Positions 1-29,602 of a stretch of 29,602 bases of DNA are shown piece by piece. The stretch is from a virus (lineage: Duplodnaviria; Heunggongvirae; Uroviricota; Caudoviricetes), in IMG/VR virus record IMGVR_UViG_2740892234_000018, positions 1 through 29,602 of that record; one strand, 5' to 3'. The notes under the pieces were generated by a model, which was not told the DNA's origin, made no database searches, and saw only the letters and a list, made by a program, of their open reading frames with translations. How positions within the stretch are numbered: position 1 is the first letter of the stretch; each line of letters opens with the position of its first letter. The position numbers were made by a program, and so were the translations under genes.

Positions 1-1005
1 TTAATCCCCCGTGGACACTGCGTGGACACTCACGCCACCTTTCAGCGGATTAAGGGCCACCGCATCCTGCAGGTAATCCGGTGCAAAATGTGCATATGCC
101 ATTGTTTGCTGAATGGTTGCGTGGCCAAGAATCTTCTGAAGCGCAATAATGTTTCCTCCGTTCATCACAAAATGGCTGGCGAACGTATGCCGCAGCACAT
201 GTGCAGCCTGGCCTTTTGGCAAATCGGGCTTAACTCTTTTCAGCGCCAAGCAGAATTCCCGGTACTTCACCTCAAACAAGCCGCCTGTTTCTCTGGTTTT
301 GATCGCCTCACAAACTGCCTGCGAAATTGGCACTGTTCTCTTTCGGCCATTTTTGGTTTCAAGAAACGTTACACGGTTATGAACTATCTGTTCACCACGA
401 AGCTTACAAGCTTCACTCCAGCGCGCCCCCGTGCTTAAACACAAAAGCGCAACACGCCAGTAATCGCCCTCCAGTGTATCGAGCAATAGCGCCACTTCCT
501 TCTGGGACAGGAAAGCCATTTCTCGTGGAGATACATAAAGAATAGAAATTCCCCTTACCGGATGTTCTGCATCCCAGAGGCCTATTTTCTTCAGTACGGT
601 AAACATTCCGGATAACCGATTCATGTATCTGTTAGCAGATGACGGTTTCAATCCATCAGCTATCTTTTGAGAACGCCACGCGATAATTTTTAGCTTATCA
701 AGATCCACAGCCTGCATATCAGCGCCAAGCTCATTGATTATGTTGCGCAGTTGTTTTCGGTCTTCTTCCGCCTTACGCCTGTGCTGGCCGTGATACATCC
801 ACCACAACTCAAGCAAATCATTTAGCGTTCGACGATCACGGTAGCCCTGTATATATTCCCGCTTTTCAGCGTTCGCCATGATGTAGCGTTCAGTGGCCAC
901 CGCTACCGATTTTTTGTCAAATACCTTACGCACGCGCTTTCCCTTGCGTCCGTTCGGCCTGATGTCCAGCAAATAACGACCATCTTCGAGCTTCTTAATC
1001 GACAT
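1..1005 (-). CDS. int: Tyrosine integrase (P2 Int-like)
   Basis: ORF 1..1020; start chosen at MSIKKLEDGRY by similarity to recalled P2 Int N-terminus. Contains ARWSEA, HVLRHTFASH and AYAHFAPDYL, matching the tyrosine recombinase R..HxxR..Y catalytic pattern. Confidence 0.9.
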   Translation of the reverse strand: MSIKKLEDGRYLLDIRPNGRKGKRVRKVFDKKSVAVATERYIMANAEKREYIQGYRDRRTLNDLLELWWMYHGQHRRKAEEDRKQLRNIINELGADMQAVDLDKLKIIAWRSQKIADGLKPSSANRYMNRLSGMFTVLKKIGLWDAEHPVRGISILYVSPREMAFLSQKEVALLLDTLEGDYWRVALLCLSTGARWSEACKLRGEQIVHNRVTFLETKNGRKRTVPISQAVCEAIKTRETGGLFEVKYREFCLALKRVKPDLPKGQAAHVLRHTFASHFVMNGGNIIALQKILGHATIQQTMAYAHFAPDYLQDAVALNPLKGGVSVHAVSTGD

Positions 1006-1101
1006 TGCGAAGCCCTCCAATGAACCGCTCTACAATTTCTCCAGCCTCTTTCCAGCAATAATCAGACCAGACAAAAAGCAGGTCTAACCAGTTTTCTGGC
1101 C

Positions 1102-1422
1102 TCAGCGGGATAATTTTTGGATTGTTTCGGTTGAAACACGATCTCCCTCCGAATTGCAGGAACCATCAAGAGAGAGAGCCGGAGAAATTTGCCCAACCTC
1201 CGGCATCGTTTCATCTGTTGATAACCAATAAGCATATTTCTTAAATTTAGGGTGTTTCGTAACCTTAAGTAAGGCACCCTCTGTTACTTGCTTCCCCCTC
1301 ACCTCATAGTTAGTTACCGTCCCATAAGGCAGCCCAACACAATCCGCAAACTCCTGGCGGGTCATACCTTCTGCTTCACGAATCAGGCGAAATTTTTCAC
1401 CCATGCTTGACAAAGATGCCAT
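1102..1422 (-). CDS. C: Immunity repressor (P2 C-like, HTH)
   Basis: ORF 1102..1476. HTH segment MTRQEFADCVGLPYGTVTNYE; divergent from cox. Start taken at the internal ATG preceded by GGAGGA (about 106 aa, close to P2 C size). Exact start uncertain. Confidence 0.75.
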   Translation of the reverse strand: MASLSSMGEKFRLIREAEGMTRQEFADCVGLPYGTVTNYEVRGKQVTEGALLKVTKHPKFKKYAYWLSTDETMPEVGQISPALSLDGSCNSEGDRVSTETIQKLSR

Positions 1423-1535
1423 ATCGGGCATATCCTCCATCGCAACATGCCACATCGGGCATAAACATAAAAACACTCAAATAAGCCGATATAAGCCATT
1501 TTGAGCCATTCGAACGAATTAGGGAGATTACCACA
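1423..1535. promoter_or_regulatory. Divergent lysis-lysogeny switch region (Pe/Pc-like promoters and operators)
   Basis: 113-bp gap between divergent C and cox. Direct repeat AGCCATT-ttg-AGCCATT and an ATGCC...GGGCAT dyad are present; P2 C binds direct repeats. Confidence 0.5.
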
Positions 1536-1823
1536 ATGAGCGAATCAGAGCTTGGGGGCTTCATTCAGGTAGCACCATATCCACTTGAAGCGGTGCCATA
1601 TCAACTATTCGCCAAGATGATCGGCCGCAAGGAATCCACAGTCAGAACCATGATTGACGCAGCAAAGCTACCGACAATTGACTTTGTGAAACCAGGTTCA
1701 GTAAAGACGCGTGCATCAGAAAACTGGGTATATCTGCCAGCATTTAACGAAGGCATGCGCAAAGCGTTTTTTGAGCAACCGAAAGAACGCCGCGATGCAT
1801 GGTTGTTGTGGCTGGGGCTTTAG
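1536..1823 (+). CDS. cox: Cox-like excisionase / switch regulator
   Basis: 95 aa; AVPYQLFAKMIGRKESTVRTMID...WVYLPAFNEG...WLLWLGL resembles recalled P2 Cox. SD GGGAGA 8 nt upstream. Confidence 0.8.
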   Translation: MSESELGGFIQVAPYPLEAVPYQLFAKMIGRKESTVRTMIDAAKLPTIDFVKPGSVKTRASENWVYLPAFNEGMRKAFFEQPKERRDAWLLWLGL

Positions 1824-1829
1824 TCATAA

Positions 1830-2036
1830 ATGACCAGCCATATCATCAGCGCCATTCTGACCCTTGTTTTTATTGAGATAGGCGTAATAGCGATCTATTT
1901 GTTTCGTAAGTTAACGGGACATGAAGAACGCTTTATTGAACTCAGCATTAAATATATCGCCGCTTATACCAAAGGGCTTTTCCCGGCAGCTATTGGGGCG
2001 ATGTTTATAGCGTTTGTTATCTGGTTTATCGGGTGA
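1830..2036 (+). CDS. Hypothetical small membrane protein
   Basis: 68 aa with two hydrophobic stretches (ISAILTLVFIEIGVIAIYLF; AAIGAMFIAFVIWFIG). Weak RBS. Confidence 0.45.
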   Translation: MTSHIISAILTLVFIEIGVIAIYLFRKLTGHEERFIELSIKYIAAYTKGLFPAAIGAMFIAFVIWFIG

Positions 2037-2063
2037 GAAACCTGATAAACCACAACTACTGCA

Positions 2064-2183
2064 ATGAGGGTAATTATGTGTGGCATGGACAAATTGGACC
2101 TTATGTTAATTGTAATACTATCAATTAACTTCGGTTACCTCTTAAGCGGCGTAATTCTCATGTGCGGAGGCAAACGAAAATGA
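2064..2183 (+). CDS. Hypothetical 39-aa hydrophobic peptide
   Basis: ATG..TGA in frame; stop overlaps next ATG (ATGA). Below the ORF-track size cutoff; read by hand. Confidence 0.25.
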   Translation: MRVIMCGMDKLDLMLIVILSINFGYLLSGVILMCGGKRK

Positions 2184-2287
2184 ACCAGCAGTCCGCAAAA
2201 CGTGAAAACAATGCGATGCGATTTAATCGCAAATATTTTGAGTTTGGCAGCTATGCCGGAATAATTAAATCTGTACAGAGTCTTTAA
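2180..2287 (+). CDS. Hypothetical 35-aa protein
   Basis: GGAGG 8 nt upstream of ATG; stop 1 nt before the next gene's ATG. Confidence 0.35.
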   Translation: MNQQSAKRENNAMRFNRKYFEFGSYAGIIKSVQSL

Positions 2288-2288
2288 C

Positions 2289-2630
2289 ATGAAACAGCAA
2301 CGTAATTCACGCTTTCGTAATGGTGCTGAACGTCACGCTAACCGTTTCGCTACCAGTGCATCACGCAACAACATTCGCTACAGCCTGAGTGATACACACG
2401 CAACGCCGGATGGCTACCCAGTAAAACAAATCGGCGAGCATGCCTGGCTAATTGAGAAAGCTGGAATCGTGGTCCACAAATGCCCACGCAATCCGTTTAC
2501 TGGAAACCGCATTTTTGCTCTAAGCAGCGGCGACAATCAGTTCGGGCAGGATTTCACATTATACGAAGCACTACGCACGGTTGATCGTCTGCTTCGCGGA
2601 CAAAGTTTTATTAAACAGGCTGATTTATAA
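2289..2630 (+). CDS. Hypothetical early-region protein
   Basis: 113-aa ORF, same strand as cox, tightly packed with neighbours. Confidence 0.55.
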   Translation: MKQQRNSRFRNGAERHANRFATSASRNNIRYSLSDTHATPDGYPVKQIGEHAWLIEKAGIVVHKCPRNPFTGNRIFALSSGDNQFGQDFTLYEALRTVDRLLRGQSFIKQADL

Positions 2631-2640
2631 CAGGTGCTTT

Positions 2641-2928
2641 ATGACCAAAGACCATGCACAAGGTGTATTTATCCGTTTTATTGATTTTCGCGGTGAACTG
2701 TTATTACGCGCATCCGCTATTGATGGAGTGGCTCCGGCGGGTAAAAACGGAGCCGACGAAGCCACTTACGTTTATCTGAACGGCACGCGACTGCTTGTGG
2801 AACTTCCGTACCAGACCGTACGAGAAATCATTAGCAAAGCTGAAAAAGCGCGCCAGGCTAATGGCAATGAACCCTATATCGAAATTATTTGCATGGATTC
2901 AGAAGCTGAAATTCAGAAAGCAGATTAA
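2641..2928 (+). CDS. Hypothetical early-region protein
   Basis: In-frame ATG at 2641 within ORF 2581..2928, chosen to avoid overlap with the upstream gene; 95 aa. Confidence 0.5.
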   Translation: MTKDHAQGVFIRFIDFRGELLLRASAIDGVAPAGKNGADEATYVYLNGTRLLVELPYQTVREIISKAEKARQANGNEPYIEIICMDSEAEIQKAD

Positions 2929-2939
2929 AGGGTGTTGCA

Positions 2940-3182
2940 ATGGACAAAGAATATAAAACACTCATCAACAAAGCACTTGAGCGTTTTTATTTTCGCTTAA
3001 GTGCATCAGGCGCTCATGCTGAACGTGCAGCCCGTGACTCATTGACCAGGGCAATCCGGAGTCTGTATGACGTGGCTTTTTACGCTGATGATCTGGATGC
3101 ACTTAACGAACTTTCCGAGCTAATCTGTGCCGCAGAATGCGGGGAACATATTGAACCGTATAAGCTGGGGAATATCGCATGA
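2940..3182 (+). CDS. Hypothetical early-region protein
   Basis: 80 aa; SD AAGGGTG upstream. Confidence 0.55.
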   Translation: MDKEYKTLINKALERFYFRLSASGAHAERAARDSLTRAIRSLYDVAFYADDLDALNELSELICAAECGEHIEPYKLGNIA

Positions 3183-3292
3183 GTATATTTATCTCATGGC
3201 TTGTTCTGATTATTTCTGTGGTCTGCGCCATTGGGATTATGCGAATTATTCATTCAGTAAAAAAGATTGAACGCTTTTTCACTGGCGAATAA
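3179..3292 (+). CDS. Hypothetical 37-aa membrane peptide
   Basis: ATGA overlap with upstream stop; single hydrophobic helix ISWLVLIISVVCAIGIM. Confidence 0.3.
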   Translation: MSIFISWLVLIISVVCAIGIMRIIHSVKKIERFFTGE

Positions 3293-3579
3293 CAGAGAAA
3301 AATAAAACCACAGGTTAAATAAGAAAATGTAAAAACAATCCGCATTCGCGGAGGTATTCGCATACGCCAAGGAGGCGTAATAGCAATTAAGCATTTTCCT
3401 GTCGTTCGTTTTACCTCCAGAGGACGTGAATACGAAGTCGACGAACGCCTGATTACCACAATCGACAAACACCGTTCAGAAAAGGATGCACATCACATCT
3501 ATCTCACTGACGGCACTAACTTCTGCGCCACGAATGTGGTGCAGGTGAACCTTATCCGACAGGTACAGGAGTCACGCAG

Positions 3580-3825
3580 ATGACCATTCTGGATTATATC
3601 GCTGCCAATCCGGGGTGTAGCGGTGGAGAAATCGCCGCAGCACTGAATACCCCAACCACAGCCATTAATGCGGAGTTACGCCGACTCTGGCGCAGCGGTT
3701 CAGTCATAAGAAAAGAGCGCAAAACAGGCGGTCGCTTTTCTTACCAGATAAACCCGATGCCGTTCGGGTGCGGCAATCCACTTACCAACATGTTTAACCA
3801 GCTACTGAAGGAAGCCAGAGCATGA
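3580..3825 (+). CDS. Hypothetical small DNA-binding protein (possible winged helix)
   Basis: 81 aa; SD AGGAG 9 nt upstream. N-terminal CSGGEIAAALNTPTTAINAELRRLWRSGSV is HTH-like. Stop overlaps next start. Confidence 0.55.
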   Translation: MTILDYIAANPGCSGGEIAAALNTPTTAINAELRRLWRSGSVIRKERKTGGRFSYQINPMPFGCGNPLTNMFNQLLKEARA

Positions 3826-4121
3826 GCGCCATCAACCACCAGGAATTACGCGAACTGGCAACTGACCTTCAACGAATGGCAACGCATCAAAAATTACTGG
3901 CGTTTCGCGCAATGCTCTCGCCGTCTGCTGTGCTGGCACTGCTGGATGAGCTGGAGCACGCCAGAACCACGGCTCCTGCCATTCGCCTGACACTCCATCA
4001 TGAAATCGCTGATTTCTGCGCGACGTTGGAGGCACCCGGCGAACCGGAAACGCCGGAAGCAATACAGCAAGAGCTGCTGCAACGCATTGACAAGGTTTTT
4101 GATTTTTTTCTGAACCAGTAA
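3822..4121 (+). CDS. Hypothetical early-region protein
   Basis: 99 aa; ATGA coupling with the upstream gene. Confidence 0.55.
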   Translation: MSAINHQELRELATDLQRMATHQKLLAFRAMLSPSAVLALLDELEHARTTAPAIRLTLHHEIADFCATLEAPGEPETPEAIQQELLQRIDKVFDFFLNQ

Positions 4122-4443
4122 GAAACCAGAACATGCACACACAAAAAAACCGCTTGCCATGCCGCAATCAGTCAGGTTACATTTCCGCTGCACCTCACAA
4201 AACGGGTGCCGGGTTTCGCAGCCTGCTGACTACACAAGCGCACAACCGCGCCAGCGGTTTTTTTGTGCGTACTGTATTGCCACGTTTTTTTCGCGTCAGA
4301 ATTATGGCGGGGCGTACGGGGCCGACTTCGGTCGGGCCGGGTTCTTGTGTAGCCGGTACTGCGAACCTCGTACGTCTCGCCACCCACAGTTTCGCAGCTC
4401 TGGATGGTGAGTTTTCACAACTTACTACACAAGGGGCCACACC
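4122..4443 (+). other. Structured non-coding region (possible small RNA or leader)
   Basis: No convincing CDS. Two TTGCCA-N17-(TTACAT / AATTAT) promoter-like motifs; a 76-nt GC-rich element 4306..4381 with a 13-bp closing stem and an inner CCGAC-UUCG-GUCGG hairpin; repeated GTTTCGCAGC and ACTACACAAG motifs. Confidence 0.3.
4244..4264 (+). terminator. Rho-independent terminator-like hairpin
   Basis: AACCGC-gcca-GCGGTT perfect 6-bp stem followed by a run of seven T. Confidence 0.6.
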
Positions 4444-4674
4444 ATGGCAAACCGCAAACCACACCGCGCTATCGCGGAGCGTCGTCACATCCAGACTGAA
4501 ATCAACCGCAGACTTTCCCGCGCATCACGCGTCGCGCAAATCATGCACATCAATATGCTGCATGAGCACAGCCACGCACTATCAAACATTTATTCCGCCT
4601 CTGTTTTCAGCTATCTGGCGGATGATCTGCACGAGCTTCAACAGCTCATCCAGCAGCAAAACAAACTCCATTAA
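4444..4674 (+). CDS. Hypothetical early-region protein
   Basis: 76 aa; SD AAGGGG about 7 nt upstream. Confidence 0.5.
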   Translation: MANRKPHRAIAERRHIQTEINRRLSRASRVAQIMHINMLHEHSHALSNIYSASVFSYLADDLHELQQLIQQQNKLH

Positions 4675-4746
4675 TTCCTGTTCCGGGCCTTTCCTGCACC
4701 TTGCGGCGGGAGGCCTTCGCACATCTGTAGTAAAGAGAATTGCAGC

Positions 4747-5136
4747 ATGATTGACCGTCACGACTTCGTAAAATGGGTGCGCACACAGGACACCCGTCTG
4801 GCCCCAAAACTTCAGGCAATGTTTGATTTTTATCTCCGTGCCCGCGCCAGCCGGGCACGCACCACAAAACCGGAGAACGCAGACACCCTTTATTTCACCG
4901 TGGACGACTGTTACCGCGTAGCCTTCACGCCACAAGGTCTGGCCCTGTACACCCTGACACCACACGGCGACTCCCTGCTGGCGTATTACAACTCCCCGGC
5001 CTCCGTATTTGCGGCAATGCTGGCGCATCGTACCGCTGGCGGGTGTGCCTCGCTGAGTGAATACACCACTGAATTTAACCGCCTTTCCGTCATCTTCTCG
5101 CAGGAGTGGCAGCGCGTGACGGGATACCAGCCATGA
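4747..5136 (+). CDS. Hypothetical early-region protein upstream of gene A
   Basis: 129 aa; stop overlaps the ATG of gene A (ATGA). Confidence 0.55.
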   Translation: MIDRHDFVKWVRTQDTRLAPKLQAMFDFYLRARASRARTTKPENADTLYFTVDDCYRVAFTPQGLALYTLTPHGDSLLAYYNSPASVFAAMLAHRTAGGCASLSEYTTEFNRLSVIFSQEWQRVTGYQP

Positions 5137-7973
5137 GTGAGTTTGCATGGAGCTGGAATGAACCGCAGCCAGCTATTGATCCGGACGACTTCGCGAACTT
5201 CAGCCAGTTGCCAAAAACCGGACTGCAACGCGCCATTCGTTACTACTATGAGGCGGACAAAAAGGCTCAGGAAGAACAGGATGCGAAGGAAGAAGCCTTT
5301 TTCGCACAATCCGCCATGGGTAAAAAACTCATGGCATCCCTTGAGGAAGCCGGGCAACGCGAAAAACTGATAAAAAACATCATCAGTAAGCGCCAGGAAA
5401 TAAAGCAAGACCCGGTGGCCTGCGCCTTTGCCGAACTGAAGGCACTTCCCGTTTATCTGCGAGACCCCCTGAGCCGCCGCCTCTCTTTTTTACGTAAGAA
5501 GCAGGAATCTGACCGCCAGAAAGGAAAAAACGCCAGGCTGGCAGAACGCTATGCACAAGGAACCCTGCTCAAAATATTCAAACGTCTGAAACGCACTGAC
5601 GGACGCTGGCTGACACCGTGTTATTGCTCCCTTGCCGGACGCGAACGCCTGGACGATTTGCTTTACCTGCCGCAGCTCAACAAACACCAGATACAGACGC
5701 TGGCCACCATGACGGCGGCGATGTTCAGCAGCACTTTTGAAACACTCTGCGATAACTTTGGCGCGACCGATGGCGAGCTGACCATGAAAATTGCGCTGAA
5801 GGCGTATCAGATGCTGGCCCGCATGGCGTTACATCTGCACACCATGCCGCCGCATTACGAAGCACTGAGAACGGACAAAGACCGGAAGAACGCACCGAAT
5901 ACGGAGCTGCTGCCGGGTGCCATCCTTCGCCTGACCTGTGCGGAATGGTGGAAACACAAACTGTGGCTTTTACGTTGCGAGTGGCGGGAAGAACAACTCC
6001 GTGCCGCCTGTCTGGTTTCCAGAAAAACATCACCCTATCTGAGCCAGGACGCGTTAAGCGAGTTTCGCGCACAGCGCGAGAAAACACGCGATTTTCTGAA
6101 AAGTTTCATGCTGGAAAATGAAGACGGGTTCACGATTGATCTCGAGACGGTGTATTACGCGGGAGTAAGTAACCCGGTTCACCGTAAGGCAGAAATGATG
6201 GCCACCATGAAGGGACTGGAACTTCTGGCCGAAGCCCGTGGCGACAGAGCGGTGTTTCTGACTGTCACCTGCCCGTCAAAATACCACGCAACAACGGAGA
6301 ACGGTCATCCGAACCCCAAATGGAACGGGGCCACCATGCGCGACTCCAGCGATTACCTGGTTAACACGTTTTTTGCGGCGGTCCGCAAAAAACTGAACCG
6401 CGACGGTCTGCGCTGGTATGGCATCCGCACGGTGGAGCCTCACCATGACGGCACTGTGCACTGGCATATGATGGTCTTTGCACATCCGGACGAGATTGAA
6501 ACCATCGTGTCCCACGTCTGCGATATTGCCATTCAGGAAGACCGCCACGAGCTGGGCGATGACATAACTCCGCGTTTTAAGGCGGAGTACGTAGACGGCT
6601 CAAAAGGCACACCAACCAGCTACATCGCCACCTACATCGGAAAGAACCTGGACAGCCGCGCCGTGGATGGCATCGACCCGAAAACGGGCAAGCCACGCGT
6701 TGACCACGAAACCGGAAAATCAATGGCCGAGAGCGTGGAACGCGCCATCGGCTGGGCGCGCCTTCACCGGGTCCGCCAGTTCCAGTTCTTTGGTATCCCC
6801 TCCCGTCAGGTGTGGCGTGAACTGCGCCGCCTTGCCAGCCAGATGGCACGCAACCCGGAAGGCCCGCAACGGCTGAAGGATGACGCAATGGACGCGGTAC
6901 TCGCTGCCGCTGATGCCGGATGTTTTGCCACCTACATTGAGAAACAGGGTGGCGTACTTGTTCCACGCAAAGACTACCTGATTCGCACCGCCTACGACCT
7001 CGCAGATGAGCTGAACGATTACGGTGAACAGAGCGTACAGATTTACGGGATCTGGTCGCCGCTCATTGGGGAGTCTTCCCGCGTATGCACGCATCCGGAT
7101 AACTGGAAGCTGGTAAGACGCAAACCGGAAGCGGAAGACAGCGCCCGCGAAAATGGTTTTGACCTTCAGGGCGGCCCTGCCGCCCCTTGGACTCGTGGCA
7201 ATAACTGTCCCCGTGTACAGGAAACAGACAACAACGGGACAGAACAGCCGGAAGAACGACCAACATCGTGGCTGCAGCTCCCTGACGGCGTTGAAGTGAA
7301 CGAATGGATGCGCTCACTGAAACGACACGAACGCCGGGCGCTGATGCGTTCGCTTCGTGACAAACAGGCAAAAAACAGCAGCGATGAAATGCAGAGCTGG
7401 ACACAGAGCCGCAAACAGCCGCGGCCTTTGCCTGATAACCACGAGTTACTCGCTAAAGAATGGCGGGAGTCTGCTGAATCTCTCGGCCTGCATATCGGTG
7501 AACAGCAGATGCAGCACCTGTTACGGGGCGGCAGTCTGTACGTTGACGGCAGCATCATTGCACCGCAGGGATTTGAAATTGTACGCAAACCGGATACCCG
7601 CCCGGACAGCCGAATCACGCAGCTCTGGCAACGCCTGAGCCGTAATCACGGCGTAAGCAGCACGGAGATCCGCCATAACCCGGTCGCCAGCTATCTGGAA
7701 CAGCTAGGGGCATCAGACCCCGAAGCCGCCGCACGCCTGGCATCCACACTTCAGCAGGACCAGAACACCATGAAAACCCCCGTTACCGTGCTTTCTGACA
7801 TGCTGCGCGCCATCCGTGACGCAGAGCACGCACAGAGAATCAGTGAAACCACTGAACGCGCCCGCCGCAAAGCAGACCTGCTGCGGAGTGGCCTGACCAG
7901 TGGAAACAAAAAACAGACAGAAACGGGATTCACAAATCCCGTAAATGAGCAAAAAACGCGCCAAAAAACATGA
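5133..7973 (+). CDS. A: Rolling-circle replication initiator (P2 gpA family, HUH endonuclease)
   Basis: HUH motif VHWHMMVF and catalytic tyrosine pair in SYIATYIGKN (Y-x-x-x-Y). Start taken at ATG 5133 rather than the track's GTG 5106. 946 aa. Confidence 0.9.
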   Translation: MSEFAWSWNEPQPAIDPDDFANFSQLPKTGLQRAIRYYYEADKKAQEEQDAKEEAFFAQSAMGKKLMASLEEAGQREKLIKNIISKRQEIKQDPVACAFAELKALPVYLRDPLSRRLSFLRKKQESDRQKGKNARLAERYAQGTLLKIFKRLKRTDGRWLTPCYCSLAGRERLDDLLYLPQLNKHQIQTLATMTAAMFSSTFETLCDNFGATDGELTMKIALKAYQMLARMALHLHTMPPHYEALRTDKDRKNAPNTELLPGAILRLTCAEWWKHKLWLLRCEWREEQLRAACLVSRKTSPYLSQDALSEFRAQREKTRDFLKSFMLENEDGFTIDLETVYYAGVSNPVHRKAEMMATMKGLELLAEARGDRAVFLTVTCPSKYHATTENGHPNPKWNGATMRDSSDYLVNTFFAAVRKKLNRDGLRWYGIRTVEPHHDGTVHWHMMVFAHPDEIETIVSHVCDIAIQEDRHELGDDITPRFKAEYVDGSKGTPTSYIATYIGKNLDSRAVDGIDPKTGKPRVDHETGKSMAESVERAIGWARLHRVRQFQFFGIPSRQVWRELRRLASQMARNPEGPQRLKDDAMDAVLAAADAGCFATYIEKQGGVLVPRKDYLIRTAYDLADELNDYGEQSVQIYGIWSPLIGESSRVCTHPDNWKLVRRKPEAEDSARENGFDLQGGPAAPWTRGNNCPRVQETDNNGTEQPEERPTSWLQLPDGVEVNEWMRSLKRHERRALMRSLRDKQAKNSSDEMQSWTQSRKQPRPLPDNHELLAKEWRESAESLGLHIGEQQMQHLLRGGSLYVDGSIIAPQGFEIVRKPDTRPDSRITQLWQRLSRNHGVSSTEIRHNPVASYLEQLGASDPEAAARLASTLQQDQNTMKTPVTVLSDMLRAIRDAEHAQRISETTERARRKADLLRSGLTSGNKKQTETGFTNPVNEQKTRQKT

Positions 7974-8018
7974 AGTGCGCACAAAACAGGCAAAAGCGGG
8001 ATTTCAGAATCCCGTAAA
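7925..8018. repeat. Two copies of a 21-bp hairpin motif GGGATT-N4-AATCCCGTAAA
   Basis: Copies at 7925..7945 (inside the 3' end of A) and 7998..8018 (just upstream of the ParM-like gene); each contains the dyad GGGATT/AATCCC. Confidence 0.6.
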
Positions 8019-8049
8019 CGATTAATTAATCAACATAAGGAAAACCGAC

Positions 8050-9009
8050 ATGAAAATTTACATCGACGACGGCTCCACCAACATCAAGCTGGCATGGACT
8101 GAGAACGGCGAACGCCGCAACGCCATCAGCCCGAACAGCTTCAAGTCGGAATGGTCTGCGCCGTTCGGTGGCTCGCAGCCTGCGAACTACATGCTTGATG
8201 GCGTGCGCTATGGTTTTGATCCGGTCAGCGATCGCTTTGTCCAGACGACCGACACGCAATACCAGTACAGCGATGTGAATGTAATCGCCATTCACCACGC
8301 GCTGGTCAAATCAGGCATCACACCACAGGAGGTGGATGTGGTTGTCACCCTGCCACTGAGCGAATATTTCGACACAAACGCACAGCCGGACATGGCCAAC
8401 ATCAACCGCAAAAAAGCGAACGTTATGCGCCCGGTGGAGTACCAGAACGGTGAGGCATTCACTATCCGTAACGTGCGGGTTATGCCTGAATCCATTCCGG
8501 CTGGCTTTAAAGCACTGGCTGACATGAGTCCGTTTGAATCCCTGCTGATTGTGGATTTAGGCGGAACCACGCTGGATGTGGCAAAGGTTCAGGGACAACT
8601 GGCAGGTATCAGCCAGGTGTTTTGCGATCCACACGTAGGCGTTTCCCTGATGGCCGATGCCGTACTGTCGGTGATGGCCACTAACGGTATGCGTACCAGT
8701 CACCACATCGCCAATACCATTATCGAACATCGCCATGATGAAGCCTGGCTGCGCCAGCACATCCACAATGACGCGCATTACAACAGCCTGATGGCGGTTA
8801 TTCGTGAAAAGGAAGAAACACTGAAACAACGCGTGATCCGCGCGCTGGCGGTTTTTTCGGGTTACGGGCGGGTGATGGTTGTCGGTGGAGGGGCGGAGAT
8901 TGTGGCACCCGCTATCCGCGAAGCCTGCGGAGTTAATGCGACTTTCATCGCAGACGGGGTGCCACAGTTTGCTCTGGTTAATGGGCTGTACGCAATGGAC
9001 AAGGAGTAA
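8050..9009 (+). CDS. parM: ParM/StbA-family actin-like ATPase
   Basis: MKIYIDDGSTNIKLAW N-terminus plus SPNSF, YSDVNV, HHAL, MPESIPAG, DLGGTTLD, GGGAE and LVNG blocks, as in recalled plasmid R1 ParM. SD AAGGA upstream. Confidence 0.85.
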   Translation: MKIYIDDGSTNIKLAWTENGERRNAISPNSFKSEWSAPFGGSQPANYMLDGVRYGFDPVSDRFVQTTDTQYQYSDVNVIAIHHALVKSGITPQEVDVVVTLPLSEYFDTNAQPDMANINRKKANVMRPVEYQNGEAFTIRNVRVMPESIPAGFKALADMSPFESLLIVDLGGTTLDVAKVQGQLAGISQVFCDPHVGVSLMADAVLSVMATNGMRTSHHIANTIIEHRHDEAWLRQHIHNDAHYNSLMAVIREKEETLKQRVIRALAVFSGYGRVMVVGGGAEIVAPAIREACGVNATFIADGVPQFALVNGLYAMDKE

Positions 9010-9013
9010 ACCA

Positions 9014-9325
9014 ATGACGACACCAACCAGACGGATAAGTTACTATCTGAAGCCCGCCGCCGTCAAGAACGAAGGCGAAGCATGCGCATGGCTGGACAGC
9101 CTTACACCAGAAGCCCGCAAAAGCGGCCAACGCGTGGCTTTTCTGGCCGGGCTGGCACTTCTGAAAATGAATCCAGCAGAGGCTTACCGACTGGCTGCAT
9201 GGGCTGACGATGAGGCGTTATCAGTGACACAAACCAGGATAGAATGCCCCGCGTCACAGCCAGTATCAACCGCACAGATAACCAGTCAGATGGCCGGAAA
9301 TATCCGGGCGTTATTTCCCGAATAA
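9014..9325 (+). CDS. ParR/StbB-like small DNA-binding adaptor (putative)
   Basis: 103 aa immediately after the ParM-like gene; SD AAGGAG. RRISYYLKP...LDSLTPEAR...AFLAGLALLKMNP...IRALFPE parallels recalled ParR. Confidence 0.6.
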   Translation: MTTPTRRISYYLKPAAVKNEGEACAWLDSLTPEARKSGQRVAFLAGLALLKMNPAEAYRLAAWADDEALSVTQTRIECPASQPVSTAQITSQMAGNIRALFPE

Positions 9326-9330
9326 CACAA

Positions 9331-9354
9331 CATCAGGGCGCATCCGCCCTGATG
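9331..9354 (+). terminator. Hairpin downstream of the ParR-like gene
   Basis: CATCAGGGCG-catc-CGCCCTGATG 10-bp perfect stem; weak T tract, so only a possible terminator. Confidence 0.4.
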
Positions 9355-9423
9355 ACTTTAATCCGGGAACATAAACAAGGGGGACACAATGCAACACATT
9401 GACAGAGAAAAAGGAAAAAAAGC

Positions 9424-9831
9424 ATGAACAGAAAACAGAAACAAGAGTTGAAATACTTCTTACGTAAAGAAATTGCCAGGCTTGAAGATGCAGAGTCACA
9501 ATCATCAGAAATTCCGTTCGGAATGGATATCAACGACGCCCGTATGCTTCAGGCATACCGTATAGCTCAGGCTGCACTACAGACAAAACCGTTAAATAAC
9601 ATACATGAAAAGTATGATTATTTTACGGATACCGCTTGCTTGCTGACATCTGAAGAACAAAAGATAGCCCAACTTTTAGGCGACGCATGGAACCTGTATT
9701 TAACATTGCCAGTTGAGCATCCAATGGGTAGAGATGAATTTTGCCGGGCAATTCATCATTGCCAAAATATGGTGTTGGCACGCCCGGCCATCAGGGCGCT
9801 GGCCAGGAAGGGGCAAGGCTATAAAAGATAA
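9424..9831 (+). CDS. Hypothetical protein (orphan cargo gene next to cos)
   Basis: 135 aa; preceded by a 12-codon mini-ORF (9389..9427) that has its own SD and overlaps the start; followed by a strong terminator. Confidence 0.6.
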   Translation: MNRKQKQELKYFLRKEIARLEDAESQSSEIPFGMDINDARMLQAYRIAQAALQTKPLNNIHEKYDYFTDTACLLTSEEQKIAQLLGDAWNLYLTLPVEHPMGRDEFCRAIHHCQNMVLARPAIRALARKGQGYKR

Positions 9832-9834
9832 GTA

Positions 9835-9861
9835 AAACGCCCTCCTCCAGGGCGTTTATTT
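9835..9861 (+). terminator. Rho-independent terminator
   Basis: AAACGCCCT-cctcc-AGGGCGTTT 9-bp stem followed by a T-rich tract. Confidence 0.75.
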
Positions 9862-9864
9862 CAA

Positions 9865-9892
9865 TGCACAATAGTGCACAAATTTGCACAAT
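9865..9892. repeat. Three direct copies of TGCACAA
   Basis: aTGCACAAtagTGCACAAattTGCACAAttttttt, with about 10-bp phasing. Confidence 0.5.
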
Positions 9893-9895
9893 TTT

Positions 9896-10262
9896 TTTGA
9901 ACGACTTTTTACCCTTCCGGCCCGCATGGCGGCTGGATCCGTCAAGGATCCGTGCGTGCACAAAAAAACGCGCTTTTTCTGCGCGCAGGTGACGGGGGAA
10001 CAGCCCGCGTTTCAGGGGGTAAATAGCATCCCCTGAACGATATCGCAGCGACACAACAGAATGGCTGTATTTCTCACGCTGAGCGTGAAAAAGACGTGAG
10101 GGCTTTTGATTTGATGGGGTGAAAGGTAAGGCCGTCAAAATCGCACTGAGACGGCGAGAACATGCAGTCAACGCGGTGGGATTGCGTAAGAGTCTGACTG
10201 TCGATGATGGCAATAAGCAGGAAAGCGTCGTGAAATTATCTGATTGATACAAGAGCTGGAGA
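9896..10262. other. Candidate cos / packaging region
   Basis: Non-coding stretch immediately upstream of portal gene Q, where P2-like phages carry cos. Contains GGATCCgtcaaGGATCC and a G-rich 19-mer GGTGACGGGGGAACAGCCC (9988..10006) loosely resembling the recalled P2 cohesive end. Confidence 0.35.
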
Positions 10263-10265
10263 GTC

Positions 10266-10288
10266 GGGGCATAAATTTTTTATGCCCC
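10266..10288 (-). terminator. Palindromic hairpin downstream of Q
   Basis: GGGGCATAAA-ttt-TTTATGCCCC perfect 10-bp stem 28 bp past the Q stop; no clear U tract. Confidence 0.4.
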
Positions 10289-10315
10289 GGCGAAGCAGCA
10301 GACAAGCGAAGCGCG

Positions 10316-11362
10316 TCAGGATGTGGGCTGGGTGTCCAGCAGTGCGTAAGGGTTAAAGCGGATCACCTCTTCGCCAAGCCAGTCATTGATGTGCTTCATA
10401 GCCTCCATGACGGGCATCAGCTCGTTAATTGCGTAAACCCGCGCGGCCTTTTCCACATCACCAAACGCACTTTTTTCGCCCGGCATCGCCCCCATCAGTT
10501 GCGGCGGAACGCGGTGCGCAGCCAGCACATCATCACGGGATGCCGCCTTAACATTCATGAACTCATCCTTTGCGGTGATCTGCTGGAACGGCAAAATTTG
10601 CACCCCCTCTTTGCCCCCGTTGGACGCATGGATGAGCACGTTTTTAAACGCACCACCACCACGCGCACCCTGTAACGTTTCTTTCAGGGAGTCCATGCTT
10701 TCGCGGTTTACCTGCGCTGCACCGATGTAGATGATGCACCCGGCGTGGGATCCATTGTCGTAATACAGTTTTCTGAACATGTCCGCCGAATGAGACAGGC
10801 TGGCCGAGAGTAATGCGCCAAGATATTCCGGCATGCCGTAAATTTCCTGGTTAATGTCCGGATTCATCAGGTGGCACACTTTGCCAGGGCGAAACTGAAA
10901 CGCGTCCTTGCCATCCTGCACATACCACCATGACTCAAGATCGCTTCCGCGTCGCATGTATTTCGCCAGTGCGTGCCGTAATTTAAGCGGTTCGCCGAGC
11001 ATATTGCTTCTAAGCTCAAGAAATGCGTTACCGAACACAAACCAGTCCAGCGCCAGCGCCGAGAAATCCTGCCGGGAAAGCAGCGGGTGCGGAATATAGC
11101 AGCCGAGCAATACATTGCGCTTAAAGTAAAGCGCAGACTGATGCCAGGACGTTTGCCGGGCAGCTCTTGCCAGACCGTACCAGTCCACCGGGGTTTCGTA
11201 CCACCGCCCGTTATCAGCACAGTACATATTGTCCAGCAGGTCATGCCCGGTCAGGCGGTAAGGACCATCAAATGTGAATGCACTGAGCGACGATTCTTTC
11301 CTGAGCGCATCAGCGAGATCAATACGTGAACTCATGCGCAATTTTTTATTTTTTCTGCTCAT
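10316..11362 (-). CDS. Q: Portal protein (P2 gpQ-like)
   Basis: 348 aa, adjacent to and co-oriented with the terminase gene, at the P2 position of Q. A later in-frame start (MSSRID) is possible. Confidence 0.8.
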   Translation of the reverse strand: MSRKNKKLRMSSRIDLADALRKESSLSAFTFDGPYRLTGHDLLDNMYCADNGRWYETPVDWYGLARAARQTSWHQSALYFKRNVLLGCYIPHPLLSRQDFSALALDWFVFGNAFLELRSNMLGEPLKLRHALAKYMRRGSDLESWWYVQDGKDAFQFRPGKVCHLMNPDINQEIYGMPEYLGALLSASLSHSADMFRKLYYDNGSHAGCIIYIGAAQVNRESMDSLKETLQGARGGGAFKNVLIHASNGGKEGVQILPFQQITAKDEFMNVKAASRDDVLAAHRVPPQLMGAMPGEKSAFGDVEKAARVYAINELMPVMEAMKHINDWLGEEVIRFNPYALLDTQPTS

Positions 11363-13113
11363 CAGAACTCCATAACCGTGAAACGCTCGTTTTCTCCTTC
11401 GCCGCCAATCGGTTCGTTAATGACAGCAAGCATGGTTGCCCACGCAAGGTCGCCGTGGCTGATCCCCCTCGCACGGTCCGTTTCGTAAGTGATAAAGCCG
11501 CCCGGTGTTTTCACCTTACGCACGGCGTTAAAGGCCGCGACCAGCTCGCGTTCGGCGCGATCGTATTCCCACCGCCCGGCACGCATTATTTGCAGCATTT
11601 TCAGTACCAGCGACCGTTTTGATGACAGGGTGAAGGTGTACGGAATAGCTGCAGGGAAAAACCGTTTCACTATCTGATAAACAGCCTCCCCGTTCCCGCC
11701 CGTCACATCAATGCCGATGTGTTCCACGTTGTAGCGATACGTGAACTCTTCAATGACTCTGGCCTGTTCTTCAAACTCCAGCCCCTGAACGCGTCGCGTC
11801 TCCACCGTTCGAAAACGGCCACCAGGAACAGCCGGAGGAACCACCACGGACACAGCGCCGCTGTCGCCGTTGCCACTGCTGCCGTTTGCGTCATACCCAA
11901 TCCATACCGGACGATTCCCCATCGGGCGGGGAGCAAAAGGTTTCCAGTCTTTCCAGTCGTCGTATCCGTCAACACCGCAGCCAATCAGGATATTCAGGTT
12001 AAATGCCGATTCCCCTTCGCGGACAAACTCACACATATAGAGATTGAGGAACTCGTCTTCGGTGTTTTCATCACGAATTTCGTCGATATCGGTGTGTTTC
12101 CAGCCGTGTTTAACCACATCTTCCAGCGTGACAATTTGCCGCCACGTCCGGTCAGGGCAGATAAGCCCGTTATGCAGCGTTTTCCAGTCCACAGAAAAAC
12201 GCTGGCGTTTATGCGTGGCCTTTTTCTCGTTCCAGCGGTCGCCGTTCCAGTAGGCGTATGCCTCGTGCGTTTCGGTGGATGGCGTGGAGAAGTAGGTGCG
12301 CCGCAGTCCGCTGAGGGTTGCCATAGCGCCAGCCACCTTGCGCAGTTCGGCAAAGCGACTGACCCAGAAAAATTCATCAAAATAAAAATTGCCCGTATAG
12401 GACTGTGCCGACGCAGCAGAAGTGCCGAGAAAATGCAGCTCTGCGCCGTTGGAGAGGATGATTTTATCGCCCCCTTTCAGCTCCACATCAACTTCAGCCG
12501 CGGCCTTCTGAATAATGCTTTTAAACTGGAACGCCTGACGACGCGACGCAGACAAAAAAATCTGGTTACGCTGGTAAGGTTGCGCCACATCGTCACGCAG
12601 CGCCATCAGCAGAGCTTCCTGTGCAAAATACCAGGTCGCCCCAATCTGTCGGGATTTCAGGATCATCCTGTTACGTATCCCGGCTTCCCTGCAAAGGGTC
12701 AGGGAGTCAAACCAGCCCCGCTGATGCCACTCCAGCCTGCTGATGATTTTTTCCCGCAGTGCGGCAATCTGTTCCGGCGTGAAATGATTTTTGAGTTTTT
12801 TCGCCCGGCCTTTCTTTCCTGCGGCCATCACATCCGGCTGGCCATCATGCAGCTTTTTAAGCTGCCGGGTCAGCAGGTCTATTTCCTTAAAGTCACCGCC
12901 TGTTTTATTCTGTTTTTCAGTAAGCTGGATGAGGCGCGCATCGATGGACTGCGTGACACGCTGCACGGGTGGAGTTTCATCCCACTGGTCGCGTTTTTTC
13001 CACGCATAAATCGTGTTCGGGTTTATTCCCATCAGACGTGATATTTCTGCGGGCGGATAACCCTGCCAGTAAAGTTGTCGCGCACGCTGGCGCACAAAAG
13101 CGTCCTGAATCAT
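11362..13113 (-). CDS. P: Terminase large (ATPase) subunit (P2 gpP-like)
   Basis: 583 aa; N-terminal HTH (ISRLMGINPNTIYAWKK), then ATPase and nuclease regions; divergent from the capsid operon as in P2. Confidence 0.9.
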   Translation of the reverse strand: MIQDAFVRQRARQLYWQGYPPAEISRLMGINPNTIYAWKKRDQWDETPPVQRVTQSIDARLIQLTEKQNKTGGDFKEIDLLTRQLKKLHDGQPDVMAAGKKGRAKKLKNHFTPEQIAALREKIISRLEWHQRGWFDSLTLCREAGIRNRMILKSRQIGATWYFAQEALLMALRDDVAQPYQRNQIFLSASRRQAFQFKSIIQKAAAEVDVELKGGDKIILSNGAELHFLGTSAASAQSYTGNFYFDEFFWVSRFAELRKVAGAMATLSGLRRTYFSTPSTETHEAYAYWNGDRWNEKKATHKRQRFSVDWKTLHNGLICPDRTWRQIVTLEDVVKHGWKHTDIDEIRDENTEDEFLNLYMCEFVREGESAFNLNILIGCGVDGYDDWKDWKPFAPRPMGNRPVWIGYDANGSSGNGDSGAVSVVVPPAVPGGRFRTVETRRVQGLEFEEQARVIEEFTYRYNVEHIGIDVTGGNGEAVYQIVKRFFPAAIPYTFTLSSKRSLVLKMLQIMRAGRWEYDRAERELVAAFNAVRKVKTPGGFITYETDRARGISHGDLAWATMLAVINEPIGGEGENERFTVMEF

Positions 13114-13267
13114 TGCTCCCCCTGAGTAATTACAGGAAGATTACCCGCGCGCGAAACCGTTCTCCTTAACCCCCTGTTCTGACTGTTTTCTTACAACAAA
13201 AGCCCTTTGTATCAGCCTGTTACGCTTTGCCATCATGACTGAAGAACCAGTCAGAGGGGCAAAAACT
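13114..13267. promoter_or_regulatory. Divergent late promoter region between P and O
   Basis: Intergenic region between divergent operons; contains TGT...ACA partial dyads of the kind used by Ogr-type activators. Exact sites not resolved. Confidence 0.4.
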
Positions 13268-14104
13268 ATGGCTAATGAAAAAAAGACATCCCGCAAAAAG
13301 TTTCGCGTGGCTGTCTCCGGATCAACTGTTGATGGCCGCGAAATCAGCCCGGTACATCTGCGTGAAGCCGCCGAGAACTTCAACCCGGATGTTTACGCTG
13401 CCCGCGTGAACGTTGAGCACTATCTCTCGCCATGCCCGTCAAGCGAATTTTCCGCAATGGGCGATGTCACCGCGCTGAGTACGGAAGATATTACGGAAGG
13501 CCCGCTGGCCGGACGTACTGCGCTGTATGCAGAAATCGAACCGACCGAGCGCATGAAGCAGCTTGTCGCTGACGGCAAGAAAATCTATTCCAGTATCGAA
13601 CTGCACCCGCAGTTCTCCGTTAACGGGCGCGCCTATCTGGTCGGGCTGGCGATGACCGACACCCCGGCAAGCCTGGGCACTGAGCGCCTGAAATTCACGG
13701 CACAGCAACGTCAGGCGGTAATGACGTTCAACAGTGTCCAGGGTGAAGCGCCGCTTATCTCCGAAGCCATCGAGTCTGAAATCATCGAAATGGCAGAACA
13801 ACGCCAGGAAGAAGGCACCCAGTGGTTTAACCGCGTAATGGGGATTATTGGCCGTGGCCGCAAAGCGGATGACGCCAGTTTTTCCCGTATTCAGGAAGCG
13901 GTGGAAGGCGTCGCAACGTCACAGGCCGACATTATCGACCGTTTTAATGTGCTGGAAACCCGCCATCAGCAGGACCGCCAGAAAATTACGTCACTGACCA
14001 CAGAGCTGACAGCACTGAAGGAAAAACTGCGCACGCAGGACGGCGATCCGCAGAACCGGTTCACCGCAACGGGCGCAGCCTCCGACCAGCTGGCTGACTT
14101 CTGA
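13268..14104 (+). CDS. O: Capsid scaffolding protein (P2 gpO-like)
   Basis: Start at MANEKK with SD GAGGGG; FRVAVSGSTVDGREISPVHLREAAENFNP parallels the recalled gpO N-terminus. Confidence 0.85.
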   Translation: MANEKKTSRKKFRVAVSGSTVDGREISPVHLREAAENFNPDVYAARVNVEHYLSPCPSSEFSAMGDVTALSTEDITEGPLAGRTALYAEIEPTERMKQLVADGKKIYSSIELHPQFSVNGRAYLVGLAMTDTPASLGTERLKFTAQQRQAVMTFNSVQGEAPLISEAIESEIIEMAEQRQEEGTQWFNRVMGIIGRGRKADDASFSRIQEAVEGVATSQADIIDRFNVLETRHQQDRQKITSLTTELTALKEKLRTQDGDPQNRFTATGAASDQLADF

Positions 14105-14127
14105 TAAGACAAAGGAGCAAATTTTTT

Positions 14128-15180
14128 ATGAATCTGGTGATGTCAGATATTACCCGCAACAAGCTGGGTTGCTATATGGCGCAGCAGGCGTCGCTTAACA
14201 ATATCCCGGTTTCCGCACTGGTATCGCGATTTACCGTGGAACCCTCGGTACAGCAGCGTTTTGAAAACGCCTCAAAGGAAAGCACCGAATTTACAAAAAG
14301 AATTAACGTGATCGGCGTGACCGACCAGAAAGGCGAAAAAATCCTCCTGGATACCACCGGGCCGATTGCGCGCACGAATACCAGTTATGACGGCACAAAA
14401 CGCCGTAACCCGAATAACGTGGTTGATCTGAAAAACCGCAAATACCAGTGCGAACAGGTGAACTACGACACGTTTATTTCATATCCGCAGCTTGATGCCT
14501 GGGCGGCACACCCTGATTTTCAGTCCCGCATCAGCGCACAGATTGCCCGACAGGTGGCACTTGATCGCATCATGATCGGTTTCAACGGCACGTCTCACGC
14601 GGATGAGTCCAACTTCAGCACCAACAAGCTGCTTCAGGACGTTAACGTGGGCTGGCTGGAGCACATCAGAACCGACGCCAGCGAACGCGTTATGAATGAC
14701 GTGACGCTGACCTCCCGCAACATGGACAACACCGTGGCACACGCGGGTAAGTATGCGAACGCTGATGCACTGGTACAGGACGCGCGTTCATCCCTGCTGG
14801 ATGAATGGCACAAGGAAGCTGACGACCTCGTGGTGATTATGGGGCGCAACCTGTTTAACTCGCTGCGTCTGCCCGTGCTGAACAGCATCAGCGGCCAGAA
14901 TCCTAATGCGGAATTACTCGCCGGGCAGCTCATTCTGTCATCGCGCACCATTGGCGGGCTGGGCGTGTTCCTTGCGCCGTTCTTCCCGGATTCAACGATG
15001 CTGATCACCTCATTCAACAACCTGTCAATTTACTGGCAGAAAGGTTCAATGCGTCGTCTGATGAAAGACGAACCGGAATACAACCGCATCGCCACCTACC
15101 AGTCCATCAATGACGCTTATGTCGTTGAAGACTATGGCAAGTGCGCGATGGTCACTGGCCTGAAGTTCGCCGACAGCTAA
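14128..15180 (+). CDS. N: Major capsid protein (P2 gpN-like)
   Basis: 350 aa; blocks FTVEPSV, GFNG, LQDV.VGWL, YVVEDY match the recalled gpN layout. Confidence 0.9.
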   Translation: MNLVMSDITRNKLGCYMAQQASLNNIPVSALVSRFTVEPSVQQRFENASKESTEFTKRINVIGVTDQKGEKILLDTTGPIARTNTSYDGTKRRNPNNVVDLKNRKYQCEQVNYDTFISYPQLDAWAAHPDFQSRISAQIARQVALDRIMIGFNGTSHADESNFSTNKLLQDVNVGWLEHIRTDASERVMNDVTLTSRNMDNTVAHAGKYANADALVQDARSSLLDEWHKEADDLVVIMGRNLFNSLRLPVLNSISGQNPNAELLAGQLILSSRTIGGLGVFLAPFFPDSTMLITSFNNLSIYWQKGSMRRLMKDEPEYNRIATYQSINDAYVVEDYGKCAMVTGLKFADS

Positions 15181-15189
15181 TCAACTCAC

Positions 15190-15208
15190 GGCGGGCATCA
15201 TGCCCGCC
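15190..15208 (+). other. GC-rich hairpin between N and M
   Basis: GGCGGGC-atcat-GCCCGCC; no T tract, so perhaps an RNA stability or processing element. Confidence 0.3.
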
Positions 15209-15225
15209 TGTAACGGAGAGAAAAA

Positions 15226-16026
15226 ATGATTACTCCTGCACAGCAACACTGGCAGAACGTGATGGCACAGCGCGCAGGCCGGGCGAATGAAGGCGTGGAC
15301 CACGCCGCGCGTACCGCGCATGAAGAGGTGCTGTATCGTCTGCGTCTGGCACAGGCCCGGCTTAAGGGCGTACAGGCCAGAAGCGCGAAAGCCGCCATCA
15401 AAAAAGAGTTGTTGCCGGACTTTTCCGGCTGGATTGAGGGAACGCTGGAGGCTGACGGCGGGCAGCAGGATGAAGTGATTGCCACGCTGATGGTGTGGGC
15501 GATTGACTGCGGCGATCTTCCGCTTGCGCTGCGTATTGGTGCGTATGTGGTCCATCACAACCTCATCATGCCGGATAACTTTGGCCGTACTGCTGCCACA
15601 GTGCTGACCGAAGAAATCTGTAATCCGGTACTGACGCAGGCCGGGACGGATGCCGACGCGGATTTGTCCGCCTTTATCGAACCACTGGACACCCTCCGGG
15701 AGATTGTCACCGACCAGGACATGCCGGACGAAGTGCGCGCCAAATTATGCAAAGCGTGCGCCTTTGCCCGCCGTGGCCTGAGTGATGCGGACAGCATGGC
15801 CCTGTCACTGAAGCTGCTGCGCGAAGCAATGCACCTGAACCCGAACGCAGGTGTGAAACGCGAGATTGCAACCCTTTCCCGCGCCCTGAAAAAAGCCGAT
15901 TCCGCAGCCGCACCAGAAGACGCCAGCGCACAGCAGGCGCAGGACGAAAGCAGCAAAAGTAAAAAGACAACGCGGAAGCCTGCAACACGAAAAACCACCG
16001 CGACGCAGAAGGCGAAGCGCGGTTAA
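15226..16026 (+). CDS. M: Terminase small/endonuclease subunit (P2 gpM-like)
   Basis: 266 aa; MPDEVRAKL and AGVKREI blocks and a basic C-terminal tail, as in recalled gpM. Confidence 0.85.
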   Translation: MITPAQQHWQNVMAQRAGRANEGVDHAARTAHEEVLYRLRLAQARLKGVQARSAKAAIKKELLPDFSGWIEGTLEADGGQQDEVIATLMVWAIDCGDLPLALRIGAYVVHHNLIMPDNFGRTAATVLTEEICNPVLTQAGTDADADLSAFIEPLDTLREIVTDQDMPDEVRAKLCKACAFARRGLSDADSMALSLKLLREAMHLNPNAGVKREIATLSRALKKADSAAAPEDASAQQAQDESSKSKKTTRKPATRKTTATQKAKRG

Positions 16027-16043
16027 CGACTGACCCCGTCAGC

Positions 16044-16113
16044 GGGCGGCGTGCGCGGTGTTCCGGTTTGACTCCGTGACCGTTTACACCGCGCACCCAC
16101 CGCCCGATTTTTT
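16044..16113 (+). terminator. Rho-independent terminator between M and L
   Basis: Long imperfect stem GGGCGGCGTGCGCGGTG ... CACCGCGCACCCACCGCCC followed by six T. Confidence 0.6.
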
Positions 16114-16127
16114 CAGGAGTGAACCCC

Positions 16128-16622
16128 ATGAGTATGGTTGCCAGAACCAACCCCGGACCCGCAGAGGACGACATCACCGATACCGATGATGGTGATACCC
16201 GTATTTCAGCGGGTGCATTCTGGCCGGATATTGTGCTGCGTGAACTGCGCCTGGCGGTACGACTGCCGGGACGTGTGACCACCTCCCGCCTGCTGCATAC
16301 CGCCACCGGGGCCGTGGCACACGTTACCCGCGAGCTGGAAGCGTGGCAGCAGGAACAGCAGGCAGCTGGCCATCAGACGCTGGCCGATGTTCCGGCACCC
16401 GTAATTAACGGAGAAAGCGTCAATCTCTGGCACTGGCGCAATGCGGTTTACACCGCCACACGCGCCCTGATTCTGGAGCGTTACCGCGATGCGGACACAA
16501 CGGACAAGGGCGACCGCCGAGCGGACGCACTGGATATACAGACATCGGATTTGTGGCGCGATGTGAGCTGGGCCATCTCTGACATTCTGTGCCGCCCGCG
16601 AATCTTTGCGGAGTTGTGCTGA
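16128..16622 (+). CDS. L: Head completion/stabilisation protein (P2 gpL-like)
   Basis: ATG 16128 with AGGAG 8 nt upstream (the track's GTG 16119 is less likely); position after M as in P2. Confidence 0.75.
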   Translation: MSMVARTNPGPAEDDITDTDDGDTRISAGAFWPDIVLRELRLAVRLPGRVTTSRLLHTATGAVAHVTRELEAWQQEQQAAGHQTLADVPAPVINGESVNLWHWRNAVYTATRALILERYRDADTTDKGDRRADALDIQTSDLWRDVSWAISDILCRPRIFAELC

Positions 16623-16822
16623 TGAAAGTGAAGGCACTGGAAGGCGACACCGTGGATTCGCTCTGTTTCCGGTACTACGGCACGACGCAGGGCGTCACCG
16701 AAAAGGTGCTGGATGCCAACCCCGGACTCTGTCAGCAGGTATTTCTGGACGCCGGGCAGGAAGTTGAGATGCCGGAGCCGGAGAAGAAGAAACGAGAAAT
16801 GATTCAGTTGTGGGGGGAGTAG
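16622..16822 (+). CDS. X: Tail protein X (P2 gpX-like)
   Basis: 66 aa starting MKVKALEGDTV; ATG overlaps the L stop; size and position match P2 X. Confidence 0.7.
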   Translation: MKVKALEGDTVDSLCFRYYGTTQGVTEKVLDANPGLCQQVFLDAGQEVEMPEPEKKKREMIQLWGE

Positions 16823-16824
16823 CA

Positions 16825-17148
16825 GTGAGCACCATTCAAACAGGGATCACTGAGCAGGTTATTGCGTGGCTCTTTGACCACCTGCCAACGGTGTATGCAG
16901 TAGGCGCGGCGGTCAGCATTTCCGCGCTGATGAGTCTTTATGACGGACGAACACTGGTTCAGACCGTAACGGGATCGCTGGCGTGCGGCGTTCTTGCCAT
17001 GGCCGTGGCCGGGTCGTTGCGCTTCTTCGGGTTTCCTGAAGATGCCGTGACGTTTATCGGCGCATCAATCGGTTTTATGGGTGCAGAGAAAGCACGCGAC
17101 AAGGTTATTGCGGCCTTTAATCGCAGGGTGAAGGAGAAGGACGAATGA
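16825..17148 (+). CDS. Holin (putative, three predicted TM segments)
   Basis: GTG start with GGGGGAG SD (alternative GTG at 16810); three hydrophobic segments; directly upstream of the endolysin. Confidence 0.6.
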   Translation: MSTIQTGITEQVIAWLFDHLPTVYAVGAAVSISALMSLYDGRTLVQTVTGSLACGVLAMAVAGSLRFFGFPEDAVTFIGASIGFMGAEKARDKVIAAFNRRVKEKDE

Positions 17149-17537
17149 GCAACACATTTAAATTCAGCAGCCGGAGCGAAAAGAATTTGCAGGGCGTAAA
17201 TCCTGATCTGGTGAAAGTGACCCGACGGGCACTGGAAATCTCGGAAGTGGATTTTGGTATCACCGAAGGGTTGCGCAGCCGTTACCGCCAGAAGCAACTG
17301 GTGGCCACAGGTAAGAGCCAGACCATGAACAGCCGCCACCTTACGGGGCATGCCGTGGATGTTGTGGCTTATATCGGCAGCCAGGTGTCATGGGAATGGC
17401 CGCTGTACGAAAAAATCGCAGCAGCATTCAGACAGGCCAGCCGGGAACTGAATATTCCGGTGGAATGGGGCGGCGACTGGAAGACTCTGAAAGACGGACC
17501 GCATTTTCAGTTACCACCCGGAGCCTATCCGGCATGA
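17145..17537 (+). CDS. Endolysin, peptidase M15-type
   Basis: 130 aa; SRHLTGHAVDV ... DGPHFQL, a His/Asp zinc-site pattern of VanY/M15 peptidases; SD AAGGAG. Confidence 0.8.
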   Translation: MSNTFKFSSRSEKNLQGVNPDLVKVTRRALEISEVDFGITEGLRSRYRQKQLVATGKSQTMNSRHLTGHAVDVVAYIGSQVSWEWPLYEKIAAAFRQASRELNIPVEWGGDWKTLKDGPHFQLPPGAYPA

Positions 17538-17941
17538 AGCTCTGGCCCACGCTTGGCGTCGCTTTCCTTCTGATTGCCGGATGGGGAACATCCATGCGTC
17601 TGTCGTGGTCGCTGGGCCGGGAGAACGCCAGAAACGAAGCGCAGGCCAGCACCCTGAAAAGTACCGCCGACACCCTGAATATCATCAGCGCCGGGGTACA
17701 GGATATGCAGCAGGTGCTGGCGCAACTCCGCGTGGAAAATCAGCAACGCAATCAGGACGGAGAGGCCAGACGTGAACAGCTACGCAACGATATTGCAAAA
17801 GATGAATGCGCCCACGCTTTGCCTGACGCTCGTTTTACTGACAGGTTGCGCAGGCACGCAGAACGCGCCACGGCCAGCGCCGTCAGTCCGGCTTATACCG
17901 CAGACGCTGACCATACCGGTAACGCCTCCCCCCTTCCCTGA
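17534..17941 (+). CDS. Inner-membrane spanin (Rz / LysB-like)
   Basis: ATGA overlap with the endolysin; N-terminal TM (LWPTLGVAFLLIAGWG) followed by a charged periplasmic region. Confidence 0.6.
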   Translation: MKLWPTLGVAFLLIAGWGTSMRLSWSLGRENARNEAQASTLKSTADTLNIISAGVQDMQQVLAQLRVENQQRNQDGEARREQLRNDIAKDECAHALPDARFTDRLRRHAERATASAVSPAYTADADHTGNASPLP

Positions 17942-18092
17942 CACTCCCACATGGGGAAATCTCGGTATATGGGGCGACCGCCTTCTGGATGCACTGGAAA
18001 CCTGTAACGCGGATAAACGGGCCATTGAATTACTGGAACAGCGCAGGCTGCAAAGACTGAACAACGAGGACAACAACCATGCTGAAAACTGA
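17772..18092 (+). CDS. Outer-membrane lipoprotein spanin (Rz1 / LysC-like)
   Basis: Overlaps the i-spanin in another frame; lipobox LLTGC and a Pro-rich mature part. Start at GTG 17772 (SD GGAGAGG) or ATG 17802. Confidence 0.55.
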   Translation: MNSYATILQKMNAPTLCLTLVLLTGCAGTQNAPRPAPSVRLIPQTLTIPVTPPPFPDTPTWGNLGIWGDRLLDALETCNADKRAIELLEQRRLQRLNNEDNNHAEN

Positions 18093-18546
18093 TTCCCTGC
18101 GTGAAGCCATGACCCGTTCATGCCGATGGTGTCAGGCCAACCCGGAAAAATTCACCATTTTCGTGGAGAGCGGCAACATTGAAACGACAGGAGAAACCCC
18201 ATCGTTTGTTTACCGCTATCAGATGGTGATGTTTGTCATGGATTACGCCGGGGAGCTGGACGACCTCACGCTGCCGCTGCTGGCGTGGTTATCCGAAAAT
18301 CAGCCACAGTTGTTGCTCAACCCTGAGCGTAATCAGGACATCAAATTCTCCGCCGTTATCAATGACGATGACAGCGCCGATCTCCTGTTTACGCTCCCCC
18401 TGCGGGAACGCGTTCGCATCACGCGCAGCAGTCAGGGCACACCGCAGGCAGAACACCTGCCGGAGCCAAAACCCCGCCTGCCATCTTCCGAAGGCGACTG
18501 GTCGCATGTATTCCAGGATGTGACGTGGGGTGAAAGCGATGGATAA
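18079..18546 (+). CDS. R: Tail completion protein (P2 gpR-like)
   Basis: 155 aa, same length and position as P2 R. Confidence 0.7.
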   Translation: MLKTDSLREAMTRSCRWCQANPEKFTIFVESGNIETTGETPSFVYRYQMVMFVMDYAGELDDLTLPLLAWLSENQPQLLLNPERNQDIKFSAVINDDDSADLLFTLPLRERVRITRSSQGTPQAEHLPEPKPRLPSSEGDWSHVFQDVTWGESDG

Positions 18547-19174
18547 GGCATTCACCCGCGTGGATGAAACCTTTGAGGCCATCCGCGACAGCCTGAATCA
18601 GCAGGCCATCAATAACATCGCCAGAAAGCTGGCACAGGATTTACGCCGCGCCCAGCAGGCGCGTATCCGGTCACAGAAAGCGCCGGACGAGACCGCGTGG
18701 ACACCACGCAGACGCCGCGTAACCCGGATACAGGAACGCATTCGCTTTATCTGGAATAACGAAGCACGCACGCTGAAAAACTGGCATCACGACACGGGGA
18801 AATACGGGCGAACCATTACCGGGTGGGATGAGGATAAAAACAACATCCGCACGTTTTACCGGGATGACATCGACCGTTTTCTGGAAATACGCACCCGGCG
18901 CATCAACCAGGACAGCACAAAGCGCGTCCCCATGTTCGTAAAACTGCGCACCGCCCGCTACCTGAAAGCACGTGCAGATGCTTCCGGTGTGACGGTGGGT
19001 TACAGCGGCGTGGCCGCACGTATTGCCCGCGTTCATCAGTTCGGTGAGCGCGATCAGGTTGCGCCGGGCATTTTCACCGATTACCCGGTACGTGAGCTGC
19101 TGGGTATCAGCCAGGCAGATGAGCGCCTGATTTATAACACGGTGCTGGGCCGGATTGCGGAGGCTGTACGGTGA
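18539..19174 (+). CDS. S: Tail completion / virion morphogenesis protein (P2 gpS-like)
   Basis: Start ATG 18539 overlapping the R stop; position between R and V. Confidence 0.65.
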   Translation: MDKAFTRVDETFEAIRDSLNQQAINNIARKLAQDLRRAQQARIRSQKAPDETAWTPRRRRVTRIQERIRFIWNNEARTLKNWHHDTGKYGRTITGWDEDKNNIRTFYRDDIDRFLEIRTRRINQDSTKRVPMFVKLRTARYLKARADASGVTVGYSGVAARIARVHQFGERDQVAPGIFTDYPVRELLGISQADERLIYNTVLGRIAEAVR

Positions 19175-19752
19175 GCGCAGAACTCATGCGACTGCTGAGC
19201 AACATCATCCGCACCGGGATCATCTCTGAAGTTGATGAGAAGTCCTGGCGCGTGCGCGTTCGCAGCGGCGAACTGGAAACAGGCTGGTTGCGCTGGAACA
19301 CCACGCGCGCGGGAGCCTTCAATGTGTGGCTGCCGCCATCACCAGGCGAACAGGTGGTAATTGCCTGCATTGGCGGCAACCCGGAAACCGCCATGATAAT
19401 TGGCAGTCTGTGGAGTGATGCCAATCCGGCACCCGGCAAAAGCCTGAAAGAAATCGTGATCAGCGCGCCGGACGGCGCGATGTTCCGCTACGACGCGGAC
19501 GCTGGCGCACTGAGCGCCAGCGGCATGAAAACGGCCACTTTACAGGCATCCGTCAGCGTGAAACTGGATACGCCCGTCGTGGAATGCACAAACCTTCTGA
19601 GAACGGCGACGCTTGACGTCACAAAAGGGGGAAAGATGAGCGGCAATATCACGCACAGCGGCGGCAACTTCACCTCAAACGGTATTACCGTGCATACGCA
19701 TAAACACGGTGGCGTGAAAGGCGGCAGCGATTCGACAGGAGGCCCGCAGTGA
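19171..19752 (+). CDS. V: Baseplate spike/assembly protein (P2 gpV-like)
   Basis: GTG start with GGAGG SD; 193 aa, Gly-rich C-terminus. Confidence 0.8.
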   Translation: MSAELMRLLSNIIRTGIISEVDEKSWRVRVRSGELETGWLRWNTTRAGAFNVWLPPSPGEQVVIACIGGNPETAMIIGSLWSDANPAPGKSLKEIVISAPDGAMFRYDADAGALSASGMKTATLQASVSVKLDTPVVECTNLLRTATLDVTKGGKMSGNITHSGGNFTSNGITVHTHKHGGVKGGSDSTGGPQ

Positions 19753-20099
19753 CAACCCGCTACACAGGAATGAATCCGGACGGGACGGGAAACCTGAACG
19801 ATACGGAGCACCTGAAACAGTCAGTCAGGGACATCCTGACCACCCCGCTGGCAAGCCGGGTTATGCGACGGGAATATGGCAGCCTTGTGCCTGATTTGAT
19901 TGACGAACCCATGAATAACACAACTCGTCTGCAATGCATGAGTGCTGCCGTGATTGCGCTGACACGATGGGAACCCCGCATTGCCCTGGACGCCATCGAC
20001 GTTGTCTGGAAGGCAGGAGGCCGCGCCGGGGTGACGCTGTCGGGCACTGTCATGCAGACCATGCAGAATGTTGAATTAACCATCACGCTGAGAGAGTAA
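19749..20099 (+). CDS. W: Baseplate wedge protein (P2 gpW / gp25-like)
   Basis: 116 aa; size and position match gpW. Confidence 0.8.
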   Translation: MTTRYTGMNPDGTGNLNDTEHLKQSVRDILTTPLASRVMRREYGSLVPDLIDEPMNNTTRLQCMSAAVIALTRWEPRIALDAIDVVWKAGGRAGVTLSGTVMQTMQNVELTITLRE

Positions 20100-20102
20100 A
20101 TC

Positions 20103-20999
20103 ATGCCTGCTGTTGACCTTTCCCAGTTACCGGAACCCGCCATCATCGCGGAGCCTGATTTTGAGGCAATTCTGGCTGACACAAAGGCCATGATGATTGC
20201 GTCCTATCCTGCCGAACAGCGTGAAGCCGTCTCCGCCGCGCTGGAGCTGGAATCGGAACCCCTGAACGTTATCGCTCAAACCATGTCTTTTCGTGAAATG
20301 CTGTTACGCCAGCGGGTCAATGAGGGTGCACGCGCCTGCATGCTAAGCCACAGCGCCGGGACAGACCTGGACAACCTCGCGGGCAATATGAACACAAAGC
20401 GCCTGGTTATCACTCCGGCAACGGATACCACCGACGCAGTGATGGAAAGTGACACCTCGCTGAGACTACGGGCGCAACGGGCATATGACGGTCTGAGTGT
20501 TGCTGGCCCGTCAGGTGCATACGAGTATTTTGCCCGCAGCGCCAGCGGTCTGGTACGCGATGCGCGGGCCATCAGCCCGTCTCCGGCCAACGTGACGGTT
20601 TCCATCCTGTCCACTGAGGGCGACGGCACGGCAACGGAGGCGTTGCTTAATACCGTTCGCGCCGTTCTGAATGCAGAGGATACCCGCCCGGTGGCCGACC
20701 GCTTGACCGTACAGAGTGCCAGAATCGTGACATGGCGGCTGAATGCAAAACTGTACTTTTACCCCGGCCCGGAATCCGAACCTATTCTGGCCGCGGCGGA
20801 ATCGTCGTTCAGGAAGTGGCTGTCTGAGCAGGGGCTTATCGGTCAGGACGTGGCGTTGTCAGCCATTGCTGCCGCACTGCATGTGCACGGTGTGCAACGC
20901 GTGGAGATAATCGAACCCACACAAAATATGGCCATCAGCGACATACAGGCGGCGCGCTGTGAGTCATTCACCATCAGCGAAGGTGGGCGTAATGAGTAA
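20103..20999 (+). CDS. J: Baseplate assembly protein J (P2 gpJ-like)
   Basis: 298 aa, position W-J-I. Confidence 0.85.
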   Translation: MPAVDLSQLPEPAIIAEPDFEAILADTKAMMIASYPAEQREAVSAALELESEPLNVIAQTMSFREMLLRQRVNEGARACMLSHSAGTDLDNLAGNMNTKRLVITPATDTTDAVMESDTSLRLRAQRAYDGLSVAGPSGAYEYFARSASGLVRDARAISPSPANVTVSILSTEGDGTATEALLNTVRAVLNAEDTRPVADRLTVQSARIVTWRLNAKLYFYPGPESEPILAAAESSFRKWLSEQGLIGQDVALSAIAAALHVHGVQRVEIIEPTQNMAISDIQAARCESFTISEGGRNE

Positions 21000-21522
21000 T
21001 TCACTGTTACCGCCATCAGCCAGCAATTTCATGCGTTGTGCCGAAGCTGTCGGAACGCGCATTACAGACATTCCGGTAGACCTCAACACGCTGTGGTCGC
21101 CGGACACCTGCCCGGTGCATCTGCTGCCTTATCTCGCCTGGGCATTTTCCGTTGACCGCTGGGATCGCAACTGGCCGGAAGAGACAAAGCGACAGGTGAT
21201 TCGTGATGCATGGCTGATACACCGACACAAAGGGACCATCAGCGCACTGCGCCGGGCCATTGAGCCGCTGGGATACCTCATTCGTGTGTCTGAGTGGTGG
21301 GAGTTCGGCGGAGAACCGGGAACATTTACCGTTGAAGTCGGCACGCTGGACAGTGGCGTGACGGAGGAAATGTATCTGGAAATGGAGCGGTTGATTGCTG
21401 ATGCCCGCCCGGTCAGCCGCCACATGACAGGGCTGAATATCATTCAGGAGATCCCGGGGGATATTTTCGCGGCGGCAGCAACTTACGACGGTGAAGTCAT
21501 TACCATTTATCCGGACGATTAA
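20992..21522 (+). CDS. I: Baseplate/tail protein I (P2 gpI-like)
   Basis: Start at MSNSLLPP overlapping the J end; 176 aa, same as P2 gpI. Confidence 0.8.
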
Positions 21523-21524
21523 GC

Positions 21525-23483
21525 ATGAGTACCACAACACGTAAATTTAAAACCATTATCACTGATACTGGTGCCAAAAAATTAGCTCAGGCAGCCGCGC
21601 CAGATGGTAATCCTGTCCGCCTGACTCACATGGCCGTGGGCGACGGTGGCGGCACGTTGCCCACACCAGACAGTAAGCAGACCCGTCTGGTGCATGAGGT
21701 GTGGCGACATACTGTTAATCGCGTCATCCTGGACGCAACACATCAGAACCGCATTATTGCGGAGCTGGTTATTCCTCCTGAAACGGGTGGATTCTGGATC
21801 CGGGAAATTGGTGTATTTGATGAGCACGGCGATTTAATCGCGGTGGGCAATACTGCCGAAAGTTACAAACCAACCGTTGCCGAGGGGTCCGGACGTGCAC
21901 AAACATTTCGCACCATTCTGACCGTATCCAGCACTGCCACCGTGGCGCTTACCGTGGATAACACCATGGTGATGGCCACAGTGGATTACGTGAATGACAA
22001 ACTGAAAGAACATGAACAGTCACGACGTCACCCGGACGCCTCGCTGACCGCAAAAGGCTTTGTTCAACTCAGTAGCGCCACTAACAGCACGTCTGAAGCA
22101 CTGGCCGCAACGCCGAAAGCGGTCAAGACAGCCTATGACCTTGCTAACGGGAAATATACCGCTCAGGACGCCACGACGGCACGAAAAGGAATAGTCCAAC
22201 TCAGTAGCGCCACTAACAGCACGTCTGAAGCACTAGCCGCAACGCCGAAAGCGGTCAAGACAGCCTATGACCTTGCTAACGGGAAATATACCGCTCAGGA
22301 TGCCACGACGGCACGAAAAGGAATAGCCCAGCTCAGTAGCGCCACCAACAGCGATTCAGAAACGCTGGCGGCAACACCAAAGGCGGTAAAGGCAGCCTAT
22401 GACCTTGCTAACGGGAAATATACCGCACAGGACGCCACGACGGCACGAAAAGGAATAGTCCAGCTCAGTAGCGTCACTAACAGTGATTCTGAAACGCTTG
22501 CCGCGACTCCGAAAGCGGTGAAAGCCGCTAATGACAATGCAAACGGGCGTGTGCCCTCTGGACGTAAGGTTAATGGCAAATCACTAGCCAATGATGTCAA
22601 TGTTACATCGCAGGATATTTTTAACGACCAGAGTATTGAGATTGGTGCAAATCAGAATCTGGATAATTACAAAACACCGGGGCTGTACCATCAGCCATTG
22701 AATGCCAATACAAGCGCAGCGCTGAAATACCCGGAGAATTTTGCGGGTACACTGGTTGTGCTTAAAAATGCCGGGATAACACAGATTTACTATGTGTATG
22801 ACACATCCAGAAGCTATACCCGCAGCCAGTACTCAACGGGTGACTGGACACCATGGACGCCACAAGATTCATTTCCGGTAGGTGCGGCGATACCGTGGCC
22901 TTCTGATTCAGTGCCTACAGGCTATACCGTTATGCAGGGGCAGACTTTTGATAAAACAGTCTACCCTCTGCTTGCAGTCGCTTATCCGTCTGGTGTGATC
23001 CCTGATATGCGTGGCTGGACGATTAAGGGCAAACCCGCCAGTGGTCGGGCCGTATTATCTCAGGAACAGGACGGCATTAAATCACACTCCCACAGTGCCA
23101 GCGCCTCCAGTACGGACTTGGGGACAAAAACCACATCATCATTTGACTACGGCACCAAGACGTCCAGTTCATTTAACCATGGCACTAAAACCACGAATAG
23201 CGCCGGGGATCATTCACACAATATTCCTGTTGGCAACACTGGCGCAGGTAATGGTGTTTCGGCTGGTTATAACTCAGGGCTTGGCACTGGAAAAACAAGT
23301 AACGCAGGGGGGCACTCTCACACAGTAAATATTGGCGCACACACTCATACGGTAGGAATTGGCGCACACACACACTCCGTTGCGATAGGTTCACACGGGC
23401 ATACCATCACCGTTAACGCTACGGGTAACGCAGAAAACACCGTAAAAAACATCGCATTTAACTATATTGTGAGGCTTGCATGA
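21525..23483 (+). CDS. H: Tail fibre protein (P2 gpH-like N-terminus, repeat region, His-rich tip)
   Basis: N-terminus [25 protein letters not shown]...; four tandem 44-aa repeats; C-terminal HxH tip [35 protein letters not shown]...NYIVRLA. Confidence 0.9.
22060..22560 (+). repeat. Tandem 132-bp repeats inside tail fibre gene H (about 4 copies)
   Basis: Unit starts at 22065, 22197, 22329 and 22461, each encoding ...[40 protein letters not shown]. Confidence 0.85.
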
Positions 23484-24382
23484 TTACGCTCATTCTTTCT
23501 GCACCAGTAACAGAAATGGCTGAAGCATTTAAGCAGGTATTTGCAAATGCAGATAGTGTGAATATTGTCGGAAAGCCATTTGAAACAATCAGAGAATTTG
23601 ACTGCATGGTAAGTGCGGCAAATAGTTTCGGCCTGATGGATGGTGGCGTTGATGCCGCCATTACCGCATTCTTCGGTACTCAGTTACAGTCCCGCGTTCA
23701 GAATCATATTCTTCGTGAATATCTCGGCGAACAGCCTGTAGGTTCTGCATTTGTCATTGAAACGGGGCATAATCATCACCCCTGGCTGGTACATGCGCCA
23801 ACAATGCGTGTTCCGTTGACAATTGACGGAACAGACGCTGTATATAACGCAACCTGGGCCGCTCTGCTTGCCATCTTTCAGCACAATAAAAACGCAACGA
23901 CAGACATGAAAATAAAAACAGTGGTATTCCCTGCAATGGGGGCCGGATGTGGTCAGGTGCCGTTTGAAAGTGTTGCCCGACAGATGAAGCAGGCATGGGA
24001 TAACTTTAATAAAAAAACAGAATCAATTAACTGGGAATACGCACAATCTCGCCAGTCGGCAGTATTTGGCACATATGCATACTGTCCGGGTAATTCCGTT
24101 TGCCGTTATGCGGATACTAAATATATTGGATGCGGCGATTATCGGACGTGTTGCTCTCGTTCCGGGCAAATCTGTATTAACCCTGAACATCAGGCTGATG
24201 ATGTACTGATACAACATCAGGCTAATAACCGTTTTCGCCCTGGTTCGCATATACACCGGATTAATCCAGAAAATCCCGTAGGTAATGTCACCTCTGGCGC
24301 ACATAGCCACGGAAGTAGCATCGTTATTGGTACTCCTACCCATACGCTCAATAAACAATATTCTGTCTCTGATATTAAGTAG
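23480..24382 (+). CDS. Macrodomain protein with Cys/His-rich C-terminal region
   Basis: ATGA-coupled to the H stop. Three macrodomain blocks: [39 protein letters not shown] and [15 protein letters not shown]-terminal part is Cys-rich with HxH motifs (GSHIH, GAHSHG). Confidence 0.8.
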
Positions 24383-24390
24383 AGGTGAAC

Positions 24391-24594
24391 ATGGATTTCA
24401 GAATGAGTGAACAATCACGGACCATAAAAATTTATAACCTGCTGACCGGAACTAATGAATTTATTGGGGAAGGTGATGCATACATTCCACCTCATACAGG
24501 TCTGCCTGCAAACAGTACCGATATTGCACCACCAGATATTCCGGCTGGCTTCGTGGCTGTTTTCAACAGTGATGAGGCATCGTGGCATCTCGTT
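24391..24594 (+). CDS. tfa: Tail fibre assembly protein, 5' fragment truncated by gap
   Basis: [18 protein letters not shown]...DEASWHLV is nearly identical to the N-terminus of the tfa at 27580; runs into the N run. Confidence 0.75.
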
Positions 24595-24604
24595 NNNNNN
24601 NNNN
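24595..24604. other. Run of 10 N (assembly gap)
   Basis: Ten N characters; the coding frame is discontinuous across it (tfa fragment before, stf codon about 21 after). Confidence 0.95.
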
Positions 24605-27580
24605 CAGAACTGCACAATCCAGCTGAAAGCAAAACGTAACAGCACCACGGTGGTGGTGAACACGCTGGCCTCAGAAAATCCGGATGAAGCCGGGCGTTAC
24701 AGCATGGACGTTGAGTACGGTCAGTACAGCGTTATTCTGTTGGTGGAGGGATTCCCGCCGTCACATGCCGGGACCATCACCGTGTATGAAGATTCTCAAC
24801 CGGGGACGCTGAATGATTTTCTCGGTGCCATGACGGAGGATGATGCCCGTCCGGAGGCATTGCGACGTTTTGAACTGATGGTGGAAGAGGTGGCGCGTAA
24901 CGCGTCCGCGGTGGCACAGAACACGGCAGCCGCGAAGAAGTCAGCCAGTGATGCCAGCACATCAGCCCGTGAGGCGGCAACCCATGCGGCTGATGCTGCG
25001 GACTCAGCACGCGCAGCCAGCACGTCAGCCGGACAGGCCGCGTCGTCGGCTCAGTCAGCGTCTTCCAGCGCAGGAACGGCATCAACAAAGGCCACTGAAG
25101 CATCAAAAAGTGCTGCCGCTGCAGAGTCCTCAAAAAGCGCGGCGGCCACCAGTGCCGGTGCGGCAAAAACGTCAGAAACGAATGCTGCAGCGTCACAACA
25201 ATCAGCAGCCACTTCTGCATCCACCGCGACCACGAAAGCGTCAGAAGCTGCCACCTCAGCCCGGGATGCGTCGGCTTCAAAAGAGGCGGCAAAATCATCA
25301 GAAACGAGCGCAGCCTCGAGCGCCAGTAGTTCCGCTTCCTCGGCAACGGCGGCAGGCAATTCCGCGAAAGCGGCAAAAACGTCCGAGACGAACGCTAAGT
25401 CTTCTGAAACGGCAGCGGAACAGAGTGCCTCCGCAGCAGCAGACTCAAAAACAGCGGCTGCATCATCTGCCAGCGCCGCGTCAACAAGTGCCGGGCAGGC
25501 CTCAGCCAGTGCCACCGCTGCCGGAAAGTCGGCAGAAAGTGCCGCATCATCCGCTTCAACAGCCACAACGAAGGCTGGCGAAGCCACTGAACAGGCCAGC
25601 GCAGCAGCGAGTTCTGCTTCCGCAGCGAAGACATCCGAAACGAACGCGAAAGCGTCGGAAACCAGCGCAGAATCCTCAAAAACGGCTGCCGCATCGTCCG
25701 CCAGTTCGGCGGCGTCATCGGCCTCATCTGCGTCTGCTTCAAAAGATGAGGCGACCAGACAGGCGTCAGCAGCGAAGGGCAGCGCCACGACGGCATCCAC
25801 GAAGGCGACAGAGGCAGCTGGCAGTGCGACGGCGGCAGCACAGAGCAAAAGTACAGCAGAATCCGCGGCAACGCGCGCCGAGACAGCAGCAAAACGGGCA
25901 GAGGATATTGCATCCGCCGTGGCGCTTGAGGATGCGAGCACGACGAAAAAGGGGATAGTACAGCTCAGCAGTGCGATCGACAGCACTTCCGAGTCACTGG
26001 CGGCAACGCCAAAAGCCGTTAAGGCCGCGTATGACCTGGCTAACGGGAAATACACCGCACAGGATGCAACGACAGCACAGAAAGGGATAATCCAGCTAAG
26101 CAGCGCGACCAACAGCACGTCTGAAACGCTGGCGGCAACGCCAAAGGCAGTAAAAGCAGCCAATGACAATGCTGAGAAACGTCTGCAGAAAGATCAGAAC
26201 GGTGCGGATATCCCTGGCAAAGACACCTTTACGAAAAATATTGGTGCCTGCCGTGCCTTCGGTGGGTCAGTAAGCACAACAACAGGAAACTGGACGACTG
26301 CACAGTTTATCGAGTGGCTGGATTCTCAGGGAGCATTTAACCATCCATACTGGATGTGCAAGGGTTCCTGGTCTTATGGCAATAATAAAATCATTACTGA
26401 TACTGGCTGCGGTAATATTCATCTCGCCGGAGCTGTCATTGAAGTAATGGGGATAAAGTCAGCGATGACGATCCGCATTACCACTCCGACCACATCCAGC
26501 GGTGGCGGAACAACCAACGCCCAGTTTACCTATATTAATCACGGAACAGATTATTCACCTGGCTGGCGAAGGGACTATAACTCCAGAAATAAGCCAACGG
26601 CATCAGAGATCGGGGCGCTACCGTCAGGTGGAACAGCAGTATCATCAGTTAATCTGGCTTCAAAAGGTCGGGTAGCCGCGCTGACAGACAATACGCAGGG
26701 GGCAGCAGGTCTTGAGTTATACGAGGTGTATAACAACGGATATCCAACAACGTATGGAAATATCATTCACCTGAAAGGGATGACAGCCGTTGGCGAAGGT
26801 GAGTTACTCATCGGCTGGAGTGGTACAAGCGGTGCTCATGCTCCGGCATTTATTCGTTCACGACGGGATACGACCGACGCAAACTGGTCGCCGTGGGCGC
26901 AGCTTTACACCTCGGCTCATCCTCCTGCAGAGTTTTATCCAGTCGGTGCACCAATCCCGTGGCCATCAGATACCGTTCCGTCTGGTTATGCCCTGATGCA
27001 GGGGCAGACTTTTGACAAATCTGCATACCCGAAACTTGCAGCCGCTTATCCGTCAGGCCTGATCCCTGATATGCGTAGCTGGACGATTAAGGGCAAACCT
27101 GCCAGTGGTCGGGCCGTATTGTCTCAGGAACAGGACGGCATTAAATCGCACACCCACAGCGCCAGCGCATCCAGTACGGATTTGGGGACGAAAACCACAT
27201 CGTCGTTTGATTACGGCACTAAATCCACGAATAACATCGGGGCGCATACGCACAGTGTGAGCGGTACAGCCGCAAGTGCTGGAAACCATACTCATAGTGT
27301 CACAGGCGCATCAGCAGTCAGCCAGTGGTCACAAAATGGGTCAGTACATAAGGTAGTGTCTGCGGCCAGTGTGAATACAAGTGCTGCAGGAGCGCACACT
27401 CATAGTGTCAGCGGCACAGCCGCATCTGCAGGTGCACACGCACATACTGTCGGTATTGGTGCTCATACGCACTCGGTTGCGATTGGCTCACATGGACACA
27501 CCATCACCGTTAACGCTGCTGGTAACGCGGAAAACACCGTCAAAAACATCGCATTTAACTATATTGTGAGGCTTGCATAA
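24605..27580 (+). CDS. stf: Side tail fibre protein (lambdoid Stf-like), 5'-partial
   Basis: Begins in frame at ...[19 protein letters not shown]; long Ala/Ser-rich region; two repeats of the same type as in H; His-rich tip ending NYIVRLA. Closely resembles recalled phage lambda Stf. Confidence 0.85.
25950..26175 (+). repeat. Two tandem repeat units of the fibre-type 44-aa repeat inside stf
   Basis: [44 protein letters not shown] followed by [30 protein letters not shown]. Confidence 0.7.
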
Positions 27581-28014
27581 TGGCATTCAGAATGAGTGAA
27601 CAACCACGGACCATAAAAATTTATAATCTGCTGGCCGGAACTAATGAATTTATTGGTGAAGGTGATGCATATATTCCGTCTCATACAGGTCTGCCAGCAA
27701 ACAGTACCGATATTGCACCGCCGGATATTCCGGCAGGCTTCGTGGCTGTTTTCAACAGTGATGAGGCATCGTGGCATCTCGTTGAAGACCATCGGGGTAA
27801 AACGGTTTATGACGTAGCGTCAGGGGACGCGTTATTTATTTCTGAACTCGGTCCGTTACCGGAAAATGTTACCTGGTTATCGCCGGAAGGGGAGTTTCAG
27901 AAGTGGAACGGCACAGCCTGGGTGAAAGATGCAGAAGCAGAAAAACTATTCCGGATCCGGGAGGCGGAAGAAACAAAAAACAGCCTGATGCAGGTAGCCA
28001 GTGAGCATATTGCG
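27580..28014 (+). CDS. tfa: Tail fibre assembly protein (lambdoid Tfa-like), 3'-truncated by gap
   Basis: [33 protein letters not shown]... ATG overlaps the stf stop; runs into the second N run. Confidence 0.85.
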
Positions 28015-28024
28015 NNNNNNNNNN
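28015..28024. other. Run of 10 N (assembly gap)
   Basis: Ten N characters; about 120 nt before and after the gap are near-identical but not identical. Confidence 0.95.
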
Positions 28025-28025
28025 G

Positions 28026-28301
28026 TCGCCGGATGGAGAGTGTCAGAAGTGGAACGGCACATCCTGGGTGAAAGATGCAGAAGCAGAAAAACTGTTTCGG
28101 GTACAGGAGGCAGAAGAAACAAAAAACAGCCTGATGCAGGTAGCCAGTGAGCATATTGCGCCACTTCAGGATGCTGTAGATCTGGAAATCGCAACGGAGG
28201 AAGAAACCTCATTGCTGGAAGCCTGGAAAAAGTATCGGGTGTTGCTGAACCGTGTTGATACATCAACTGCACAGGATATTGAATGGCCAGCACTGCCGTA
28301 G
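28026..28301 (+). CDS. tfa: Tail fibre assembly protein, 3' fragment after gap
   Basis: In-frame continuation ...[72 protein letters not shown]... to a stop at 28301. Confidence 0.75.
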
Positions 28302-28398
28302 GGTAAAACATATAAATTCTATAATTAGATGTATCTTTCCATTTACGGCAAGGAAGGGGGCTTGGAAGACGTAAAGCATCTCACACCAAGAGTATTTT

Positions 28399-28989
28399 TT
28401 ATATGTCAGGTGTCTGAAGTTTTGCTTTGGCTCTTAAAATGGTTTGCCGCGAGGTTTTGAATTCCCGGGCAATGGCACTTATACTTACACCTGACTTAAT
28501 CCGTTCGAATACCACCTGTTTCTGTTCTTCATTTAACACAGGTGGTCGACCAAAACGTTTCCCTGCGCCCCGGGCTCTTACTATCCCGGAATGAGTGCGT
28601 TCAAGTAAAAGGTCTCGTTCAAATTCAGCGACTGCTGAAATTACTTGCATCATCATTTTTCCTGTTGGACTGGTCAGGTCAATGCCCCCCAATGCTAAGC
28701 AATGCACTCTGATACCTGTTTCGGTCAGTTGTTCCACTGTTTTCCTGATATCCATTGCATTACAACCAAGGCGATCCAGTTTTGTCACAATCAATTGATC
28801 ACCACATTTCAGGCGAGCAAGCAACCGGTTAAAACCAGGACGCTCACTGGTTGCTGCTGAGCCGCTAATGTGTTCTTCGATTATTTGCTGAGGTTTGATT
28901 TTAAAACCTGCACTTTCGATTTCCCGGCGTTGATTTTCGGTGGTCTGATCCAGCGTTGATATCCGACAGTAAGCAAAAATTCGAGACAT
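28399..28989 (-). CDS. Serine recombinase (resolvase/invertase family)
   Basis: 196 aa; N-terminal catalytic block YCRISTLDQ (active-site Ser), [10 protein letters not shown], and a C-terminal HTH ([19 protein letters not shown]). Confidence 0.85.
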
Positions 28990-29368
28990 AGTGAGACTCT
29001 ATACGAAATTGGTGTACATATCATAATGCATATCCAAAAATTATTTCGCTTATTATTGTACATATTTGTATGTATACGTTCGAAAATAAACGAATTCGGA
29101 TGCAGTCCCGTAATTTTGGTGTAACCAAAAATCGATTTTTTGAAAAATGGCTTTAACTCGGTTTGTTTTTCGAACTCCGGGCGGACTCGAGGAAGACGAA
29201 TAATAGTGTTGTATGTTATTTCAACCAGATTTTAAGTTGTTTGGTCGTGGAAAAGTGGAGCAAAATGTTGTTAAAGTGGAAAAATGGTAAAAAAAGTAGG
29301 TTGTTGCGGAATAACGTAGTTGTTGATATTTTTTTTAATGCATTGAAAAATTATTTTTCAGGGGGGTA

Positions 29369-29602
29369 TTACACTTTACCATTTAAATTTTGGTTGTCTT
29401 TAAGAACTGATATCGCTGTTTGTAATAATTCTTTGTTATCCAGCCATGACTTTTTCTTTATGTTTCCTTCAATGTAATCAAGCAATGTTCTGGTATTGAT
29501 AGGTCTTCCCTGTTTTGCTACTTCCACGACAGCATCTCCCAGGATAATTCTGACTTCAGGAAGCTGCGCAGGGAACCACTTTAGGGTGTCTTTTGATTTC
29601 AT
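29369..29602 (-). CDS. Hypothetical small protein in AT-rich segment
   Basis: 77-aa ORF whose ATG is the last three bases of the window; AT-rich context, no recognisable motif. Confidence 0.4.
   Translation of the reverse strand: MKSKDTLKWFPAQLPEVRIILGDAVVEVAKQGRPINTRTLLDYIEGNIKKKSWLDNKELLQTAISVLKDNQNLNGKV

Follow-up and report, generated by a model that had tools for sequence, protein, structure and literature searches.

The DNA analysed here, a stretch of 29,602 nucleotides that we call the window, is a P88-type member of the P2-like prophages (genus Xuanwuvirus), in which the gene order is integrase, C repressor, Cox, small early genes, an RNA cassette, gpA and late genes. The integrase (1..1020) and a C-type HTH repressor (1102..1476) are encoded on the minus strand, and the C-terminal 100 residues of the repressor (1102..1404) are identical to the annotated P884B11 repressor; Cox is located at 1536..1823. 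The cassette occupies positions 4122..4443 of the early operon, and all features described below, within and downstream of it, are on the plus strand. An Rfam scan of the whole 29.6-kb window at curated thresholds, which a preliminary description of this DNA had proposed as a check together with RNA folding and covariance analysis, gave two full-model matches. The first is isrK (RF01394) at 4190..4264, with 64.1 bits against a threshold of 50, an E-value of 9.6e-12 and coverage of model positions 1-77 of 77, and the second is the C4 antisense RNA (RF01695) at 4300..4387, with 83.2 bits against a threshold of 45, an E-value of 3.4e-15 and coverage of positions 1-87 of 87. The same pair, with order and spacing unchanged, was found in phage P88, in Citrobacter phage Shae_phiSM and in four phages of the lambdoid/Stx/ST64B type, and the pair is also present in the same order in the satellite P4, where the two matches land on the positions of seqA and the CI RNA. 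The early regions of P2 and 186 show no C4 or isrK match at E-values up to 1, the sole match being below threshold and at a terminator. The preliminary remark that no such element was known in P2-type early operons is therefore fair for P2 and 186, but the P88-type phages carry a known system of the P4 kind. Its proposal of a small RNA is borne out by the two Rfam matches and by a structure kept by compensatory changes.

The IsrK/seqA-like small RNA (4190..4264, 75 nt) contains two hairpins, a single-stranded linker and an intrinsic terminator, a hairpin followed by a T-run which was predicted by a terminator scan at 4244..4264, where it had been placed before. A promoter scan found upstream an internal sigma-70-type promoter-like site (4154..4183), with TTGCCA, a spacer of 17-18 nt and TTACAT or TACATT, from which transcription is predicted to start at about 4190. 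This site is identical in P88 and Shae_phiSM despite different upstream genes, and its hexamers align in all eight reference modules including P4, whose counterpart, TTGCCT ... GATATAGT, has the same position upstream of the seqA/IsrK match. At the pattern level, the IsrK-like RNA has its own promoter-like site and terminator, and C4 lies 36 nt downstream on the same strand. The consensus of eight sequences shows two 5' hairpins plus the terminator, with little covariation in so small a set, and the IsrK-like RNA alone is predicted to fold no better than shuffled sequences (z = -1.2). A second promoter-like motif (4277..4305, TTGCCA-N17-AATTAT) had been reported beside the first and was also present in the scan, but it is doubtful as a promoter because the -35 hexamer is conserved neither in P88 (TCGCCA) nor in the lambdoid modules or P4, and the -10 hexamer falls within the 5' leader of the C4-like RNA. 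As a candidate promoter of C4 it was rejected, given the unconserved -35 and the fact that a start there would lose the 5' strand of the closing stem; the motif is probably not a promoter, with AATTAT representing the conserved 5' leader of the C4-like RNA. Furthermore, a 21-nt inverted repeat (4137..4157 and 4250..4270) was considered as an anti-terminator acting on Pe transcription and discarded, since it is kept in P88-type modules only, not in the lambdoid modules or P4, and its pairing with the 3' half of the terminator would be kinetically unfavourable.

The C4/CI-like antisense RNA (4300..4387) is composed of a closing stem, a UUCG scaffold hairpin, a recognition hairpin and a single-stranded stretch, b'. 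Its 76-nt segment 4306..4381, which includes the hairpin CCGAC-UUCG-GUCGG, folds as previously described, with a predicted energy of -45.5 kcal/mol and a z-score of -4.3 (none of 200 shuffled sequences folded as well), and z ranges between -4.3 and -4.5 for the C4-like RNA fold; the minus strand of the same segment gives a much weaker fold. The closing stem was first given as 13 bp; however, it has 16-17 bp and encloses the UUCG hairpin and a second hairpin. The consensus of eight sequences contains 27 pairs, none of which is broken and 11 of which show changes on both sides. Covariation of the stem was judged on these eight sequences only, because the pattern used to retrieve further loci fixes part of the closing stem. 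The module Lys8385Vzw has a GAAA hairpin instead of the UUCG one, and for this reason we consider the UUCG hairpin a scaffold. The acceptor-like stem of the C4-like RNA is followed by ACC, and both CI and C4 have been described as RNase P substrates (PMC5499578).

Short recognition sites are found at three places of the cassette. In the IsrK-like RNA, b1 (4215..4221, TTCGCAG) is located in the loop of hairpin 2 and a1 (4230..4238, CTACACAAG) in the linker. In the C4-like RNA, a' (4344..4352, CUUGUGUAG) is an inverted copy of CTACACAAG in the loop of the second hairpin, and b' (4359..4365, CUGCGAA) is single-stranded, 3' of that recognition hairpin. The third place is a seqC-like target region in the mRNA leader (4391..4436), which holds b2 (4391..4397) and a2 (4425..4433). 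Site a2 overlaps the Shine-Dalgarno sequence AAGGGG (4431..4436) of an epsilon-like gene with its ATG at 4444, and in every module aligned it abuts or overlaps the Shine-Dalgarno sequence. The recurring motifs noticed in the preliminary description were recovered at these places: GTTTCGCAGC is present in two copies, at 4213 and 4389 (0.15 expected in the window), and CTACACAAG is direct at 4230 and 4425, inverted at 4344 and nowhere else in the window (0.16 expected). Complementarity in the window is 9/9 for a' and 7/7 for b', each to both of its sites. Predicted loop-target duplexes have energies of -14.3 and -11.0 kcal/mol at the downstream sites, and of -15.0 and -13.9 kcal/mol between the IsrK-like sites and the C4-like RNA. 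In the minimum-energy fold predicted for the read-through transcript, IsrK pairs with C4 in cis.

Between 4140 and about 4750, the alignment of the window with P88 and Shae_phiSM is gap-free and the scaffold near-identical, but each of them shows its own set of motifs, changed coherently at all three places. The window set consists of a' CUUGUGUAG with its target CUACACAAG twice and b' CUGCGAA with UUCGCAG twice; in P88, a' is CUGUAGUUG with CAACUACAG twice and b' is GUGGAAA with UUUCCAC twice, and in Shae_phiSM, a' is CUUUGGUUG with CAACCAAAG twice and b' is GUUCCAA with UUGGAAC twice. Loops and targets of the four lambdoid modules and P4 behave in the same way. A search with the C4 scaffold pattern, leaving the loops free, retrieved 131 further loci, 11 from species genomes and 120 from IMG/VR, and the covariation set comprised 89 unique modules with 33 (a', b') types; the comparative sets include related sequences and their counts are not independent events. 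The b' motif is complementary at 7/7 positions to both sites in all 33 types. For a', with a G.U pair scored as half, a score of 8/9 or better is obtained with the upstream site in 88% of types and with the downstream site in 94%. Only 3-6% of non-self combinations of loop and target reach the same scores. The a and b types reassort independently. A C-to-T change is frequent in a1 relative to a2, with a G.U pair as its result, an indication of tuned affinity. Such covariation is the hallmark of antisense specificity, as between P1 and P7 and in seqA/seqB/seqC of P4.

The repeats had also been interpreted as a possible protein-binding array, in which they would be operators on the DNA. A 9-mer present twice direct and once inverted and a 10-mer present twice, all within 220 bp, would suit operators; however, the inverted 9-mer lies exactly in the loop of an RNA hairpin supported by covariation, the complement of the second motif lies in the single-stranded stretch of the C4-like RNA, and one copy of the 9-mer overlaps the Shine-Dalgarno sequence. 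Moreover, no DNA-binding protein co-varies with the 33 types, in which a' and b' reassort freely, and the family has been found experimentally to be RNA-based in P1, P4 and Gifsy-1. Since loops and targets co-vary three ways, DNA operators are an unnecessary and, in our opinion, extremely improbable explanation of repeats that act as RNA-RNA recognition sites. Cross-talk between helpers and satellites was also looked for in a scan of IMG/VR, where 40 of 40 matches of the window type were in P88-type, epsilon-like contexts and none in another scaffold, so there is no sign of a recognition type shared across scaffolds.

A 205-aa ORF (4133..4750) begins 57 nt ahead of the predicted internal start of transcription, spans both RNA genes and then the epsilon-like gene, in the +1 frame of the latter, and ends in a stop that overlaps the start of the next gene, orf129, as an ATGA read directly at 4747. 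Residues 16-109 match Pfam Phage_ASH with 27 bits against a cut-off of 26, and the ORF also matches several PHROGs labelled transcriptional regulators and corresponds to a RefSeq CDS; no significant similarity to the annotated P4 'cI' protein was found by BLASTP. These database matches, and a phase open in most modules, could point to an ordinary protein-coding gene ('Ash family protein' or 'transcriptional regulator') whose protein is the functional entity. Nevertheless, the segment matched by Pfam corresponds exactly to the two RNA genes, the predicted internal promoter and terminator are inside the ORF, and variation is concentrated in the mutually complementary RNA motifs. Variable sites in 4133..4443 are distributed as 31/31/28 across the codon positions of this ORF, with no periodicity, and over the overlap with the epsilon-like gene its second codon position is the most variable. 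According to this substitution pattern the amino acid sequence is not under selection, and we judge a conventional protein gene to be highly unlikely. The earlier statement that the region lacks a credible CDS was right in that substitutions are not of the protein type, but it does not account for the Phage_ASH match or for the conserved open frame.

In 8 of 8 reference modules, P4 included, the phase of the 205-aa ORF is the only one that stays free of stops between a point upstream of the IsrK start and a point past C4. Among the unique modules, a set of related sequences, this phase is open in 87 of 89 and the other phases in 6 and 0, and in 85 of the 87 open modules an ATG precedes the start. 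By phase, 338/3/249 stop triplets were counted over the module and 20/1/37 within the hypervariable recognition motifs. Further downstream, the +1 frame of the epsilon-like genes is stop-free in 24 of 24 unique sequences and their +2 frame has 1-5 stops, although the probability that a single gene has a stop-free +1 frame by chance is not small (0.23 by synonymous resampling and 0.09 by codon permutation). Of 28 unique P88-type modules, 23 show an ATGA in which the stop of the long ORF and the start of the following gene overlap, even though this following gene comes from at least six different families. For P4, PMC10111431, which summarises Forti 1999, places a constitutive promoter inside eta, the transcript of which is quickly terminated via CI/seqA interactions. 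Full-length Eta is described there as translated only from the upstream promoter and translationally coupled to the preceding gene, and this translation as preventing termination and overriding the RNA immunity. An eta-like role is suggested for the 205-aa ORF because its open frame and ATGA coupling match P4 eta. The long ORF that overlaps the RNAs probably works as an eta-like 'translate-through' frame, whose reading frame would be conserved for being translated and not for its product. Neither this probable function nor the epsilon type of the gene beside it had been recognised in the preliminary description.

The epsilon-like 'derepression' (anti-repressor) gene (4444..4674) encodes 76 amino acids that match PF25738 with 32.6 bits against a cut-off of 27 and show 29% identity to P4 epsilon (E-value of 6e-9). 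Its variable sites in 16 homologues of equal length are distributed as 27/25/45 over codon positions 1/2/3, which is a coding pattern. P4 epsilon is an anti-repressor that inactivates the P2 C repressor, and the 29% identity assigns the 76-aa protein as a putative anti-repressor, whose gene would be the first gated by the C4-like RNA. It is followed by orf129 (4747..5136), which belongs to PHROG 3237 of unknown function, has ATGA overlaps at both sides (4747 and 5133) and shows no similarity to P4 orf151. The replication initiator gene gpA (5133..7973; Pfam Phage_GPA, 426.7 bits) starts with the ATG at 5133 that overlaps the orf129 stop. None of the four ORFs matched NCBIfam, and the Ant and Icd families gave no match in the downstream ORFs, in which only PF25738 and the PHROG of unknown function were found.

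Comparison with the immunity region of P4 (PLE, seqA, cI/CI RNA, seqC in eta/kil, epsilon and alpha) shows the same two Rfam families in the same order, a promoter-like site at the same aligned position, and loop and single-strand motifs complementary to an upstream and a downstream pair. Both have a long ORF that begins upstream of the internal promoter and crosses the RNAs, in a phase common to the two, and in both an epsilon homologue and, further downstream, a replication gene follow. The order is IsrK-C4-target-epsilon-like-small ORF-replication gene here and seqA-cI-seqC-epsilon-orf151-orf106-alpha in P4, the replication protein being gpA and alpha, respectively. However, P4 is a satellite and the carrier here is a complete P2-like phage, the kind that P4 parasitises. 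The 70-nt insert that follows the terminator and precedes C4 in P4 is missing from the cassette, and C4 and the epsilon-like gene are 57 nt apart, compared with about 245 nt in P4. The first gene after the downstream site is epsilon-like and out of frame, whereas in P4, according to the literature, it is kil, in frame with eta. There is no kil in the window, where the epsilon-like gene lies inside the 3' half of the through-ORF, and the long ORF that overlaps it is ATGA-coupled to orf129 and then gpA, unlike in P4. Furthermore, the through-ORF is without a C-terminal part of the Bro, Rha or kil type.

In Gifsy-1, IsrK has its own promoter and a leaky terminator and is accompanied by a processed IsrK-complementary RNA and an anti-repressor gene, and Salmonella IsrK binds Hfq and activates the read-through mRNA in trans (PMC4825925). 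The Gifsy-1 order isrK - orf45/STnc1160 - anrP is that found here, with IsrK, a structured RNA and an anti-repressor. The lambdoid modules (Stx2 phages, mEp460 and ST64B) show 67-73% identity to the window over 4190..4384. They differ from it in their recognition sequences and in their location, between cII and the replication genes instead of in a P2-type early operon. Their gated gene encodes a Rha-type anti-repressor of about 181-187 aa, typically in frame with the through-ORF, whereas the 76-aa epsilon-type cargo here is out of frame. The cassette appears to be a portable gate for anti-repressors, because the gated gene is epsilon-like in the window and of the Rha type in the lambdoid modules. 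The C4 RNAs of P1 and P7 are the type members of the Rfam C4 family. Citron and Schuster, in 1990, reportedly described C4 as an antisense RNA that is released by processing from the transcript of its own operon, with sites a1/b1 upstream and a2/b2 downstream, the latter covering the ribosome-binding site of the first gene; the outcome is said to be a polar loss of the anti-repressor, and the specificities of P1 and P7 are said to differ via co-varying loops and targets. In the comparison with immI of P1 and P7 (c4-icd-ant), made from the literature including Barquist et al., homologues of icd and ant are absent from the window and the gated protein is epsilon-like.

IsrK and C4 are described as structural homologues of P4 seqA and CI, and the IsrK-C4 (seqA-CI) immunity system of P4 as occurring also in lambdoid prophages, P1, P7 and N15 (Barquist et al., PMC3632133), and therefore the cassette is of an already described kind. 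Its departures from the nearest relatives are of architecture and not of principle, and the unusual point is its location in a P2-like early operon, where databases carry no RNA annotation; our literature search found no description of the cassette in P88-type phages. The anatomy, homologies, complementarity and covariation, together with the conserved open frame and the ATGA couplings, were observed by computation. We conclude with good confidence that 4122..4443, in the early operon of this P88-type (Xuanwuvirus) P2-like prophage, is a P4-type IsrK-C4 (seqA-CI-seqC) RNA immunity cassette, in which the IsrK/seqA-like and C4/CI-like RNAs most likely gate the anti-repressor gene by antisense pairing.

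The working proposed for this cassette, including the activity of promoter and terminator, RNA processing, Rho-dependent polarity and the functions of the proteins, is inferred from the homologous systems of Gifsy-1, P1 and P4. Pe would be off in the lysogen, where the internal promoter would be constitutively on. Most transcripts from the internal promoter would stop at 4264 to give the IsrK-like RNA, and those that read through would be processed, probably by RNase P, to a stable C4-like RNA. The C4-like RNA would then occupy b2 and a2 and hide the epsilon-like Shine-Dalgarno sequence, translation would be blocked, and the untranslated RNA would be terminated before orf129 and gene A; gpA expression would depend on read-through of the cassette. 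The IsrK-like RNA could titrate the C4-like RNA because it has the same site pair as the mRNA leader, and by competing for it could set the threshold. During lytic growth, with Pe active, ribosomes would read the frame opened at 4133 through the cassette, suppressing the terminator and the antisense control, and would be passed via the two ATGA overlaps to orf129 and then to gpA. The kil/eta logic of P4 is not transferable unchanged, since the long ORF and the gene that follows the downstream site are in different frames, unlike in P4 and the lambdoid modules, and the net control here may have either sign because IsrK of Gifsy-1 acts as an activator and not as a repressor.

If control of the Gifsy-1 type were dominant, the IsrK-like RNA would be a positive regulator that turns on anti-repressor translation by binding either the C4-like RNA or the read-through transcript, and the cassette would serve mainly as an induction trigger. 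In Gifsy-1, over-expression of IsrK raises the translation of anrP more than 100-fold, and Gifsy-1 induction requires IsrK (PMC4825925). The presence of both C4-complementary sites in the IsrK-like RNA, with the two duplex energies predicted for them, its cis pairing with C4 in the read-through fold and the affinity tuning suggested by the G.U pairs would all agree with such an activator. Nevertheless, such control would describe one and the same circuit of three RNAs from its opposite side and is compatible with an immunity function, and the sequence gives no indication of which RNA is in excess. Moreover, in the summary given by Barquist et al. (PMC3632133), P4 seqA is reported as required for establishing immunity. 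We consider dominant control of the Gifsy-1 type possible, although on balance unlikely.

With regard to the immunity cassette, we tentatively propose, with less than even confidence, that P88-type phages have a second, RNA layer of immunity shared with or borrowed from satellites, in which a constitutive C4/CI-like RNA would silence an epsilon-type anti-repressor. The balance between IsrK and C4 would offer an induction route independent of the repressor and possibly non-SOS, the out-of-register through-frame would let Pe transcripts ignore the RNA immunity, and the reassorting types, at least 33, would represent a second code of immunity specificity beside the C repressor. The cassette suggests a bipartite immunity in some P2-like phages, C repressor plus RNA-gated anti-repressor, as in P1 and P22, and it shows that a CI/epsilon toolkit is common to helper-type phages and P4-type satellites. 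P2 is regarded as non-inducible, and both points bear on the induction of P2-like prophages and on the conflict between helpers and satellites. In addition, the comparative data are a clean case, taken from nature, of RNA specificity that switches three ways.

A near match to 4130..4445 (at least 80% covered) was found in 1152 of 5426 complete E. coli genomes (about 21%), and in the phage collection a close epsilon-like gene was found in Xuanwuvirus records only. One of the E. coli examples is in a degraded P2-like remnant adjoining yecA in O157:H7, and related copies in remnants of this kind could indicate that the cassette is an inherited but inert relic. In the window, however, all its parts are intact, the complementarities of 9/9 and 7/7 are each kept twice, the frame is open with intact ATGA couplings, and the prophage has int, C, cox, gpA and late genes, which makes an inert relic very improbable. 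Among the E. coli matches listed, no RNA gene is annotated under the locus; the labels are 'derepression protein', which belongs to the neighbouring gene, 'ash family protein' and 'hypothetical protein', and some matches carry no feature at all. The RNA cassette defined here replaces wrong or missing annotation at a locus with a close match in about one fifth of complete E. coli genomes, including O157:H7. Other labels present at the locus are a 205-aa 'transcriptional regulator' and a hypothetical protein on the minus strand.

Across the 33 recognition types, defined by the combination of the unpaired stretches a' and b' of the C4-like antisense RNA (loci L001-L139), the complementary site in the IsrK-like RNA, a1, often differs from the site before the next gene, a2, by a C-to-T change (for example, TCAATATAG vs TCAACATAG), by which its pairing to the C4 loop goes from G-C to G.U. 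This suggests that the IsrK-borne a1 is a systematically weaker C4 binder than a2. One IMG/VR module with the recognition type of the window (L159:250..460) shows an extra hairpin, GCCGGA-UUCUUUGCUC-UCCGGU, as an insertion directly 5' of the normal recognition loop, and is possibly a two-loop C4 variant of dual specificity or a recombination intermediate. In P88-type C4, b' is GUGGAAA, which is exactly complementary to UUUCCAC, the b' most often seen in lambdoid modules, and therefore has the same sequence as the lambdoid targets; the modules compared are those of P88 (L001:5174..5222) and the lambdoid Stx2a_1447 (L004:2643..2691). This complementarity may be a coincidence, or may offer a route for cross-talk between co-resident prophages.

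A 21-nt inverted repeat (window 4137..4157 and 4250..4270, 90% complementary), which is kept in P88-type modules only, marks the conserved cassette's left boundary. The A-run and CCGC immediately 5' of the internal promoter correspond, as reverse complement, to the IsrK terminator's 3' half and U-tract. The inverted repeat may be a recombination scar, or may provide an alternative pairing for transcripts from the early promoter Pe.

Window 4640..4729, which takes in the last part of the epsilon-like gene plus the 72-nt spacer that separates it from orf129, is near-invariant in the window, P88, P884B11 and the Citrobacter phage Shae_phiSM; the latter has diverged elsewhere, yet this stretch is nearly unchanged. 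Its conservation exceeds that of the epsilon-like coding region, and within it lies a GGCCU...AGGCC hairpin that lacks a U-run. The stretch could act as an additional signal at the RNA level (for example, a Rho site or a processing site), or could reflect an overlapping-frame constraint.

In the Serratia quinivorans module (L009 4244..4292), the ORF located 3' of the downstream target has a start of the P4 or lambdoid type (MATTPT...) and runs on in frame into epsilon-like sequence (…LSVDCYRKLHRSNQ; compare P4 epsilon, LSIEAYHKLNRASAV). The layout looks intermediate between the P4/lambdoid and P88 types.

Directly 3' of gpA, the window encodes a ParM-type actin-like segregation protein (8050..9009, + strand; StbA_N and ParM_N), with a further ORF next to it. 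This gene and one for a partitioning/stability protein are also present in P88 and in the O157:H7 remnant, which hints that P88-type phages could be capable of plasmid persistence, as is P4, which can persist as a plasmid. Finally, a full-length Rfam match to IS009 (RF02111; 28069..28267, + strand, 224.6 bits vs a threshold of 117) has as its neighbours, on one side, a gene for tail-fibre assembly (27580..28071, Caudo_TAP) and, on the other, one for a serine DNA invertase (28399..28989, - strand; Resolvase and HTH_7). These surroundings resemble an invertible tail-fibre segment, and the IS009 'sRNA' family may therefore really be a component of this DNA switch.

Follow-up and report, generated by a model that had tools for sequence, protein, structure and literature searches.

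In the ParMRC loci of plasmids, which include R1/R100 parA (stbAB) and those of the IncFII, IncFIA and IncL/M types, parM is followed by parR at a distance of 2–4 nt, and a repeated site, parC, lies upstream of parM. R1-type parC consists of two blocks of about five 10–11-bp direct iterons flanking the promoter, and ParR proteins autoregulate their own operons through parC binding, as in R1 parA. Partition genes are likewise carried by the tailed temperate phages D6 and KS14. D6 is a 91-kb P1-like phage-plasmid with a StbA-type ParM that is 48 per cent identical to the phage ParM described here. The Burkholderia phage KS14 is a P2-like plasmid prophage with P2-like structural genes, a RepB plasmid initiator and a type I ParA, and without gpA (PMC3091744). 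These two phages are genuine plasmid prophages and have replicons of plasmid type; the phage studied here integrates, and gpA serves its replication. The integrated prophage CGP3 of Corynebacterium glutamicum encodes the actin-like AlpC and the adaptor AlpA. AlpA binds repeats upstream of its operon, the two genes are induced early, and both proteins are needed for full phage DNA copy number and replication, not for segregation to daughter cells (PMC4446434).

According to Rousset et al. (2022, PMC9122126), about a quarter of the P2-like phages of E. coli have a putative plasmid partitioning system in the gpA–gpQ interval, which in P2-like phages is documented as a hotspot for defence (PMC9122126). 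The RefSeq record of phage P88 already names both genes (gp17, ParM; gp18, partition protein). The cassette is thus annotated and present in the literature, and nothing is added here by way of annotation or discovery; its presentation in the original prediction as unexpected accessory cargo is not supported. No experiments on the function of the cassette in P88-like phages were found in the searchable literature.

The window, that is, the whole stretch of 29,602 nt (29.6 kb) analysed here, is a P2-like prophage of E. coli resembling phage P88 (Xuanwuvirus). Genes for integrase, a C-like HTH protein, Cox and gpA lie on one side of the cassette, and those for portal and terminase on the other. 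The cassette occupies the cos-proximal gpA–gpQ interval, in agreement with the predicted P2-like, integrase-carrying context between gene A and cos. Gene A (5106..7973, + strand) encodes a P88-type replication endonuclease of 955 aa (Pfam Phage_GPA, 6.7e-128); its stop codon is at 7971-7973, and a 76-nt spacer separates it from parM. This gpA shares 84–93% identity with its counterparts in 14 phage records that carry ParM. Identity to other P2-like gpAs is about 40%, with the alignment ending at residue ~811, and the C-terminal extension of P88-type gpA is lineage-specific. Positions 7800-9500 share 97% nucleotide identity with the cassettes of P88, Citrobacter phage PhiSM and other Xuanwuvirus records, found at the same post-gpA position; these are essentially the same element, with no material difference. 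What sets the copy in the window apart is its immunity region, its tail fibres and the cargo beyond parR.

The gene parM (8050..9009, + strand) encodes an actin-like segregation ATPase of 319 aa with Pfam, PHROG and PDB matches. Residues 1–157 match StbA_N (5.4e-82) and residues 159–316 the ParM C-domain (6.8e-69) in Pfam; the PHROG match is phrog_691, partition protein (5e-90), and residues 1–316 align with residues 1–318 of R1 ParM (1mwk, E = 1.8e-93). The proposed assignment of 8050-9009 to the ParM/StbA actin-like ATPases is thereby confirmed. In an alignment with three plasmid ParMs, the stretches D6–K13 (D6 D7 G8 S9 T10 N11 I12 K13), E147, D169–D176 (D169 G171 G172 T173 T174 L175 D176) and G279–A282 are invariant; the catalytic roles of these motif residues, mapped from established knowledge of R1 ParM, are presumably the same. 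Full-length identity is 47% to R1-type ParM and 52–53% to the IncFII and IncL/M proteins, with identical nucleotide-binding motifs. The phage ParMs form a separate clade, at least 94% identical among themselves and at most 53% identical to any plasmid copy. The most conserved gene of the region is parM, with 94–99% amino acid identity, while gpA falls to 61% and ParR to 53–56%. Its dN/dS is 0.044 at a dS of 0.61 in comparison with the Hafnia copy and 0.06–0.17 with the others; strong purifying selection acts on this gene (dN/dS 0.04–0.17).

The gene parR (9014..9325, + strand) encodes a ribbon-helix-helix (RHH) adaptor of the StbB family. Its start is likely the ATG at 9014, 7 nt past AAGGAG (9001-9006), which gives a product of 103 aa matching P88 gp18; the ParRs of the plasmid loci are longer (116–146 aa). 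Matches to Pfam Plasmid_stab_B (PF10784, 1.3e-23) and phrog_2515 (1e-56), together with that of the family profile to pB171 ParR/StbB (2JD3, 3.5e-9), bear out the small ParR-like protein predicted beside ParM. Conservation is seen at the N-terminal RHH region and at the C-terminal tip NIRALFPE, with a variable linker between them. The tip (N96-I97-R-A-L-F-P102) is kept in all prophage variants and resembles those of IncFII and IncL/M (NIKNLFPD). The phage and plasmid ParRs have in common the RHH N-terminus and a C-terminal NIxxLFP tip. A helix is predicted at residues 87–100 with low confidence (AlphaFold monomer, pLDDT 56, too poor for the fold).

Two hairpin motifs had been noted ahead of parM, and both are found. 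The motif GGGATT-N4-AATCCCGTAAA is present at 7925-7945 and 7998-8018, within two direct repeats of 42 nt (+ strand) that are 79% identical, lie 73 bp apart and each hold CGGGATT-N4-AATCCCG. Candidate parC repeat 1 (7907..7948) falls within the last codons of gene A and contains the palindrome ACGGGATTcacaAATCCCGT at 7923-7942. Candidate parC repeat 2, or operator (7980..8021), falls within the A–parM spacer; its palindrome, CGGGATTtcagAATCCCG (7997-8014), lies 36 nt before the start codon of parM. The palindrome of 14 specified bases has exactly two perfect matches in the 29.6-kb window, both upstream of parM, and the count of matches with up to 3 mismatches in the window was equalled in none of 100 shuffles. 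Across the whole P88 and NZ_CP148288.1 genomes, it is likewise found upstream of parM alone. The site persists even where the gpA sequence around it has diverged: repeat 1 is conserved in the Hafnia locus (L006) despite a gpA identity of only 61%, and the variable part of the alignment is the inter-repeat segment (~7957-7979). The arms of the palindromes and the beta-strand residues of ParR are both invariant across all variants, which makes covariation uninformative.

The plasmid and phage loci thus share a repeated site upstream of parM, with different architectures: two 42-nt repeats with 18–20-bp palindromes in the phage, direct iteron blocks flanking the promoter in plasmid parC. Unlike in plasmid parC, a promoter is not recognisable between the phage repeats. 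R1-type parC arrays are absent from the window, while the same tool reveals them in R1-type, IncFII and IncL/M loci. A modest 10.5-bp periodicity of A in 7900-8035 was reached by 27 of 2000 shuffles; its strength is similar to that in IncFII and IncL/M parC and lower than in R1-type parC. We treat the two-palindrome site as a variant of parC and not as a ground for excluding the proteins from their families. As judged from sequence, ParM, ParR and the repeated palindromic site make up an intact type II DNA-segregation cassette (ParMRC, StbA/StbB family of plasmid R1), here in an integrating P2-like phage and not in a plasmid.

Because there are only two palindromic sites, as against some ten direct iterons in plasmid parC, the candidate centromere could be an operator only. 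ParR and the palindromes would then be just a repressor–operator pair, and ParM would have no segregation role in the phage. The established autoregulation of R1 parA by ParR through parC is in line with such a remnant, as is the fact that one of the two candidate sites adjoins the parM start. However, we consider it highly improbable: parM is the gene with the strongest conservation and low dN/dS values just described, its ATPase motifs are all intact, and the putative ParM-binding tip of ParR is conserved.

Both genes lie behind gene A, on its strand and in the orientation of the early operon. A consensus scan found neither a terminator-like site on the + strand after 4341 and ahead of parM nor a promoter-like site from 6472 up to parM. 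Given this orientation, the lack of an intervening terminator and the lack of a recognisable promoter, expression of parMR most likely accompanies that of the early replication operon, probably by co-transcription with gpA. In our reading, a weak promoter (TTCAGA-16-ATTAAT) may overlap palindrome 2; it would permit expression in lysogens. A GC-rich, terminator-like hairpin (9331..9354; 10-bp stem, 100% complementary) directly follows the parR stop codon and probably marks where the transcription unit ends. The P2 genes tin and old, which serve lysogenic conversion, are on the other strand with their own starts. The cassette had been likened to such cargo; parMR instead resembles P2 orf91, which has the same co-oriented post-A position, and is not on the opposite strand with its own promoter.

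The cassette is present in 14 of the 14 phage records with this gpA type and in 0 of the 370 other P2-like records. In complete E. coli genomes, parM is found in 1279 of 5426 and this gpA type in 1323; parM accompanies the latter in about 97% of the gpA-bearing genomes. The gpA–parM block is retained in combination with either of two head modules (portal identity 99% or 30%), and variable cargo starts only downstream of parR, with similarity to P88 breaking just past the hairpin at 9331..9354. These data establish the cassette as a fixed, selectively maintained part of a gpA–parM–parR replication module in P88-like temperate phages. The lineage is a very common one, and within it the cassette is a constant feature, not variable cargo. 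The two genes are core genes in this lineage, which accounts for about a quarter of the E. coli P2-like phages; they are not core genes in most P2-like phages.

This fixity also bears on the idea that the cassette is a lysogenic-conversion weapon, expressed from the prophage to exclude phages or to destabilize competing plasmids through partition incompatibility. The location in a defence hotspot of P2-like phages (PMC9122126) would suit it, and so would the 47–52% identity of ParM to its counterparts on common IncF and IncL/M plasmids. Such a weapon is nevertheless very unlikely. The cassette is not variable and is co-oriented with the early operon, and PADLOC gave zero matches to defence families for ParM, ParR and the next ORF, leaving the suggested phage exclusion without support. 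Moreover, the upstream palindromes are unlike the A/T-rich direct iterons of plasmid parC and the ParR beta-strand is unlike that of plasmid ParRs, which makes cross-reaction with plasmid centromeres unlikely.

Maintenance of a plasmid is the canonical function of ParMRC, and Rousset et al. (2022, PMC9122126) proposed in one sentence that the phages may have a phage-plasmid lifestyle, in which the cassette would let them persist as low-copy plasmids. KS14 provides a precedent (PMC3091744). A complete P88-like genome, NZ_CP148288.1, has been deposited as a circular plasmid of 34,461 bp, and both P88 and this record encode Hok/Gef, the other R1-type stability module, which also favours this reading. 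The genomic distribution makes it unlikely: of the 1443 parM places in complete E. coli genomes, 1441 are chromosomal and 2 are on plasmids, so that the lifestyle mentioned in the original prediction is disfavoured. Matches exist in only seven of 72,556 plasmid records, for the most part large replicons into which a prophage has inserted; one is a linear fragment riddled with IS elements, and NZ_CP148288.1 is the sole phage-only circular record. An excised, replicating phage would equally yield a single circular assembly record. The phage has integrase, C repressor and Cox, and PhiSM and P88 are described as integrating phages (PMC6456863). Among its profiled ORFs, the only replication protein identified is the rolling-circle nickase gpA, whereas KS14 has RepB and ParA instead and no gpA.

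We favour, with a probability of roughly 0.55, a working ParMRC that belongs to the replication module, is made with the early operon and serves free phage circles, not a stable plasmid prophage. Our best guess is a role in stabilizing or positioning the free phage genome. The best functional analogy is CGP3 AlpA/AlpC/alpS, and by this analogy the target of the cassette is probably the phage genome in its free circular form, following infection or excision. The likeness is drawn from the published description, and the two systems differ in several respects: AlpA and AlpC are, as far as described, outside the StbA/StbB families, the adaptor gene comes first, there are 24 short alpS repeats (TTAAnnG) as against two palindromes here, and CGP3 is a large, cryptic prophage of a Gram-positive host.

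In the proposed mechanism, ParR dimers would bind the two palindromes, whose half-sites are 11 bp apart and which lie 73 bp, or 7 helical turns, from each other. Binding may extend over the flanking A-rich sequence with its helical-repeat period, giving a centromere complex that may also serve as operator. The conserved C-terminal tip of ParR would capture the ends of ParM filaments, and polymerization of ParM would push or position phage DNA circles. Acting during the free-circle stage, parMR would separate or place the replicating copies and so supply both daughter cells.

Two further points weigh against this explanation. P2-type replication produces many copies during lytic growth, and the benefit of a two-body pushing machine is therefore not obvious. 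The other is the deposit of a P88-like genome as a circular 34.5-kb plasmid.

A more specific form of the favoured reading, which we put forward tentatively and hold to be possible at best, is a replication-coupled 'phage genome spindle' expressed with gpA, which would place or separate newly made phage circles in the manner of AlpAC. The gpA extension is lineage-specific and its last codons overlap the first candidate ParR-site repeat, which would allow for a functional coupling between gpA and the cassette.

Roughly a quarter of complete E. coli genomes hold the cassette within an integrated prophage. A plasmid-segregation motor under strong purifying selection in an integrating phage poses a small, well-defined question, and as P88 and PhiSM are culturable, it is within reach of standard E. 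coli genetics. If the cassette supports episomal carriage, the boundary between integrating phages and phage-plasmids blurs. Should the motor work in the replication or positioning of phage DNA, like AlpAC, cytoskeleton-assisted phage replication would extend to small temperate coliphages. Were the spindle reading true, an AlpAC-like cytoskeletal step would exist in a temperate coliphage of ~35 kb carried by a quarter of E. coli strains, and a larger fraction of daughter cells could become lysogens.

The left side of the window encodes an integrase, a C-like HTH repressor and Cox; gpA (Phage_GPA, 6.7e-128) precedes the cassette, and the portal and large terminase genes follow it on the opposite strand. 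The window is a P2-family prophage, with about 96–97% identity to phage P88 (Xuanwuvirus, Peduoviridae) across most of its length. The related Citrobacter phage PhiSM has been described as an integrating temperate phage (PMC6456863). A search of the window for the cos sequence of P2 gave no match, and the position of cos was placed by synteny with gpQ alone. The int/C/cox immunity region (1–2310) and the tail-fibre region (beyond 22393) have no megablast similarity to P88, the remainder being 92–97% identical, which suggests that the prophage is probably heteroimmune to P88 and may differ from it in host range.

The two genes of the cassette lie on the same strand. The first (8050–9009) codes for 319 amino acids and the second (9014–9325) for 103, with ATG at 9014, preceded by AAGGAG, as the likely start. 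The original prediction, that they form a ParM/ParR pair preceded by a repeated palindrome, was correct in its coordinates, its motif and the identity of both proteins. By its profile matches, the 319-residue product is a full-length ParM: it is recognized by StbA_N (5.4e-82) and the ParM C-terminal domain (6.8e-69) in Pfam and by PHROG 691, ‘partition protein’ (5e-90), and the solved R1 ParM structures align to its residues 1–316 (E = 1.8e-93). Aligned with three plasmid ParMs, it shares 47% identity with the R1 type and 52–53% with the IncFII and IncL/M types, and the phosphate-binding and adenosine motifs (DDGSTNIK, E147, DLGGTTLD and GGGA) are invariant. NCBIfam gave nothing for the cassette beyond sub-threshold matches to Bacillus-type ParM and PRTRC models.

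By its family matches, the 103-residue product is a ParR/StbB adaptor (Plasmid_stab_B in Pfam, 1.3e-23; PHROG 2515, 1e-56). As a single-sequence query it retrieved no solved structure; a profile built from prophage and plasmid ParRs matched the pB171 ParR/StbB structure 2JD3 (3.5e-9). An AlphaFold2 monomer model based on a 26-sequence alignment had a pLDDT of 56, too low for a fold search, as expected when an obligate intertwined RHH dimer is modelled as a monomer. Among 26 prophage variants (55–94% identity), the N-terminal RHH region (RRISFYLKP ... QRxAFLAGLAL) and the C-terminal tip NIRALFPE, which resembles NIKNLFPD of the IncFII ParR, are conserved, and the P/A/Q-rich middle is free to evolve. 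Such a pattern is the one expected for an adaptor whose two ends would bind DNA and ParM, respectively.

The cassette and its main interpretation are already public, since the RefSeq record of P88 annotates gp17 as ‘plasmid segregation protein ParM’ and gp18 as ‘partition protein’, and Rousset et al. 2022 (PMC9122126) surveyed the gpA–gpQ interval in 18 150 E. coli P2-like loci, with StbA and Plasmid_stab_B arrangements included in their supplementary tables. The view of the cassette as surprising accessory cargo of this interval did not hold, as it is fixed in one gpA lineage. In the phage collection, this ParM occurs in 14 records, and the same 14 are the ones whose gpA is at least 84% identical; the remaining 370 P2-like gpA matches are less than 60% identical (about 40% among those listed) and none has it. 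Among 5426 complete E. coli genomes, parM is present in 1279 (at least 80% coverage) and this gpA type in 1323; roughly 3% of the genomes with this gpA have no parM. The order gpA–parM–parR is common to all the divergent ParR variants from E. coli, E. albertii, Hafnia and Salmonella, and the gpA–parM block is retained even beside a different head module, whose portal and terminase are only 30–35% identical at the amino acid level. Variability starts beyond parR. On the basis of this co-occurrence, constant order, persistence across head modules and variability only after parR, the cassette belongs to the replication module that goes with one gpA lineage and is not cargo of the hotspot. Its counterpart by position and orientation is orf91 of P2, which is co-oriented with A and directly follows it; tin and old, encoded on the other strand and transcribed from starts of their own, are not its counterparts.

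In this lineage, gpA carries a C-terminal extension of about 140 amino acids (residues approx. 812–955; window 7540–7973); among the matches listed, alignments with other P2-like gpAs end at about residue 811, without the extension. Its presence matches that of parMR without exception, and the first repeat of the candidate centromere overlaps its last codons. Among the species-representative genomes scanned, close relatives turned up only in E. albertii, Salmonella and one ‘Vagococcus’ contig, the other matches being plasmid-type ParMs (47–52% identity). This contig (NZ_JBQPOM010000071.1), labelled as the Gram-positive Vagococcus sp., carries an E. coli-type P88-like prophage with ParM 97% and portal 99% identical; the label probably reflects contamination or a mislabelled assembly.

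Of the proteins encoded in the region, ParM is the best conserved, with 94–99% identity where gpA falls to 61% and ParR to 53–56%. The dN/dS of parM is 0.044 in the comparison with the Hafnia copy (dS 0.61) and 0.06–0.17 with closer copies, values that indicate strong purifying selection; parR evolves faster (0.22–0.65). ParMs of the phages group in one tight clade; the nearest relatives outside it are plasmid ParMs (at most 53% identity) and the D6 ParM (48%), from a P1-like phage-plasmid. There is a mosaic junction at parR (window 9014–9325; 6001–6315 and 4965–5276 in the relative loci L004 and L011, respectively). In some E. coli and E. albertii prophages, parM is 98% identical to the window at the nucleotide level and parR only 64%, and this, together with the divergent portal and terminase downstream (30–35%), indicates that the gpA–parM block recombined onto a different P2-like head module.

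Directly beyond parR lies a perfect hairpin with a 10-bp stem (9331–9354), past which an indel of about 300 bp and a different set of ORFs break the similarity to P88. The true variable cargo slot is 9326–10315, from parR to the portal gene. In P88 and many E. coli prophages it holds an insertion of about 300 bp encoding a ClpX-type zinc-finger ORF. In the window, it contains a 135-residue ORF (9424–9831) whose halves match phrog_660 and phrog_13916 and which has no match in Pfam or PADLOC; several hairpins come after it. PADLOC also gave zero matches on the cassette itself, which speaks against its use as an exclusion or incompatibility weapon, a less well supported role.

The candidate centromere consists of two 42-nt direct repeats, 79% identical, with starts 73 bp apart. 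Repeat 1 (7907–7948) lies inside the last codons of gene A (stop 7971–7973), and repeat 2 (7980–8021) is in the 76-nt spacer ahead of parM. Each contains a palindrome: ACGGGATTcacaAATCCCGT (7923–7942) in repeat 1 and CGGGATTtcagAATCCCG (7997–8014) in repeat 2. Across the 29.6 kb of the window, the palindrome is matched perfectly at exactly these two places, a count equalled in 0 of 100 shuffles even with up to three mismatches, and the two complete phage genomes examined have no copy of the motif outside the site upstream of parM. In a seven-locus alignment, both repeat blocks are conserved, in Hafnia as well, despite the diverged gpA coding sequence just upstream, and the variable part lies between them (approx. 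7957–7979). The cores GGGATT/AATCCC are almost invariant, apart from single changes in P88 and in L004; the loops are free to vary, and outer arm positions vary without compensation. Judged from the alignment, this combination is more in keeping with a protein-binding site than with an RNA structure. ParR dimers-of-dimers would bind the palindromes; both the cores of the palindromes and the beta-strand of ParR are nearly invariant, so that covariation is uninformative here.

The classical parC of the plasmid relatives, analysed in the same way, is composed of two blocks of 10–11-bp direct A/T-rich iterons. The prophage site, in contrast, has two palindromes, with half-sites 11 bp apart and centres 73 bp, or seven helical turns, apart. 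Over 7900–8035 it has a modest 10.5-bp periodicity of A, which 27 of 2000 shuffles and 18 of 1474 windows from this sequence also reached; the strength is similar to that in the IncFII and IncL/M parC and lower than that in the R1-type parC.

A P2-type origin at the palindromes is unsupported: the P2 nick site is 427 nt inside gene A and not at the end of the gene, the window contains nothing that matches the ori sequence of P2, and no copy of the palindrome is found near gene A of P2. Intrinsic terminators on the + strand are likewise unsupported, as no T-run follows the hairpins there; they score as terminators on the minus strand only, where no gene would be terminated.

The phage-plasmid lifestyle initially suggested for this prophage found little echo in the genomes. 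In complete E. coli genomes, 1441 of the 1443 parM places are chromosomal, and only seven of 72 556 plasmid records match, mostly large replicons with an inserted prophage. KS14, a plasmid-prophage relative of P2, has a RepB initiator and ParA without gpA (PMC3091744), whereas in the window phage the rolling-circle nickase gpA is the only replication protein identified. The chromosomal places, the rarity of plasmid matches and the replication gene content indicate that stable plasmid carriage is not the normal state; plasmid-prophage maintenance is thus a less well supported role for the cassette. One of the seven, a match to a Shigella boydii ‘plasmid’, was rejected as a sign of episomal life, the record being a linear, IS-riddled prophage fragment. 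NZ_CP148288.1 (1–34461), from the E. coli strain Z1323PEC0009, isolated from a cat, is a complete P88-like genome deposited as a circular ‘plasmid’, with int, C, cox, gpA, parMR and all structural genes; the circle could represent either an episome that is maintained or an excised phage in replication. A Hok/Gef-family gene is located near the other prophage end in P88 (34928–35068) and in NZ_CP148288.1 (1291–1431), and is absent from the window; both of the classical stability loci of R1, parA (ParMR) and parB (hok/sok), have homologues in P88-like phages.

The cassette is most simply read as part of the early replication operon, because consensus scans detected no terminator-like sites on the + strand after 4341 and no promoter-like sites from 6472 to parM. 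The closest functional precedent is AlpA/AlpC of the integrated prophage CGP3: the actin-like AlpC and its adaptor AlpA bind repeats upstream of their own operon, are induced early and are required for full phage DNA copy number, and the authors argue against segregation to daughter cells as their role (PMC4446434). The early-operon placement and this precedent lead us to favour a ParMRC machine acting on the free circular phage genome; a purely regulatory remnant is less well supported. Searches of the searchable literature for experiments on the function of the cassette turned up only mentions in annotation tables.

The finding is already annotated, already in the literature and lineage-fixed. 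After infection or excision, the ParMRC machine would act on the free circular phage genome, where it would separate or position the replicating copies and distribute phage DNA to both daughters.

Follow-up and report, generated by a model that had tools for sequence, protein, structure and literature searches.

In phage P2, the tail fibre gene H is followed directly by the chaperone gene G. The window analyzed here, a 29,602-nucleotide stretch of viral DNA, carries between these two a gene for a predicted macrodomain protein, a type of domain central to ADP-ribose-based virus-host conflicts, and this raises the question of how such a gene (here, the macro gene) came to lie between a fibre and its chaperone and what its product might do there.

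First, we find an intact ORF at 23480..24382 (+), which starts with ATG, encodes 300 aa followed by a stop and adjoins the 3' end of H, in agreement with the original prediction of a 300-aa gene placed between H and G and translationally coupled to H. The P2-type fibre gene itself (21525..23483, +; 652 aa) encodes a Phage_tail_fib N-terminal domain (Pfam, 6e-54), Phage_fiber_2 repeats (3e-79) and a Collar domain (1e-8), and its last ~60 codons make up a tip with GxHxH repeats at aa 595, 604, 613 and 622, at a spacing of 9. The TGA stop of H and the ATG of the macro gene share an ATGA overlap (sequence GCATGATT), with GAGG located 7 nt 5' of the ATG, and the P2 G-like chaperone gene tfa begins at 24391, 8 bases past the macro gene stop and behind its own AGAGGTGA, a start that agrees with the PGAP annotation in locus L001. 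We also considered an H-macro fusion generated by frameshifting at the ATGA and rejected it: a slippery heptamer is absent at ...CTTGCATGATT, which makes termination-reinitiation the simpler reading. Rfam and tRNA scans of the macro gene region found nothing, and the search for a promoter or terminator of its own returned 3 promoter-like sites and 1 terminator-like site, compared with 2.9 and 1.5 expected by chance, none of them at the borders of the gene. The GC content of the macro gene is ~45%, as in the tip/tfa cassette, and that of the baseplate genes is 55-62%.

The scaffold contains two 10-N joins, at 24595-24604 and 28015-28024, both within tfa repeats or genes. The first of these ends the 5' part of tfa (24391..24594, +), which matches PHROG 105 'tail fiber assembly' (1.4e-29), and because the joins interrupt tfa genes, the sequence past 24594 belongs to another contig. 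Bases 1-24594 represent a P2-like prophage with integrase, cox, gene A, capsid and baseplate genes, and H; from base 24605 onward, the sequence comes from another fibre locus, of lambdoid type, that includes a Pin-type invertase. An assembly chimera, a concern that had been raised together with the original prediction, can be rejected for the macro ORF, since contig 1-24594 contains all of it and three complete E. coli genomes carry genes that match it at 100% identity over 903 nt.

Second, we demonstrate that the macro gene is dispensable for the assembly of the H-type fibre tip and moves with the fibre-tip/tfa cassette. The window provides an internal control, as alignments show that the 3' end of a second fibre gene, which ends at 27580, runs straight into tfa with no macro gene in between (27430..27730, +). 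This second fibre is 63% identical to H over the last ~220 residues and nearly identical over the last ~60, which confirms that the macro gene is an insertion relative to the H-G order. Across 5426 complete E. coli genomes, the macro gene is present in 128, under the PGAP name 'macro domain-containing protein'. Counted at a query coverage of at least 80%, the tip-macro junction occurs in 125 of these 5426 genomes and the direct tip-tfa junction in 3852 (7191 places); about 98% of fibre-tip/tfa cassettes are without the gene, and its prevalence is about 2%. The flanks, namely the fibre 3' end and the tfa 5' end, show 95-99% identity in thousands of genomes. The sequences with and without the gene diverge right after ...GAGGCTTGCAT and match again from the tfa start codon, ATGG(A/C)(T/A)TTCAGAATGAGTGAACAA, and the natural junction without the macro gene reads ...GCATAATGG....

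The gene keeps its position in unrelated phage backbones. When 60 E. coli loci were sampled evenly down the ranking, it was found between a fibre gene and tfa in 59, the remaining match being truncated. The fibre-macro-tfa order occurs with the ATGA overlap in P2-like elements (E110019, phage Chuche and SEN4/SEN5), and order and overlap recur in lambdoid siphoviruses (strain 06-00048 and Gifsy-1, whose gene STM2588.1n is already annotated 'contains pfam01661, Macro'), in a P1-like phage-plasmid and in an Erwinia prophage. The protein of the window is 100% identical to WP_000631340.1, a 'macro domain-containing protein' from E. coli E110019. Overall, the family comprises about 1700 clusters in Escherichia, Salmonella, Erwinia, Citrobacter and Enterobacter, the gene occurs in medically relevant lineages such as O157:H7, ST131 and Salmonella Gifsy-1, and N-terminally truncated remnants of the gene are common in Salmonella. 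Acetyltransferase genes and other cargo adjoin the macro gene in some loci. Of the properties expected of a moron, the gene displays presence/absence polymorphism at a precise site but has no promoter and terminator of its own.

Third, our analyses show that the core of the protein (aa 1-195; 23480..24064, +) is a macrodomain of the Macro2-type (Ymx7-like) clade. Residues 44-169 match PF01661 over profile positions 1-118 of 118 (E=9.6e-19; 67.9 bits against a Pfam cutoff of 22), and aa 1-271 match PHROG 2613 over positions 1-272 of 274 (E=4.5e-146). The three macrodomain motifs that had been predicted in the N-terminal two thirds are invariant in the close family, namely NSFGxMDGGxD (N48..D58), H105-APTMR and the loop G154-A-G-C-G158. 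The core has the three-layer alpha/beta/alpha macro fold, and the AF2 model reached a pLDDT of 82.5 with a 124-sequence alignment and 52.8 with 16 close homologs. Three methods place yeast Ymx7 (YMR087W; PDB 1njr, 1txz and 1ty8) closest to the macro core, ahead of the MacroD, ALC1/TARG1/DarG, macroH2A and PARG clades, but at only about 20% identity. Ymx7 residues N80/D90/H145, which we take to be the catalytic residues proposed for that protein (Kumaran et al., 2005) and which are found at these positions in the 1njr sequence, correspond in the alignment to N48, D58 and H105, all of them invariant in 16 close members. Within the wider family, N48 is conserved in 123/124 sequences, D58 in 122/124 and H105 in 88/124. 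To our knowledge, Ymx7 is the only Macro2-type macrodomain that has been studied, and we know of no phage role for the clade. Ymx7 is a eukaryotic cellular protein that lacks the C-terminal Cys4/GxHxH extension of the phage protein and functions as an ADP-ribose-1''-monophosphatase; for Macro2/Ymx7, phosphatase activity but no de-MARylation has been reported (PMC6397177). Judging from its sequence, the phage protein is probably catalytically active on an ADP-ribose derivative.

The core has stand-alone homologs of ~195-215 aa in Cyanobacteria, Chloroflexi, Planctomycetes and other groups, together with eukaryotic fusions (1296 cluster representatives at E<1e-10). These homologs are 45-55% identical to the core over aa 1-195, those of cyanobacteria and Chloroflexi ~50% with the ADPR site intact, and since this site is shared with cytoplasmic enzymes, an ADPR-type ligand is indicated. 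For the same reason, namely that the ADPR pocket is kept in common with cytoplasmic homologs, we set aside the idea of a surface-glycan or lipid A phosphatase. The stand-alone homologs are uncharacterized and differ from the phage protein in having no C-terminal module, no phage or fibre link and no conserved neighbourhood; the genes next to 57 of them are mixed (FemAB-like, EF-G-like, nucleoside phosphorylase-like and others) and give no clue to a substrate. Some jumbo-phage homologs named 'tail protein' lie outside any tail context, and this name is probably an annotation transfer. The MacroD/YmdB O-acetyl-ADP-ribose deacetylases have Pfam Macro in common with the phage protein, and the PRK00431 models (NCBIfam) match it at 4e-14 to 1e-2. 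Across E. coli, Salmonella and Erwinia, the dN/dS of the core stays at 0.07-0.20 (Nei-Gojobori) even though synonymous divergence is saturated. The Cys4 segment has a value of about 0.1-0.2 and the tail one of 0.3-0.65, and we conclude that core, segment and tail are each coding sequence under constraint, which is weakest in the tail.

Fourth, the core is followed by a C-terminal module that was absent from about 100 stand-alone homologs of ~200 aa. The phage-family-specific Cys4 segment (aa 196-242; 24065..24205, +) has the pattern AYCPx4Cx16Cx6CIxxxHQxDD, and its cysteines C202, C208, C225 and C232 do not vary among 16 diverse members. These four cysteines probably bind Zn. AF2 predicts a beta-hairpin at 211-225 (pLDDT 62-78), and searches of the segment against Pfam and the PDB gave no match. 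It is followed by a variable GxHxH tail (aa 243-300; 24206..24379, +) with GSHIH at 255, GAHSH at 273 and a third motif that has degenerated to TPTHT in the window's allele; family members carry 2-4 such repeats, and AF2 models the tail of the monomer at a pLDDT of <50. In 50 distinct family tails, we counted 96 HxH motifs, whereas 2000 shuffles that preserved composition gave 32 +/- 4.9 and at most 49; the modal spacing is 9 residues, equal to that in the H and Stf tips of the window. The window's allele taken alone has 2 HxH and is not significantly enriched (P=0.075).

The tail therefore invites comparison with the HxH repeats of fibre tips (T4 gp37 needle, lambda Stf and P2 H; PF03335), which have the same motif, the same spacing of 9 and a variable number of repeats. 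In the trimeric gp37 tip of T4, HxH motifs are reported to coordinate iron (PMC11705849, with reference to the crystal structure). Fibres are, however, without a Cys4 segment, and the macro tail is without the conserved C-terminal end of fibres. Local BLASTP between tail and cognate fibre tip gave weak similarity (E=0.01 for H here, 0.002 in Gifsy-1), and PF03335 Phage_fiber matched 6/15 tails weakly and without significance (best E=0.34). The likeness to fibre tips is thus real at the level of the motif but does not establish family membership, and the Cys-rich, HxH-bearing C-terminus predicted originally is confirmed. A tail profile found no match in the PDB, and everything retrieved with this profile or with the C-terminal 110 aa was a fragment from the phage macro family itself. 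In phages, tblastn of the tail detected nothing beyond members of the family, one 3' remnant (SEN34) and matches in Aeromonas phages that are due to chance. Within the sensitivity of these tools, the module therefore seems limited to the phage macro family.

We tentatively favor the view that the gene encodes a late-expressed cargo enzyme that acts on soluble ADP-ribose derivatives in counter-defence, a reading we regard as quite possible rather than probable. The macro gene would be an optional cargo of a horizontally mobile cassette of fibre tip and Tfa, and could have spread among unrelated phages by homologous recombination via the conserved fibre 3' end and tfa 5' end. Its Macro2-type core, fused to the phage-specific Cys4 and GxHxH module, would bind and hydrolyze an ADP-ribose derivative with a substituent at the 1''/2'' position of the ribose. 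Translation occurs by coupling to the fibre gene, so that the protein would be made late, together with fibre and Tfa, and the enzyme would act in the cytoplasm of the producing cell. Its targets would be soluble NAD+/ADP-ribose-derived products or signals of an immunity that is switched on late by structural proteins, and the fibre-like tail could mediate metal-dependent oligomerization or docking on the fibre/Tfa complex. Catalysis, the substrate, the part played in counter-defence and the use of the tail are inferences on our part.

This proposal agrees, by analogy, with published work. Phage Macro, NADAR and Nudix proteins encoded among morphogenesis genes have been proposed to counter soluble ADPr derivatives (PMC9503650), and NADase defences are reported to sense tail proteins (PMC10981675); the link of Thoeris and NADases to the macro gene is an analogy drawn from Pseudomonas N4-like phages. 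Iyer, Burroughs, Anantharaman and Aravind (2022; PMC9503650) propose packaging in the head and injection and describe no fibre/tfa slot, with 0 mentions of 'tail fiber'. A protein attached to the fibre would not enter the cell by injection. An enzyme confined to the cytoplasm would need neither a fibre-like tail nor a fixed slot. The fixed slot can be accounted for without functional coupling, since flanks that are 95-99% identical act as recombination arms, and the benefit of the gene appears conditional, because remnants are common in Salmonella and 98% of cassettes do without it.

It is possible, if unlikely, that the protein is instead a subunit displayed on the virion, with a tail that co-assembles with the GxHxH needle of the fibre, with Tfa and metal, or forms a trimer of its own there, and which works outside the cell, either as an adhesin or by enzymatic action on a surface phospho-sugar. 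Its fixed slot between tip and tfa with coupling on both sides, the GxHxH motif and 9-residue spacing that tail and tip share, the restriction of the module to the fibre-linked family and the iron-coordinating HxH of gp37 (PMC11705849) would all fit such a role, and the four invariant cysteines could form disulfides outside the cell. Yet the core is ~50% identical to cytoplasmic enzymes and has an intact ADPR site. We know of no ADPR-type ligand on enterobacterial surfaces. Moreover, 98% of the same tips assemble without the macro gene, the tail is the least constrained part and has lost one motif in the window's allele, it matches PF03335 without significance (best E=0.34), and a fibre-bound protein would remain outside the cell at infection.

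The original prediction had pointed to reversal of DarT-type ADP-ribosylation, and a de-ADP-ribosylase that acts on DarT-modified DNA or ART-modified proteins or RNA, in the manner of an orphan antitoxin, would share the macro fold with the DarG macrodomain and with AdfM (PhiKZ gp104), a phage-encoded counter-defence hydrolase (PMC13309987). We consider this quite unlikely. DarG and AdfM belong to an ALC1/TARG1-like clade, unlike the phage macro protein, whose nearest clade, Macro2/Ymx7, is that of a phosphatase without de-MARylation (PMC6397177). DarG HMMs matched at E=0.007-0.08 over about 40 residues: antitoxin_DarG (NCBIfam) scored 12.1 bits against a cutoff of 250, and the PADLOC DarG model gave E=0.0072 over 39 residues. 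BLASTP against AdfM found no similarity (E=0.71), and AdfM acts on DNA in the phage nucleus, without a link to fibres. An adjacent DarT toxin or a DarT-binding C-terminal domain was absent from all loci examined, where the neighbours are the fibre gene and tfa. DarT blocks early DNA replication, and late, fibre-coupled expression would be badly timed against it. The DarG-type part of the prediction is thus not borne out, and the profile searches suggested alongside it led to PF01661 and the Ymx7 type.

We give similarly little credence to the view that the gene is a hitchhiker of little or no benefit, or a lysogenic-conversion gene that serves the host and is held in place by recombination-prone flanks. 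The 95-99% identity of these flanks, the prevalence of about 2%, the frequent remnants in Salmonella and the presence of neighbouring cargo genes (acetyltransferases) in some loci are in line with this view, but a dN/dS of 0.07-0.2 held across E. coli, Salmonella and Erwinia is difficult to reconcile with it, as are the precisely conserved start overlap and downstream coupling and the lack of a separate promoter that could drive the gene in a lysogen. A further version of the fibre hypothesis, in which the protein would be an accessory subunit with a Tfa-folded tail locked to the needle by a shared metal, so that the macrodomain sits at the distal tip as an extracellular adhesin or enzyme on a phosphorylated envelope sugar or, by marking the fibre/Tfa complex, disarms a fibre-sensing NAD+/ADPR defence at its trigger, seems to us decidedly improbable. 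Finally, a non-enzymatic assembly factor, either an additional chaperone or a helper that supplies the HxH tip with metal, would suit the slot between fibre and chaperone, the co-expression and the Cys/His-rich, metal-binding-looking tail, but is highly improbable given the near-identical tips in 3852 genomes and in the second fibre of the window that do without the gene, and the strong purifying selection on ADPR-site residues that a scaffold would not need.

RefSeq, the Gifsy-1 record and PHROGs already contain the sequence of the protein and its annotation as a macrodomain, with PHROG 2613 listed as of unknown function, and the idea that phage macrodomains counter ADPR-based immunity is likewise published. 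Our literature search found no study of the fibre-slot macro gene family, and in the literature searched there was no account of the Ymx7/Macro2 assignment, of the Cys4 and GxHxH tail, or of a fibre-tfa slot that is shared by four phage backbones with natural presence and absence of the gene. The role of the gene is a directly testable question, because natural phages with and without it have otherwise near-identical junctions.

Taken together, fibre tip and chaperone, which enterobacterial phages exchange more frequently than any other module, here incorporate a strongly conserved Macro2 member. Should the gene act against a defence triggered by fibres or other late proteins, trigger and antidote would be encoded side by side. 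Should its product reside on the fibre, no macrodomain would have been seen on the surface of a virion before, and if neither holds, the macro gene would be a well-defined passenger that owes its spread to the conserved flanks of the cassette.

Two runs of ten Ns, at 24595-24604 and 28015-28024, mark scaffold joins in the window, and each falls within a repeat of tfa, the gene for the tail-fibre-assembly chaperone. Beyond the join at 24595-24604 the sequence resumes within the part of a lambdoid Stf fibre gene that encodes the N-terminal domain, rather than in the remainder of tfa. The window is therefore a concatenation of segments from two or more prophages, and the true downstream region of the P2-like prophage is absent from it.

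The P2-like prophage contains an actin-like segregation gene of the ParM/StbA type (Pfam StbA_N, 5e-82; ParM C-terminal domain, 7e-69), with a StbB-like plasmid-stability gene behind it (together 8050-9325). The pair occupies the interval that separates replication gene A from the portal gene, the usual hot spot for cargo. Integrated P2-type phages do not usually carry such a pair, which could point to a plasmid-like stage or to a borrowed module. In protein P0004 (463 aa, from a Logan assembly), a ParM part is predicted to be fused to a macrodomain part that is 100% identical to the window protein; because the two genes joined there stand 14 kb apart in the window prophage, P0004 is most likely an artefact of assembly or gene calling.

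The same prophage carries adjacent Rfam matches to the Hfq-binding sRNA isrK (64 bits) and to C4 antisense RNA (83 bits) at 4190-4387, which overlap the 5' part of an ORF (4133-4750) assigned by PHROGs as a transcriptional regulator. This region looks like a c4/ant-like immunity element of the P1/P7 type within a P2-like prophage. A further Rfam match, to family IS009 (224 bits, 28069-28267), covers the 3' end of the second of the tfa genes. What Rfam lists as an RNA family thus corresponds here to conserved coding sequence of tfa; adjoining it, on the minus strand at 28399-28989, is the gene for a Pin-like DNA invertase.

In the P2-like locus L001 (13534-14106) and the P1-like locus L005 (6493-7038), both of which carry the macro gene, an acetyltransferase gene directly follows tfa on the opposite strand, and in phage SEN34 (L007, 2739-3830) an O-acetyltransferase gene lies beside a leftover of the macro gene's 3' end. 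The acetyltransferase gene is absent from Gifsy-1 and from L006, another macro-gene locus. Acetyltransferase and macro gene may form a larger, co-travelling cargo block, or the site may simply be the known cargo hot spot.

Jumbo-phage homologues of the Macro2 type, including that of Pseudomonas phage Noxifer (L089, 3983-4630), are named "tail protein", although no tail genes adjoin them. This label, which is likely misleading, probably reached them by annotation transfer from the fibre-linked family of enterobacterial phages. Finally, Salmonella harbours widespread ORFs of 101-126 aa that comprise just the end of the macrodomain and the Cys4/GxHxH part, for example P0277, which is listed for 102 blocks of the collection. 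On the Salmonella chromosome (L090-L092, 4001-4354), such truncated ORFs have a MAPEG-family gene on one side and the aspartyl-tRNA synthetase gene on the other, surroundings that look like a decayed prophage remnant. Truncation thus often removes the macro gene and leaves its 3' end behind.

Follow-up and report, generated by a model that had tools for sequence, protein, structure and literature searches.

The tail-fibre region of a Caudoviricetes record is probably an assembly tangle of two prophages

Results

Composition of the window

We analyzed a window of 29,602 nucleotides (IMG/VR virus record IMGVR_UViG_2740892234_000018, positions 1 to 29,602) and propose that its section 24391–28301 is probably a tangle of the assembly graph that was written out as a line, with a gene order that is not real. 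The order shown thus most probably stems from the assembly and has no biological counterpart. Three things were observed directly, i.e., the identities of the pieces, the arithmetic of their breakpoints and the structure of related loci in finished genomes, and all three bear out the suspicion of a first-pass annotation that the stf/tfa block is mis-scaffolded.

Exactly two N runs interrupt the window, both 10 bases long, at 24595–24604 and 28015–28024. This results in three pieces, named here c1 (up to 24594), c2 (24605–28014) and c3 (28025 onward; the first-pass annotation had placed this restart one position too late, at 28026). The first N run marks what appears to be a false junction between a P2-like prophage and a lambdoid stf gene, whereas the second lies between two alternative middle sections of tfa placed in tandem. 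Both interrupt reading frames, as had been noticed earlier, and false open reading frames arise at 24455–27580, 27580–28071 and 28068–28301; the first of these, taken from the six-frame list, spans gap 1 with 1041 residues. In the source record's own gene calls, tfa is split into 82, 163 and 91 residues, and stf is N-terminally truncated to 991 residues.

The left piece is part of a P2-like prophage

c1 belongs to a P2-like prophage and breaks off inside tfa, after 204 nt. Compared gene by gene with a finished locus (L004), the window shows the P2 late-gene order Q, P, O, N, M, L, X, lysis genes, R, S, V, W, J, I, H. The tail fibre gene H (21525–23483, plus strand, 652 residues) carries the Pfam domains Phage_tail_fib, Phage_fiber_2 (four times) and Collar, and J-I-H synteny is found in L003 and L004. 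The C-terminal part of H has 84–86% DNA identity to the stf C-terminus (repeat families D2 and D5). Between H and tfa lies a macro-domain gene (23480–24382, plus strand; Pfam Macro, E = 9.6e-19), which RefSeq annotates as macro domain-containing protein in L002, L003 and L004; a literature search on macro-domain genes beside tail fibres returned nothing relevant. The piece closes with nt 1–204 of a P2-type tfa (24391–24594, plus strand), which has no mismatch to the tfa of L003, L022, L026 and L028 and 13 mismatches to the lambdoid copy. Within the window, this P2-type tfa of the Caudo_TAP family is present only as nt 1–204 and nt 300–449.

The same P2-like module occurs in four finished genomes (F8704-2, 31B19CPO012, DEC5B and E110019), where tfa is followed by an acetyltransferase gene, U and T; the loci showing this order are L003, L004, L032 and L033. 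Among contigs that encode an identical H protein, all 24 examined also run from tfa into acetyltransferase, U and T, and three of these have no mismatch to either c1 or the P2-type segment at the start of c3. A P2-like tfa that runs into pin was found in none of the four finished genomes and none of the 24 other contigs, where the order was tfa, acetyltransferase, U, T, FII, FI.

The middle piece and the right end are lambdoid

c2 starts inside a lambdoid side tail fibre gene, stf, covers it from codon 18 through the stop codon (24605–27580, plus strand) and goes on to nt 1–435 of the following tfa (27580–28014, plus strand). Its 3,410 nt are 99.94% identical to positions 6001–9410 of the E. 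coli 2013C-3264 locus (L001). At a threshold of at least 99%, 2013C-3264 is the only one of 5,426 finished genomes to match, and the match is contiguous there with that to the lambdoid part of c3. The tfa part is 100% identical to the L001 gene over all 435 nt and is lambdoid at the diagnostic sites. It is because of the gap only that stf lacks codons 1–17 in the window. The start at codon 18, which had been put at around codon 21, follows from the Pfam phage_tail_N profile, whose position 18 falls on residue 1, and from alignment to the full 2013C-3264 gene. This start of c2 (stf nt 52) was considered as a branch point between stf alleles and rejected, since five other alleles have no polymorphism at that base. 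As a counterpoint to an artefact, the start is thus not accounted for by the few stf alleles compared.

Further right, c3 carries an intact pin-type serine DNA invertase of 196 residues (28399–28989, minus strand; Pfam Resolvase and HTH_7) and a cold-shock-like ydfK of the Qin/Rac type (29369–29602, minus strand), which forms the right end of the lambdoid prophage according to the RefSeq annotation of L001 and L002. In 10 of 10 other records examined, pin lies beside ydfK at the end of a lambdoid prophage. Beyond ydfK, the source scaffold continues with ynaM, dinI and prfC, i.e., the same chromosomal locus as in 2013C-3264. A phage_tail_N stf, a Caudo_TAP tfa and a convergent serine invertase with ydfK at the prophage end together make up a lambdoid module, which in L001 reads J, lom, stf, tfa, pin, ydfK, and ten further contexts agree.

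The flanks of the gaps hence map to different loci in finished genomes, c1 to L003, L004, L032 and L033, and c2 together with the lambdoid part of c3 to the single L001 locus. The earlier proposal that the stf-tfa block 24605–28014 comes from a prophage other than the P2-like one on its left is thereby supported.

The third piece is a composite

The first 136 nt of c3 (28025–28160, plus strand; tfa nt 300–435) are of P2 type, and from nt 450 (28175) onward tfa, pin and ydfK are lambdoid. Over nt 300–449, this interloper agrees fully with the P2 type and differs from the lambdoid type at 11 positions; 28025–28160 matches the P2-type tfa of L003, L022, L026 and L028 without a mismatch. The diagnostic sites lie within nt 300–387 (28025–28112), where c3 is P2-type at 11 of 11, whereas all sites from nt 450 are lambdoid; nt 388–449 (28113–28174) are common to both types. 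Over nt 388–576, c3 differs from the P2 type at 35 positions. To L001 it is 99.3% identical, with all 10 substitutions in its first 88 nt and otherwise one single-base indel in pin. From 28175 onward, tfa, pin and ydfK follow the locus to which 24605–28014 also maps, tfa without any difference. The hybrid joint itself, P2-type to nt 449 and lambdoid from 450, is free of Ns in the source, which is a counterpoint to an artefact.

The lambdoid tfa resumes with nt 436–576 at 28161–28301 (plus strand), and a direct join to 28014 restores an intact gene of 191 residues. When 28015–28160 is removed, 27580–28014 and 28161–28301 form a 576-nt tfa with no mismatch to that of L001 and an open 191-residue frame with the Caudo_TAP domain. 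The true lambdoid structure would most likely be a contiguous stf-tfa-pin-ydfK. The first-pass annotation had taken the sequence after gap 2 as the continuation of 24391–24594. This is correct for 28025–28160, which is the same P2-type allele after a missing 95 nt, but not from nt 450 onward, and on diagnostic sites and context we rejected c3 as a simple continuation of c1 past tfa nt 449. For the annotation to hold in full, a genuine recombination between prophages would be needed.

Breakpoints coincide with shared tfa sequence

The two tfa 5′ ends, described earlier as near-identical direct repeats of about 200 bp, indeed match over 204 nt (24391–24594 and 27580–27783) with 13 mismatches (93.6%). 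Across gap 2, 27879–28014 is duplicated at 28025–28160 (136 nt with 11 mismatches; 135 nt at 93% in the repeat search). The near-identical copies reported there hence exist, although they measure 136 nt and not about 120 nt, and the view that paralogous contigs were abutted at this gap holds; a lambdoid and a P2-type tfa middle face each other there. These repeats are homologous gene copies, and a chance match is excluded. Inverted repeats of at least 20 nt linking or flanking the block were not found; the tfa copies are direct only. An invertible segment composed of pin and the duplicated tfa was rejected on these grounds.

The contigs end at a constant offset. In c1, the last base that differs between the copies is tfa nt 156 (24546), and the closing 48 nt (24547–24594) are the same in both (204 = 156 + 48). 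In c2, the last base unlike the P2 type is nt 387 (27966), again followed by 48 nt common to both copies (435 = 387 + 48). The interloper begins at nt 300, the first diagnostic base past a 59-nt shared run. Only three runs of at least 49 nt are shared by the tfa copies, i.e., nt 157–224 (68 nt), nt 241–299 (59 nt) and nt 388–449 (62 nt). All of this is consistent with a de Bruijn graph at k = 49 in which shared stretches have collapsed, and by a rough estimate the probability of a chance agreement is <1e-3. An intact pair of prophages and their reciprocal recombinant would yield one and the same graph, so that the breakpoint arithmetic cannot tell the two apart. On a fixed 10-N convention of particular assemblers we found nothing usable in the literature, and we leave the assembler unnamed.

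We infer from these observations how the assembler behaved and that this strain carries both prophages intact. Two prophages would be present in the source genome (scaffold CCQE01000106.1 of GCA_000752595.1), one P2-like with H, the macro-domain gene and tfa, the other lambdoid, at the prfC locus, with stf, tfa, pin and ydfK; their tfa genes are about 94% identical. The three shared runs would be long enough to collapse at k = 49, and contigs would consequently stop exactly k-1 = 48 nt beyond the last copy-specific base. A short-read assembler probably tangled both tfa copies, and the scaffolder probably then placed the branches in series: the P2 entry branch (c1), 10 N, the lambdoid entry branch with shared runs and lambdoid middle (c2), then 10 N, the P2 middle (136 nt), a shared run and the lambdoid exit with the tfa 3′ end, pin and ydfK. 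In its true structure, the P2-like prophage would continue from tfa into the serine acetyltransferase gene and U, T, E, FII, FI, D and ogr, all of which are absent from the window.

Discussion

Weighing of other explanations

A hybrid tfa that exists in the strain is an unlikely alternative. Here, the P2-like and lambdoid tfa genes would have crossed within the 62-nt identical run (nt 388–449), fusing the P2-like left arm to the lambdoid right end (tfa 3′ end, pin, ydfK) at prfC. The chromosome would read H, macro, hybrid tfa, pin, ydfK, prfC, i.e., c1 plus 95 nt plus c3, and c2 (stf and the tfa 5′ part) would be an interloper, truly leading to the P2 tfa 3′ end and the acetyltransferase, that was drawn in because it holds the collapsed shared run. 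An inversion or translocation between both prophages is implied. We give this crossover a low probability, yet c3 crosses the joint without Ns, its P2-type part and c1 carry one allele, and the same joint is present in two other short-read draft assemblies. Of these, L031 (GCA_051222605.1, another strain) has P2 J-I-H-macro-hybrid tfa-pin on one 5.9-kb contig without Ns, and L030 (GCA_024365455.1), which begins at tfa nt 301, carries this hybrid adjoining pin; if these contigs are correct, recombination in nt 388–449 occurs in nature. Against this, neither the hybrid nor the L031 arrangement occurs in any of the 5,426 finished genomes, where 28025–28420 has no match at 99% or above (best 97.5%). 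A 106-nt hybrid joint had no exact match in viral, genome and metagenome contig collections, in which both parental joints, used as controls, were matched. Exact-protein look-ups placed the hybrid on 1 contig compared with 217 and 180 contigs for the parental proteins, and the reciprocal hybrid was absent from them. Moreover, the hybrid of each draft combines a P2 middle with a lambdoid backbone whose middle is lambdoid in finished genomes, the best, near-perfect matches of c2 and of the lambdoid part of c3 form one contiguous 2013C-3264 locus, and c2 ends exactly 48 nt into a shared run, which indicates that the assembler met an unresolved branch there.

In another, very improbable explanation, a gene-conversion patch would have given this strain's lambdoid tfa a real P2-type nt 300–387. 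The true gene would be 27580–27878 plus 28025–28301, and 27879–28014 would stem from a third tfa copy. The tfa genes are in fact mosaic, L002 having its own mix of diagnostic sites, and L030 has a P2-type middle beside pin from nt 301. However, a collection of about 15 billion proteins lacks the exact protein joining lambdoid residues 1–100 to c3, c2 has no break and matches the 2013C-3264 tfa at 100% up to and including nt 435, and a third copy is required for which there is no evidence. That the order is real as scaffolded, i.e., a composite prophage with two tandem tail-fibre modules and short unsequenced gaps, is hardly credible. The scaffold itself is all that speaks for it, whereas it needs a tfa cut at nt 204, an stf without its first 17 codons and a tandem partial tfa duplication, the breakpoints lie at k-1 offsets from paralogue-specific bases, and nothing similar occurs in 5,426 finished genomes.

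Consequences

The main weight of the assembly tangle, our preferred explanation, lies in data quality. Taken as one prophage, the window is chimeric, with about two thirds of a P2-like prophage joined to the right end of a lambdoid one, and conclusions drawn from it on a phage with two tail-fibre sets, on host range or on prophage completeness would be wrong. As a correction, the window should be split at 24595, and for the lambdoid tfa 28015–28160 should also be deleted. Were the hybrid real, a large chromosomal inversion or translocation would be implied. The crossover would then have arisen independently in at least two further strains (L030 and L031), each time on a different lambdoid backbone, and the 62-bp run would act as a hotspot of recombination through which Myo- and Siphovirus-type prophages swap tail-fibre modules. 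Even so, recombination would be a modest case of an already known phenomenon, the exchange between prophages.

Comparison with known systems

The left part resembles the P2-family H-G (tfa) module in its order V, W, J, I, H, tfa and in the Pfam families Phage_tail_fib, Collar and Caudo_TAP, and relatives go on into P2 tail genes. It differs by the macro-domain gene between H and tfa and by the cut of tfa at nt 204 by the gap, and the FI-FII-E-T-U block of relatives is encoded on the opposite strand. The right part is akin to lambdoid stf-tfa modules with an orphan pin and ydfK as in Rac and Qin (stfR-tfaR-pinR, tfaQ-pinQ-ydfK): the finished relative reads J, lom, stf, tfa, pin (minus strand), ydfK (minus strand), the Pfam families phage_tail_N and Caudo_TAP are shared, and RefSeq annotates pinQ/pinR, tfaQ and ydfK on near-identical DNA. 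Here, in contrast, the prophage lies at the prfC locus and not at the K-12 Rac or Qin sites. With invertible tail-fibre segments (Mu G/Gin, P1 C/Cin, e14 P/Pin) the window has in common a Pin-type serine invertase by tail-fibre genes and two tfa copies; unlike them, its tfa repeats are direct, no inverted repeat of at least 20 nt flanks them, and the duplication is explained by assembly. Contig breaks and mis-scaffolds caused by repeats in short-read de Bruijn assemblies of prophage-rich E. coli share with the window contig ends k-1 inside paralogue-shared sequence, fixed minimal N runs, alternative branches in tandem and flanks at different finished loci. Compared with typical cases, the sole particularity is that a 136-nt branch from the second paralogue sits between the gap and a shared run; because of it, the third piece resembles a hybrid gene.

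Two gaps divide tfa into pieces of two alleles

The window contains two N runs and no others, both 10 bases long (24595–24604 and 28015–28024), which cut it into three pieces, c1 (up to 24594), c2 (24605–28014) and c3 (28025 onward). As the first-pass annotation had noted, near-duplicate segments of the tail-fibre-assembly gene tfa flank the gaps: 24391–24594 recurs at 27580–27783 (204 nt, 13 mismatches) and 27879–28014 at 28025–28160 (136 nt, 11 mismatches). Both runs also break reading frames, as had been claimed, and produce the false ORFs 24455–27580, 27580–28071 and 28068–28301. The stf gene is indeed truncated at the first gap; it resumes at codon 18, not at codon 21 as first read.

After numbering every tfa piece by its position in the gene, we scored the sites separating the P2-type allele (from L003 and L022, loci with related P2-like prophages) from the lambdoid allele (from L001, the lambdoid prophage locus of E. 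coli 2013C-3264). The tfa parts of c1 (nt 1–204) and c2 (nt 1–435) are P2-type and lambdoid, respectively, each with 0 mismatches. At 11 of 11 diagnostic sites in nt 300–387 the c3 part is P2-type, and all such sites from nt 450 onward are lambdoid; over nt 388–449 the alleles do not differ. The proposal that 28026 onward continues 24391–24594 thus holds for 136 nt only, which are P2-type, and fails beyond, where the sequence is lambdoid from nt 450. When 27580–28014 is joined directly to 28161–28301, the resulting tfa has 576 nt and differs at no position from that of 2013C-3264; we hence conclude that 28015–28160 comprises 10 N and a 136-nt interloper from the P2-type gene.

The pieces match a lambdoid and a P2-like prophage

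Over 3,410 nt, c2 is 99.94% identical to stf-tfa of the 2013C-3264 lambdoid prophage adjoining prfC, which bears out the suggestion that this block stems from another prophage. Among 5,426 finished genomes, 2013C-3264 alone matched c2 at ≥99%. The onward sequence of the same locus, i.e., the tfa 3' end, pin and ydfK, is matched by c3, where all 10 substitutions lie within the first 88 nt. By exact match of the 91-aa tfa fragment, the window corresponds to 79677–109278 of scaffold CCQE01000106.1 (146,788 nt; GCA_000752595.1), which beyond ydfK runs through ynaM, dinI, prfC and osmY, the same chromosomal site as that of the 2013C-3264 prophage. This shared site supports a single locus for c2 and for the lambdoid part of c3. 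As genes, stf, tfa and pin are ordinary. The pin-type invertase (28399–28989, 196 aa) is intact in the window and frameshifted in the otherwise identical 2013C-3264 locus. A search of 21000–29602 gave no inverted repeats that could delimit an invertible segment; the window offers the invertase no such segment.

Gene for gene, window 1–24594 corresponds to a P2-like prophage. An early region (int, C, cox, replication endonuclease, ParM-like gene) and the late genes Q, P, then O, N, M, L, X, lysis genes, R, S, V, W, J, I and H (21525–23483) are followed by a macro-domain gene (23480–24382) and, at the c1 end, the first 204 nt of tfa. In finished genomes with this module (97–99.9% identity), tfa has 579 nt; 3' of it come a serine acetyltransferase gene, U, T, E, FII and FI, which lie on the opposite strand, and after these D and ogr. 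The same gene order was found in 24 of 24 contigs read that encode an identical H protein. At 8050–9009, the early region holds the ParM-like plasmid segregation gene and a small partition or stability gene, names taken from the annotation of the near-identical locus L005.

A collapsed assembly graph could explain the breakpoints

We consider it probable that the arrangement is an assembly artefact joining two separate prophages. Allele sites, breakpoint offsets and finished-genome loci agree on a mis-scaffolded stf/tfa block, as had been suspected. Identical runs of at least 49 nt common to both tfa alleles are confined to nt 157–224, 241–299 and 388–449. c1 ends at tfa nt 204 (156+48), c2 at nt 435 (387+48), and the first diagnostic base past the 59-nt run, nt 300, is where the interloper starts. 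If the interloper were the last bases of all 49-mers holding a P2-specific base, written out in order, it would span exactly nt 300–435. This pattern would be expected if the two paralogues had collapsed at their shared runs in a de Bruijn graph of k = 49. The scaffold would then string the branches together in the order P2 entry, N10, lambdoid entry with shared runs and lambdoid middle, N10, P2 middle, shared run and lambdoid exit, with the P2 exit omitted.

The look-up of that 91-aa fragment and exact-protein look-ups also found the hybrid tfa protein in two other short-read assemblies. L031, a 5.9-kb contig without Ns (GCA_051222605.1, ABZOWX010000102.1, 1–5911), carries P2 J-I-H-macro upstream of hybrid tfa and pin; L030 (GCA_024365455.1, ABHEWC010000072.1, 1–1300) has the same hybrid from tfa nt 301, then pin and ydfK, on to ompT. 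Both carry the marker 537G, and their downstream sequences agree at 99.84%; the window has 537A and is 96.9% identical to them. A crossover in nt 388–449 may therefore occur in nature, and the proposed c1-to-c3 continuity may have a precedent. Real recombination between the prophages is nevertheless unlikely: neither the hybrid nor the L031 arrangement occurs in any of 5,426 finished genomes, and contig counts in exact-protein look-ups were 217 and 180 for the parental proteins, 1 for the hybrid and 0 for the reciprocal. The tfa 3'-pin-ydfK backbone of L030 reaches at most 99.3% identity to finished genomes, as would fit the lambdoid middle that these genomes have; the hybrid of the window likewise joins the P2 allele of the strain itself to the 2013C-3264-type backbone resident there. 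The hybrid in L030 and L031 reflects either a chimera that assembly keeps producing or a genuine crossover that recurs in nt 388–449; graph topology is identical for intact and recombinant genomes. That c3 reflects a gene-conversion patch within the lambdoid tfa is very improbable, and a gene order real exactly as scaffolded is hardly credible.

As a correction, the window should be split at 24595, and deleting 28015–28160 recovers the lambdoid tfa. The limits of the window, the 3' end of the P2 integrase gene at position 1 and exactly the ydfK start codon at 29602, look like those of a provirus interval set by a predictor. Because of the mis-scaffold, the predictor would have merged parts of two prophages.

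Fibre genes and relatives of the P2-like prophage

The macro-domain gene (300 aa) is wedged between H and tfa, its start overlapping the H stop codon. Pfam Macro covers residues 44–169, which leaves about 130 C-terminal aa unassigned. Lambdoid prophages, as in locus L002, have the same gene between stf and tfa; it thus forms a cassette with tfa and the tip of the fibre that moves between phages of the P2-like and lambdoid kinds. In DNA, the His-rich C-terminal tips of P2-type H (22865–23484) and lambdoid Stf (26929–27581) are 84–86% identical, so that the receptor-binding ends of the two fibres are related; the N-terminal parts are unrelated. Tandem repeats of 132 nt (44-aa Phage_fiber_2) occur four times in H (22034–22547) and twice in stf (25930–26179). 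H measures 608 aa in E110019, 652 aa in the window and 719 aa in DEC5B, prophages that are otherwise near-identical, and repeat copy number apparently accounts for this variation.

In the relatives L003/L004 (13914–20228, outside the window), acetyltransferase-U-T-E-FII-FI lie on the strand opposite to H-tfa and D-ogr, consistently across at least 24 contigs of the P2-like lineage. In canonical P2, FI to D are co-oriented with H-G.

Follow-up and report, generated by a model that had tools for sequence, protein, structure and literature searches.

PinR at the accessory end of a Rac/Qin-type prophage: a small serine recombinase beside tail fibre genes and its probable decay from a resolvase

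The last 1301 bp of the window, which is the whole analysed stretch of 29,602 bp from a Caudoviricetes record (IMG/VR IMGVR_UViG_2740892234_000018), contain a serine recombinase gene next to side tail fibre (stf) and tail fibre assembly (tfa) genes. This neighbourhood raises the question whether the recombinase switches the fibre genes by inversion, belongs to a separate mobile element, or marks the boundary of a mis-scaffolded block, all of which had been considered in an earlier note made from the sequence.

Composition, gene content and prophage context

As described in the earlier note, base composition shifts immediately after the tfa stop codon at 28301. The GC content of 28302-29602 is 0.394 compared to 0.528 for the whole window, and ties for the minimum among all stretches of 1301 bp, approximately 3 SD below their mean of 0.531 (SD 0.044). 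GC falls most in the two intergenic stretches, 28302-28398 (0.361) and 28990-29368 (0.33), and in ydfK (0.372), with a value of 0.45 for the recombinase ORF.

The tfa gene (27580..28301, plus strand) is of the tfaR/tfaQ type, matches Pfam Caudo_TAP with its part at 28068-28301 (6.4e-32), and is alignable to tfa of strain 2013C-3264 and of the K-12 Rac prophage. It is interrupted by a scaffold gap of 10 N (28015..28024), across which 135 bp are duplicated (27880-28014 and 28026-28160, 92.6% identical). Because of this gap, 28025-29602 is a separate contig, and to that extent the supposed assembly boundary exists. It is nevertheless correctly ordered: the order stf-tfa-pinR-ydfK is genuine (99.9% colinear with strain 2013C-3264), and the window is colinear with this strain at 99.3-99.9%. 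The suspect join is the second gap of 10 N at 24595-24604, where P2-like and lambdoid sequence meet, not the one at 28015-28024.

Downstream of tfa, an AT-rich spacer (28302..28398) separates two convergent genes. It hardly varies among the window, K-12 Rac and 2013C-3264, and nothing resembling a terminator or a crossover site was found in it. The opposite-strand recombinase noticed before is encoded at 28399..28989 (minus strand, 196 aa) and consists of a resolvase catalytic domain (Pfam Resolvase, 2.5e-36) and a DNA-binding domain (HTH_7, 3.8e-11). It is followed by the ydfK-pinR intergenic region (28990..29368), with a 60-bp indel relative to K-12 Rac (29306-29365), and by the small ORF of that earlier description, which turned out to be ydfK/ynaE (29369..29602, minus strand, 77 aa; phrog_2718, 2.8e-47), a prophage gene with the annotation of a cold shock protein. 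This gene is complete, its ATG being the window end; a ydfK annotation is present under every listed match, and its counterpart is ynaE in Rac and ydfK in Qin. A further ORF of 104 aa on the plus strand (29163-29477) has no Pfam or NCBIfam match, is unannotated in the RefSeq genomes examined, and is probably non-coding. The sole Rfam match in the window, IS009, lies inside tfa, with none in the pinR-ydfK spacer, and a promoter and terminator scan gave nothing exceeding shuffle expectation.

The recombinase is identical to K-12 PinR (b1374, Rac) in all 196 residues and to PinQ (b1545, Qin) in 194 of 196 (99%). DNA of pinR was found in 2879 of 5426 complete E. coli genomes, and the layout stf-tfa-pinR-ydfK(-ynaM-dinI-attR) is common to Rac, Qin and about half of these genomes. 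In Rac, Qin and 2013C-3264 alike, pinR converges on tfa close to the end of the prophage, and ynaE/ydfK comes next. With K-12 PinR and PinQ the window shares the gene order stf-tfa-pin-ynaE/ydfK-ynaM/ynfT and flanking DNA of 95-97% identity; nothing substantive differs, except that the relic half-sites described below are slightly less eroded in the window (13 mismatches compared to 15). The best-matching complete prophage, that of 2013C-3264, sits beside prfC, the K-12 counterpart at ttcA. In the viable phage HannyBb, pinR is situated in the same gene order between the fibre genes and int, but the adjacent fibre genes are unrelated.

The AT-rich stretch is the right-hand end of an already known Rac/Qin-type lambda-like E. 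coli prophage. It is the accessory end of such a prophage, equivalent to the lambda b region, in which tfa and the convergent pinR are followed by the upstream control region of pinR and by ydfK, and, outside the window, by ynaM/ynfT, a dinI-like gene and attR. In one genome, an Arg-type, plasmid-like allele (see below) has recombined into the pinR slot. The PinR protein has been preserved whole and with hardly any variation across about half of the E. coli genomes as well as in a viable phage, which argues for some function.

Crossover sites, orientation and relatives of PinR

The absence of obvious inverted crossover sites, already remarked upon, was borne out by a repeat search. Between 20500 and 29602 just 14-21-nt inverted pairs of 76-88% complementarity were found around the fibre genes, so that none exceeds 21 nt or approximately 88%; none brackets stf/tfa sensibly, and as crossover sites they are at chance level. 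The pix half-site TTCTCCCAAACCAA has no match in the window at up to 3 mismatches (2.5 expected by chance), and the generic core AAACCNNGGTTT has 17 matches compared to 14.4 expected, again chance level. A TTTTGG-TGTAA-CCAAAA dyad at approximately 29114-29130 was discarded as a hix-like site, since its symmetry runs opposite to that of AAACC..GGTTT; the dyad also varies between the window and K-12 and lies outside the array typical of the family.

The junction of tfa and pinR is colinear in 2644 genomes, the segment being carried by 2680. Furthermore, it is the 3' end and not the 5' end of pinR that faces tfa, in contrast to e14, in which pinE borders the invertible segment with its 5' end. 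A published BLAST survey reported inversions in e14 only and none in Rac or Qin.

Din invertases are approximately 60-70% identical among themselves. PinR shares 38% identity with PinE, 35% with Gin and 34% with Hin, differing by two insertions of 4 and 2 aa, and 32% with the Tn3 and gamma-delta resolvases; thus the impression that its N-terminus is unlike that of the Gin/Hin/Pin group proved right. The matches to solved structures are Gin (105 bits, the best), gamma-delta resolvase (82 bits) and Sin (61 bits). Among the NCBIfam models, sub-threshold matches only were obtained (Mpi, XisF and others; 85 bits for the invertase model Mpi at a cut-off of 272) and there is no curated equivalog for PinR; in PHROGs, the family is labelled ‘DNA invertase’. 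By these comparisons PinR is not a close relative of the Din DNA invertases. These also have a Fis-dependent enhancer inside or close to the 5' portion of the invertase gene, but Fis sites are too degenerate for recognition from the sequence. Similar to Gin of Mu, Cin of P1, Hin of Salmonella and PinE of e14, PinR belongs to the small serine recombinases, carries an HTH at its C-terminus and occurs in a phage beside tail fibre genes, but it lacks flanking 26-bp inverted crossover sites and an invertible segment, is oppositely oriented to the fibre genes, and has a Cys in place of the catalytic Arg. Since flanking inverted sites are absent, the tfa-pinR junction is colinear, and identity to Gin, Hin and PinE is restricted to 34-38%, PinR is not a cis-acting fibre-switching invertase.

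The close relatives of PinR, at 64-86% identity, are recombinases encoded by plasmids and by transposons of the Tn3 family, and occur as solitary genes in 1756 plasmid records. Some of them adjoin Tn3-family transposases, in one locus as divergent tnpA and recombinase genes with the array in between, whereas pinR is flanked by prophage genes and no transposase. Examples from large enterobacterial plasmids are the ‘recombinase family proteins’ WP_000086538.1 (pAPEC-O2-211A-ColV) and WP_016529083.1 (K. pneumoniae IncF plasmid) with 78-84% protein identity; E. coli plasmid copies, e.g., that of ColV, are 82-83% identical in DNA throughout the gene and approximately 80 bp upstream. The half-site register of these homologues is the same as in PinR, but they carry Arg76 (CGT) and a nearly intact array (4 of 54 mismatches in ColV), and with a dN/dS of approximately 0.06 they are far more constrained. 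Considering site architecture and Tn3-type contexts, the Arg-type relatives are presumably resolvases; no biochemically characterised member of this clade was found.

Catalytic residues, selection and the upstream array

In an alignment of PinR with Gin, Hin, PinE and the gamma-delta and Tn3 resolvases, the catalytic set Y6, R8, S10, D36, R68 and R71 (Tn3 numbering) was checked. The codon of the invariant nucleophile Ser11 (TCA, 28957..28959, minus strand) is intact, and Y7, R9, S11 and R73 are retained; the D36 position is Glu throughout the clade. The set is incomplete at the position of R71 of Tn3 and gamma-delta, which is Cys76 (TGT, 28762..28764, minus strand) in a KLDRLGC motif where KLDRLGR is standard. 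Arg occupies this position in 112 of the 120 closest database clusters, Cys only in the PinR/PinQ clusters and a single further one (P0009). The ColV plasmid homologue has CGT, a difference of a single C-to-T change. For Tn3 resolvase, R71A and R71K were reported to abolish recombination in vivo and to reduce the cleavage rate about 1000-fold, although R71 mutants were described as ‘not inert’ (PMC2794168). From the residues, we infer that PinR has probably lost catalytic competence.

Between the two Cys lineages, dN/dS amounts to 0.35, compared to a median of 0.06 and a maximum of 0.154 for Arg-type pairs; pinR of the window differs from that of K-12 by 4 synonymous and no non-synonymous changes. 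Purifying selection on the prophage lineage is thus relaxed about six-fold, but not gone.

In 64 of 72 Arg-type loci, which span Enterobacterales, Vibrio, Methylomonas, Nitrosomonas and Paraburkholderia, six half-sites are located at fixed positions upstream of the gene. The consensus of these 64 loci is TGTMCGAAA / TTTCGKACA at -115, -98, -75, -52, -34 and -21, with variable spacers and an embedded TATAAT. As in Tn3/gamma-delta res, there are three subsites (six half-sites) upstream that overlap the -10 element, the half-site TGTCCGAAA opens with TGTC on the outer side of each inverted subsite, and the vicinity of a Tn3-family transposase in some loci recalls the tnpA-res-tnpR layout of Tn3. 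Different from Tn3/gamma-delta res, the gene-proximal subsite is a direct and not an inverted repeat. The cut in the Arg-type array is predicted at the central dinucleotide of TGTCCGAAACCG-NT-CGGTTTCGTACA. The conserved family half-site TGTCCGAAA bears no relation to that of pix, TTCTCCCAAACC.

By register with the Arg-type consensus, a relic of this array together with the probable pinR promoter was located at 29000..29102 (minus strand), including a -10-like TATGAT (29020-29025, minus strand) that we assign tentatively to this promoter. The six half-sites of the relic, each of 9 bp, fall at 29094-29102, 29077-29085, 29054-29062, 29031-29039, 29013-29021 and 29000-29008, with 3, 2, 2, 2, 3 and 1 mismatches in this order, i.e., 13 of 54; PinR loci overall have 13-16, compared to a median of approximately 4 in the relatives. 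The 25-nt direct repeats 29008-29032 and 29052-29076 are remnants of the half-site array and were not retained as a feature of their own. Putative site I of the window deviates at 9 of 24 positions, which shuffled sequence equals. No second crossover site of the family type emerged in the window, 2013C-3264, Rac or e14; the best candidate deviates at 8 of 24 positions, within the 6-9 obtained with shuffles. In comparison with Tn3/gamma-delta, the PinR array is eroded, R71 is replaced by Cys, and both transposase and partner site are missing.

Competing readings and significance

The observations fit best, and with a probability that we rate as somewhat better than even, an orphan, catalytically crippled descendant of a resolvase at the accessory end of the prophage, which would perform no recombination in cis, would travel as a regulatory passenger, and would act elsewhere weakly or indirectly. 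PinR would descend from a res-type clade of small serine recombinases of plasmids and Tn3-family transposons, whose enzymes presumably act on a three-subsite, six-half-site array directly upstream of their own gene, overlapping its promoter. In the prophage lineage, this array has eroded to the point that the putative 26-bp crossover site is unrecognisable by motif, the Arg equivalent to R71 has been replaced by Cys through the single C-to-T change, and selection is relaxed but persists; PinR would be retained as a DNA-binding or regulatory prophage passenger. What bears on such a reading from outside is a study by Kirigo et al. (NAR 2025; PMC12529663), in which over-production of PinQ lifted inversion of the e14 P segment from 30% to 88% and protected against phage T2. 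T2 survivors had an inverted P segment, a ΔpinQ strain was more T2-sensitive, and the effect was gone upon deletion of either inverted repeat; the authors concluded that PinQ and PinR are active invertases and stated PinR to be equivalent (PMC12529663). These over-production data count against a crippled PinR, as do possible residual activity upon over-expression, given that Tn3 R71 mutants are ‘not inert’, and the conservation of the intact protein. A transcriptional repression phenotype was attributed to PinR in a preprint, which is compatible with an indirect role.

If these data are taken at face value, PinR would be an active anti-phage invertase in trans: induced upon phage infection, it would invert a Din-type segment elsewhere, in K-12 the P segment of e14, and the resulting chimeric StfE2 would block adsorption of T2. 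The over-production effect, the inverted survivors, the T2 sensitivity of ΔpinQ, the requirement for the repeats, and the identity of the window protein to PinR all speak in its favour. Nonetheless, we regard it as unlikely. Both PinR and PinQ have Cys at the catalytic Arg position, the half-site of their family is unrelated to that of pix, and the window lacks a pix-type site. Table S4 of the same study lists P-segment inversion of 30% in the wild type, still 22% in ΔpinQ, and 1.5% in ΔpinE, despite the presence of pinQ and pinR in the latter strain; it lists no PinQ test in the ΔpinE background (PMC12529663). Only 170 of the 5426 genomes carry the whole e14 P segment together with pinE as a colinear match, an underestimate, as inverted forms split the match, compared to 2680 with the pinR segment. 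The low inversion in ΔpinE is compatible with an indirect role of PinQ/PinR. A further version of the crippled-resolvase reading, possible but less likely than not, is that PinR and PinQ are pseudo-recombinases, descended from a plasmid or transposon resolvase, devoid of the Arg and of their own res site and kept under relaxed selection in about half of the E. coli genomes and in viable lambdoid phages as DNA-binding regulators or modulators with an indirect e14 phenotype. PinQ might then bias or stimulate inversion catalysed by PinE, or alter gene expression, without cutting DNA itself.

The two remaining readings are far less probable. That the segment belongs to a mobile element of its own (a transposon or a plasmid fragment that has integrated) with an active resolvase, the insertion being marked by the AT-rich block, is very improbable, even though the closest relatives are plasmid-borne and Tn3-associated with res-like arrays, the composition is unlike that of the fibre genes, and an Arg-type allele has entered the same slot in one genome. 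Complete genomes contain neither a transposase nor terminal repeats here, the ydfK-ynaM-dinI-attR synteny extends over Rac, Qin and a viable phage, the eroded array has no partner site, and the catalytic Arg is gone. The earlier suggestion of a mobile element holds for the ancestry of the gene only; here, pinR is a fixed component at the accessory end of a lambdoid prophage. The other suggestion of the earlier note, a fibre-switching invertase, would mean that PinR flips part of stf-tfa and changes host range in the manner of Gin, Cin or PinE; this reading was abandoned and deserves hardly any credence. Adjacency to the fibre and chaperone genes, Gin as best structural match, and the PHROGs label favour it, but crossover sites are missing, the junction is fixed (2644 vs 2680 genomes), pinR is convergent with tfa while the 5' end of pinE abuts the e14 segment, identity to Din invertases is low, HannyBb has unrelated fibre genes at this position, and no inversions were reported for Rac or Qin.

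Taken together, PinR is most likely an orphan, catalytically weakened recombinase with a weak or indirect effect on inversion elsewhere, as far as can be judged from its sequence and context, and its mode of action would be regulatory or indirect. The module is a routine, already catalogued prophage element and no new fibre-switching system. It gains weight from the recent promotion of PinQ/PinR as the first ‘recombinase-activated’ anti-phage system: the catalytic Arg is missing, the target site of the family is unrelated to the e14 crossover sites, and the own site is decayed. Together with the published ΔpinE result, these three facts make a testable case for PinE, and not PinQ, as the catalyst. 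Beyond the prophages, the comparison delineates a large and so far uncharacterised group of recombinases from plasmids and transposons, in which an array of six half-sites is sharply conserved and which may represent a new resolution system.

The AT-rich segment in its prophage setting

The shift towards AT directly after the stop codon of tfa (28301; Pfam Caudo_TAP) was confirmed. With a GC content of 0.394, compared to 0.528 for the whole window, the final 1301 bases (28302-29602) lie approximately 3 SD under the mean, and no other stretch of 1301 bp is lower. The tfa-pinR spacer (0.361), the ydfK-pinR spacer (0.33), ydfK (0.372), and the recombinase ORF (0.45) all contribute to this drop. 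As noted earlier from the sequence, a serine recombinase is encoded on the opposite strand (28399-28989, minus; 196 aa; Pfam Resolvase 2.5e-36, HTH_7 3.8e-11), and the small ORF of unknown identity is the 77-aa ydfK (29369-29602, minus), whose ATG is the exact end of the window. The ydfK-pinR spacer also has a 60-bp AT-rich indel (29306-29365), which the window shares with strain 2013C-3264 and which K-12 Rac lacks. Furthermore, Rfam IS009 (RF02111) matches in full length at 28069-28267 (plus; 224.6 bits compared to a gathering score of 117), wholly within the 3' coding part of tfa.

The recombinase is identical to PinR of the E. coli K-12 prophage Rac in 196 of 196 residues and to PinQ of Qin in 194 of 196. 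Of 5426 complete E. coli genomes, 2879 contain DNA of the segment; 2680 of these have it nearly in full length, mostly with 95-99% identity, under the annotation "recombinase family protein" and "ydfK". K-12 Rac, K-12 Qin, and 2013C-3264 have the order side tail fibre, tfa, pin (convergent), ynaE/ydfK, and ynaM/ynfT in common, followed in some cases by a dinI-like gene and then by the prophage end, which adjoins prfC in 2013C-3264. In the viable phage HannyBb an identical protein is encoded between fibre genes, here different ones, and int/xis, i.e., in the lambda b-region slot. Due to this recurrence of the same protein and order in Rac, Qin, 2013C-3264, and HannyBb, 28302-29602 is an ordinary, already known module, the accessory end of a lambdoid prophage.

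Two 10-N gaps are situated in the window (24595-24604 and 28015-28024). The sequence between them (24605-28014) matches 2013C-3264 at 99.94%, and 28026-29602 runs on colinearly, with 135 bp of tfa doubled across the second gap (27880-28014 and 28026-28160, 92.6% identical). At this gap, either the tfa alleles of the two contig ends differ or a repeat has collapsed; the contig with pinR is a separate one, placed in the correct order. At 24595-24604 a P2-like prophage abuts the lambdoid stf (side tail fibre) gene 51 bp past its start, and this join is probably a scaffolding mis-join via repeated tfa sequence. The P2-like part comprises a replication nickase, portal, terminase, capsid, baseplate, fibre H, a Macro-domain ORF, and a tfa fragment (first 204 nt). 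The Macro ORF (23480-24382, plus; 300 aa; phrog_2613, unknown function), located between fibre gene H and the tfa fragment, has an N-terminal Macro (ADP-ribose-binding/hydrolase) domain (Pfam 9.6e-19) and a C-terminus with His-rich motifs reminiscent of fibre tips. Gene H itself contains internal tandem repeats of about 132 bp (22034-22547, 84-87% identical), which correspond to repeated peptide units of the encoded protein.

Fibre sequences and inversion

The earlier note had considered a fibre-switching invertase, and this proposal is not supported. A search of 20500-29602 for inverted repeats yielded short and imperfect ones, none of which sensibly brackets fibre sequences; in a scan of the window the half-site of pix, the e14 crossover site, had no match at up to 3 mismatches, and the generic Din core occurred at chance frequency. 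The earlier impression that obvious inverted crossover sites are missing thus holds for this repeat search and the pix scan. The pinR gene points its 3' end towards tfa, whereas it is the 5' end of pinE that borders the invertible stfP-tfaP/tfaE-stfE block of e14. As a computational substitute for the suggested inversion PCR, a 601-bp probe spanning the border of tfa and pinR was compared with the genomes; it was colinear in 2644, compared to 2680 with the segment, and gave no support for inversion. The 2025 PinQ paper likewise places inversions in e14 only and none in Rac or Qin (PMC12529663). PinR as a fibre-switching invertase is therefore rejected for want of cis crossover sites, for its wrong orientation, and for the fixed tfa-pinR junction. 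In phage HK225 (L004 6998-7546), the corresponding slot of the b region, adjacent to dinI and attP, is taken by a Din-type invertase with 36% identity to PinR; no invertible fibre segment is obvious beside it from the annotation, and it may be another orphan invertase.

Relatives of PinR and their upstream array

Among solved structures, PinR scored best with Gin (105 bits), followed by the gamma-delta and Tn3 resolvases (about 82) and Sin (61). In a joint alignment, in which the Gin match was cross-checked by PDB alignment, identity to PinR was 38% for PinE, 36% for the HK225 invertase, 35% for Gin, 34% for Hin, and 32% each for the gamma-delta and Tn3 resolvases. By these comparisons PinR is an outlier to Din invertases and to Tn3/gamma-delta resolvases alike, and the doubt raised earlier about its membership in the Gin/Hin/Pin group was justified. 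A large protein database contains thousands of relatives, and the best 120 listed are 77-100% identical to PinR, are in many cases flagged as plasmid-borne, and occur in E. coli, Salmonella, Klebsiella, Providencia, Morganella, Yersinia, Shewanella, and others. On the DNA level, a plasmid collection yielded 1756 matching records, 899 from Klebsiella and 374 from Escherichia; over the gene and about 80 bp upstream, the plasmid copies of E. coli have 82-83% identity. In a phage collection just 11 records were at least 95% identical, and of the other 515 one exceeded 60%.

Eighty loci with PinR relatives were fetched, one genome per species. Relatives that keep arginine at PinR residue 76 (Arg-type, 64-81% identical to PinR) occur in Enterobacterales, Vibrio, Methylomonas, Nitrosomonas, Paraburkholderia, and others, and have in common a rigid array of six half-sites (TGTMCGAAA, TTTCGKACA) directly upstream of the ATG. 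The half-sites at -115 and -98 form an inverted pair within a 26-bp palindrome, TGTCCGAAACCG-NT-CGGTTTCGTACA, those at -75 and -52 an inverted pair of 32 bp, and those at -34 and -21 a direct pair, with TATAAT between the second and third subsites. The half-sites are conserved and the spacers variable: 64 of 72 loci have 2-8 mismatches over 54 half-site positions (median about 4), and conservation extends from Enterobacterales to Methylomonas and Nitrosomonas (e.g., L086 2805-2961 and the ColV plasmid, L006 about 6631-6760). The neighbouring genes are variable cargo, i.e., LysR regulators, transporters, resistance genes, IS elements, and partition genes. A Tn3-family transposase gene adjoins the recombinase gene in four loci (L027, L033, L064, and L086), and in L086 the two genes diverge from either side of the array, the same layout as in Tn3. 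Three subsites overlapping the recombinase promoter are the hallmark of res-type resolvases, established for Tn3/gamma-delta, and a directly repeated accessory subsite is established for Sin/beta. We infer that the Arg-type clade consists of resolvases with the 26-bp palindrome as putative crossover site; no characterised member was found. The grouping with transposon resolvases, named in the earlier note as refuting evidence, applies to the ancestry of pinR, but not to its present context, a prophage module.

One E. coli chromosome (L090 5386-6922) carries a ColV-like pin allele with Arg76 in the dinI-ynaE-pin-tfa slot next to prfC, with 58-60 of 60 nt per block identical to the ColV plasmid, and the locus retains eroded distal half-sites. 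This recombined allele shows that plasmid and prophage copies are still being exchanged, and suggests gene conversion between them.

Signs of decay in PinR and the e14 inversion

Relic half-sites are located in register at 29000-29102 (minus) of the window, with 3, 2, 2, 2, 3, and 1 mismatches, 13 altogether, compared to 15 in K-12 Rac and 4 in the ColV plasmid copy. The putative crossover site of the window has 9 mismatches in 24 positions, and shuffled sequence does as well; no other crossover site of the family type was found in the window, the 25-kb 2013C-3264 locus, Rac, or e14. Residue 76 of PinR is cysteine (KLDRLGC instead of KLDRLGR; TGT compared to CGT in the ColV homologue), where all aligned serine recombinases have the arginine equivalent to Tn3/gamma-delta R71. 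Of the 120 closest database clusters, 112 keep Arg, and Cys is restricted to the PinR/PinQ clusters and P0009, an 85%-identical allele likewise adjoining tfa. Tn3 resolvase with R71A or R71K no longer resolves in vivo, and its cleavage is slowed about 1000-fold (Olorunniji and Stark 2009, PMC2794168). The other catalytic residues of PinR are intact in the alignment, and no compensating arginine was found among its specific substitutions. The dN/dS ratio is 0.35 between the two Cys lineages and 0.16 between PinR and the ColV allele, compared to a median of 0.06 (maximum 0.154) for 68 Arg-type pairs at similar divergence. Constraint on PinR is relaxed but not gone, since the 4 changes that separate window and K-12 pinR are all synonymous. 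Outright pseudogenes exist, as in 2013C-3264, the best DNA match, where pinR is annotated as frameshifted (L001 12098-12687) with a C-run one C short (equivalent to 28683-28690).

Kirigo et al. (NAR 2025, PMC12529663) conclude that PinQ inverts e14 in trans, and state that PinR is equivalent. In their work PinQ protects K-12 against phage T2, and inversion of the e14 P segment (1797 bp; its inverted form encodes StfE2, which blocks adsorption) rises from 30% to 88% when PinQ is over-produced. We keep their conclusion as the main rival explanation, though a rather unlikely one. According to their Table S4, which lists no PinQ test in a ΔpinE host, inversion falls to 1.5% in ΔpinE although pinQ and pinR are intact, but amounts to 22% in ΔpinQ. 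Moreover, the half-site of the PinR family is unrelated to pix, and the complete e14 P segment with pinE is scarce (170 of 5426 genomes are colinear with it, too low a count as inverted forms split the match) compared to the 2680 with the pinR segment. Considering these data together with Cys76, we regard a direct catalytic role of PinQ/PinR as unproven; the two are at least as likely to act indirectly, e.g., by modulating PinE or through regulatory binding to DNA. A transcriptional repression phenotype ascribed to PinR in a preprint lends weak backing to an indirect role.

The remaining interest of the segment lies in the degeneracy of PinR and its tension with the recent mechanistic claim. 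The Arg-type relatives of PinR represent a large, apparently uncharacterised group of plasmid and Tn3-family recombinases with a sharply conserved array.
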